Shown here piece after piece: positions 1 to 64,000 of a DNA stretch of 64,000 bases. The position numbers were made by a program, and so were the translations under genes. Source of the DNA: Octopus vulgaris (Eukaryota); the NCBI GenBank assembly GCA_951406725.2, contig OX597821.1:73532001-73596000 (forward strand), given 5' to 3'. Within the stretch, counting starts at the first letter, position 1. Every line of letters begins with the position of its first letter. The notes beneath the pieces are model-generated. The model made no database searches. It was not told where the DNA came from and saw nothing but the letters and a program-made list of their open reading frames with translations.

Positions 1-292
1 CGTGTGTTTTTGACTGGCTAATATGTGTCATCCATGCTGCAATCTTTTATGTTAAATTTCTTCCAGAATCCGTAAGGTTAATTCTTTACTCCTCGTTTTT
101 TTTTCTGTCTGTTTGTTTGTTTATTGTAAAAGTTGCTATCATTGTCTGATCCATCCGCTGCAACAATGATATCTCATTTAGCGGTAAAGATACAACCATA
201 GCATTTTGACACCAGTCATCAACTGCAATCGGGTGGCCGAGAGCAATGTAGAAAATTCATAAAAATGAGCGAAATTTACAGGTGTCTGCTAC

Positions 293-337
293 TCTAGGCC
301 GATGAAGGACAACGATCCTGAAACACGTGTCCCTAGA
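293..337 (+). ncRNA. Type I minimal hammerhead ribozyme motif (U4C core variant), probably within a Penelope-like pLTR
   Basis: TCTAGG-CCGATGA-AGGA(caacga)TCCT-GAAA-CACGTG-TC-CCTAGA: 6-bp stem I, near-canonical core, 4-bp stem II, palindromic stem III, GUC cleavage triplet. Confidence 0.7.
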
Positions 338-1426
338 TGCAGTTTCGGCAGCCGGGGGTGTTTGTCTCCCCTTCGTATATGTATATAAGGACACAGGGAA
401 AAATGTGTCAAAGCCATCAGGAGGCGTTCGATGCTTCCTAGCGCTATACAGCGGTGGTGTACCCCCTACTGTCACGTTCTTGTTAGATTGACAGTATACA
501 ACCATTCTATCGCCCCACCACCGTACATGTCTCTACGAGAGATTTAGAAATTCAATATTTCTTATAGCCAAACTTGTTTTATGCTCAGAACAATTCTTCA
601 ACCAGTCTTTGAATAAAGGTTTTGTAGATGAAGCTTTTCTCTCAGTTTTTCAGTAAATTGGTAAAGAATGCTGGCTGAAGAATTTAAGAACAAAATTAAA
701 CATGAACCTAAGAAGCAATTTTTTTTTCTTCACCGCATAAATTTTATTAAGCATTCATTTCCTGCTTCATTTCTTATTCATAAACATAACTACCATCTTC
801 TATGACTATCTAATCGCGAATACTTTCTTATATGTTTCATTTGTTCCTCATAATGGATTATCAATTTCGTCACACACGTGCGCACACACTGTGTGTTTGT
901 ATCATACATTTAGTGCTTGTTACCCTGTCTGTCTCTTCCCTCCTCTTCCTCTTCAAGTAACTCCCAGTCGATCTCATACGTCACAAGCACATAAACCGCA
1001 TCTTAACAGAAGCGTTTGCCTCTCTCTGAGTTTCATTTCCTTCTTACATCCTCGGATGTTTCCTTCTCCTCATCTCATAGTCCTCCACGTGATTCTATTC
1101 CCCACATCTTTGAATGCTTTACCAATTGTTTTCTCTTGTATTAATACGCATCCTTCCACCTACAGAGTAATTCATAGCTCTCCTCTCACTTTTTCTCCAC
1201 TCCCACCTTCACCCGGCTTCCATTTATTTACCTTCACCTTCCCTTATCAAGTTTTTCTCCCCTATTTTTGTTTAAATATGCCGTCTCACGCTGCTTTGTT
1301 TTCTTTATCATTTGTCGCTTGTCGCTCTTTTATCAAAGACATTAATCTTGTCTGTCTTTTTTCTGTCATCATTAGTCTGAAGAAGGATTCTTTCTGCTCG
1401 TAACGTCGAAAATTCCTTCTATCACT

Positions 1427-1470
<44 letters not shown>

Positions 1471-1672
1471 TACATACATACATACACACACAAACTCAGA
1501 TATGCACACACACCTACACCCTTTGAAGAATGCAGCTGAGAAATCTGGCTAGATATGTAAGGTGATATCAATAAATAGAAATATACAGAAAAAATATTGT
1601 ATTAACTTGTTTAATGACTTCATAATATTTCGGAAAAGATGCACCTTATCAAATATAAAAAAGAAAATAACG

Positions 1673-1745
1673 TTAGAACCCATATCACAGCTGTCTATTT
1701 CTGGCGCGCCTTTGAATTTTCGGAATTCACACAACGAGGATTTAG
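1673..1745. repeat. 73-bp direct duplicate of 3094-3166 (unclassified repeat)
   Basis: TTAGAACCCATATCAC...GGCGCGCCTTTGAATT...CAACGAGGATTTAG occurs twice with about 3 mismatches. Confidence 0.85.
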
Positions 1746-1898
1746 ACACAGACACATACACACAGACACACACATATACCCACATATATACAAACACCTA
1801 CACCTGTAAGGATGTGTGTGTATGTTCATGTCTTCATGTTGTGAGTGTGTGTGTATACATATGTATACATACACACAAACACGCATACATATACCAAG

Positions 1899-2284
1899 AG
1901 ATAACGAACTGGCGGAAAGCAAGCGCACGCAAGGTGGACAGAACAAACGCTCCATGGACACACCCAAAGCTTCAATGAAGAGCTTTAAGATCAACACCGA
2001 CACCTGGGAAACGCAAGCATAAGACAGCCCTGCCTGGCAATACTGTACTCCTACGAACAGAACAGAATTGCAGGGACACGATCAAAACGCAAACCGCGCA
2101 AGTCCAGAACTAATTCCTTGCCTTTAATCCCTGCAGACTCTTCCTCCACCCCTAATACTCAATCTGCAGTAGAGCCTTCCGAGCGCGCATCAGACTGATC
2201 GGCCGCAGCTGGACACACATCGTACCCGGTCTTCTTCTCTCATCTGATGTTCTTGGTCATCGTTGACAACGACGGACAAACTAC
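1899..2284 (+). mobile_element. RTE/BovB-like LINE 3' fragment (decayed)
   Basis: Translates to NELAESKRTQGGQNKRSMDTPKASMKSFKINTDTWETQA*DSPAW, like the RTE motif GELxxGKRxxGGQxKRxKDxLK. A decayed C2H2-like segment (ICSRAFRARIRLIGRSWTH) and short 3' tail follow. Confidence 0.8.
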
Positions 2285-2606
2285 TCACACACATACACAC
2301 GATCTTCATACATACATATCAATATATATGTATGCGCACGCGCATACATATATGGAGGAGGAAAAGAGGAGCGAGAAAGGAAGAGAATTTGAAAGCGGTA
2401 AGTTTTGGAAATATTTTTAGCTCCAATATTATATTTATCCGTTCAGTCGCTGGCTTCATTCACTGAAGTTTTGCATTCTACATTTTCCTTTCGTTTTCAC
2501 AGCCACCACCTTTTCATCGTCGCCATCGTCTTCACATTACGCTCGGCAACACCAGCACCACCACTTCAGAGCATCGACACTTTCGCCCTGATTTTACTGA
2601 GAGAGA

Positions 2607-2676
<70 letters not shown>

Positions 2677-2864
2677 AAAGAGTGATGTCTTGTGTAAAGC
2701 TGTGTCTGACGTCAATGTTGATTAGCTAAAGCAGTCAAATGATTAGAGAGAAATTTATTTACCATCAGGCTGTGATCGGTCAATCCGTTGAAAAACAAGA
2801 CTTCGACGACAACCGATTCTTATTGTCGCCCAGGTAGTTCACAATAGTCTTTCGTTCTCTCACT

Positions 2865-2901
<37 letters not shown>

Positions 2902-3940
2902 CTTTTCTTTATTATCATCGTTTTTCTCTTTCTCTCTGCTGAATGCATCATAAAATGTTGTCCACTTGGCCGCCAGCCGCTTTACTTTGGCTCGAAAAAT
3001 GACCAGCAATGCGTAGCGTGCGTGCCGTGGCGAGACTCTGAAATCATTCCACCTCCACTTTTGACCAATGCCACTTAACACGACATCCATACATTAGAAC
3101 CCATATCACGGCTGTCTATTTCCGGCGCGCCTTTGAATTTCCGGAATTCACACAACGAGGATTTAGGACTTCCGCTTTTTCCCGTGGTAAAACTTTTCAT
3201 ATTATTTTCTTTTTCTTCATCTTTTCATTTCAGTTGTTTTCTTCTTCTCCTTCTTCTTTCTTCTTCTAAGTCACTACAGCTCATCTTCTTACGGTCATCG
3301 ATATCGGCTTAAGAAAAAAATATACAACTAAAAAAGAACCTATTATATGGCCGTCGAAGCAATATAAACTCTTAACTACCTATACTATTAGGTTTTCTCA
3401 AAATAAACTCTTCATTGTTGTTGCTGTTGTTGTTATTGTTTGTTTTCTCATCCGTCCCCCCTTCCCCTGAAACTACAGCGCAGTAATCTATATCAATTAG
3501 TGTACTAGCTATCCTATATGTTCGTTGTCGTCGTCGTTGTTATGGTGGTGGTGGCGCCAGTTGTGTTTGGTAGAATCAGTTAAGAGCTGGTCACAATTCT
3601 TTTGTGTTATTCAGTCGCGCCCTTTGTCATTGCAAGTTCAATTCCAGCCCGAGTCTACTTTGGATTTTATTTTTCAGGGTTCGTTCAAGTAAGTCCCACT
3701 CAAATTCTATGATCAAACGAATCCATCCCCAACCTTTTCTGTTAATATTAGAGACCAATTATTATTATGACTTGTGGAAGCGATGGAATAGCCAGAGTCG
3801 GATTGAATACCTTTTAGTATTAAGTTACGCCCCTTTCATTTCTTAGTTTCAAATTCCGTGAGATTGGTTTCCCTTTTCCGCCTTACATAATTCAATCGAC
3901 CAGACCCATTCCCCAAATATATATCGCTGTATGTTTTATG

Positions 3941-4013
<73 letters not shown>

Positions 4014-4090
4014 ACACACACATATATATATAGTTGGGCACTCCGTCGGTTATGACGACGAGGGTTCCAGTTGATGCGATCTACATACAT

Positions 4091-4136
<46 letters not shown>

Positions 4137-4261
4137 AGATATGTTTGGATATTGAAGTTGTAAATCCATTTTTTAGGTTTAATGGTATATATGCAATATT
4201 CCAATATCCTGAGTAAAGTCCAAAAGTCCAACAGAGTTTAAAATGGGTCCTTCCAAATAAA

Positions 4262-4296
<35 letters not shown>

Positions 4297-4298
<2 letters not shown>

Positions 4299-4625
4299 GA
4301 GTACTCCGTCGGTTACGACGACGAGGGTTCCAGTTGATCCGATCTACGGAGCAGCCTGCTCGTAAAATTAACGTGCAATCGGCTGAGCACTCCACAGACA
4401 TGCATATCCTTAACGTAGTTCTCGGGGAGATTCAGCGTGACACACATACAGAATGTGACAAGGTTGGCCCTTTAGAATTACCGGTACAATTCATTTTCGC
4501 CAGCTGATTGGACTGGAGCAATATGAAGTAAAGTGTCTTGCTCAAGGACACAACATGTCGCAGGGAATCGAACTCACGACCTTGCGATCGTGAATTGAAT
4601 ACCACTAAGTACTAATCTACGCCAC
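4297..4625 (-). mobile_element. tRNA-derived SINE family C (CORE-like central block); extra tail fragment at 4033-4084
   Basis: Minus-strand head with B box GAGTTCGATTCC followed by TGTGTCCTTGAGCAAGACACTTTA; homologous to 32597-32912 and 49074-49443. Confidence 0.85.
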
Positions 4626-4676
4626 ATACACATACACACATTCCCGCACATACACACAAACAAACACAAACACACA

Positions 4677-4786
<110 letters not shown>

Positions 4787-4793
4787 TAAGTGT

Positions 4794-5270
4794 CTTGTGA
4801 GTTACGCCCCTTTACGTTTTGAGACGTTCAAATTCCTCGAGGCAAGATTTCATGGCACTTAAGCGCCGTCCTGTATAAAAGCCTCCGATCAAAGATTGCA
4901 AGTCCGTTTTCTTGCAAAAGCTCGCTGTCATTAGATAGAGACGCCGGTAATGTGCAGGACATTGCTGGACATAATTCTATGGACATCTCAACATGGATAT
5001 ACATGGGTTGGTTGTGCAGCAAATACGGGATGTTACGCTGATGACCTCCTGAACCATATGCGAGATCATGGTGGATGGCGCAAATGAGGCGAACTAGATC
5101 GATTAGTTAATCTAGATAGGTTAATTAAATCTCTTAATTCGTTACTTTGTCTGATGATAGGCAAGGTTGCTTTAATGGCGTTCTTCTCGAAATTCTTGGA
5201 AAAATTCAGTGCTCTCCTGAACAATTTACATCCAGCATTGAACTTCACAAAAGAGATGAGCAATACAAAA
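4794..5270 (+). mobile_element. Penelope-like element fragment (RT thumb region)
   Basis: EKFSALLNNLHPALNFTKEMSN resembles the PLE RT motif FLxxLNxLHPxIKFTxExE; 5' boundary uncertain. Confidence 0.5.
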
Positions 5271-5277
5271 CATACAA

Positions 5278-5298
5278 TCTTTATATATAAAGCTGAAG

Positions 5299-5338
<40 letters not shown>

Positions 5339-5694
5339 CAGATTTAGCATCCTTCAACTAACACTATCTCCTCCGAGACCCTGCGGCGCAAGTTGACCAA
5401 AATTCAGAGTATGATAGAAGAAGGCTTGCTCTTCCTTTCGTAGGAGAAAAAAAAAATTCAAATTGGACCATGTTAAGACCAAAAATTATTTACATCAAAA
5501 GGGTACTTTTTTCTATGAAAATCCCTATTTTTTACGATTTTTTGACTGCTGTGTTGCCATTTTTCAGTGTATTTCAACCAGAAAAATGTTCACTTAAAGA
5601 GAATAACAAGCTACATAATTTTTACTTTTCAAAATTCCAATTCTAAAGGGTCGAAAAGAAAACAAATCCGAGCAACGCCGGGCTATACTGCTAG
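5278..5694 (+). mobile_element. Non-autonomous Helitron-type element
   Basis: A|TCTTTATATATAAAG 5' end, internal (GT)n, subterminal hairpin-like CCGAGCAACGCCGGG and CTAG|T 3' end, inserted at an A-T site. Confidence 0.8.
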
Positions 5695-6420
5695 TTTCAC
5701 AATATAATGGTAATTAAAAATAATAGCAACATCACAATGGATATATATTATACAAACACGTATACGTCAACACATCAGTATCTGAAATTCAAATCCTGCC
5801 ATTCCCCACATAGAAAATGGAATATCCCAGGAAAATTGGTACTATTGTCAATGGTGTTGAGACAAATGATTCTCAGAACTCAAGAGATTTCTGCTTAAAC
5901 AAAAATATCCACCTTTAATTTATAGAAAATGGTGTAGAGTATGCAAAACAAATACCCACAGAACAACTTAGAATAATTTAGAACAATCCAAGAAAGTGTG
6001 TGTATGTTTGTGTATGCGCGCGCAGGTGGCGGCGGGGCTGTGTGCATCATCAACATTACTCCATGGATGTGTGAACCATCTGAACAGTCGTCTAATGTTG
6101 ACGTTATATGAAATTTGTCAATTGTCAGTAACTGAACAGCGTTGAAACATTTTCTGAAATACATAATTTACAGTAGCTGGGTCCGCACAGTTCTACGAGG
6201 AAGACTTTCTCAAGTAAAATACCATGGCACTTTAGAAATGATCAGCTTTTTGGTAACTTATAGAACCGAGCTCAATTCTTTCAGTTTGAATCTCTAAATA
6301 CAATAAAACGAGGGTAAGATTATCACTCATTGCGGAAACCAGGAATAAACACCGATTCCACATGGAACCTTGTTATTCGAACAATTTCTAAACATAATTA
6401 AAATAATAGTTTTATAATTT

Positions 6421-6623
6421 AGACACAAGGACAGAAATCTTAAGGGTAAGGGAGTCTAGTGGGGACTATCGACACCATAAGATTGGTTATTCATTTCATC
6501 AACTCCTGAAGGATGGAAAGCAAAGTTGAGCTTGGTGGGATTTGAACTCAGATGTTAAAAAGCCGGAACCTAATTGTACAAAGCATTTTCCCGATGCTCT
6601 AACGATTCCATCAGTACGCCACC
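6421..6623 (-). mobile_element. SINE family A, degenerate
   Basis: GAAGGATGGAAAGCAAAGTTGA...ATTTGAACTCAGA matches the reverse complement of the family A core. Confidence 0.7.
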
Positions 6624-7645
6624 ATGATTGAGTCAAATAACAAAATACCACAAAGTGCAATATTCTTTAAATGACCAGTTTATTGAACTCACTTCGATCT
6701 AATAATCAAACAGATTATTCACAAAACGACGTTTGATTGATCGATCTGTGATTACAATGAACGGGTCATTAAAATCTGAGGAAAAGTACACCAGGCGGCT
6801 TTCTATTATTTTACTGAAAACTTCTACAAGGAGTTTCTATGAAATTCTAAAAAAAAGGAAATAAAATAGAATAGAAATAAAACAAAACACATACAAAAAA
6901 AATAAATACAATAGGTCTAAACTAGTGTTTGAAAATCTCCCCCCCGTCCCGCTCTCTCTCTCATGCAATGTCGTTCGTCGATGTTGTCTTTGACTTTTAT
7001 TTCATCAACCTGATTTAGGAGATTCTATAATGAAATAAGTTCCATATATGGCAATCCGGACTTTTTGTATATTCAGGAATTCATTATCCATCATGTCTTG
7101 TCATTCTAAAAACTTCACGGTGTGGTTTGCGAAGATTTGATTGTTATTTCTAGTGAATCGAGCGACCGCGTATAGATTCCTTTGTTGGCTCGTATCAAAG
7201 CTATTGTTCCAAGACCTACGATTCCTTTTCCTTTAACTGCCAAAGAGTGTTCATTCTTGACGCATCAAATATTACGTCTTTGTAGGAATATAACAACTCT
7301 ATAACGCTTAAATAGTCTCTAAGTAATATAAGAATCGGGAGGAGCGAGAAGGACAATATTAAACCGACGATGTCTATTGTGGTAGAAACATGTGTCCATA
7401 GAAGCTTCTTGCCTCTAAAACGAAAACTGGGCTGTCCTTTTTCCTAGTGTTAATTCAATGAAAATTATTCTAATTACTGGAACTCTATCTTCCTTTCTCT
7501 TTCAGAAATCTAACAATCCCTGCTATTTTTTGTTTACTTTCTCAGTCTGGAAGGAAAATTTGAAACATTCAGAATTTATTCGTGTACAGCATTCAGTACT
7601 TCCCATTGTCGTCTTTACCTACCCACGTACCTACCTACCCATCCG

Positions 7646-7646
<1 letters not shown>

Positions 7647-7738
<92 letters not shown>

Positions 7739-7961
7739 TCCTCTTCCCCTTTTTTCCTCTTTTTTCTTCTTTTTTCCTTTTTCTTTTCTTTTGTTTCTTT
7801 TTTTCTCCTTTTTTTTCTTTTTTCCCTTTCACGATCCCTTTTGATCGAAAACCTACGCCACTTTTTTTTGTTTCTCTTGTTTTTTTTTATCCCCCAAAAG
7901 AAAATCTCTACCTTGTAATTTGTCCCATCTGTGTGCAGCCCTGTGTGGCCAATAAAGAAAC

Positions 7962-8040
<79 letters not shown>

Positions 8041-8091
8041 CTTACCTATACCTACCTACCTACCTACCTACCTACCTACCTACCTACCTAC

Positions 8092-8148
<57 letters not shown>

Positions 8149-8205
8149 CATCCATCCATCCATCCATCCATCCATCCATCCATCCATCCATCCATCCATC
8201 CATCT
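7647..8205. repeat. Compound tetranucleotide microsatellites (ATCT)n/(ACCT)n/(ATCC)n with a T-rich spacer
   Basis: Direct reading. Confidence 0.95.
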
Positions 8206-8756
8206 AATTTGGATGTAAAATAATTCAGTAACAACTCCGCCTTTATTGTTCGCTTGCAATAATAATCCTGAAATATAATGAATCCTTAGAACTCGTTCAA
8301 GCATTTAAACTTGTCGTTTTCTTCCCGAAAGAGCGCAGTATTTGAAATACCAAGAATTACTTAACAATAGGTGTTATAGAGTTAAGTCCTGAAAGCTTTC
8401 GGACAACAACCTTTGACAAGTAAAATTACTTAGCTTAGTAAGTGAATATTTAATTCACAATAGAGAGAAATGACAATACCTGTAATCTTAGGCAAAAATT
8501 ATTCCGAAAATACAGAAAAACAGTTGGTTTTATCAGGTTATTTAAAAGACATATGGAACTTATTTAACAACAGGCATAAAGATAAGGTATTTGGAAATGC
8601 TTGGAAATACAGCAAGGTGGGGGGAGGGAGCAACACAACATAACGTAGAATGATCTTAGGCTTTATAAGAATCAATTCAAGAGAGAAAGGAAGAACTGGT
8701 TCAATGATGGGAATGGTGACCATTATTTTACGTGGGAAACCAAAGTTATTCGTTTA

Positions 8757-8967
8757 TTCTTTTACGTATTTCAGTCATTTGATTGGGACCAGGCTGGAGC
8801 AACGTCTTTAGTCGAACAAATCGACCCCACGACTTATTCTTTGCAAGCCTAGTACTTATTCTATCAATCTCTTTTGCCGAACCGCTAAGTTAGGGGACGT
8901 AAACACGCTAACACCGGTTGTTAAGCGATGGTAGGGGGACAAACAGACACACAAACACACAAACACA

Positions 8968-9010
<43 letters not shown>

Positions 9011-9173
9011 TGCGGGTTTCTTTCAGTTTCTGGCTACCAAATCCACTCACGAAGCTTTGATCGGCCTGAGACTATAGTAGAAGACACTTGCGCAAGGTGC
9101 CATGCAGTGGGACTGAACACGGAACCATGTTGTTGGGAAGCAAGCTTCTTACCAGACAGCCACGCCTGTGCCT
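8757..9173 (-). mobile_element. tRNA-derived SINE family B, full length
   Basis: Head GGCACAGGCGTGGCTGTCTGGTAAGAAGCTTGC...GTTCAGTCCCACTGC, CORE-like GGCACCTTG.GCAAGTGTCTTCTAC, internal microsatellite and conserved tail. Confidence 0.9.
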
Positions 9174-9309
9174 AAGCTGTTCATTTATTTTATACAAAAA
9201 TTAACTGAGATCGAATTGCGTCAGAGATCAGGTCGCAGAGGTGCGACGAAAATTTTACCATTTCAAGAAATGAACGAAAAGTGAATACCACAAGGTTTTC
9301 CTGTTTATT

Positions 9310-9725
9310 GGCGTTTAAAACGGTTGCATCGCAACTACAGGGTTTCGGGTTCAGTCCAACTATGTGGCCCCTTAAGCGTAAGTCCGTGTGTCTTCTACTA
9401 CAGGATCGGAGGAGTGAATGCCTTGTGAGTGGATTTGATTGACGCATACACACAGACAGACAGACAGACACACACACGCATAGACACACATATGCGTGTA
9501 TGCGTGCGTGTGTGAGTGCGTGTATATGTGTGTATGCGAGTTTGTGTGTGTGTGTGAGTTTGTGTTTTGTTTCTCATCAGTTGTCAACTACCGTCGAGTG
9601 TTTCGTTCATTAGAGATTCAGCAAAAAGAGAGCGATAGAATAAGTGCCTAACTTAGAATAAGCACTAAGGTCGTGCTCCAGCATGGCCGAAGTCCAACGA
9701 CTGAAACAAGCGAAAGGAATAAAAG
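9310..9725 (+). mobile_element. SINE family B, degenerate
   Basis: GGGTTCAGTCC...GCCTTGTGAGTGGATTTG...GTGCTCCAGCATGGCC. Confidence 0.8.
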
Positions 9726-9864
9726 AACTCCTGCACAATGTAAATTGTTTATGAATGAACGCGGAGGAATCCAATGTACGGAGGAATCGAAACTATTTGA
9801 GCGAAACAACTCTTTTGAGAGCTAACAGGATTTGGTAACTAAAAAGGGTCCGATGTAATAACTT

Positions 9865-9913
<49 letters not shown>

Positions 9914-10149
9914 TGGTGAAAGAAAAAGTGGAATGGTACAGTAAACCAGTGTCTTTTAACATAACTTCTCTGAAGAAGCTGAGAACGTTCTCTTTATTCC
10001 AAGTAACGATAGTCATACAGTCATTCGTTCACACACACATACATAATACATACATACATACATACATACATACATACATACATACATACATACATACATA
10101 CATACTTACATACATACATACATACATGCATGCATACATACGCAGAGAT

Positions 10150-10530
10150 GGGTCAAAATAATATTGGTGGAATTTAAAAATTGAAACAGTCACCAAATAA
10201 AAACACAATGAGACAGATATTGTTGCGTGGGACCTCGAAAAAATGCTCAGTTGTGGTAATCAGTTGTCCCTTGGACATCAATGTGGTCAGATAAGTAGAA
10301 GAGAAAGAGGAGATCTGCGGACCTTTGATAAGGGATTTGCAAGCCCAGTGTCCAAGATACACTTTCAGTTTCACACATTAGAGTAACAGGAAAAATACTA
10401 ACCAGTCTGGAGCAAAATATGGCTGAATTTGGGGTCTTGGGGAGAGAATGAAAATCCTTAATTCATACACTACAAATGATCATGATATCTAGGATAACAA
10501 AAATCTGCAAAACCTCCTTAAGATTTTAAG
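10150..10530 (+). mobile_element. R4/Dong-like non-LTR retrotransposon RLE endonuclease fragment
   Basis: YWWNLKIETVTK*KHNETDIVAWD...SVVVISCPLDINV...ITKICKTSLRF*, parallel to the 35.3-35.7 kb relic. Confidence 0.6.
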
Positions 10531-11170
10531 GATGAGGAACAAAACAAGATGCTTTCCTTCAAAACTTTTCTACCAAGAAGGTGATCGGTCAAAATTGAAA
10601 AGAGAAAAATAAAACGTACATGCAGAACAATATACACTGCCATCCGCGGAAAAGACTGCCCTTGGATGAATATAGATAACATCCTGTTATGGTATACATT
10701 CGTATCAGCACAAGGAATATTGGTGGGACATTGCCATCAAGATTAAACATAAAATACAGATATTTGCGACAGAAAAAAATGTCATATACAACCATAAAGA
10801 TACGTTGCCTTGTGAACGTCTCTTCCAAAATAAGTCAGAAGGAGAATATCTACAGACAGCGGTTTCGAAACCCGAAACGCCTCTCCGTTCATTCTAAATC
10901 TACATTTACATCTATTGGTACACTTGGTTACGGTAGTAGAAGTCTAAGCTACAACCTGGAAAAGATAGGAATATCAAGCAAAGAAAAATACCGGCTGACG
11001 CGAACTTTTACAGTAGAACAATAAAAGTGAGCAAGACTTGGAGTTCGTTATATAAAAAACTGATAGTTTTTGTTACCCGAATTGCAACGATGAATTTCGT
11101 TTCTTTGTTAGAAAGCAATTCACTCGTTCTAGATTTAAAAAATGCGAATTGTTAGAAAGAAACAAACACA

Positions 11171-11900
11171 CGGGTTCAATTCCACTGCGTGGCACCTTGG
11201 GTATATATCTTCCACTTTAGCCAGGTGCCCCTTGGGGGTGGATTTGGTAAACGGAAACTCAAAGAAGCCCGTCGTATGCACACACATACATGCCTACACA
11301 CACACACACATACATATATGTTTGTATATGTGTCCTTGTGTTTTTGTCCCTACCACCACCTGACAACCGGTGTTGGTGTGTTTACGTCTCTGTAACTTAG
11401 CGGTAGCAGGCTTAAAAATGTACAGGGGTCGATTCGTTCGACTAAAGTTCTTTGAGGAGGTGCTCCAGCATGGCCACATTCTAATGACTGGAACAAGATA
11501 AAAAATAAAAGATAGGTGCAGAGTGGCTGTATGGTAAGAAGGCTGCTTCCCAACAACATGCTTCTGAGTTCAGTCCCACTGCGTGGCACCTTGGGCAAGT
11601 GTCTTCTACTATAGCCACGGGCCAGCCAAAGCCTTGTGAGTGGATTTGGTAGTCGGAAAATGAAAGAAGCCAGATGTGTGTGTATGTGTGTATGTATGTA
11701 TTTGCGTGTTAGTGTTTGTCACCCCACCATTGCTTGACAACCAATGTTAGAGTGTTTACGTCCCCGTAAGCTAGCGGTTCGGTAAAAGAGACCGATAGAA
11801 TAAATACTAGACTTACAAAGAATAAATCCTGGGGTTGATTTGTTCGACTAAAAGACGGTGTTCCAGCATGGCCGCAGTCAAATGACTGAAACAAAAATAA
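11171..11900 (+). mobile_element. Two adjacent SINE family B copies (11171-11510 5'-truncated; 11514-11900 full length)
   Basis: Both carry the CORE-like block and end in GGTG.TCCAGCATGGCC...TGACTG.AACAA. Confidence 0.9.
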
Positions 11901-12049
11901 CAAAAAAAAAAAGAAAAGATACACACACACACATTTATACACACGTATATCGACACGTGTACGCATATGTCTACACTTATATAAACACACATTACCTTTA
12001 TTCTTAGCTGATCGACTACTATTCTACTTGTTGCAGCCTTACTGCATAA

Positions 12050-12106
<57 letters not shown>

Positions 12107-12283
12107 AGAAACGGCAACCAGCCGAGAGGAATACCTCAGAGTGGTGAGTGGCATGTATGTAAACAATAAACGCGAATAAGGGTATATTAGATAGCATACA
12201 AGATACATTCTTGGGTTATTGAGATTATCTCTGTTTCCAGAGAAGGAATGACAACCACTGAGTAGAAATTGGTACTGACTTCC

Positions 12284-12515
12284 CATATGTAAAGTCTGTG
12301 TATTACATACATACGTATCAGTAATTCATAGAATAGAAAAAGAACAGTTTCTTACGTCCGTTTCTGCCAATATACCCTGCATGTTATTTCCATCTCTTCC
12401 GTAATAACATGTAGGGTATTGTGACCTCTTGGCAGAAACGGACGTAAGAAACTGTTCTCTTTCTATTCTATGACTTACTGATACGTATGTATGTAATACA
12501 CAGACTTCACATATG
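12284..12515. repeat. Long near-perfect inverted repeat (foldback)
   Basis: Arm 12284-12388 pairs with 12403-12515 across a 14-nt loop, with about 4 mismatches and one ~8-nt bulge. Confidence 0.95.
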
Positions 12516-12769
12516 TATTTATTCTCATAAATATTTCAGAATAAATAATTAGACATGATATAATGTGTAACAGTTGATGCATACTATTTCTGTATCCCCT
12601 CCATTTTCTTCTTCCCATATAAATTAAGGGTAAACCTCTTTTTACCCTTGCCTATTTATTACGCTCATTAGTGAAATTACGACGCAATAACCAGCACTTG
12701 GGTATTAATAATTGGGTACAGTACCAGCAGTATTTTGCATAGGTTGTATACTATTTCTGTATCTCATCC

Positions 12770-12934
12770 ATTTTCTTCCTGCCGTCCACTACACATTCTT
12801 TATTTTCTCTCCTAGTTTCTTTGTGTGTTCCTTTCTGAAAAGCGTAGGCTCGAAACTCCAGAGCGTTATACTAATACATCTGTTTGATGTCTACACCATT
12901 TGTCTTCGTCTTTTGTTTCTTTTTGAATTCTCAC

Positions 12935-12935
<1 letters not shown>
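12770..12935 (+). mobile_element. Penelope-like pLTR fragment with decayed hammerhead motif
   Basis: Homologous to the minus-strand copy at 59330-59484 (CCACTACACATTCTTTATTTTCTCTCC...AGCGTAGGCTCGAAAC); abuts (TA)n. Confidence 0.6.
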
Positions 12936-13017
<82 letters not shown>

Positions 13018-13151
13018 GTTAAATAAACATATATACACCACGCTCACACACGACCTGCCTTTATTGAATCGGGAGCTTAACACCAGTCCTTCCATGACAC
13101 TTACATAGCCTTACCTGCCTTTTGGGTCTTCTGGATACCAAAACATCTCTC

Positions 13152-13199
<48 letters not shown>

Positions 13200-13475
13200 A
13201 GAAGGGATTAATAAATACTGGCAGAAATCTAGAAAGCACTCAGTATTCAGCGAATTTGGTTAACTACATCAAACAATCCGATATCAGTGAATTCAAATTG
13301 AATTAACATCGATGGTAATTCCTCGTGTATAAGTAAATCCAAATTTCGCTTTGAAGAATTTCAAGAAATCAGGAGTATAAGACAGGAACAAGAATGGAGA
13401 AAACCAAATCTTTAATTGATGATTATGCTATACATTACCGATGACCGATTCTATTGTACCATGTGTGTATGTATA

Positions 13476-13564
<89 letters not shown>

Positions 13565-14422
13565 ATGTATGTATTATTTGTATGCAAGCACTTAACTGTT
13601 CTAAGCGATATATTTATAGATTTTATCGGCCATTGCATTTAAAATACAATAAACAATCATAAACAGCCGCCATATTTATACAATTTCACCATGGCTTACA
13701 GAAAAGAGATCGTTAGGTCTTTAGGTTTAAATGTGTTGCCATTCTCATCAGTGATCGCTTAAACTGATCTTAACTTACGACTGTGAAAATGAATTTCAAA
13801 TCTGATACTAAAATTTAGTTTGAAGAACAAATAACCGTTGACACGTCACTAACTTCTTTAATTAAACCGCCAACATGTGTAAAATATTCAAATTAGTGTA
13901 CCTAATTTAATATAAATCACTAACAATCCTGGCTTTACATACAACCTTAACGTAGTCAGGTTAGAGTTGTGTCAAGAGGTTGACGATGAAAGCGTGAATC
14001 CATTCGATAGTCTAGTCCTGTCGAGCTCTCTTTTCTTGCCCATGGTCAAACTTTATAAACATCCTATCCGTCAAAAGCTGTTCAATGTATGAAATTTAAG
14101 AATTTATTTAGTTTATTAATGCTTTGGTGGTTGAAGTCTGTGCTTTTATCCCGTAGACAGTTTAGCATAAAAAAAGAAAAAGAAAAACAAACTGCGTGCG
14201 TCCGTCTGTCCGCACACACGAGTATTTATAAGAACGTTTCCATGAGAATTGTCTGCAATGTATCGTCTGCATTACCCGAAAGTCACTCATTCAAAATACA
14301 GGAATTATTGAGAAAGCAGTTTAGCCTAAGCGGAGCAACTTTAATCATGGAAACCTTGTCCTCCTTGGTTTGGCCATCTTGTTGCGACATTACGGATTCA
14401 CGATATTTGATACAAGAGTTAA

Positions 14423-14846
14423 GGTGGCGAGCTGGCTGAATCGTTAGCACGCCGGGCGAAATGCCTAGCAGTATTTCATCTGTCTTTACATTCTGAGTTC
14501 AAATTCCGCTGAGGTCGACTTTGCCTTTCATCCTTTCGGGGTTGATAAATTAAGTACCAGTTACGCACTGATGTCGATATAATCGACTTAATCCGTTTGT
14601 CTGCCCTTGTTTGTCCTCTCTATGTTTAGCCCCTTGTGGGTAGTAAAGAAATAGGTATTTCGTCTGCCGCTACGTTCTGAGTTCAAATTCCGCCGAGGTC
14701 GACTTTGTCCTTTCATCCTTTCGGGGTCGATTAAACAAGTACCAGTTACGCACTGGGGTAGATATAATCGACTTAATCCGTTTGTCTGTCCTTGTTTGTC
14801 CTCTCTGTGTTTAACCCCTTGTGGGTAGTAAAGAAATAGGTATTTC
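14423..14846 (+). mobile_element. tRNA-derived SINE family A with internal tandem duplication
   Basis: Head GGTGGCGAGCTGGCTGAATCGTTAGCACGCCGGGCGAAATG, B box GAGTTCAAATTCC, central CCTTTCATCCTTTCGGGGT.GAT.AA..AAGTACCAG (recalls the Meta-type SINE domain) present twice. Confidence 0.9.
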
Positions 14847-15259
14847 ATACAAGCGCCCATATACAAGATAGCAAATGCTATATTATGAACACACACACAC
14901 ACACACGTGAAGGTACATCGTGTCCTTGTCAGTCTTAACCACCGTAAGATCATTATTTCGATCCTTGTAGCTGTCCGTGTGTTTTGTTCATAAGCGAAAT
15001 GCATCACTTCACGTTGTCCCCACTCAGCTAAATACAAACGCAAGGCTGATTTGAGAGTAATACGGGCCCCCGAGTAAAACAATGCACTGGACCCTATAGT
15101 ATTTATCGAAAGCAAATCGAAGCATAGAGAGACCTTAGTTGGGCCCTACACCGATGAGACCCCTAGGCAAACGTCAAGTGTGTCCATGATTTAAGACCTC
15201 ATTGCATACAAGCACTAACGCCGCCACAACCACCACCACCACTACTACTACTACTATAG

Positions 15260-15315
<56 letters not shown>

Positions 15316-15464
15316 TAAGGCTGGAAATTAACCTTGCGACCGACTCTGGTCCTATCTAATGAGGAACCTTGAATACTGAGTCGCTCAAAAGCTTTAGAAA
15401 ACAATAATCTCCAGTTTAATATTTCTGAAAGTTCGAGACAGACTAACTTTTTTAAGTATACACT

Positions 15465-15556
<92 letters not shown>

Positions 15557-16155
15557 ATTCCCAATATAACAGCACTCCAATGGATTTAGAGGTTAGCATA
15601 CAGATACACATAAAAATCATCCTAATATCATAAAGCATTAAAAAACAAACAAACAAAAACACCGATGGAATGTGAGATTTCTGAGAAGTATTAACAAAAG
15701 ACTATATAAAGATTTACTTGTGGAATTGGCAGTGTGTATGCACGCGGCCGTATGAAATATAGATATACATGGTTCGATATAATACAAATATATGGCCCTT
15801 AAGCGCTGCCATAGTTGAGATTCTGTCACAGGTCATCCCTTTTCTCGAAATGTCTATGGCCAAAAGGAATCCAGTTTGTCTCATCCAAGCACGAATGTCT
15901 CCATTATTTTATAAACGTATTCACAAATACATTTAATATCCGATAAGATTTAGGATTCAAACTTCCTAATAAGAATATATCTGGCGTTACTTGACCAACA
16001 ATCTTTGTTACTAAGTGGCCACGACTATCCCAAGGTAAGCTTCCGACAAACGGCTTCAATGTCCGGCGTAATACTTCAAATATTAATTGAAACAAACCAG
16101 AAAGAAGAAAGACAAGCTGATTCGAATTGGTATAGGTAAATATTTATGATAAACT

Positions 16156-16287
16156 GTTTCCGTCTACCAAATCTTCTCACAAGGCTTTGGTCGGCCCGGG
16201 GCTATAGTAGAAGACACTTGCCCAAGGTGCCACGTAGTGGGACTGAACCCGGAACGATGTGGTTGGCAAGCAAGCTACTTACCACAC
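16156..16287 (-). mobile_element. SINE family B, 5' half
   Basis: GAAGACACTTGCCCAAGGTGCCACGTAGTGGGACTGAACCCGGAAC. Confidence 0.85.
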
Positions 16288-16466
16288 ACACACACATATA
16301 TATATGTATATATCTTAGGTAGAGTTTAGGATAATTTATGAAATAAGTGAAACGTTTATCTAAGGGGCCTACCTTAGCCTCTCACAAGGAGATGAAGCTC
16401 CTTCAGAATTGTAAGCTCGGGGCAGCTGACCTCTTCATAATGAAACCTTACTGTTTTGGCCGACTT

Positions 16467-16511
<45 letters not shown>

Positions 16512-16859
16512 ACGCACACGCACACGCACACCATAAAAATTTAGAAACTTCAGGAGACATGGAACGAGTGTTTTTTTTTCTCGGTGAGACTCGCAGTGTA
16601 TAAATCTAAAATTTACGCCGTAACGAATATTGGATTAAAAACCACGTTGGGTAGCCGCCTTCGGCTTCTTCCACCCACGGTTTTTCCTTTTTTTTAAAAA
16701 CACAACGAATATCTACACGCTATTTTATATGTGTGTGTGTGTGTGTGTGTGTATGTCCGTGCGAAAATCTACCTATCGATATACATATATATATACACAC
16801 ATATATATACACATGCATACACTTCACCAACACCAAACCATCCTTTTTATGCCCAGAGA

Positions 16860-16913
<54 letters not shown>

Positions 16914-16980
16914 ACTGTACTGTAAACCACTTTCATCGTAAATAGCATCAGATTAATCGGAAACAAATCACTTCTTCACA

Positions 16981-17017
<37 letters not shown>

Positions 17018-17698
17018 CACTGATTGGTGTATTTATTAATTCTACAGTTTTTTTTATGCATTTCAGTATGTGTCAGTATATGTATTTGTATGTACGTACG
17101 TACGTACGTGTGTATGTATGTATGTATGTATGTATGTATGTATGTATGTATGTATGTATGTATGTATGTATGTATGTATGTATGTATGTGTGTGTGTATG
17201 TGTGTTTGTGTTTGGAGTAAGTATTGTCGTTTACCATCAAACACAGAGCAGCGATGTATCTTTATTTTTGTGAAAACACCAACAAAGCAAATGTTACTTT
17301 TACACTAAGTATATTTTCATGTTAGCTTAAAAGCTGTATTTTAGCGCACGAACCAACCGTTGGCCGGTTCGCGTGTTGGCTGTGTCTAGGTAAGCCTTGT
17401 AATGGTCGACTGATTTCACAGCAAACATGGCTACGGTGAAGCGGCGCGAAATGATCAAAAGAGGGAAAAAATGGTTTGCCTTCACAACTAGATAGCATTT
17501 CCCTTGCTTCTCACTAAGCTATTAGCTGCCATGGTGAGTATTTCTCCCCTGAACTCAGTCGCTGCCAGTGTCGAGAATAACATTAGACGACACACTCAAT
17601 CAATACGACCAACTCATACAACACATTAAACATATGTGTGTGTGTGTGTATGTGTGTGTGTATGTGTGTGTGTGTGTGTGTGCGTGTGAATACCTTTG

Positions 17699-17766
<68 letters not shown>

Positions 17767-17906
17767 CGCATATAAACGTACACAGGTATGATATATGTAT
17801 ATGAGTGTGTGTGTGCATGTGTGTGTATATATATATATGTACTCACATATGTATGCATATAGAAATGTGCGCACTTATGTATGTATGTATGTATGTGCGT
17901 GTGTAA

Positions 17907-17952
<46 letters not shown>

Positions 17953-18246
17953 GTACTCACATGTATGCATATATAACGGTGCACACATATGTATGTATGC
18001 ATGTACGTGCGTGTGTGAATATATATATATATTTCTATCTATCTATATTTATTGGTATACACCCCCACATCAGCTTCCATCACATACAGTTACATAGACT
18101 TACGCTCTCAAGCACCTCCCACGTACTCCCCCATTTACAGTTAAATACAAAAAGAGACAGCCATTCCTGTCTCTCCTTTAGATTTGGAATCCAGCCAATT
18201 ACAAAAAAACAACAACAAAAATCTCAGATAAAAAATAATTTTAATG

Positions 18247-18280
<34 letters not shown>

Positions 18281-18412
18281 GTGAACGAAAGAATAACTGG
18301 GAAAAATAACCCAAAGATGTCACTTCCTCTGAATATTGAAAAATGTAGTCCTAGGGAATTAATATACACGTATTTTAGCTCATGAAAATCGCATTAAATC
18401 ATAACTTTCATA

Positions 18413-18645
18413 TACGAAGAGGTGGAGTTGGGGGTGGCTGGAAAGTTCCTGGCTTTAAGGGTGTCGCGAAAGACCTTGTTGGAGGCCCAACCTTCCGAGT
18501 TCTTTTAAAGGGCTTAGAAAAACTGAAGGACTGTCGCAATAAGTGTGTGAAACCGAGAGGGGAATATGTTGAGTAAAATCATAATTAACTAATCCTCTTG
18601 TATTTTCTTTTACCCAAAGCCAGGAACTTTTTAGCGTCCCCTTGT
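18413..18645 (+). mobile_element. Mariner-derived MITE (internal deletion derivative)
   Basis: Inverted termini AAAGTTCCTGGCTTT / AAAGCCAGGAACTTT; retains transposase C-terminus GLEKLKDCRNKCVKPRGEYVE*. Confidence 0.85.
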
Positions 18646-18849
18646 GTGTGTGTGAGTATGACTAAATTCAGACCACAACAGACAGAGATGTTCTTGAAGC
18701 CGACGATTTTGAACTTACGGAGACAATATTTATCTATCGCCTGAAGAAACACAACTAGATCTCACAATGCAGGGAAACGGTTGCATAACATGTACCTGCA
18801 CGCCTGGAGAACTACGTTGCGTGGAAACAATTGTAGTGATTATAAAATA

Positions 18850-19597
18850 AATGTCCAAACCAGACCCCTTCATGTTGACAGGATTCTTTTCTTTGCTAAG
18901 TGTGGAGGAGAATCCTCGTTGCAAAGCCTCTGGCATAGCAGGATAAATTGCTGTCAGTCCCAGAACAGCTGTTAGGTATCTTGGTTACTATGGCAGAGTA
19001 GCAAGAAGGAAGCCAACATCAAGCGCAGAAAAGATTGGGTCAGTGAGATCGTGGAGACGCCACTAGCATTTTGGGACACTATCATATTCTCTGATGAGTC
19101 CAGATTTGCTGTTGCCCGACAGTGATCAAGTGTGGGTCTAGAGACTCTGTGATCAAGGATTTGATGTGAAAAGATTGCAGCCAACAATGAAACACGGCAG
19201 CTATTCTATGATAGTCTATGGAGCAATTTGGAGGAATGGTCGATTAGAGTTGGTGGAGTGTGAGGGAAACATACATTCAGATAAATATGTGTCCACATTG
19301 CAGAAAGGACTCCTTCTAATCTTCTCCAGTGGTGAAATGATTTAAGAAGACTATTTATAGAAAATGGTGCTCCTTGTCATACGGCTAAAATGACCCAAGA
19401 TTTGTTGGATGAGAATGGCATGAAAAAGTTCCCATGGCCAAACCAGTCACCAGATATGAACCCCGTTGAACTCCTCTGGAGCATAATAGACAAGACACTT
19501 CGTAAAAAGAACAGGAAAGCATCCTGGAAGCCAGAGTTTTTGAGACTACTGCGTGAAACTTGACAAGAAATTTCCCAAGAGAATATTGCATCATTAC
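18850..19597 (+). pseudogene. Tc1-family DD34E transposase pseudogene
   Basis: GYYGRVARRKP, FWDTIIFSDESRF, PTMKHGSYSMIVYG, ENGAPCHT...WPNQSPDMNPVE; 34 residues between the mutated second D (now N) and E; frameshifts and stops. Confidence 0.9.
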
Positions 19598-20470
19598 TCA
19601 TGTAGATTCCCAGTTCATGCACTGAATTTGACTCTGGGTTTGCATTACCCGCTGGTCCTGTATATTCTGAATGTAGTCTGTTTGTGGGCCAATAGTGAAG
19701 AGCTTGAGACCTCTCAGCATTGAACTGCATGCTATATGGTGCAAACAAGAAATGAAATGCCTGACTAAAGTCAGAGAGGAAGACAAGATTGCGTTTTTAA
19801 GTAAAGAGTGGCTGTAGAGATGAGAGGCAGCAGAAGTGATGCAGTTGTTGGTATATTGAGAGGCTAAAAAGTGCTTTTATATTCAAAATAGCAATACTGT
19901 GCAGGCGAGTAGCTGGATGGATTCTGAGATCATTGAGAACCAGGAAAAAGGATACCATGCTGCTCCCATCAATCGTCTGGATTACTACTCCCAACTGTGT
20001 TCGACTCAGAGCGCCAAGCTGGTGGCGAAACTTGAGGCTACGCGAACTGAAGTTCCATTCCCTGGAGAGAAGGCTTCAAAGATATGCAGTGATATACATT
20101 TAGAAGATACTGGAAGGTCTTGCTGCCAACTTTGAAATTGAAATCTATACCAACCACCGAACTGGATGGCACGGTACAGTACTAAAGATCCCAGTTTCTC
20201 CATCTGGAATAAGGACCCAGTACAGTAACAGTTGGGGTTTTAAGGGTCCACAACTATTCAACGTTCTGCCAAACAATTTTAGAGATTTGCGAAGTTTTCA
20301 AAGTGCGTCTGGACAAATTTTTTATCTGAGATATCTGAAGAACCGACATCGTGGCAGGAAGAGCAGCTCCATCCAACTGGTAATCTCATAGGAAACAGTA
20401 CAGAAAAGACAATCAGACATACTGAAAGGCGGTGCTCCAGCAAGGCCACAGCCTCTGGCTGAAACTTGTA
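19580..20470 (+). mobile_element. CR1/L2-type LINE 3' end with an inverted upstream segment (19580-19750 on minus)
   Basis: Minus: MQFNAERSQALHY...VHELGIYMSND. Plus: CRRVAGWILRSLRTR, NRLDYYSQL, SLERRLQRYAVIYI*KIL, FKGPQLFNVLP, then a 3' tail at 20425-20470. Confidence 0.8.
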
Positions 20471-20729
20471 GAGACCGTCTTGCTTTTCACTTTGTCATTT
20501 GTTATTTCGTTTCCTTCTTGGACTACTTTCTTCCCAGTCACTTCTATCATCTTCTCGACTCTTTACCAGTGTCTTGCGCTATTCTTACCCTCACTCAATA
20601 CAATCTTTTAAAACTCTTTTCTCTGATTTTTGAATGCTTGTTTCATAACAGCACGCCTAAAATCCTGGCTTTCATCCTGTGTCCTTCTCAATTTTCTTCT
20701 TTTCCTAATAAATTTCTCTTCTTTTTTTT

Positions 20730-20757
20730 CTGATGAAGGACTAACGTCCGAAACATA
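20730..20757 (+). ncRNA. Decayed hammerhead motif (likely PLE pLTR remnant)
   Basis: CTGATGA-A-GGAC(taac)GTCC-GAAA-CA-TA; core and stem II intact, stems I and III disrupted. Confidence 0.5.
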
Positions 20758-20805
20758 CTTTTCAAACTTTCTTCCACTTGTATTGGTCTTTTTAATATTT
20801 ATTTC

Positions 20806-20868
<63 letters not shown>

Positions 20869-21089
20869 ACACACATTGCCAACTACACACATACAAATAG
20901 AATACATTCACATGAAAACATTTTTCAATATTCATAATTATATATATGTATGTGTGTGAGCGTTTTGCATGTGTGTGTGTACACACACAGGCATATACAA
21001 TCTCACGCGCATACACACATTTATTTATATTGAAAAACACCCTTTCACGTGACTATATTCTTTATGCCATTGTATGTTTAAATACCAAT

Positions 21090-21199
21090 ATATATATTAC
21101 ACATATTTATAAGTACATGTACACATACACACATATATATATATATATACAGACATACATATATGCACACACATTTATATACACACACACATATATTAT

Positions 21200-21242
<43 letters not shown>

Positions 21243-21592
21243 CATACATATATATGCACACATACACATACATACACACATACACACACATATATACACA
21301 TACATACATACACATACACGCATATACACGTACATATATACAAGTTCGTACACACATATACATACACGCACATATATATACACACACACACACACATATA
21401 TATATACACACACATTTATATACACACATACATATATACGCACACACATATATACACACACATACATATATATACACACACACGCATATATATATATACA
21501 CACACACACATATATATATATATACACATACATATATATATATATTTATATGTATGTATGTATGTGTGTATGTATGAGTGTGTGTGTGTGTT
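21090..21592. repeat. Degenerate (TA/CA)n purine-pyrimidine microsatellite field
   Basis: Direct reading; explains the H/T/Y/I-rich pseudo-ORFs. Confidence 0.95.
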
Positions 21593-21728
21593 TGTATAAA
21601 ATATGACTTCTCGGTAAAGGAAAGATCAACCGTAAAATACGAGATGGAAAGTGTAATGGAGAGTGAGAGAGAATACAAGAATGATAGATATAGGTAAACA
21701 GCGAGAGAGAGAGAGAGAGAGAGAGATA

Positions 21729-21763
<35 letters not shown>

Positions 21764-23197
21764 TGAGAGAGAGAGAGAGTTAGTGAGATGGTGTGGAAGG
21801 AGATATTTTAAACTATATTTTCGCATCTTGTGTGAGTAAAATCGCTTTCTATTTTGCTAACCAAGAGAACAACACAAAGACAGAAATATTTCATGACCAA
21901 CACAATCAGATAAGTTTCGTTGATGTACATCATCTTCTCCGTTCTCAGCTATACAACTATAATAGCAGTCCAAGTCTGTTCTGTTATCTACTAACAATGA
22001 AATGTTGGCGATTCACACCATCTTTTTTCTTTCTTTTTTTTTTTTTGCTTGGTAGGGGGTGACGGCGGTGGTTGTAAGAGTAATTGTTGTTGCTAATGTT
22101 GTTTTAGTGTTGTGTTTGCTCTGGTCGAGCAAATATTTGATCAAAAGCTTTCCTGCCATTACCGACCCATCTTTTTTATTCAGACATATCATACCAAGAA
22201 CGACATTCCAATTGTGCCCCCCGGTATTTTAAAATGGTCGGCTGTTATTTGAGGAAAATTTCGTTGCTGTTTTTAAAATGTCCAGCGCCAACGTAGGAAG
22301 GACTTCGGTGACATTTTTGGGGAAGTGAATGCAATTTCAGTTCTAAGACTCCTCCAGTTTGGCAGTGAAATGCTTCAAATTGTGGCCGATGCTTGGATGT
22401 GACCTGTTCTTCATAAACCAAACCTGGAGAGCACAAGATCAATAGAAGAGTTGACAACAGAAAAGTTTGGTCTGAAATTTCTTGTATGGTTTGCTGTTGT
22501 CTCGATGCCTTTAGAAATTCTGGCTCGAGAGAAACGATTCCCCTAATTTTCAGTTGCCATATTTTGCCTAAACTGGCTCTTGTCTGAACTGTTGCCTGAA
22601 GATATTCTGGTCTAACACTTTGTAGCCATTCCTCTATGTTGCAATTGGTTAAGGCAAAAAATCACAGGCAGATAAATTTAGTGAAGTGAAAGAGCTCAAC
22701 CAGGATCGTTTGATAATCGGTGTTGGTGTGTTTACGTCCCCGTAACTTAGCGGTTCGGCAAAAGGCCGATGAAATAAGTGCCAAGATTTTAGAAAATAAG
22801 TCCTGGTGTCTATTCATTCGACTAAAAATTCTTGAAGGCGGTGCCCCAGCATGGCCCGGCATCTTTCTGTTTGGTGTTGACCTTTGTTTCAAGGATATAC
22901 CTTATCTGCCAGGCAAGGGCCACGGGTTGGCGACGGTGCTTTCTTGGCACCTTGGTAGAATTTAACTCAGAGAGCCGCAATAAATCACGCCAAACATTGG
23001 TTCGATCATTCTAACAGTTCTACTAATCCACCGCATGGATTTGTACTTTATTTATCGACTCCGAAAGTTGACTCAACGAGATTTGATCCCTGACTGCAGA
23101 GAATTACAACGAATACCGCGAGGCTTTCTTTCCCACTCATAAACAACTCCATAATGGCTCAAGTATCTTCTCTCTCAATTTTCCTGTTTTTTTTTTT

Positions 23198-23530
23198 ACT
23201 TGTTTTAGACTTTGGACTGCGGCCATGCTAGGACTCAGTCATGAAGGGTTTAGCCTAACGAATAGGCCCCAGTACTTATTTTAAAGTCTGGTTCTTATTC
23301 TATCGGAATCTTTTGCGAAACGCTAAGTTACAGAGACGTAAACAAACCAGTTGCGGTTATCACGCAATGGTGGACACACACGCGCGCGCGCGATGAGATT
23401 CTGCACAGTTTCCATCTCCCAAATCCAATCACAAGGCTTTGGCCGGTCCCAAGGCTATAGTTGAAGACACTTGCCCAAGGTGCCACGCTGTGGGACTGAA
23501 CTCGAAACCATATGGTTGCAAAGCGAACCA
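23198..23530 (-). mobile_element. SINE family B (3' fragment of another copy at 22711-22856, +)
   Basis: GAAGACACTTGCCCAAGGTGCCACGCTGTGGGACTGAAC; tail GACTGCGGCCATGCT. Confidence 0.85.
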
Positions 23531-24153
23531 AATAAAAGAGAGAAAGTTACTAGATCTTAGTGCAGGGGTGTGGACCAAATGAATTCAAAGACTTAGTTTA
23601 CAATAACCACCACCACCACTGCAAGTAGACAGACAAAGAAAGTACTTTGTTCTCAGCATCAGAATCTGGCGGCCAAAGAGAGCACCGAGAAACTGAGGTG
23701 TCCCCAGCCACACCCACAGCATAAAAGCAGCCAGAAGTGACAACCAATAGTTTCACTCTATCGTCGCAAGAGGCAGAATGGAGAAGGATGGAAAATATCA
23801 GGGACAGCTAAAATAAAAATAAAAAGGAACGGGCCCAGAACGAAGACAAGTGAAGCACATGAAGAGTGCGTTACCTAACCTGGGGCTGCATGAGATCAAC
23901 GATTCTTCAAATCGACAAAGAAGACCCGATAAGTTTACTGTAAGACTCAAAAGAAGCGAAAGGCATGATGAATGGAGAATTAGGTACGATTGGGTGGAAT
24001 TAGCCGAGTTAACTTCGAAGAAACCCAGGACGGACTTTCTGCAAAAACAGCCTTCAGCCCGATTACATTTCGGGAGCGGAATGTAATCGGGTTGAGAGGT
24101 GATCTGATTAATCTAGTTGGCAAGTTCTCATCCGTGTGAAGTAGTGATGGTTT

Positions 24154-24217
<64 letters not shown>

Positions 24218-24316
24218 ACCGACCAGACCATTAGATGTTGTTACACATCGCTGGTCACAATGCGTTCGCATTGTTTTAGCCTTCGAATGACGCCACCCCG
24301 CTGGCTAATCGAGCAG

Positions 24317-24365
<49 letters not shown>

Positions 24366-24764
24366 ATTGATTGATTGCTGACCCTTTTCACCAATCTGTC
24401 CACTCTAGGCGTCCCTACACTCACACACTATCAATGCTATTGCGGTTTCTGCTGTCTCGTGCACGGTTGAACGAGCCATTCATATATAAGAATTAGGTTT
24501 GCTCGAAATGAGGAGCAGATAGACAGCCGACAACTGATGAAAGGACGTTCTTTGCGTTACTTGTCCTGTTTTCCATTATTTTTCTCTCGTTGTTTGCGTA
24601 TTGAACTCATTTGCTTTCGTATTTCATGTTGTTTACTGTTGGTGACGTCCCGTACTCATATATGTATGGGCGTGTGTGTATATTCATATTATATACATTT
24701 ATATCATTTATATTATTATTATTTACATTATATATATATGTATATACATACATAAACACACACA

Positions 24765-24816
<52 letters not shown>

Positions 24817-24837
24817 ATATATATATAAATAAGGATA

Positions 24838-25159
24838 AAGACCCCCCTTCGGTTATGAATGACCATGGGATTGAACATAGAAAGTTCCCCTTCCGAGGCA
24901 CAAGTCCGGGCAAAGTTGTTTATGAAAGATCAGCTGTTGCCCAAGCACACCTGTCTCCCCTCTCCGCGTCACCGATGTTATCTAAGGGAAAGGCAAAGGG
25001 GCCAATACAGCCTGGCACCTGAGACGTCGCAACTCATTTCTACAGCTGAGGGAACTGGAGCAGCGTGGGATAAAGAACACCACACACAACCCGGGCCGGT
25101 AATCAAACTCATTATCTCATGATTACGAGCCCGACGCCCTAACCACTGAGCCATGCGCC

Positions 25160-25164
<5 letters not shown>
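24838..25164 (-). mobile_element. tRNA-derived SINE with a family C-type head and an alternative tail
   Basis: Minus head GTGAAGGCGCATGGCTCAGTGGTTAGGGCGTCGGGCTCGTAATC; shares GCTCCAGT..CTCAGCTG..AAATGAGTTG with family C, then diverges. Confidence 0.8.
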
Positions 25165-25248
<84 letters not shown>

Positions 25249-25378
25249 TTGTTAAGTGGCATGGGTACAAAGTGATTCTCAGGTCAAGAGTTTCGTGAGC
25301 GAAACTGCCAGTCCTTAAGTCACTTTGCGTCTTCTGACGATTAAAAGTGACAAAAAGAGAACCATTTATCTAGATTCG

Positions 25379-25757
25379 TTTCTACTCTTGGCAGAAGGCC
25401 TGAAATTTTGGGGGAAGCGGCCAGTCGATTATATCGACCCCAGTACGCAACTGGTACTTAATTTATCGACCCCGAAAGGATGAAAGGCGGAATTTGAAAT
25501 CAGAACGTAAAGACAGACGAAATACCTATTTCTTTACTACCCACAAGGGGCTAAACACAGAGGGGACAAACAAGGACAGACAAACAGATTAAGTCTATTA
25601 TATCGACCCCAGTGCGTAACTGGTACTCAATTTATCGACCCCGAAAGGATGAAAGGCAAAGTCGACCGCTCTGGAATTTGAACTCAGAACGTAAAGACAG
25701 ATGAAATACCGCTAAGCATTTCGCCCGGCGTGCTAACGTTTCTGCCAGCTCGCCGCC
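25379..25757 (-). mobile_element. SINE family A, dimeric
   Basis: Two TTTATCGACCCCGAAAGGATGAAAGGC blocks; head ends GCCAGCTCGCCGCC. Confidence 0.9.
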
Positions 25758-26275
25758 TTTATCTAAATTGGTTCTCTCTAATGTGACAAAATGTGATTCG
25801 AAGTAGTGAATGTATTTGCTATTTCTAGCAGGACATGAGACCACGTATAGACAACCACGTAAGAAAACTAGTTATGCATATTTGCGTACGCACGCGTACG
25901 TATGTGTGTGTATATGCATCATGTGCAACATGCACAGAACAACAACAAGAACGCAAACTGTGATATGTTTGTGTTTTTGTAGGTTTAATAACCGAGGTCA
26001 GGGAAACTTCGGACGTTGGCATTGATAATGTTGTTGAGTGTTGTTTGATAATGTTGTTGACAACGAAGTCGATTTGGCCAAATCAACAAACAGACCAGCC
26101 AAAGTGACAAAGGACGGACAAACACAGGATTAGATAATAGAATATATATATATATATATATATATATACACTTAACAAATTCTACATGCGTGTATAGCAT
26201 TTCATTGCTCCAGGTTTGTGTGTTCGGATGTGGAATGTGTGTATACACACACACACACACACAGACAGACAGACA

Positions 26276-26319
<44 letters not shown>

Positions 26320-26504
26320 TGTATGTGTGCGAATGCTTGCATCTACATGTGTATGTGTATGTATAATGGTATTTGTAATCCCAACATGTTTTGCGTATGA
26401 TTATTGTATGCTTACAAAGCCGGAATATGTGTATGTATGTGTGTACATAGGCGAGTGTATGTATAAGCATGTGTGTGTATATATCTGCGTGTATACACAC
26501 AAAC

Positions 26505-26589
<85 letters not shown>

Positions 26590-26933
26590 CATATATATAT
26601 AATGAATGAGTGTATGATATAGAAAACAATGCTGTCAGTTTTCGGCGACTCTTCTCCTCCTTCCGAGATGTCCGCAAGAAAAGTAAATGAAGAACATGAA
26701 GAAGAAGAAGAAGAAGAAGATGAAGAATAGTGAGGAACATGAGAAGATTGACATTGCCTGAGGGTAACGTCGCCAAAGTGAATCAGGGAAATCTTCTAGG
26801 CATAAACACCCGAAGGGATGACTAAAAGACGCGCAATCAACGCGATCTGAATGGCTGCTAGCGTCGTCAACAGAGCCGAATCGGCAAGCAACCGGCGCTT
26901 CTTGCTCACCATCACCTCAAACACACACACACA

Positions 26934-26997
<64 letters not shown>

Positions 26998-27578
26998 CAC
27001 ACAGCCATCATCAGGAAGACCAGCGTTGACACCAACAACAGCAGCACGAGCGTCAACACTGCATTATATTCCCTTCTCCCCCCCCACTTCTCCTGCTACT
27101 TGTCTACCTCTTCTTCTTTTTCTCTTCCACCTCTCCCCCTCCCCCAACCCCCCGCCACTCTAATACAACCAGCCTCCGAGACAACCCATGCTAAGCTTCA
27201 TCTCGTTGCCTCCTTTCTTCTTCAGTTCGTTGTTCATTCGCCAGAATTAATATAAATCCGACAAAGCGGTTGGAGGTGAACAGATAGAGATAGAGAGATA
27301 GGGAGCGACAGTGAGAAAGTAGAGAGAGAGAGAGAAAGAAAGAGGAAGAGATAGACAAAGAGAGAGAGAGAGAGAAAGAAAGAGAGAGAGAAAGAAAGAG
27401 AAACAGGGATAGATAGAGATAGAAAGATAGATAGAGAGAGAAAATGAGAAAGAAGAGGGGAGAAAAAGGGAGATGTCGAATACAACTGCAGCCGAAGCAG
27501 TTGTATGCATTTAAAAGCGACGGCGAGGAACTTTCTTTTATTATTTCAAACAGTAAGATTATTAACACATCCCACCTT

Positions 27579-27621
<43 letters not shown>

Positions 27622-28211
27622 AAAAGCATTCGCACGAGCGTACGTACACCTCTCCCTCTTTCCATATATATTTATATATATATATAAACACACACCATGA
27701 TATAAGCTGTAATAAAAAAGGACAGTAGAACGAGCACAAAAAATACTAGTATTGTTGCTGTTGATGCTGCTGCTACTCATGATGATGATGATGATGATGA
27801 TGATGACGATGAAGAGGAAGATGTGCGTATATCATTCTTATAGTTAATCAATGTGATTGAATGAATATCGTATGAAATTATATGTATATCGATAACCGTC
27901 AATATCTGGGTGCCTTTCGATCTGCCGGTGAATGTGGAATGCGTTTGTGTGTGCCCACGTGCACGTGGTTGGATGTGTTGATTTATTTAAAATTACTGCG
28001 TGTTGGTATGAGATGAATATGCTTATATGAATTACCACGTGTGTGTGTGTGTGTATACATGTGTGTGTGTGTACATGTGTGTGTGTGTACATGTGTGTAT
28101 ACACGTGTATATATACGCATGTGTGTGCTTATATGTGTGTGTACGTGTACGTGTGTGTATATCATGTGTGTGTGTGTGTGTATACGCATGTATGTGCGTG
28201 TATATACATAT

Positions 28212-28712
28212 CTTTTATTTCCTTCAGTCATTAGACTGCGGCCAAGCTGGGGCACTGCTTAGAAGAATTTTAGTCGAAGGAATCGAGCCCCGTACTTATT
28301 TTTTGAAGCCTGGTATCTACTTTATCGGGCTCTTTTGCCGAACTGCTAAGTTGCGGGGACGTAAACAAATCAACACCGGTTGTTAAGCAGTGGTGGGGAA
28401 CAAACACAGACACAAAATGTACGACGGGCTTCTTTCAGTTTCCGTCTACCAGCTCCACTCACAAGTCTTTGGCCGACTGGAGGCCAGTGCCAGCTCAAGG
28501 TACCGGCAACTCGGGCAGTTGCCCGGAGCACCATGTGCTAGGGGTCGTCATGGAGGGCGTGACAAAAACATGGGTATTTCCACGACCGTCAGCTTGTACA
28601 CGCCAAAGTTCAGCTTGCCCGGGGCGTCAGCAACCCTAGGGCCAGCTCTGCTTGAAGCTATAGCAGAAGATACTTGCTCAAGGTATCAAGCCGTAGGACT
28701 GAACTCGGAACT
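28212..28712 (-). mobile_element. SINE family B interrupted by a hAT MITE
   Basis: The consensus resumes exactly across the 28485-28650 insert. Confidence 0.85.
28485..28650. mobile_element. hAT-type MITE, 166 bp
   Basis: Termini CAGTGCCAGCTCAAGG / CCTAGGGCCAGCTCTG; 8-bp TSD CTGGAGGC (28477-28484) / CTTGAAGC (28651-28658). Confidence 0.7.
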
Positions 28713-28724
28713 GCGCCAACATAA

Positions 28725-28742
28725 TCTGTATATATAAAAGGC

Positions 28743-28786
<44 letters not shown>

Positions 28787-29151
28787 TGAATGTAATTTAT
28801 GCACGTTTACAAATTAGCACGCATGTCGCTCCAATTTTAGGAGGATATTCGTCATGATCCTAACTGTATTTTCGTCAACTTATTTTTACCAGAGGCACCA
28901 GCAAATAGCAGTAAAAATAAATTTTCAACCAAAACTTTTAACACTTTTCAAGTCGGAGAAATCACCATTGTTTGCAAACAAGAGTTAAGTTCCCTTCTAG
29001 CGATGAGTAAGTTTTTGTTAAGACTCTTGTTTTTTTCCATCGAGGAAAAAAGTGTTTTGTTGATATACGGGCAACACACACGAACATGTATGCGTACAAA
29101 AACATGTATGCAATAGGTGTACATATGTACGTATCTGTATGTCTGTGTTGC

Positions 29152-29194
<43 letters not shown>

Positions 29195-29318
29195 AACCAA
29201 TTTCAACGGATTTCGCCCAAATTTGACTTCGATGTTACTTAGTTTGGTTTGAAGAAAAGAACTTGATTAGCTCAATAATCCTAACTTAATCCCGGGCAAA
29301 GCCGGGTTATACTACTAG
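28725..29318 (+). mobile_element. Non-autonomous Helitron-type element
   Basis: A|TCTGTATATATAAAAG, (GT)n, hairpin CCCGGGCAAAGCCGGG, CTAG|T. Confidence 0.8.
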
Positions 29319-29759
29319 TATATACTAAAATAACGATTCCTATTATTTATATGCTTTTACAGGACATAAATCCATGTCTTGAACAGAAAAGTAGTCATAA
29401 AATTATATATACATACCACACCTTCATCAGCAGGCGAGGAAGAGATCAGAATGAGAGCACTCCTGGTTTGTATAGATGCGAGCGTTGCTGTTTGCTGTAG
29501 TTTCAATAATCGTTGACATCTACTGGCACCAAACAAAAACAAGAAGAAAAAATTAAATGCCGTTTCTCTCTGTGCAGACAGAGTGTCTTTGTAAGTGATC
29601 TAACTTTAGAATCAAACATTAATAATTAAAATGAGACGAGATATACAAAAAAATAATTATGATAGCAATAAGTACTTCGGAGATATAGAGTAATCTCTCG
29701 CTATATCGCGGTTCACCTATCGCGCACTCAGTACACTGCGGATTTATCTGGCTAATATA

Positions 29760-30015
29760 TATAAACATACCAACTCCGGTTGTCAAGCAATGTTTGAAGG
29801 ACAAACAAAGACGCAAACGCACACATATACACGCACAAACACACCCATATATATGACGGGATTCTTTCAATTTCCTTCTATCAAATCCACTTACAAAGCT
29901 TTAGTCAGCCCGAGGTTATAGTAGAAGGCAATTGCCCAAGAATATCACGTAGTGACTCTGAACCCGGAACCATGTGGTAGTGAAGCAAGCTTCTTACCAC
30001 ACTCTCACTTGCGCC
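29760..30015 (-). mobile_element. SINE family B, 3'-truncated; a Tigger-like TIR lies just upstream at 29687-29745
   Basis: GAACCCGGAACCATGTGG...CTTACCAC...GCGCC; TIR GAGTAATCTCTCGCTATATCGCGG. Confidence 0.75.
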
Positions 30016-31289
30016 TATATATATATATATATATATGTATACATACATAGACACACGTGTTTGTGTGTGTGTGTTTAGTCCATTATAGATCACGCTTCTT
30101 TTTTCTATTGTATTGACTCCTGAAGGTGTGATCCTTGTCTCAGAAAAATATCACATTTTGTTATAACCTTTTGCTATATTGAACAGGGAATCAGAATTCA
30201 ACACCAAATTTAATATACCTTGAAAGATAGCCATAAAAATCGCATACATTTATTCACTGTAGCTGCCCCCTTGCTTATTTGTGTTTATACAAGATTCCGA
30301 AAAGAGTCGATTCACGGGCTTTTGCTTATAAATAGACAAAACTGTTACATACGTCGCGCATGGAAATTGAATAAATGTGTAACGCACTTTCCAGTATTTT
30401 ATTTTTACGTTACCCCATCAAATCTCTATATACTGCTGACTGTTCATATTTCGATGGACTTGCGAATGTTTTTGCTTATGTCTTATTATACTGCTTCTCT
30501 AAGTTTAATCTTTTGAATATTTGAAGAGCGGGTTGCATGAAAAGGCATCTAATAAAATATACACAGTTTACATTAACCTAAGTTTAAACACAAATGTTCA
30601 CCAATTCACACACATACACACACATCAGCTGGTAATGGTAGAATCGATAGAGAATAAAAAAAAAAATGTCCTGTGGTTACGCCACTTTGCACCGAAGCAA
30701 ACTTTGTCTTTTAATAAACTACTAAGAACTGTTGCTTTTATAATCAACTAAAACGTTTGAAGTCCTGCTCCATCATGACTGCAGTTCAATAATTAAGACT
30801 AGCAAGATACATACATACACATATATAAACATACACACACGCGCGCGCGTACGTACACACGTATATAGACTGAAAGAGTAAGCAGAAGAGATGAGGGATA
30901 AAATCCTTAGACTTAGAATATTTGGCGAAGGTTAAGTTTAAAACTAAATATCGGTATTTTTTTTTCTTTAAAATTTGTGAAGATGTTTTAGAAGAACGGG
31001 AATTATGCGACGTTTGCTGGACGATAGCAACGTATGTGAAAACAATTCACAACTGAGAACAAGATGTGAAATTCTGACATATTGTGGAAGCAACACATCT
31101 ATAAGAGAGAAGTATACTTTGAGAAGAGTATACTTGACTGAATCGAGTATATTACTGGTAATTTTAAAAAATCAGTTCTGGAGGTGGGGGAGGGGGAAGG
31201 AGAGACAACTCAACTGCCGTGATGTGAACTCAGAATGTAAAGGGAAGTAACCACCAGACACACTCTGTTACTTCCGTAATTCAAGGCTG

Positions 31290-32141
31290 TAGTGTGGTTA
31301 TTCATGCCTCGCAGTTATCTATAAAGCGACATCTTTGAGAAAAGTTTGGTCTTAATCAAGAAATCAATCCCATTACATGCCTCGTGACTGGCATAAACTG
31401 CTTAGATTTTGGGATCGATCCGGTACCAGACAAGGATTCTGGATTATTTGTTATATTACTTTGTTTTACATGAAGTATTAAGATCTTACGTTTACTTTCA
31501 AGTCTTTCTCTGATTATCTCCCTTGAAAGCACGCTCATGGTTTCCATGTAAGCTGTAGTGGCGTTGCTGTTCCCAAAGTTTTATTTTCGTTTCTCTGTTA
31601 TCAATTTTACTCGCGTCTCTACTTTAGTAGAAACTGATAGATAAATACATCAAACTCCATAAACAAACGACAGCAAAACCGCTCAGAAATTAAATAACAC
31701 TAACACATTCAGTAACAATAATAAATTCAATTTATCCTCGACAATTTTTAGCTTTACCAATTTTGAATATGATACTCCTATTTAAAACCTCTTTCTTAAC
31801 AAAAAGCATTTCTAGCTCTGCCTTGAAGGAAGCTTTATTTCTCGGACTCACGTTTTTGTGTGCAACGATGTTGTTAAAACTCCGTTAAAAGCACTGTACA
31901 CAGGTCCTTTCTGTTTTCTTTGACGCACAGATAAAATTTTCCTTAATGGTCGTAAAGACACGATATCAGTGGATAGACTAAAAAAAAGCCTTCATGGTGC
32001 TGTTTTGCATTTATATTAAAGTATATATATTCAAATCATATATTAAAAAAATATACAGTACAGTACTGTTTCTACTTCGCGGATTTTCACTTACCACGGT
32101 TGTTTTGGAACGTAACACCCGCGATAGTTGAGGGATTACTG
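31290..32141 (-). mobile_element. Tigger/pogo-like DNA transposon relic
   Basis: Terminus CCCGCGATAGTTGAGGGATTACTG|TA; decayed coding-like interior; left boundary uncertain. Confidence 0.6.
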
Positions 32142-32596
32142 TATATTGAGACATATTCTTGTCTTTGTGCCTAACTGCATGTTTGCATCAGGGGTTTGTG
32201 TAGCATTGAAAAGTGGACAGATACATGTGTGTATGTGTGTGTGTGTGTATGTGTGGGTGCGCGCGCAAGGTATGTGTATGTTGAATTTATATTCCTTTTA
32301 ATGTTAATTGCTTTGTGATGGTCATGTTATCAATATAACTCACGCACTGGTCGTATTTAACTTCAGTTGTATCAATGACTAATTAATTAATTTGTGAAAG
32401 TTGTTCTGTCGCTGTCTCTGCCCTCATCGTTAGGGATATGGCCCTCATGCACACCTGTGTTAGCACTCATTATTTTGCTTAAGAATCGTATTACGGAGTC
32501 TAATAGGGAATTTTATTTATATCCCTTTATGTTTACATTGCATATAATTTTTAATTGGGGGTGGGTGCAGTTTTGTTGCTGGGCAAGCTTTTGTAT

Positions 32597-32912
32597 ATTG
32601 GCATTCCGTCGGTTACGACGACGAGTGTTCAAGATGATCCGATTTACGGAACAGCCTGTTCTTGAAAATAATGTGCAAGTGGTTGAGTACTCCGCAGAAA
32701 CGCGTACCCTTAACGTAACCCTCAGGGAGATTCAGCGTGACTCAGAATGTGACAAGGCAGGCCCCCATTGAATTACAGGTACAACTCATTTTTGCTACCT
32801 GAGTAGATTGGAACAACGAGAAATAAAATATCTTGTTCAAGGACAGAACGCTCCGCCGGGAATCGAATTCGCGACCTTGTGAGCCGAGTACCACTAAACT
32901 ACGCGCCTTCAC
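32597..32912 (-). mobile_element. SINE family C
   Basis: Homologous to 4297-4625. Confidence 0.9.
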
Positions 32913-32980
32913 ACTTTTGAATAGGAACTTCATTGAAATTCTTGACTCCCATACATATATCTATGTATACTTGTATCCCA

Positions 32981-33113
32981 GTGTTATTTACATTATTTAC
33001 ATTTGGCGGATATTTATCCTCATCTTGTTTGTTGTTAACACAACGTTTCGGCTGATATACCCTCCAGTCTTCATCAGGTGTCTTGGGGGAAATTCCTAAG
33101 GTATTTTTCGAGG

Positions 33114-33179
<66 letters not shown>

Positions 33180-33337
33180 TCACTGCCTGGAATCGAAATC
33201 AGAATCTTGGGGTTAGTAGACGCGCTCTTTACCACTACGCCATATGTCCGTGTTAACAAAGATGAGGACAAATATCCGTCAAATGTAAACAGTGTACATA
33301 ATTCCCCATCTCTTAGATATAGAACTACGTTGTTATT
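32981..33337 (-). mobile_element. tRNA-headed, hammerhead-bearing short retroelement with inverted tail copy (33250-33325)
   Basis: Minus: A box TGGCGTAGTGG, B-box-like TTCGATTCC, (TAA)n, hammerhead motif, tail; the tail is repeated in opposite orientation beyond the head. Confidence 0.75.
33037..33082 (-). ncRNA. Type I minimal hammerhead ribozyme motif
   Basis: GACAC-CUGAUGA-A-GACUG(gaggguauau)CAGCC-GAAA-CG-UU-GUGUU: canonical core, palindromic AACGUU stem III, one stem II mismatch. Confidence 0.75.
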
Positions 33338-34289
33338 GTTCTTGTCACTGGCCGAGCAGATGGAGGCTTGTTCATTTTGGTGGATGTAAACATGATGAGA
33401 GTGGCGATTGTAACGTTGACGGTGATGGTAACGCATGGCAGTGCTAATTGTGGTTTAGACTCTAGCCATCCTTGGTTCGGTAGACCTAAGACCAAAGGCA
33501 ATCCAACCATGGCCAACCTGTTTGTTCCTATTTGCAGGAACCGAGGAGCACATTATCCATCGCGGCTCTATACTAAAACGGTAAAAAGTGGTTTAAAGAT
33601 GATTTGGTCATTATTTCTAGCCAGTGTAGCGACCGCGTATCGGCTCTCCCATTGACTCTGGTGACGTTAGGGCTGATAGCATTGATGGGGATAGTGTTGG
33701 CGGTGGTGTTGCAGTGGTGGTGATGGTAGCGGGGGTTGTATTGGCGATGGATGTGATAAATAGAGGAATGGTGTCAGGGTTTGTATTGTGACGTGTGACA
33801 ACAACTTGGCTGTGGATGACATCACAAAGAGAATAACAGTTTGGCATTGACGGTTCCGAGAGAAATACACAACGGCAGAACACAGAGAACAACTGCTCTT
33901 TGTTTGAACTCGTTCCCAGTTAGTGTCACAATCCATCTCTCTCTTTCTCTCTCTCCAACACACAGATAGACACATGTATATACATTCGTACATACATATG
34001 TACACATACACACACAGAACAACATAGAAAATTGCGTTTACGCGTCCTGGGATGACAGACCGATCTAACACATACTGCACACATGTTCATATCACGCAGA
34101 GTTACTGCATGCTCGTTTCTATACACATACACACTCACACAGAAATTAAACGCACCCACACAATTGCATACGTAAAGATAACTCTCCTAAGACGCACAAT
34201 TCAGTCCGAGAGACAGGTTCCACGCTTATGATGTACTGATGCACACACACACATAAACAAATACACAGACACTGACACACACAAACGCC

Positions 34290-34448
34290 TGTCTTCTTTC
34301 ATTTTATCTCCACCAAATCCGCTCACAAGGCTTTGGTTTGCCCGAGGCTATACTAGAAGACACTTGCCCAAGGTGCCACGCAGTGGAACTGAACCCGGAA
34401 CCATGTGGTTAGTAAGCATGCTACTTACCACACAGCCACTCCTGCGCC
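34290..34448 (-). mobile_element. SINE family B, 5' half
   Basis: Clean head GGCGCAGGAGTGGCTGTGTGGTAAGTAGC on minus. Confidence 0.9.
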
Positions 34449-34521
34449 TATATATATGAACATATGTGTATAGAAAGATTCATATACAATGTTTGATCAA
34501 GAAGTATCCGGACTGTTGTCG

Positions 34522-34682
34522 AGGCAGGCATGGCTGTTTGATAAGAAGCTTGCTTCTCAACCAGATGGTTCCAGGTACAGTCCCACTCGTGGCCCCTTGG
34601 GCAGATCTCTGGTACTACAGCCTCGGGCCGACTAAAGCCTTGTGAGTAGATTTGGTAGACGGAAACTGAAAGAAAACCGTCA

Positions 34683-34740
<58 letters not shown>

Positions 34741-34940
34741 TGTGTGCCTCTGTTCCCCCACTATCGCTTGACAACCGATGTTGGTGTGTTTAAGTCCCCG
34801 TAAATTTAGCAGTTCGGCAAAAAGAACCGAGAGAATAAGTACTAGTCTTACAAAGAATAAGTCATGGGGTCGATTCATTCAACTAAAGGCGGTGCTCCAG
34901 CATGGCCGCAGTCAAATGACCGAAACAAATAAAAGAAAAG
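34522..34940 (+). mobile_element. SINE family B, full length, probably inserted into a mariner-like end starting at 34485
   Basis: Complete head-core-microsatellite-tail; upstream TACAATGTTTGATCAAGAAGTATCCGGACT resembles a mariner TIR. Confidence 0.85.
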
Positions 34941-35130
34941 AATAAGAGTCTAATAATGAAACTAAAGCGCGCAGAGTGAAGCCGCTGGCCATAGATTGAC
35001 CTTCGACTCTGCTGTGCGTGCGCACTAAGTATTAGCGTTTTTTTTTGCCGAACTGCTTCTTAACCACACTGGCATGTCTCCGTTGTTGAATTCATCCATC
35101 CATCCATCCACTCCTCCATACATACATAGA

Positions 35131-35930
35131 AGACTCTGTGGAGTTAACACCGAAGATATCATTCACATCATAAACAGTTGTCCGAAAATTTTATCACGGT
35201 ATTATCTACCGATGAGACATGATTTTTTTTAGCTAGGACACTGTATAACGAGATCCGCCGGAAGGATAACCCCGAGGACAAAGAAGTAAGAAGCAACAGT
35301 ATGGTAGAAGCGATAACCACTCATAATGTAAAGGAATACTAGTGGAATGTACCTGTGAAAACCTTAATAAAATGTAAGCACAACAGACCTGATATAATGA
35401 TTTGGTATAGAGAAGAGGAAATTGTGTGCAGTTGTGGAAATTAGCTGCCTAACAGGTGTTAACATAAAGCTGAAGATCAGTGAAAAAGGGAACACCTATG
35501 CTGAACTATTGAGAAATCTGCAGTTACTCTATCCAGATTACAAGTTCAAGTTTATACCTGTAATTATTGGGGTCCTGTGATGTGTAACACACTGCCTAAA
35601 TACCAATCTCGAGAAATTAGGCTTCTCAAAACCAGAAAGGAGAAAGCTAATTCGAAAACTACAGATCCAATCCATCACTGGAACTGTAAAAATCTGTAAA
35701 ACTTTCCAGAAGTTTATCATTTAAATATATATGAGCATGTCTAGATATGTAACTATATGAATGAGAATACATACATAAAGCAAAACATACAAACCGGCAC
35801 CTATGCATACATACAAATAAAAAATACCCTGTTGTTGATATTGAAATTTTAATGAAGGAGCCTTGAATCTAGGTTAGAAAGCGGCTCTTTCTCTACCGGC
35901 AAGAAGTCTTGAAATTAAACTTAGCAATGA
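35131..35930 (+). mobile_element. R4/Dong-like non-LTR retrotransposon 3' end (zinc knuckle + RLE endonuclease pseudogene)
   Basis: RLCGVNTEDIIHIINSCP, MRHD, KHNRPDIMIW, VVEISC, EKGNTYAEL, FIPVIIG, VKICKTFQKFII*; flanked by (CAT[C/A])n repeats. Confidence 0.85.
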
Positions 35931-36559
35931 CATACATACATGCAAACATACCCACCCACCTACCTACCTACCTACCTACCTACCTACATACACACATACA
36001 TACATACATACATACATACAACTATAGTAGGACTAGAATATTGGTGGAATATTTCTATCAAAGCTTCTGCCAAGATTCTGCTGCTGCCATTTCGATCAGG
36101 AAAAAAATCCCGTCGACAAAGAGATCAGAAGCCCTGCAGACATGGACAATTCTTCCGAAAATCAGTGAGAAGAATATTTATGGAAAACTGCCCTGAATAT
36201 TGTAACTTCTCTACCTCAATTACAAATTCATATTTATACCATTAACTATTAGTTCACGTGGCTGCGTTAGTTAATGATTAAGCGGCAATTTGGAGAGCCT
36301 TGAACTTTGAGTAGCTTTTATTTAATAAGCGAGACTTTTCCAGCCTAACTTGTAGCTCTCATCACTTTTGTGAACAAAATTTCAGTGAACAGGTTTGTTT
36401 ATTTGTAATACAAAAGATTTCTCCTTTCAGGAAGATCAAATAATTAAAAACGAGAAATACAAACATACACACCCAATGTACATACACATTGATGAGGAAA
36501 TCTGTGGAGCGTACAATTGGATGACGCGAAAACGGAAATACCGACCTGACGATTTGAAT

Positions 36560-36790
36560 ACTAGAATTCCTTGTCTTATCGCGATTCACCTATCGCGGTT
36601 TATTATTTAAGCTTACGTCGATTCTTCCGTGGTGTTGGTTTGCATTTATAATAAAATAAATGTATACAAATTATAAAAATAATATCAAAAAATATACAGT
36701 ACAGTACTGTTTCTACTTCGTGGATTTTCATCTATCGCCGGGGGTGGGTTTGGAACGTATCACTCGCGGTAGTCGAGGGATTATTGTATA
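36560..36790. mobile_element. Tigger-like MITE
   Basis: TATCGCGATTCACCTATCGCGG at left and CGCGGTAGTCGAGGGATTATTG|TA at right; homologous to 31990-32143. Confidence 0.7.
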
Positions 36791-38111
36791 TTGAGGCATA
36801 TATATTCTTGTTTTTGTGTCTAATTGCATGTTTGTTTGCATCAGAGGTTTTTGTAGTATTGAAAAGTAGACAGATACATGTGTGTGCGTTCAAATTCCGC
36901 CAACGTAACACCAGCGATAGTCAGGGGATTCTGTACATACACCAATAATATTACAAAGAACCATGATCTGGTTATACCACTTTCTAAAGATATAAGAATG
37001 ATGTTTGTCTAAGAGAAATGTTCCTACGCGATTACAAAACAAAAGAAAACTAGCGACCAGCCTTCTACATAGCTACGAATGGTCTGTTTGGTTAGTTTCA
37101 AACGATAAACACAACAGGTACCAAAGAACGGATGAAATGATGGAACTTGTTGCAAATAATGAAGAGATATTACGCCTTCACGAAAAATATATTTTCCTCG
37201 AAGCTCTCTACGCATAATGGATCAGTGGCTCACAATCTGTCTGCTAAAATTAGAATTCGTAGCAACACTTGGCCTTCAGGGTTGGACATCCAGATCATCG
37301 ATATTGAAACTTGAAAACTACTGACGGTCACTAGAAAGTTCCTTGCCAAATGAATTGACTCTCTCTTCCTTATACAGAAACAAAGAAGTCGAGGCTTTAC
37401 ATCGATTCAACCTTTGAATGTCGCTTCACATTCCACTGAAAGCAGAAACTACGAAAAATAGTGAAAAGCAACCACAAATCAAGTTAAAATTCGAAGTGAT
37501 AACATCACAGGAGTTGGAATGGAAGTTCTGGCAAAGTAAAAGCCTGACTAATGGTCAGAGATAAACATCTGGAGAAATTGGACAATTCTACAGCTGCAGA
37601 CAAAAAGCCTTTCCATTCTCTGCAGAAGGTCATGCACATCTACATTGATGGAAAGATGTTCAGAGTGACATTAAAAGACATGCAAGGTCTTAAACTTTCA
37701 CTTACAATCCAACCACAGAAAAAGAAACAAACAAAAACCTAACGAAATACCGGATGCACAGAAGAAATATAGAAGCAGGAAAAAAACACCCGAGGGTGAT
37801 AACTTGGAGGAATTAACTCGTGAAGCATGTTCTTAGGAGTTTTTCGGAAATGTCAACACGATACGATTTATCTATAATGCATGATACAGGGTGAGGGAAA
37901 AACTCTCTACAGTGCAATCCATAGATTGATTGATTGTTTAACTAATTACATTAAACAAACGATCGATTAGATATTTAACCGATTGACTAGCACTAAGTGA
38001 TATTAAACCAGTGCGAGTATTTATTATTATCGACATAATGACCGTCCCAAGACAGAAGATACTTTATTTTCTTTGCAAGTTATGTAAGCTGTCAAACTCT
38101 GTATATATATA

Positions 38112-38479
38112 TTCCTTTATTGCCCACAGAGGGCTAAACATAGGAGACAAACAAAGGGCTTTAAGTCGATTGCTTCAACCGAAAGGAGGAAAGACAACGT
38201 TGACCTCGGCGGAGTTTGAACTCAGAACGTAACGGCAGACAAAATACCTATTTCTTTACTACCCACAAGGGGCTAAACACAGAGAGGACAAACAAGGTCA
38301 GACAAACTGATTAAGTCGATTACATCGACCCCAGTGCGTAACTGGTACTTAATTTATCGACCCCGAAAGGATGAAAGGCAAAGTCGACCTCTGCGGAATT
38401 TGAACTCAGAACGTAACGGCAGACGAAATACAGCTACGCATTTCGCCCGGCGTCCTAACGATTCTGCCAGCTCGCCGCC
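38112..38479 (-). mobile_element. SINE family A, dimeric
   Basis: Same monomer junction as the 14.6 kb and 25.5 kb copies. Confidence 0.9.
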
Positions 38480-38841
38480 CTCTACACACATGTAGACATT
38501 CGACTATTTCCATCCCCACCTTTATTCTACCAATGTTGTCTACTGATTTTCTTTGTTGCTCAACCGATTTTGTCCAATGACCTTAATGGTTTCTCACTAA
38601 GCCACAAGGACTCACGCTGCACACTGTCAAGTTAATTGAACCCAGGAAGGTGTGGAGAAACTCCCATTGCTATTACATGTGAAAACACATACACACACGG
38701 GTCAGACATACGGGGACACATAAAAGAGGCACATAGACATACTTAGAGGCACAGGTACAGATAAAAGCACAAACATACAGACACAATTGATGCACACACA
38801 CACATACACAGATATGCATGTATCATTTATAGAAACAGATT

Positions 38842-39250
38842 AGGCGGCGATCTGGCAAAAGCGTTAGCACGCCGGGCGAAATGCTTAGCGATATTTCGCC
38901 CGTCACCATGTTCTCAGTTCAAATTCCGCTGAGGTCGACTTTGCCTTTCATCTTTTCGAAGTCGATAAATTAAGTACCAGTTACGTACTGGAGTCGTTCT
39001 AATCGACTGGCTCCTCCCTAAACAAATTCGGGCCGTGTGCCTAAAGTAGAAAAGAATCGTTAGCACGCCGGGCGAAATGCTTAGCGATATTTCGCCCGTC
39101 GACATATTCTGAGTTCAAATTCTGCCGAGGTCAACTTTGCCTTTCATCCTTTCGTGGATCGATAAATTAAGTACCAGTTACGTACTGGGGTCGTTCTAAT
39201 CGACTCCTCCCCTCCTCCCACATTGCTGCCCTTGTGGAAAAATTTGAAAA
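38842..39250 (+). mobile_element. Two tandem SINE family A copies
   Basis: CGTTAGCACGCCGGGCGAAATGCTTAGCGATATTTCGCCCGTC occurs twice with shared variants. Confidence 0.9.
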
Positions 39251-39494
39251 CATTTATAGTGACATATCTACACAAACACACATGCATGCAGGCACACAGC
39301 CGAACATTAACCTCGCCACCACCACCACCACCACCACCACCACAACCACTACCATCGCCCTATACATATATACGCAGAGACGACTATACCATACACACAC
39401 AAACAACTGCAGCCACAGAACTACATACAAGTATGTATATACAAGTGCACATCGACCAACATACACGCATAAACATACTTTTATACATACAAAT

Positions 39495-39528
<34 letters not shown>

Positions 39529-40903
39529 GTATTCAGACACAGAATCATACAAACACACATACAGACACACAGACATACACGGACAGAAATGTACTCGTAC
39601 ACAAGCAGTAATACGCATTCACAAATACATACAAACAAACACTAGTAACCTCACACACACACGCACACACACACACACATATTAGAACACGCAGACAAAT
39701 GCACATGTATACACACATACACATATACACACATATATACAAAGACACATACGTACAGACACAGAAGCACACAAATACATACAAACGTACACACACGCAC
39801 ACACATACCCAGTCGTAAATTCTGTCTGCATTTGTCCGTGTAGGGTGGGGTCAGCAGATGGAGGGGTGAGGAGGGAGGGAACAATTATATGAATATCCTT
39901 CTTTCTCCTCCTCCTCCTCCTCCTCCTGATCCCACCACTACCTCCTCCTTTCTCGCAGCCCCTCCTTACTGATCCCTAAAGCACAAGGTTCATTACAGTT
40001 GCCCCTGGGGTCATAAAATTTCGTACCCACTGAAGGGGGGAAGAAGAGAAGGGTGAATGTGATGGTGGCGGTGGTGGATGGGTGGGTGGGTGATTGTGGT
40101 TAGGGTGGTGTTTGGTGATGGTGGTGGTGGTGGTGGTGGTAGTAGAGGACATTGTGGTGGGGATGATGGTGAAGGTGAGGGTTTGTGGTGGTGTTGTCGT
40201 TGGTAATGGCTCGTGGTGAAGGTGGTGGTGGTGGTGGTGGTGGTCAGTGGTAATAATGGGTAGTGTGGTAGTGGTGGTGGAGGTGGTGGTGAATGTTCTG
40301 TGATGGGAGTGGCGTTAGTGGAACCTGTGGTTGGTGTTAACGGGAGGGGAAGACACAAACACGGACCCGGATTCCCCCATTTCATCACCCCCCTATCATC
40401 TTATTATAATTGAGTTGCCTTCAGGTTTTTTTAATCTCGCCACCACCAACACCACTTAACACCACCACCAGATCTCCATCACCACTCCCTCCACCACCAC
40501 CCTATACATACATCTTCCTCCCACCACGACCCCCCCCTCTCATTCCCTGAAGGAGGAAGGACTAACCTTCGGGGCGTCCAGGCAATATTCTCCCTCTCCC
40601 TCTCTCTCTCTCATCCCTTTTTCTTTCTCCCTCTCACCCCCCCAGTCACTAAAAGAAATAATGAAAAGTAAAGCCTACCCCCCCTATTTCACTCGACAAT
40701 GACGACGACGGCTGACACAACAACAACAACAACAACAGCAACACACCAAGATAATGGTCACGGCTGTCTTTTATTCTGGACAAACTGACTTACTTTCTAT
40801 AGCCAACGCGATTAATTTATAATGTTGCGGAATTTGTAAAGATGCCGAAGGGCAAAGAAACGGTTGAATCGGTGGCTGGCTTCGCATGACAACAGAATAA
40901 GTA

Positions 40904-40946
<43 letters not shown>

Positions 40947-42327
40947 GTAATAATAATAACAGTAATAATAATAACAGTAATAATAATAATAATAATAATA
41001 TTTAAATGAATAAGTAAATAAATGAATAAATAAAAAGTGGGTAACGGGTCGCTGTCTCTTTGTGTACGTAGGACAACGTTTGTCCAATACCGCCTTCTAC
41101 TTGTATTTTTAAGATAGACGTGTGTAATTTCAGGGAATTTGACTGCTATTTCTAGGAGATCAAGTTTCCTGTTGTTGTCGATATTCGCCTCTGGTCAGTT
41201 ATGATGTTAGTTAGTTAGTTAATTTTTTGGCTCAAAAAGCAAAAAGCAAGGCCATGTAGAGATGTGTTCCTGTCGTGACCATCACGCCTTTTGTGTATAT
41301 CTAAAACTAAATGTATCCTTCTTTGTTGTTAGGCGTCAGGCTGTGATTCGCGACAATTTGGTTGCTATATCGAGTGGGCGCATAAAAACTTTTTCTCTTT
41401 CTGGTTCTTACAGTAAAAAAAAAAAACAAAACAAAAAGCAAAACAAAGCAAAAAACAAAAAGAACAAATGGTTCCTGAGACAGAGTTAAGCCTTGACGCT
41501 TTTTATGACGAAAGATTTAATTCAAATAGACTTCAGTTCATAGTTGAAGGTTTTTGAAGTCGTTCCTTGCAGAGTTTTGAAGCTAGACATAACTAAAAAC
41601 AGCATTTATATGCCATGGTCCCAGAAGACTCAAAGATAAAGACTAACCCAGTGAAATTTGAACTCAGAATGTAAAGGGCTGCAACGAAATACTTTTAATA
41701 TACGCACTAGAAACAGCCTTAGATTAAAATAAACTCATTCACATGGACTACTGTAATTTATGTAAGTTTATCTGAGACAGGATATAAATATGTATATACA
41801 CTGGTCTATTAATCTAAAGTTGTTTCAAGTGTATCTTAGTTTAATTCTAGTTTGGTTAATTTTCGCACACATCGGCATTTTTCAGCTTGGCTCAGAACAT
41901 CCGGAGTATTCGTCAGTGAGGAGACCAAATCATGTCGGAATACCGTGTTTGGCAATCCACCAACGTCCTGAGCAAAACCCTGTGTTCATTACGAACAAAA
42001 GTCTCTTCCGAGGCGCAATAGCACAGCTAGTGCCATTCGAGCTTTATATAAACCTTATGTTATATACGCTGGTACTGGAAAGGCTTAAAGGCTTTAACGT
42101 GCAAATTAAACGTTGTGGTTAAACGACGCTTTTTGATTCTGTGATCAGAAAAAGAGAAGGACTTCCTTAACTTCAACGTTTATTACCGTAAACACACACA
42201 CACACACACACACACGACGAAAGTATTTTTGTATCATCTGTTGTGCTACTATCCACTTTATTATTATCCGTCCTACGTTTGTTGTTGTTGTTGTTTCATC
42301 CTTTGGGAGGAACAGTTGTTTGTTCCT

Positions 42328-42472
42328 TCTCAAGCCACACCTGGCTCATAAGGGCCGGTTTCTCGGTTTCCTTGGCGTATAGGTTCCCCACCTGGACGGG
42401 ACGCTAGAAATCGAACTCACAATTGTTTGGTCATAAATCGAATGCTCTAACCATTAAGACACGCACCTTCAC
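42328..42472 (-). mobile_element. Internally deleted SINE with family C-type head
   Basis: AATCGAACTCAC...CTAACCATTAAGACACGCACCTTCAC head. Confidence 0.6.
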
Positions 42473-42616
42473 TCGGATATCTAATACCATGGCATTAAAT
42501 GAATGATTCATTTCTACCCGGATATAAAATTACAGCCGTTACTTGCCAGCGAATATGGCTTGGTAGCATGTACTGTGTTTTCCAGAAGGGTTTTAGGGGC
42601 CCATGTAGTCGTGAAC

Positions 42617-43078
42617 AAACAGATACATTATTTACATTTGACTGATATTTGTCATCTTGTTTGTTGTTAACGTTTCGGCTGATATACCCTCCAGCCTTCA
42701 TCAGGTGTTTTGGGGGAAATTTCGAACCTGGGTTCCCCTTTCTAAGGTATTTTTCGATCTTATTATTATTATCATTCAGGTCACTGCCTGGAATCGAACT
42801 CGGAATCTTGGGGTTTGTAGCCCGCGCTTTTTAACTACTATGCCATATATCCGAGTTCCGAGTTAGATTCCAGGCAGTGATCTGAATAATGATAATATCG
42901 AAAAATACCTTAGGAATGAGAACCCAGGTTCCAAATTTCCCCAAGACACCTGGTGAAAGCTGGATGGTATGTCAGCCGAAACGTTATGTAAACAACAAAC
43001 AAGACGAGGACAAATATCGTCAAATGTAAACAATGTAAATAATGTAAATAATTCCTCATCTCTTAAAACAGATACATT
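42617..43078. mobile_element. Head-to-head inverted dimer of the tRNA-headed hammerhead element with a 13-bp flanking direct repeat
   Basis: Minus copy about 42630-42848, plus 5'-truncated copy about 42856-43065; AAACAGATACATT at 42617-42629 and 43066-43078; hammerhead motifs at 42665-42709 (-) and 42945-42989 (+). Confidence 0.8.
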
Positions 43079-44338
43079 TTTGGCCCTTACATCTTCGACT
43101 CAACGCAATGTCCAGGATGTGAATGTGACAATTGGAGGGAAAGAGGATTATATCAGCGTTGGTTACTTTGTTTATCGACCCAGAATGGGTGAAAAGCAAA
43201 ATGGATCTCGACAGAATTTGAACTCAAAGCGTTGAGAGCCGGAAGAGATATCACAACGTATTTCATCCGGCGTTCTAACGACATGGTCAATCGCCCCCAC
43301 CCCGTCCGAGTGATATCAATTTATTTCGAATAAGATTCCCTGAGGATTTGGAAGGAGACCACGGGGCATCGGATCAACTGGATACTGGTCAAAGACAGAG
43401 ACAAAGGTAAATGGCTAACCACACTCACACACACGTAGAGAGAGAGAGAGAGGATGTGTGAGAGAGAGAGAGAGGATGTGAGAGAGAGAGGATGTGAGAG
43501 AGAGAGGATGTGAGAGAGATGATAAAGTAGATACCTAGCTAAAGACAATGAGACAGAAAAAGAAAGGATGAGAGACAGAGTGAGGGGGAGAGAGAGGTGA
43601 GTCCGTGAAAAAAGGTTAGAATAAAGGGTAGAGAGGGGGAGAGAAGCGATGAAGGGAAAGAGGGGCGGGAATTAGGAAGACAGAGACAGAAAGACGAAGA
43701 ATTAATTTAAGAAAATCAACACACGCGATGTAAGTTAATTAATGCTAAATTGTCCTTTGACTATAGCTTCGATATTGGTTAGATATAAAAAAAATTTAAA
43801 AAAAGTGACACCCTTCTTAAAAACCCCCAAAGAACCCCCACCCCCATTTCTTTACAAAAATAAATAACAACAAATTTATGCCGAAATATTAAGATACTGC
43901 GAGTGAGAGGTGTGAACCTTAGAAAAATAAAGAAATAAAATATATAAATAAAATTTTTTTAAATTCAGTAAAAAATTGGACAAAATTGACCGAATTGGGA
44001 TGATCCTAGAAGACACACGTCCACTTGTCCCTCCTCCCACGAAACGAAAGAATTATTTCATTAATCGATTATTTCAATCGATTTTTTTCTTCATTTTCGT
44101 TATTGATTTTTGTCCTCTTTCGAACTGTCTCTTTACAAAACACAAGGAATCAGCATAAAATAAATACAAAACCAAAACGACACGAAGTGTAAAACTACTA
44201 CTACTACCACCACCACCATCACTCCTCCCCCTACTACACTAACAATGCCAACATAAGCAACCGCAACAGTGAAAGTCGGGCAACGAGTTGGAAGGACGAA
44301 ATACGAAAGAAGCAAATGCTAACTGTTCACCTAGATTG

Positions 44339-44385
<47 letters not shown>

Positions 44386-44940
44386 GAGTGAGAGAGCAGT
44401 GCATGCCATCAAAGTGACACTGGGGTAAAATATACGAAGCCCAGTATACCCATCATGACTACCCGTCTGATAAGGGTACACTAGGCACATGCATCACAAT
44501 CATGTGTGCGCGACATGGTGATCTCATATCAAGATAAACAGCACATGACCTTGCAGGTGAGGCCCGGTTACAATATTCTTCTGGTCGAGTAGCCCATCCC
44601 GCTCAAAAGGTGCCTGAATAAGGGTTGTTTAAGGATTATGAACAAAACACCCATGTTTCCAGAGGTGAATTATCCAAACCCCAAAGAATCCCTCTCAACA
44701 CATGGCTATGATGCTCCCCAACTACTTCTGCTTGTGATCAGAGATGCACATATCACCAGCCACTAAGGGACATTCTCAACTGGTTATGGTAAAACAACCG
44801 ACAAGCAAATCTGTAGTATTGAGCAGGATATTTGCTGTAGCCCATCTTTTATACGAAGACAAAACAACGTGCATGATAACACTTCGAATCAGTTAAGATC
44901 AGAAGCCATGAGAGCCACTGCTTGGTACTGCATGAGAGCG
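44386..44940. repeat. Unclassified interspersed repeat adjoining (ATT)n
   Basis: Complex ~550-bp block bounded by ATT/GTT microsatellites; single copy in this window, classification is inference. Confidence 0.35.
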
Positions 44941-44958
44941 TTGTTGTTATTATTATTG

Positions 44959-45397
44959 AGGCGACGAGCTGGCAAACTCGTTAACACGCCGGGCAAACTG
45001 ATGAGCAGCATTCCGTCCGTCTTTGCGTTCTGAGTTCAAATTTCGCCGAGGTCGACTTTACCTTTCATCCTTTCGGGGTCGATAAATTAATTACCATTGA
45101 AACATAGGGGTCAATGTAATCGACTCAGCCCCTCCCCCAAAATACTCTCTTTGTGGCAAAATTTGAAACCATTATTAATATTATTATTGTGGTGAGCTGG
45201 CAGAATCGTTAACATATCGGGCAAACTGCTTAGCAGTATTTCGTCCGTCTTTACGTTCTGAGTTCAAACGCCACCGAGATTTGCCTTTCATCCTTTCGGG
45301 GTCGATTATTTAAGTACCAGTAAATCAATGGGGTCGATGTAATCGATCTACCTCGAAACACCCGAAATTGTCGGCCATGTACCAAAATTTGAAACCA
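44959..45397 (+). mobile_element. Two adjacent SINE family A copies (alternative tail)
   Basis: GAGCTGGCA..TCGTTAAC heads; tails ending AAAATTTGAAACCATTATTA. Confidence 0.85.
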
Positions 45398-45599
45398 TTA
45401 TTATTTGTGTTAGAATTACTTTGTCATGCAATGTTGATGACAAATGACAAAATACTCCGATGCATTTTCCAAGTCACAGCAAGAGCCTCAGACAGAGTTT
45501 TGTAAATATAAATTTTTTTAAATTGTAAGTAAAAAATTATATCGTAAGAAATGAAAAAGTAAAAAGGCAAAAATAGACAATGGAAGTTCTGAAGAATCT

Positions 45600-47520
45600 T
45601 ATTGGTGAATGTATTGCCTTATTGCGGTGGCGTTGTGTTTTGTAAGAGTGTGAATACGTTTTCGTGAAATGTTACTCTGAAATGCTTTTTGTAAAGCGCT
45701 TGCTTTTGTTGGTGATGGTCGTGAATAAATGTTTGAATTGAAGTCCCCTGTTGTTGAAAATTGCCCTAAGATGCTCTTCTCGTCAACACTGAGATTGCTT
45801 CACAATTTTTATTTATTAGTGCTTAATCTTTAGTCAAAATGTTAAATTTTCTCCGTAGAATTGATAGCCATTGGATAAGTTGCTGCGTTTTGTAACATTT
45901 TGGTGACTGACAATTTTTTTTATTTTGCATGATTTTTAATATGTGGCAAATGATGTAGTATTCCTTGATTCTAGATGCCGAAAACAGAATAAGTGTTGTA
46001 CTAAGCGGGTTTTAAATGGATTGTCTGTAATATCGTTATAGTCATGCGTATATCATTAGCTCAAGAGACTTTGCTTCGTCATATCAATGTTTATAACGAC
46101 ACATTCCATTGAAGGCGAAGAAGTAGTGATATAATGATTGTGCAATGAGAAAGAACCAGATTTATTTAGGCTTGTATTTGCATTTGTACGAATTCTTCTG
46201 CTGATCGTTGACAAATAGCGAGATTTTCTATGCAACTATAGCTAACTTTTATAGAATGTTTTTTAAAGACTCTGTGCTATCCTTGTGCGTTAAGAAAATG
46301 CTTCTGTATTACACTTCAGAAAGCAATTCATAATCGTGTGCGTACTATTGTTATGTTGTATGCATTGTATTTTGTCTGTAAAGCTATTCTCAGCGAAAGC
46401 ATCGTAAAAATAAGAAAAGCTTTTGAAGAACTCTTCATAAAACAAGATGTCTTCTACTGTCTTAATTTTTAGACATTGGAAAGGTGATTATATAGTTTAT
46501 ATACAGGAGCTTTCTATTGTGCTTTATGAAGGTGAGATACCCGATTGATTTTAGGTTTAAATTAATATCTGAGATGTTCATTTTAATATTAGTAATTACT
46601 GGGGTTTTAAAATTAAGTTCTCTAAACAATTCAGTTTGGTATTTTATTGAAAGAGGTTGTAAAAGAGACTTCATATGATCTGAGAATGGTCTCTTACGTC
46701 GAGAGAGGTTCCTGTTGACGTCCAAGTGTAGGCGTCAAACAAGATTGATCGATGGTCCTTTACTCAGACGAACAAGAAAATATCACTGTAAAAATTATGT
46801 GACAGCCTTTGGAAACTAATCCAAAGCTACGAGACAGTTTCGACTGGACTAAATCAATCCGTGACCCATGAAAGTTTGATGTACAGGCAAACTTCTCAAC
46901 TGTAGAAGTTGTCCTAGATGAATCTTCAGAAAACTTCGAACGTTTGTTCGGGTCTGAAACAATAAGTGAAGACGAATGCTGTCCAGTCGAACTATCTACT
47001 CGAAGTAAATTATCCAATCTATTCGCTGACTCGAAGCAGAGACCTCAGATAACTTAACCAGGCTCTGGATAAGTCCTGTGATATTTTCTGACCTTCACGG
47101 TTCTGAATTGCGAACCCAATGACATTGTCCTGTTTAAATGTACCTCTCGTACCATTCCGTATTTCTTCAGAATAATATGAACTTTCTTGAGTTCATAGCA
47201 CTCCGACTGTATGGCGGGCTTTTAAATTAAACAGAATATTCTTCAACAATTTAACTTCTGAAGCAGAAGTTAAAAAATTTCTGCCAAAGAAATTAAATCT
47301 GCTGTAAATGACAGGACCGAGGCCTGGAATGTGTGAAGTGTCCTGATTGGTGATAGGGGACAATTCTCTTGTAGGGAACATATACATGGTATTTAATTTT
47401 GCATTTTATTTGGTTTATATATTTTATTACTCCATTTGATGTAAAACTCCTACAATTTTTTTGTAAATTTCTCCTTGTAATGTCGTATATTCGTTGTCCT
47501 TGCGGCAATAAACAAATCAT
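45600..47520 (-). pseudogene. Penelope-like (Neptune-type) retroelement relic: RT C-terminus + GIY-YIG endonuclease
   Basis: Minus translations FRELNFKTPVITNIKMNISDINLNLKSIGYLTFIKHNRKLLYIN (cf. FxxxGLKITIExNxKxVDFLDVTLNL...KPN.xPLYI), IKVSYSCIENL (cf. VKVSYSCMPN), YNDITDNPFKTRLVQHLFCFRH (cf. YIGxTxxxFKxRxxxHxxSF). The part above 46750 is less certain. Confidence 0.75.
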
Positions 47521-48476
47521 TAAATGTCTTTTTAAAAATATATTTTAACATTTTTTGTTTTGTTTCAAATGTTTTCGGTTTGTTGTAGACAGTTGTCCCA
47601 GCTTGCAATACTGAATTATGGTAGTCAATTCAAAAGAAGAATGGTCGGAATTGTACAATAAATCTTCGCAAAAGACAGAAAATTTATGATGAAGTCTTAT
47701 CCACCACGTTCTACTAAAATTCATCTTGGAATCTGCTGCTGTTGAAAAAAAAAAAAAGGATAAAATTTGATCTTGTTTTCTCTCATCAACACCAAAGTAG
47801 TCGCCTCTCATCATCATCATCATCAACAACAATACCACCGCAACTCCCCCCCACTATCACAATAACGAAGATGATTATGATGATGATAATTATGATCCGC
47901 CTAACCGTCATCGCCTTTCTTTCTTTCTCACTTTCTTTCTTTCTTTCTTTCTTTCTATTGAAAGATTGAATTAGAAATAATGTCGACCAGACTCATGAAT
48001 AATAATCAATTTTAGAAACATTCTTTAAAATATTCATTTTGACATGTTTGTCTTATTTTTGTTGTTGTTGTTCTTTTCTAGAAATGCTTTTTTTTGTGTG
48101 TGTGTTTATATATTCAAGACATCATTTTTAGCCAATATTTTCTCCTTATTTCTTTCAGTTATTTTTTCTTTTTTTTTTTGCAATAATTTTAAAATTTCGA
48201 CACTACACTTCTTCTCATTTTTCACTTCCTGTGCGTGCGTACACACACACACTTTTGTGTCAGTGTTTATCTATGTGTGCAAGGAAGAATAAAACGAAAG
48301 ATTTCTTTATAGTTAAGGCCACGGATTCAAAATAAATTTATAATTTCTCGGAAGAGTTGAAATTTTCTTGCTAAAGAATTAGAGTAGTTTAAAAAAATAA
48401 ATAAAAAAAGACATAAAAAGGAAAAACAAAGCAAAAAATAAGTAAACAAAAAAGATAGCGATGTAAATTTCTCCAA

Positions 48477-48519
<43 letters not shown>

Positions 48520-49018
48520 CAAAGACAGCAAAATAAACAAGATATTCAGTGTTCGAAGTAAGACTAAAAGAATATCCACGTCACCTCCCACCGCCAATTA
48601 AAAATAAGTAATATCGGGAAGTTAGTCACCTCGCACTTCTCCTCCCACTTACAAATAAACCAAAAGAAAATGACAATAATTCACAAAACGACCAAATGCA
48701 AACTCAGTGCATGAATATATGTGTAGGTGTATGTGTGTGTGTGTGTGTGTGTGTAAGGAAGAGAGAGAAAGAGAGGGTTAGCCATCATTTTCTTCTTAAT
48801 TTGTCATTATTGTTTATTTTAAATATACCAGTTGATATTAGTGTGTCTACATACATATATACATACATACATACACATATTTTCAAACGTACACATACAT
48901 ATGCATGCACACACACAAAAACACACACGAGAGTGCGTAGCCTACATACATATATACATTCATAGAAACATTCATAAAACATACAGATATTTTCACACAT
49001 GTACATACATGCATGTAT

Positions 49019-49072
<54 letters not shown>

Positions 49073-49073
49073 G

Positions 49074-49443
49074 AGGGTGCGTAGCCTAGTGTTTAGGCTG
49101 TTGCTCGCGGGATCATGGTTTCGATTCCTGGACTGGGCGATGCATGGTGTTCTTGAGCAAAAACACTTCAACGGACGAGGCTCTTCCATCACTTCGATAT
49201 CCGATCACTTCCAATACTATGCAGCTATACAGGCAATATCGATCTGACGGAGGGAGGGAGCCTGCTAATGTACGGCTGAATTACAAACACTTCATCACTA
49301 TAAACGTATCATGAGTGCAGGTTGTTCACCTTGAAGTCGGACTGGAAAGGTTACCAGGAAGAACACATACACACACACACACACGCTAATTCTACTTGAG
49401 GATTGTGTTAAAGGTACGTGTCCGTGGAATACTCAGTCACTTG
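49074..49443 (+). mobile_element. SINE family C-related, degenerate
   Basis: TAGCCTAGTG A-box-like, GTTTCGATTCC, GTGTTCTTGAGCAAAAACACTT; tail GTGTCCGTGGAATACTCAGTCACTTG. Confidence 0.7.
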
Positions 49444-50951
49444 TCAAATTCATTCAATAATTTGGGTTCGTATGCTCATGCATACGGAAAGAAATTATAT
49501 ATATATATATATTGAGTAAAACGAAAGCAAGTCCCACTCACCACGATGTTAAGAGTTGCATATATATTTTTTTATGTAAGTTGTATCCGGTCCATATGAC
49601 TTAAAGCTTCGTAGGCGCATATGATACTCCCATCCCATCAGATACTAGGAGCAGAGTAGGAGTTTTGAGAGAAATTCAAAATGGCTGAGTGTTACGCGTT
49701 TGTTGGTCAGCTCAGATCACTTGGTGTTAATACTCTCAAAGTGACACCAGCCATTTATATTTTTAGGCTCACGATTTCGACGCATGACCGTCCAATTATT
49801 CGACGAGCCCCACTCATTGACTTTGCTTGACAAGTGGCTTTCCAACGACGGAGTATTTTTCAGTTTCCTAACCGGTTATACAAACCGCTTTTCCGTATGA
49901 TAGTAGGAAGGGGAGTGAATGTAACTTATGCTCTTCAGAAGTGTTTCAAATTTTGAACTGCAGGTCAGGTTTAATAAACAAACACAAGGAACTAATTTTC
50001 AGATGGAATCATGAATTTGGTAAAACTTTCCTTAAATATTGTTCTTCCATTCAGCAGTTTGGATAACGGAATTCTACTACTGCTCGGAGTACATTGCTGT
50101 TTCATTTCTTGAAGTATTTGGCTCCCTTATTTGGGGTTCATATTCATAAGGACGAATATTATTGTAATATCATTTCGCCCCTACCTTCTGACGGCTTTTA
50201 AAAAAGATTTTTGTATGAAGTCATTTCTAAGAACTTTTCTTCGATTCGTTCTGTTACACGCTGTAAATTCTGACCTTTTTGCTGTTCTTAAATATACCGA
50301 AGACTGACAGTGATGTACAAAGTTTATCCTTATGTTGTGGTCGTTTACCATCTCATTTCACTGATAAGCAATTACTTTGGTAACTCTCATCGTTCTCTTT
50401 AACAAAATGTGCGGTCCATGTCAGCCTGTGGCGATATATATATATACATATATATATATAACTCTCTACACTGTACCAGCTTTCACTTTCTCTTCAATAT
50501 CAGAGTTCAAACTATCCATTAATGACCCTTGTTATAATAACCGAGTTACATTGTCCGATGTAGTCCGGCTCCAGTATATCGAAATTTTATGTGATGCACT
50601 ATTTCGAGCCATTTTCTTGCCTCAACCTCAGTTTTGAGGAGGAACAGACACATACTTCTGTATGTCCTATCTTATCAATGCAGATCACGTAATGACATAT
50701 TTAGAACTTCTCTTAACAGTTCTTTTTTGAAGGTTCATGCATAGAAGACCTTGTTCATCCTTGTATAAATTCCTCAGGCAAGGAAGCACTATATTTGTGA
50801 CATGCTGCTACCATAGCTTTTATGTTGACAGGATTCAACTTGGGCTTAAAACTGCCTTTTCGTTTGAACTGCTAACAAACTTGTTCTTATACGTTTTATT
50901 ATCATACATGTTTGCGTTTACTACTACTATTAATTACTATGGTTCTTTCTA

Positions 50952-51130
50952 ATTTTGGCACATGGCCAAATAGCCTGAGGGGAGGGTGAAGTCAATCACA
51001 TGGACCCAGTGCTTAGTTAGTACTGACTTTATCAACCCCGACAGGATAAAAAGCAAAGCCGACCTCAGGATATAAAGAGCGAGAAGAAATGCCACTAAGA
51101 ATTTTTTTCTAGCTTTGCTAAAAATTCTTC
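50952..51130 (-). mobile_element. SINE family A, degenerate (more at 53435-53612 and 53660-53750)
   Basis: TTTATCAACCCCGACAGGATAAAAAGCAAAGCCGACCTC. Confidence 0.7.
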
Positions 51131-52508
51131 CATCTCGGATATGGAGTCCTTTGCGCCTTTCAAAGCACATTAAGTGTTTTAACAAAGCAAAGTAGCTTTC
51201 ACCAGAAATCGAAACCGGTTCGAGAACTGAGATCACCCGGATGGCACGACTTATACAGAAACCCCATGGTTGCATTTGAGTTTCCTTCTTTTTTAACCAG
51301 AGAAACAGGAAATAGGTGGCATTCATGCATTTCTACAATGCCATTTAAATATTATTGACATACGAACTAAAATGGCGTCGAGTGCTAATTGAAAACCAAA
51401 CTCCAGCGCCATCTGGCTGTGAGTTTGTTCTTTTTATTCTATGGCACTTTCCACTGATATATTCTTGTATTGACCAACGATTAGAAATTATTTCCCAACG
51501 AAATAACAACAAAAGACAAATAAATGAAAAAAAAACCCATGTCTTCTCTGTTAGGTATAATAGGCTTTCATTCTGTTTGTCTTAACTCGTTGGGCAGCTG
51601 TGTGCCATGTAACGGGGTGTGTTGTCTGCCGTCAGACATGATGGATGAATGAAACCTGTAGTAGTAGGTTGTTAAAAGAAACAGCTTGCATAAAATATAT
51701 AGATTTGTCTATGTCTCAGTCAGCAGATCTGTAGGTCTTTCTCTCTCGCTTTCTCTCTGTTTCGCTGGTGTCATATCAACAAGATATACAAATTAAAGAA
51801 AATGTTAGAGCTGCTGAAGGTGTTTGCATTACAGATCCTTGTGGAGTTCAACCATCTCCTGCCAGGCGATAGTGATGAAGTGCTGAAGAAGACACGCGCT
51901 GGTCATTTTCTCCCCTCGGACCAACAATAGCGTGTCCTAAACTCTTTTGCTTTTCGTGTCCAATAAAGCCGACAAACTCAACACAAAATCCTAATTCAAA
52001 TGAAATATTCAGACGAAATATCGAAGGGTTTGTAAAGTGAGAGATGCGATAACAACAAGAGATCGTTTTACTGACATATTGCTGCATCAATTATAACGAA
52101 GAATTTTCTAGAGATTTTTTTTATATTGGTTGTTTGGTTGGAAATGTGTGTGTGTATTTATGTAGGCGGTGTTACTGAAAACGAACTGAAACAATTTGTG
52201 TTGAGATAAAAACGGAATATGTATAAAAAAAAGTAAAATAAAAAGCAGGAGTTTGAATTTAAGGAAATGAAAGTGAAAGTAGAAGAGGATGGAAGGGATG
52301 GGAGCGTAGACAAAAAGGGAACAGTGGACTTGGAAGTGAAAAATGGTTGATTGTGAGATCGTTTCTAAGTGAAAGATTGAAACGTTAAGAAAAGACGTGT
52401 GAGTTGCATGACACTAGTGAAGGCGATAATAAAACAGAAGCAAAAACAACAAAAAAAACACGAATATTACAAATTATTATTATTGTTACAACTTATTATT
52501 ATTATTAC

Positions 52509-52578
<70 letters not shown>

Positions 52579-53861
52579 TTGTAATCGAAGATTGAGCTGT
52601 TCAGATTAACTTAAGTCAAATCAAAATATTTAGTTTCACTTAACACCTTTTACAGTCGATAAAAGATTCAAATTATCGAATTTTTTTTGTGTTTTTTAGT
52701 TATTTATTTATCTATCTATTATGATTGGTTGTTGCTTAATTTCAGTTCATTGTGGACTGAGCAAATCGAGATGGTTGTGGCGTTCCAGCCATGACCATCG
52801 AACTCTTCACTTCGACACAACTTGTCGTTATCCGGTCCATTCATTATTTAATGTGTCCTTTCCTTTTCAAGATAGAAGGATATGATCTGAAGGTGATTTA
52901 GCTGCTTTTTCTAGTCGATCTAGCAACCACATACAGACTTAGTAATTAATTAATTAGAGAGATTCAAGAAAGTAGAAATATAAAACAAATTTTAAAAAGC
53001 ACACACACACATGATATTCTTCTATGGTAATTTTGTGTTGCCGAAAACTGTGAATTTGGATTTATTTCTACTCAATTTCTGCGAGGATAGCATTAGCATT
53101 CCAAGACTTTTATAGAATTTTAGGCTTTGTGGAATAAAAAAAAACGTTCTTTTCTTCCGGCCGGAATCGCAAAGGAACATTTTAAATGGACCTTATCAGC
53201 ATTCCATTGGGCCTTAGTAGATCCATTTCACTGATTTAAAAAGGGATCCATTACATGTTCATTAGACCTGCTAGAAATAACAAACAAATCTTCACCAAAG
53301 CACATTCTGCCGACTTAAAGCAAGAATACTTTAGATAAGGAAGTCTTACAGACACTGTGTCTGACAATTGGTGTGGTCACAGCTGGAACGCTATGCTTGC
53401 ACCGTTAACTCTGAGATTAGTTGGATATAAAGGTTTCTAATTGAAGCACAAGGCCAGCAATTTTTGAAGGAAGAGACTTAACTGATATTATGGACCCCAA
53501 ACTTGAGTAGCAGTTTATTTTATAGACGTCGGAGGGATGAAAGTCGAAAGTACCGGAACTAAATGCCGCAGAACATTTTGTCGGATGTTCTACTGATTCC
53601 GTTAATCTACCCTTCTTTTTGGGTATTATTATTATTAATAATAATAAAAATAATGCTTTCTCATTTTGGCACAGGGTCAGCAGCTTTTGTGGGGAGGGGA
53701 AATCGATTACATCGATCCCAGTTGTTGATTGGTACTCATTTGATCGACTCTGAATTCTTGATATTAGCCATGGTGGCAAAAGTAGACTCTCATAGTTACC
53801 TGGCATATGACGGGTAACATGCTAGTATATACACCATTCGAATAACGTGCGTAAAATCTCT

Positions 53862-53930
<69 letters not shown>

Positions 53931-54799
53931 GCATATGTATATGTATGTTATTCTTTATATGAAGAAATATATTTATATTTGCATGTATCAGAAACGTTAT
54001 TTTTTTTTGTTTTAATAATAAAAAAACCCCAGAATCAGTAGTGCGCCCACTCACACGTACATGTGCTGAATGTGTTAGCCATACGTATAGAAGTGCATGC
54101 ATATAATCACATCCGCACACAAATATTATATAAACGCCATCAGTTACCACACCTAGAATATTCCAGGGATATTAATTATCCATAAATGGTTTTCTCTTCT
54201 CACAAGGGGAAGCAAAATATCAAGACAAATAAATATAAAAACACGACAATAACAACAAAATATATCAAACATTAAAAAATAAATTCCTATCTCTCCCCCC
54301 CACCCACAACTCACGTAAAATAATGATAAAACATCTCAACAAAATATAGAAATGCTATAATAACGAAACATAAAGGTAACTACTAGAGAGAGACAATCTC
54401 TTACATGCGAGATTCGATCTGCAAAAATAATGGAGGAATCCATCTCGTTAGTATTGCAGCTTCTCATGACTTGTTACGAACACACACACACACACATCAA
54501 AGATGGATTTAATGTCGTTTAGCATTTAGCTTTACACATCACTTAACTAAATTGCCTACTTTTCGACTCTCGCTGCTTTAATAATGATTTCTAAACTAAG
54601 GCACAAGGAAAGGGAGGCGATGGCGAAATGAAGCGGATATGCCGGTCGAATAGGCGGGATGGGGGGGGGGAGACGGCCTAATATATTACTGGTATGTATT
54701 TCATCGGCCACAGACGGAAGCAAGGAAACGCAATGACAACTTTAACTAAACGCGAGGGAGGCCCAAGCATGATCCAATACATGACATAAACGATTACAG

Positions 54800-55600
54800 T
54801 CGAGCGCAGACGAGTATAGACGAACATATACGGAAGTAGGCGGGTGTAGACGAACATATACGGAAGTAGGTGGGAGTAGACGAACGTAAATGAATTTAGA
54901 TAGGCGTAAACGAACGTAGATGATGAGCTTAGATGGGCGTTGACCAGTGTTTCTTAACCATTTTTTGTCTTTACCTATGGCCTCTTTTGGTCCCCATTTT
55001 ATTCGGATGGACCCTCATAGCCGTTCAATGGTTATAAAATCTTATATTTTCATAATTAAGCATTATCAATATTCCATTTTTAAAATTAGATATTAGGAAT
55101 TGTATTAAAAATAATTGTTCTTTTGGGGTAGGGGGCCAGTCGATTAGATCGACCCCAGTACGCAACTGGTACTTATTTCATCGATCCCGAAAGGATGAAA
55201 AGCAAAGTCGACCTCGGCGTAATTTGCACTCAGAACGTAGACAAACGAAATACCGCCACATATTGTATAAACAACTTTCTGTAGATAAAATTTAGGAACA
55301 AGATCTTATATGGACCCTACCTCAAAGGTTATCTGGACCCCAGCCCCAACGGCTATATGGGCCACCAAGAGCCATATGGACCTCACCCTCAACGGCTATA
55401 TGGACAACCCCAAGGGCTATACGGATCACACCAAAGGCCATATGGACCCCAACCCCAAGGGCTGTACGGATCCCACCAAGGGCCATATGGATACCGGGTG
55501 ATAACCATTGGCGTAGACGGATGTTAAATGAATGTAAGCGTAAATGAATGTAAACAAGTTTAGGTGGGCGCAGACAAGCTTGAACTTTTGTAGACGAGTA
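54800..55600. repeat. Degenerate ~10-bp minisatellite (GTAGACGAAC-like) split by a hAT MITE
   Basis: Repeated GTAGACG/GTAAATG units on both sides of the MITE. Confidence 0.75.
54945..55510. mobile_element. hAT (Charlie-like) MITE containing a SINE A insertion (55120-55258, -) and internal tandem repeats (55305-55495)
   Basis: Termini CAGTGTTTCTTAACC / GGTGATAACCATTG; 8-bp TSD GCGTTGAC / GCGTAGAC. Confidence 0.8.
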
Positions 55601-56830
55601 TGTCTGCTATACAAGGATGTCGCATTCAAAGGAGGACGAAGGGGTTTCATTTTCATCTGGTTATCGATATAAAAATCAAAATGAAACACCGGCGTAACGA
55701 ACCACTGAGCTCGGTAGAAAGATTTCTTCCTTATTCTAAGGGTAGGATTAGGAAGCATTCGTTAGTTATCGCTGCTGCTTGCGACCGTGAGTCCAGAACT
55801 CTGTTTCACTCATATGAAGATGCGTGGCCAAGTATCATTGTATGCTGAGCAAATCAGAAGTGGTGTGGAAGCCATTTCAAGGGTTATTTCTGTCGTGGAA
55901 ATCTGAGCAGGGAACTTCAAGTCCGCAGAATAGCTTTAAATCATACAGACCTTCTGCAACATTCAGATCTGCCTTGATCGACTGAGCCGCTTCGAACTAA
56001 CTGTTTTAATTCCTGAGAGAAGTGCAAGGCAAGCATCACCTGGATGCGAAACCTCGACTTCTTTACTCGATCAATAGTCCGACCACATCTATCTCATCAA
56101 TAGCAATTCATTAAAGGAAAAACAGTTTATTTGATTTTATCAAACGGCAGGTTTGTTTGAAGATTACGTGGTTGTTGTTCTCTGTCACCTGCCGTCTTTT
56201 ACGGTTACATATCTCCGCCATTAGTGACTAACATTACTTTAATATTACCGAACAGAGAAATAGAGAGATAAATAAATAAGGACCGGTCTATCTGCTTTGC
56301 TAACTCGAATAATCAACCCCTGTTTAACACTTCATTCACTGTAATTTATAATTCAGGACTGAGAAACAAGAGAAAAAACAAAAAACAAAAAAAACAAAAC
56401 GTGAGTCAGTGACAGCGAAAGAGTGAAAAAGTAAGCGATAGAGCGAACAATGAAATGAGATAAAGTGACAGTCCTGTAGATTTTATACACACACATCGAT
56501 ATAGATTATATATCATTTATCTATTGAAAACCTAATAGATTTTTTTAGTGTTTCCGTAGGGATTTGTTCAAATGCGTGTAAATGTATATGTGTACGTATA
56601 TACCTACATACATGTACACATTCATACACATACATTTACAAATATACTCGTACACGCAAAATAGAAACATGTACACGAACGTACATACATTCAAACACAC
56701 ATAAGGATTATAATTACGGAAATATCACCAATGCGTGTTTTTCATTTGTATTTATTCGTGCATTTTTGTACGCAATTGTGCACGCACATTCACACACAGG
56801 CGTGTATGTGTGTGTGCGCGTGTATATCTC

Positions 56831-57330
56831 TCTATATATAAAACTGAGAATGTCTGTCTGTCTGTCTGTCTGTGTGTTTCCCTAAAACTTGAGAACTACA
56901 CAACCAATTTCATTCAAATTTTACACATGCCTTACTTAGGGTCCATGTAGTTTCATGGGCAAAAACAATGTTCAACCGCTTGCCTAGGGTGAGCCCATAG
57001 CAATATCATATCTTCTCCACTATTTCAGTATTACGTGTTAAAAGTGAAACAAAAACATCTCTCTATTTTATGTCAGATACTTTCACTTTAACAATAAAAA
57101 TTAGAGATAATAATAACAATTGAATTATATGTAGTAAGTAATAATTAAAATCAAACTTAAGTATGATATGATAATTAAATCGTAACATTGCATCAATGAC
57201 TTGAACTTGAATCAGTGGTTTCACATGAATAGGAATAAATAAAAAAATAAAATTTAAGTGCAGAAATGGAATAGTCCAGATGGAGGTGTGCACGGCGTTT
57301 ACATTAGATTATTTGCTAATTAGCTAGCAT
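56831..57330 (+). mobile_element. Helitron-type element 5' part; a separate Helitron 3' terminus lies on minus at 58345-58372
   Basis: TCTATATATAAAACTGAG + (CTGT)n; minus GACCCGTCGTTGCCGGGTCATAGTGCTAGT; 3' end of the first element not located. Confidence 0.55.
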
Positions 57331-57699
57331 TAAGTATCTATATGAAGTTTGGCTGTACGAAAGATGCTTCAACTGAGTACCGCTGTTGGTTTATTTCTGA
57401 TCCATAAAGGCCTATAGCTTCAACAGAGTACTGCTTTTTTGTTTACCGTAAGGTTTGTTGTTATTATTATTTATGTTTAACTATTGTTATCACGTTTGTT
57501 GGTTCCTCGTAAGGGAAGCGTTGTTGTGTTGCATTTGTTAAATAATTGTAAACTGTAACCCTCCCCCTTTGGGAGAAGGAGCTTTGATTATTGTTTAAAA
57601 ATTGAATTGTGTCCCTGTTTGGGGAAATTGACAATATTTTCACCGTTTACACGGAAGCATTTTTGTTAGAATGCCTTCGATAGAAGAAAATCTAAAAAT

Positions 57700-58200
57700 G
57701 AATTTCGCTGCAGCCGTCGGCGGGCGGCGAACTCATTAAAATTAAAATGGAAGAAATACAAACCTACTTCGGATTGATCACCGACAAAGACGGTGAATCT
57801 AGGATAACACCACTAAACGAAATAAAAAATAAAATTAAAGAAAAGACTATTGCCTATAAAGTATACAATGTAGAGAAAAAAAAACCGATTTGAACACCTG
57901 GAGGAAAGAACCATTGAAAAGTGTCTTGGTGCGACTATGAAAGATATCAAGTATCTAACCAGAGGCGGCAAATTCGCCACAATAGAAGCATGGTTCGAGT
58001 CAACGGAGCATGCAAGGGAGTACTCGACTCGAACCTTGCAAAGTGAAAATATTTTATTTTTACCTTTATATCTGGGGCGTAGGACGTCCCGGATAAAAGT
58101 TAAAAATGCACCCCCCCCCAGAAGTAGAGGTAGGCTGGATTGTAGCCACACTTCTATACAAGAGGGAGGACAAGATACAATTGATCGAAATTACAAGAGA
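57700..58200 (+). pseudogene. Probable LINE ORF1 (RRM-like) remnant
   Basis: Non-microsatellite protein-like run TIAYKVYNVEKK...IKYLTRGGKFATIEAWFES...LPLYLGRRTSRIKVKNAPP(fs)EVEVGWIVATLL with homopolymer frameshifts; family assignment is inference. Confidence 0.45.
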
Positions 58201-58512
58201 CGGGCTAACAATTCCAGTCTGTTATATATTTTGAGTATTGTTATCACAAGCGATATCAAAATATAACCTTATATTTTATGTGTAGATGTATATATATAGA
58301 TGTACATATAATATGTACACATATATATACACATATATACATGCACTAGCACTATGACCCGGCAACGACGGGTCTTTAATATATATATAATACATATATA
58401 TATATATACACACACACACACAAGCACATCCGTTCTTGTCAATATATTAATACCGCCATGTATACTCTCCCTCACTTTATCAATCTATCTATCTGTCTAT
58501 CTATCTAATTAT

Positions 58513-58719
58513 TTCAAACTCTGGCACAAGGCCAGCACGTTTGGGGGAGGGGGTAAATCGATTACATTGAGCCCCCAGGGCGTAACTGGTACTTATTTTA
58601 CCGACTCTGAAAGGATGAAGGGCAAAGTGACTCAGCGGAATTTGAACTCAGAACGTAAGGACGGACGAAATGCTTCTAAGCATTTCGCCCGGCATGCTAA
58701 CGTTCCTGCCTGCTCACCG
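58513..58719 (-). mobile_element. SINE family A
   Basis: GGAATTTGAACTCAGAACGT...TAAGCATTTCGCCCGGCATGCTAACG. Confidence 0.85.
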
Positions 58720-58905
58720 ACTTATATATATATATTATATATATATACACACGCACATATATACACGCACATACACACACGCACATATACACACACACGC
58801 ACATATACACACACATGCACATTTGTAAGTGTTTGTTTTTATGTCAATAAAACCAGTTTTACCTAAAATTTAAAATTTTACCTAAAATTGAAGGATAATA
58901 GAACT

Positions 58906-59268
58906 GAAGTTTCGACCAGCTAAAGCCATCATCGAACTTTAATGCATTTAAGTTCATCTTGGCTTTCTATAATCTCCCTTAGGTTGTGGTGGCCACATGG
59001 CATGGATAATTTTCATTGATTGAATTTGGGGAAATCTGACTGTTAGAATTGCTAAGAGAAATAAATTTAATCAATCAGAATTTCCCCAAATTTAAGCAAT
59101 AAAAATTCTCCGTACCATTTGGCCACCATAACCCACCATACAGTGTAATTTTCATTCAACAGAACTCGGGTTACCCTGCAAAAATTTTACTTAGCAGAGA
59201 CTATATAAAACTTAAGATGAACTAAAAGTGTATTGAAGTCCGATGATCGCTTGGCTACCCGAAACTTC
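58906..59268. repeat. Diverged inverted repeat with hammerhead-like cores at both outer ends
   Basis: GAAGTTTCG...CATCATCGAACTT...AGTTCATCTT pairs with AAGATGAACT...AAGTCCGATGAT...CGAAACTTC; the inner arms also pair. Confidence 0.75.
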
Positions 59269-59329
59269 GAAATCACTATCAATACTATTATCGAAGTTAT
59301 TCCCATTAAAGAATAACAAATATATACAA

Positions 59330-59484
59330 AACGCAAAAGGCGAAGACAGGTGGTATAGACAAGAAACAGATGTATTAGTTTAACGCTCGGGAATTGAAAA
59401 TGTCTTTAACGTTTCGAGCCTACGCTCTTCCACAGAAAGGAACACTGAGAGAAACAGGGAGAGAAAATAAAGAATGTGTAGTGG
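59330..59484 (-). mobile_element. Penelope-like pLTR fragment with hammerhead motif (59404-59439)
   Basis: Minus CTTT-CTGTGGA-A-GAGC(gtag)GCTC-GAAA-CG-TT-AAAG. Confidence 0.65.
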
Positions 59485-60489
59485 CTAGCGAGCTATCATG
59501 GCGAAACGACAACAGGAAAAAGCAGAAAGTACAAAAAAGTTAAGTACAAAAGGTTCAAAAGCTTCAAACATCGTGGTGTATTGGAGCGATTTCTCATCAA
59601 CGGAAGAGTCCAGTGTAGTCCATGGGTAGGAGAGGTGCAGCTGAAGTGTACGAGGGTAGAAAGTCCAGGTAGAGAATCTAGGTGGAATAGTCCGAAGTGT
59701 AGAAGGTGTAGAAAATCCAAGAAAAGTTCGTTGGGTTAAGAGGTGGAGACCATTTATTTCACGTTGCACCAGTCCACTCGGCCGTAAATGGGTGCTAACC
59801 TTGCAACGGACTGGACTTCCGATCAAGGGGGAAGAACGTTGGCCTGCTTCGCCTAACCAGCGGGGTGGCATCATTCAAAATCTGAAACAATGCTAAGTGC
59901 ATTGTGACCAGCGATGTATAACAAGATCCAATAGTCTGGTAGATAGCGTGATTTTAGTGGGATCATTTGGGCATCGAATAAAATGTCTTATGGTATTTGC
60001 TCAGGTTCCCAGAGTTCTTGGTTCAAACCTTACTGAGGTCATTTTTGCCTTTCATCCTTTCTGGGTCGATGAATATTGTAACTGTCCATTGCCCGGATCG
60101 ATTCCCTCCCTTTGTTCCAACTTGGAAAAAATTGGTAATGGTCAGGTCTGGAGAAGGATGGGCTCCGCTAGGTTTCAGTGCCCAAGGCACGCCGTATGTC
60201 ACAATGGTGCCACCACAACTCCAACAGGAATTGTGAGCCTTAGGCCGGGCATATATATAAAAACAGGAGGTTGGAAACATTTTTTTTTAATTGTTTTATT
60301 CACCATTACACGTGTTTCATTTGCTAATAGGAATTAGAAAGTTATACATGTTGGATAAACGTGTAAGAAATGTCTTATTAGAAATTCTTCAGACAGAAAA
60401 ATCAAATACAACGACACTCTGGATTATATTACTGGAATAAGCAGATATGCTTTAGGAGAACACAGCTTGGATTTCAACCCTCCTTACAC

Positions 60490-60544
<55 letters not shown>

Positions 60545-60589
60545 TATATATATAATGTATGTATATATACACACATTTCAAAATGTAAC

Positions 60590-60782
60590 ATGTGAATCGT
60601 GGGCGATTTTTCCCCCTCCGTCTTCCTTTTCTATTGGACTTTCCCCTGTCTCCTGTTTCTGACGAAGAGCTTTGCTCGAAGCGTAAAACCGCCTTTCTTT
60701 CCTTTCCTGAACGTCTGCTAATACTTTACACGTACCACGTCCTTGCATTGTTTTTTTGTGTTTGTTCTTCGTTTTTCTTTTA

Positions 60783-60790
<8 letters not shown>
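60590..60790 (+). mobile_element. Penelope-like pLTR fragment between (TA)n tracts, hammerhead motif at 60655-60689
   Basis: GTTT-CTGACGA-A-GAGC(ttt)GCTC-GAAG-CG-TA-AAAC. Confidence 0.65.
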
Positions 60791-60836
<46 letters not shown>

Positions 60837-61698
60837 CTGTAGACGTTCGTCTCTTTGAGATCATTAAGAAAGAGTTACTGGAATTTACTATAGATCCGAC
60901 TCAGTCGATTATTTCTCATTAATCCTTCTTCCGCTCTTCTTCCGTTGTCTCATTTCAAAAGAAAAAGACCAAGATAAAAACCAAGATTGACGGAAACCGA
61001 TTTTGCTTGAGACAAATGGCTTTGATTCATGAGTTCTGTAACAAAAACTCCAAGAAGACTCTGGAGAGGAAGAATGGATCTGAACGCTGGTAGTGATGGC
61101 TGGCTGGCTGGTTGGTTGGTTGGTTGGTGTTAAACAATCATTGAAAGTAAAGCGGTCTTTTTGTTTGAGGTTTTTTCTCAAGCATCCAGTTTTTTTTTTA
61201 GCCACATCAGTACAAATATTCACAATCAATCACAACGCTTTGTAAATAATTACATTTTTGGACAATTCAACTTGAATTTTCCTAAGAAACTATCATTGTT
61301 TTATCTCGCTCTACAACTCATTCGCTTCACAATCGCTTTTCATTCATATTCGGGGTAACTTAGAAAAATAAAAAACAAAAGTGTAAAAGTAAAAAAAACA
61401 ACAACAACAAAAAAGGCAAAAAATAAAAGAGCAAAGTTTAAAACTTTTTATTGCTGCTCTTCCACCGCCCTCAACTCCCCATTCCAAACATGTCAACATC
61501 CATGAAATCTTGACTAACCCTTCAACACTTTCCTCCCACCACCACCACTATTACAAAACAACCCTTTTTAATTGTTTTTGGTTATAGTGTCGCTGTTGTT
61601 GTTGTTGCTGCTGTTTTTGCTCATGTTGTTGTTGATATTGTTACTGTGACCCTGTAGTTGCTATTGCACCACCACCGCTAGTAGTAGTAGATATTTAT

Positions 61699-61918
61699 TT
61701 CTTTATTGCCCACAAGGGGCTGAACATAGAGGGGGACAAACAAGGACCGACAAAGGGATTAAGTCGGGGACATCGACCCCAGTGCATAATTGGTACTTAT
61801 TTAATCGACCTCCGAAAAGGGATGAAAGGCAAAGTCGACCTCAGCGGAATTTGAACTCAGACTGTAGCGGCAGACGAAAGCATTTCGCCCGGCGTGCTAA
61901 CCATTCTGCCACCTCGCC
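61699..61918 (-). mobile_element. SINE family A, full monomer
   Basis: Head and tail both present. Confidence 0.9.
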
Positions 61919-62777
61919 ATCTTCGTCCTTGTAGACATTGTGAATGGTACAATTGGTATTGTTGTTCTTAGAACTTTTGCTCTTGTTTTTGTTGCTGCCA
62001 TTCTTGTAGTAGTAGCAGTAGTAACAGTAGCAGCAATAGTAATCGTTGCAGACATAACTGAAGAGATAGTAGCAGTAGTGGTAGCAGCAGCAGAAAAAGT
62101 AGTAGTAGTAACAGTAGTAGTTATTGCATTCGTTATTAAAGTAATTGTATTTGATGATTTTCTTCGTGTTTTTGTTGTTGTTTCTGTGGTTGTCTTTTTC
62201 TTTTGTAATTGTTGTTGTTTTTAATGTTACTTTATTTCATTGTTGTTGTTGATATTGTTGTTGTTGTTGATGACAGACAAATGTTTAAGGTGAGCTTTAT
62301 TTGCCGAAAAAAACGTTAAAACCCCCCCCTAAAAATATCAAAACAAAAATCAAACACCAGAGGACAAATTGTCAACTGTAGCCCCGTCCCAGCTCTGACC
62401 CCCCCTAATCAAACCCTCTCCCCCACCCCCGGCTGTTGAAGGTCTTCAGTAGAGGGGATCTACAAGAATAACAATATTTTACAAACTGAAGCTGGAAGCA
62501 TGTTTGACATTGGCTGAGGCTGTTGTAATATAAATGTAGTCGAAGCAGACGATTTAATGCTGGAAACATTCACCTTTGACCTCTTGGTCATTAAAAGTCA
62601 CTGACCCTCTCAAACATGGCTGACATGTTTGGAGCGGGGAAACATGTGTGTGTGAAGGTGTGTTTGCGAGAATGTGTGTGTGTTTATGATGGTTTTAGGA
62701 GTGGAAGAATGGACATGAAAGCAAAGAATGAGAAGAGAGGAGGAAAGAAGTTGAGCTTTAAGAAAAAGTGTGTGTGT

Positions 62778-62841
<64 letters not shown>

Positions 62842-62942
62842 TACATAAAAGAAATTGAGACAAGAAAACAAAACAGAGAGAAAAACTGAGAGATAAAGCA
62901 AAAACAAACGAGTGTAACTGAGAAAGAAAGAATGAGAGAGTG

Positions 62943-63070
62943 GGAGAGCGAGAGAGTAGGAGAGCGAGAGAGTAGGAGAGCTAGAGAGTAGGAGAGCTAG
63001 AGAGTAGAAGAGCGAGAGAGTAGGAGCGAGAAGGTAGGAGAGAGTGAGAGAGTAGGAGAGAGTGAGAGAG
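62943..63070. repeat. 16-bp minisatellite GAGAGC(G/T)AGAGAGTAG
   Basis: About 8 tandem units. Confidence 0.85.
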
Positions 63071-63176
63071 AGAAAGAGCGAGACAAACAAACGAATGACA
63101 ATGTGATATAAAAAATAAAAACATTGAAAGGGAAAGTAAAAATAGGAAAGGAGGAGGAAAATTTTAAAGAAGAGAA

Positions 63177-63216
<40 letters not shown>

Positions 63217-63607
63217 GGGAGAGATCCTAGAAAGAAAGAGAGATACTATTTCCCTAAAAGTCCTCTACGTATTGCGATTCTGTTCATTGTTCCCTCAGGC
63301 AATCCTTAAACTGATAGGAACACATTGTCGGCAAATATTTACAATAGTCTCGCATGTTCTCACATGTAAGGTCAGCGAAAACGAGATTTTCCGACGGAAA
63401 GCGAAAGAAAAAAAGTAAAGACGAAACAAAAGAAAGTGAAGAGGCAAATAATCCCAAGAATAATAAGCTGAAGGTCGGCAGTCTTGTGGTCGATAAAATA
63501 AAGTACCATTGAAGTACTGCGATACAACATAACGTTTGATTGGTACAAATGAGGTTGAACGGGAAAGTTGATCTGGGCGAGATTTGAATTCAGAACATAA
63601 TGTTGGC

Positions 63608-63766
63608 TTCAAATTTTGGCACAAGGCCAGCAATTTCGGAGGAGGGGGTAAGTCGGTTGCATCGAGCCCAGAGTTTAACTGGTACTTATTTTATCGATCC
63701 CCAAAGGATGAAAAGCAAAGTCAACCTCGGTAGAATTTGAACTCAGAATGTAAAGACGGACGAAAT
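63608..63766 (-). mobile_element. SINE family A, head-truncated
   Basis: CTGGTACTTATTTTATCGATCCCCAAAGGATGAAAAGCAAAGTCAACCTCGG. Confidence 0.85.
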
Positions 63767-64000
63767 GGAGAGTGAGGAGAGATACGTAAATGGGGAACGA
63801 TCAAGAGATGGAGGGAAGACAAAGAGTGCGCGTGTGTAAAGCAGAGAATGGGAGATGCATATATATGTTATGATATATATATGCTAAACGTCATACGTAT
63901 CAATGTATATGCTTGTATGTATACACACATACACACGCACACACATATGCATATATACATACGTATGTATGCCTGCATACGCATGCATATACGCATGTAT

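Follow-up and report, generated by a model that had tools for sequence, protein, structure and literature searches.

Head-to-head terminal repeats of a Penelope-like element with a tRNA-like head, enclosed by a 13-base duplication in Octopus vulgaris

The window analysed here comprises 64,000 nucleotides of Octopus vulgaris DNA (GenBank assembly GCA_951406725.2, contig OX597821.1, positions 73,532,001 to 73,596,000 of the forward strand), and the locus under study occupies its positions 42617..43078. Two copies of a repeated unit lie there head to head, a minus arm followed by a plus arm, between the two copies of a 13-base direct repeat. The features of this locus, and a second locus of the same family, are listed below; the arm coordinates are given against a 274-nt family unit computed from fetched genomic copies.

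32984..33326, both strands: second locus of the same family, with a minus arm covering unit 4-246 (short tail) and a plus arm covering unit 189-271 (long tail)
42617..42629, plus strand: target-site duplication, left copy, of which the final 6 nt are also found in the element at the short start site
42624..42853, minus strand: minus arm, a Penelope terminal repeat covering unit ~6-241, short-tail end
42664..42710, minus strand: minimal type I hammerhead motif of the minus arm, with an intact CUGAUGA core (42698-42704) and a 5-nt deletion that eliminates the stem I 3' strand
42790..42801, minus strand: B-box-like motif, from direct reading of the sequence
42835..42845, minus strand: A-box-like motif of the putatively tRNA-derived head, from direct reading, the head having been aligned to tRNA loci
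42850..42864, no strand assigned: inversion junction, a 4-nt overlap (TCCG) common to both arms, then a 7-nt tandem duplication
42856..43067, plus strand: plus arm, a 5'-truncated terminal repeat covering unit 53-262, long-tail end
42950..42956, plus strand: damaged hammerhead core (CUGGUGA) of the plus arm, which carries further changes besides the core
43066..43078, plus strand: target-site duplication, right copy; its first 2-3 nt also match the element

The original prediction of an inverted dimer flanked by a 13-bp direct repeat was borne out: the 13-mer has no third occurrence in the window on either strand, a 13-nt repeat bracketing a given insert would arise by chance with a probability of about 3e-5 even when a slack of 30x30 nt is allowed, and the repeat grows to 16 nt when one mismatch is allowed. 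The proposed order, a minus copy and then a plus copy truncated near the B box, also stands, since the plus arm starts 4 nt before this box; the term "full" holds for the minus copy with the reservation that some 5 nt of the head are missing, as is the 33-nt tail. The plus arm includes the first codons of an open reading frame (ATG at 42916), and its long-tail end is 10-12 nt shorter than most long ends of the family. Gapped identity between the arms amounts to 84%, and the two fold as a single long hairpin (z -24.8). They differ at 13 of 133 compared columns and have no derived substitution in common. At the second locus the plus arm begins at unit 189, the predicted ribozyme cut, and not at unit 53, so that the breakpoints of the two loci differ as had been claimed; the duplication candidate at that locus is of 7 nt only. 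Other high-copy repeats lie on both sides of the main locus (window 42300-42410 and 43150-43260). Taken as a whole, 42617..43078 is an ordinary, decayed and typical insertion of a Penelope family.

Both ribozyme copies proved to be damaged when read directly, as anticipated, the minus arm by the stem I deletion and the plus arm by its CUGGUGA core. This damage looks like later decay, because the arms share no derived substitution in the compared columns. The minimal hammerhead motif is likewise present in the family repeat, where it was read directly and folded, and follows the pattern given in the accessible text of PMC4209133. Rfam searches called neither a hammerhead nor a tRNA at the locus and no hammerhead in the family repeat, so that the hammerhead and tRNA-like motifs rest on direct reading plus alignment or folding. 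Four of 43 breakpoints fall at unit 188-190, the predicted cut (P 0.02, for a site chosen after looking), which gives a weak hint of self-cleavage. Beside this cut, at unit 186-188 (window ~42669), small deletions were found in 16% of arms, twice the rate of any other site, a figure inflated by the inclusion of loci picked for their likeness to the deleted arm of the window; the simplest account is slippage at a short direct repeat.

The order of the unit is a tRNA-like head with A and B boxes, an (AAT)n tract, the minimal hammerhead and the tail. Among 30 tRNA loci of the genome, the head aligned best to tRNA-Arg, with a score of 64 against at most 52 in 500 shuffles (the shuffles being scored against seven tRNAs). 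As the 30 loci cover six isotypes only, the tRNA-Arg assignment is tentative. ARAGORN found no tRNA in the window; the head with its two boxes has what is expected of a tRNA-derived head. Of the arms that reach the head, 24 out of 30 stop there, which is what would be expected if the RNA begins at the head. The sense strand of the 2645-nt majority sequence described below contains no run of four T residues, where only 2.8 would be expected (P 0.03-0.08); when another Penelope-like element (PLE) family was sought as a control for T runs, all 30 loci returned belonged to this same family. Transcription by RNA polymerase III from the head is thus a plausible reading of the sequence. The head, apparently of tRNA origin, sets the family apart as a variant among Penelope families, and a literature search that lay outside Repbase, Dfam and most subscription journals found no published PLE with a tRNA-derived repeat. 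Should such a promoter of tRNA type turn out to be active, it would be an uncommon feature for a coding retrotransposon.

The unit corresponds to the pseudo-LTR, together with the tail, of a protein-coding PLE of the reverse transcriptase (RT)/GIY-YIG type, and not a stand-alone SINE. Several copies share RT- and endonuclease-coding sequence directly upstream of the tRNA-like head; a search with RT DNA retrieved 30 loci, in about 20 of which the head comes after the end of the ORF, while in copies such as L167, L153 and L163 the ORF opens inside the unit and continues past the tail. The majority sequence, derived from 69 fragments, forms a 2645-nt monomer with a single ORF of 831 residues, to be compared with full-length relatives of 825-841 residues and with a natural open stretch of 569 residues that contains a DKG motif. 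Pfam RVT_1 matches support the RT. As to the endonuclease, the GIY-YIG residues Y, Y-G, R and E, together with C, C, H and H, are kept in 77 aligned proteins, and the C-terminal domain was modelled with a pLDDT of 91.7; the top two fold matches of this model were I-TevI (E 0.92) and T4 EndoII (E 1.0), neither of them significant, and Pfam gave no endonuclease match in this family and one at E 0.017 in a relative. The repeat is found at both ends of near-full copies (e.g., L186 and L234), and the 5' repeat stands in tandem at 8 of 63 ORF loci. The family therefore displays the features by which EN+ PLEs are recognized: an RT ORF, a C-terminal GIY-YIG domain with CCHH, a pseudo-LTR that arises by partial tandem and includes the start of the ORF, with a minimal hammerhead motif, an inverted 5' repeat, a tail of 30-40 nt at one end, and a short and variable duplication. 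Domain order and layout suggest the Penelope/Poseidon clade as a candidate assignment.

A separate tRNA SINE that borrows the Penelope enzymes was weighed against this identity. It would account for the tRNA-like head with its two boxes, for the 24 head-stopping arms and for the fact that short copies are far more numerous than ORF copies, a short transcript from the head being possible. The coding element itself, however, carries the same head immediately behind its stop codon and once more ahead of its start codon, the 3' half of the unit corresponds to the first 52 codons of the ORF, and no sequence private to the short copies was found. A SINE is non-coding and distinct from its autonomous partner, whereas here the whole unit, including the head, lies inside the coding element, and we consider a separate SINE unlikely. 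A non-LTR retrozyme, defined in the consulted portion of 10.64898/2026.07.22.740005 by a head-to-tail hammerhead array, was also considered and rejected: such a tandem array is absent, and same-strand upstream pieces occur in 8 of 90 loci, mostly as split heads. At one locus (L237:6-376 and 1384-1459) a second copy of a block from the element's 5' junction lies some 1.1 kb upstream.

The 2.8-Gb genome contains 1352 exact occurrences of a 37-mer taken from the hammerhead region (reversed control, 0), which 1 in 33 to 4 in 51 unselected arms match exactly; the genome should therefore hold about 20,000-45,000 arms. The sample consisted of the first 90 of 100 places listed on one contig (C1), picked without regard to arrangement, and provided 89 usable anchors after L072, in which the anchor was missed, was left out. 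An adjoining head-to-head inverted partner was present at 49 of the 89 copies, which corresponds to about 45% of loci after correction for double sampling. Among 159 arm 5' ends, in a set that includes loci selected for the ORF, 55 lie at the head, 12 extend into the ORF and the others are scattered. Of 45 pairs, 23 are surrounded by a target duplication of at least 9 nt, a rate to be set against 9 in 600 for controls with swapped flanks; over all sets it was found in 37 of 69 pairs (median 12 nt, 80% AT) and was absent in the other 32. At the inner junction, overlaps of at least 3 nt characterize 38 of 57 ungapped joins, compared with 30% in permuted ones, and 33 of 90 pairs carry extra letters. 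The bases common to duplication and element average 2.4 at the short end and 1.9 at the long end, versus 0.7 and 0.6 with swapped duplications, a lenient control in that chance matches extend the duplication inwards.

Breakpoints and duplication lengths, which it had been suggested to tabulate, were thus obtained for the sampled copies, in which inversions are common. The notion that the inversion forms anew at each integration is supported by the frequency of the pairs, their scattered breakpoints and the duplications that enclose them. The additional claim that this happens "as in PLE insertions" turned out to be literally right, the unit being a PLE terminal repeat. The rival views, that the arms were inserted independently or were copied from a palindromic master of fixed form, would agree with the observation that the arms at the locus differ at 13 columns while the duplication is perfect; this divergence is nevertheless close to the within-pair norm of the family (8.7%). 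Since breakpoints are scattered over the unit and duplications enclose the pairs, there is no fixed palindromic master, in line with the original inference, and independent insertions are very unlikely; with about 45% of loci paired, both schemes are refuted at the level of the family, and for the locus itself they retain hardly any probability.

An empty allele was sought in contigs of other organisms (B to E), and none was seen among the joints displayed. In B and C the right junction is filled, with contigs that bridge it and include 41 letters of the element; in D the left contig enters the element by 24 letters, too few for bridging and suggestive only; and in E neither a filled nor an empty junction could be read. 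In D and E a single-copy contig aligned only from 43072-43074, inside the right direct repeat, and the right junction may differ in these organisms, for instance by a longer tail. Among unpaired arms, 12 of the 15 that start in (AAT)n are joined directly to (AAT)n ends belonging to three other repeat families (L049 and L060; L057, L063, L068, L069 and L119; L059, L075, L101, L109 and L112), one of which stands alone in the window at ~44312-44406; the sequence upstream of L063 is nearly identical to that of L068. These fusions fit insertion into AAT tracts, or chimeras moving as units.

The arrangement of the arm ends proved informative. Arm 3' ends form two groups, short (unit ~232-247) and long (unit 270-274), and were separated by a cut-off at unit 258, so that the plus arm of the locus, which ends at 262, was counted as long. 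One long and one short tail were found together in 38 of 45 pairs of the first set (P 1.4e-6, both loci of the window included) and in 22 of 24 pairs of the second (P 1.8e-5). Pairs in which the alignment of one arm ended before unit 200 were left out (6 of 51 in the first set and 14 of 38 in the second). The pooled figure is 60 of 69, versus 34.4 expected (P 1e-10), with nine pairs that break the rule. Among these 60 pairs, the short-tail arm extends more than 15 nt further 5' in 27, the long-tail arm does so in 18, and the arms are level in 15. The locus 42617..43078 belongs to the group of 27, because its short-tail arm reaches unit ~6-11 and its long-tail arm unit 53.

Arms also tend to pass the head, or to stop at it, together. 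When one arm bears ORF sequence, its head-reaching partner runs into the ORF in 9 of 12 cases (a hand tally, which becomes 7 of 10 without the two partners, L045 and L137, in which no repeat could be seen), compared with 6 of 30 among arms overall (Fisher P 0.0014) and 0 of 18 among partners of head-stopping arms; five unclear loci (L127, L129, L157, L178 and L258) were excluded. The palindromic head may itself favor head-head joins. Site 70 of the unit, which behaves like a subfamily marker, agrees between the arms in 23 of 26 pairs; recurrent non-CpG changes in CCAGG motifs occur at unit 70 and 127-128, and only the former shows this behavior. The few variants shared between arms, 24 at non-CpG positions versus 8.8 when permuted, are concentrated in few loci and could derive from age structure or later gene conversion; these counts do not decide between one and two RNAs. 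Most differences are private, which indicates that arm differences are mainly due to later decay. In one locus (L008) the arms share eight derived changes, six lying in unit 175-192, a pattern reminiscent of a conversion tract or of an aberrant template common to both arms.

These observations can be integrated in a model in which the locus represents two head-to-head PLE terminal repeats within one 13-base duplication that probably arose from a single insertion, with both target strands extended on the element's RNA. A staggered cut by the element's enzyme, offset by about 12 bases, would leave a 3' end on each target strand. One of these ends would be extended from the distal site (unit 270-274), its counterpart from the proximal one (unit 232-247), and 1-3 matching bases would assist either start. 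Both cDNAs would then extend towards the 5' end of the RNA and stop at the tRNA-like head or earlier, and their 3' ends would anneal over a few bases (at the locus TCCG, with a 7-nt slip) before fill-in. The subsequent decay of the copies would have damaged both ribozyme motifs. With somewhat less assurance, we favor the view that both starts were on the same repeat of the same RNA. The end of the plus arm at unit 262, instead of 272-274, speaks against the model. According to the consulted part of PMC11167929, both target strands are cut and extended in vitro by an anole PLE, for which a dimer is predicted, and copying begins at two sites that delimit its tail; the start sites showed no difference between strands and no need for homology, a result that argues against a strict form of the model.

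The same event and the same start sites would be involved if the templates were two separate RNAs, or two repeats, one upstream and one downstream, on a single long RNA; in such a case the long/short rule would come from a difference between the first and the second strand. This possibility, to which we give less credit than to a single repeat but which deserves serious consideration, explains equally the common inversions, the duplications and the fact that either arm may be the longer, and it agrees with three ORF-bearing arms whose partner stops at the head and with the three pairs that differ at site 70. It offers no reason, in contrast, for partners to pass the head in 9 of 12 cases versus 6 of 30. 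A different kind of explanation, proposed for rotifer PLEs with an antisense template (PMC3846280, in the part consulted), is fold-back or self-priming, in which a palindrome would allow one cDNA or an antisense RNA to fold and serve as its own template. The head is indeed palindromic, 18 pairs join at or near both heads, an early-stopping copy would yield one long and one short end, and 33 of the 60 pairs are compatible with it. In the remaining 27, however, the arm that extends further 5' is the short-tail one, the longer tail belonging to its partner, and simple cDNA fold-back fails for them because a copy cannot hold sequence that is absent from its template. At 42617..43078 it was rejected for this reason, the arm that extends to ~6-11, compared with 53, being the one with the short tail, and as a general account we regard fold-back as improbable.

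Returning to the single-RNA model, a more complete and rather speculative version can be formulated as twin priming. The two halves of the enzyme dimer would begin the two strands at the two sites bounding the tail within one and the same repeat, and displacement of the leading copy by the trailing one would be followed by annealing of the cDNA ends; the RNA would start at a captured tRNA promoter, making the element a coding retrotransposon read by RNA polymerase III whose short copies mimic a SINE. The literature search mentioned above, with the scope given there, likewise brought up no account of twin priming in PLEs.

For PLEs, inverted repeats that carry a tail on one side and short duplications have been described before (PMC3846280, PMC8557442, in the parts consulted), and so have been opposite-strand hammerhead pairs (PMC4209133, likewise). 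The origin of the inverted ends and of the one-sided tail is called unresolved in the available text of the former two sources, and what is added here are counts that narrow how such ends form. The family offers thousands of natural insertion products and three countable rules, namely that a long end pairs with a short one, that either arm may be the longer and that the arms tend to pass or to stop at the head together; these rules separate the models of the mechanism and could be tested in the existing in vitro PLE system. For annotation, the ~20,000-45,000 SINE-looking arms of this genome are to be read as ends of a coding element.

L1 twin priming resembles the scheme proposed here in that both target strands would prime cDNA, the junction shows microhomology, and a duplication surrounds the inverted pair; the L1 arms are mostly non-overlapping parts of one RNA. 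In the octopus family, by contrast, the region copied is the same in the two arms, which start from two sites close to each other. Among PLEs, Poseidon PAc of Anolis carolinensis (PMC11167929, in the part consulted) resembles the family in that the ORF opens within the repeat close to the hammerhead, a distance of about 30 nt separates two start sites that bound a tail near a stem-loop, and targets are AT-rich, with both strands cut and extended in vitro in the case of PAc. In the same text no tRNA-like head is described and inverted pairs are not treated, and the start site shows no strand difference in vitro, whereas the octopus pairs combine one long and one short end. Adineta vaga Pen2/Pen2a (PMC3846280) and the general PLE layout (PMC8557442), as far as the consulted parts of both go, share with it an inverted 5'-truncated pLTR, a duplication (there of 8-10 bp), a tail (there of 31 bp) at one inverted pLTR, first codons within the pLTR, an ORF of about 840 residues, solo pLTRs and a microsatellite bias; the pLTRs of those elements carry putative TATA/Inr motifs while the octopus family has tRNA boxes, and the tail asymmetry that is stated there, uncounted, is counted here. 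The Cercyon min-HHR pairs of Schistosoma (PMC4209133) likewise present a minimal hammerhead in which stem II is preceded by one additional base and stem III is palindromic, in opposite-strand pairs 100-700 bp apart, with no tRNA head described in the part of the source consulted. Finally, the schistosome Sm-alpha and Sj-alpha SINE-like elements, as cited in the accessible text of PMC6765202, combine a Pol III-type promoter with a following hammerhead, as the octopus unit appears to do; they are non-coding and often in tandem, whereas the octopus unit is the end of a coding element and occurs in inverted pairs.
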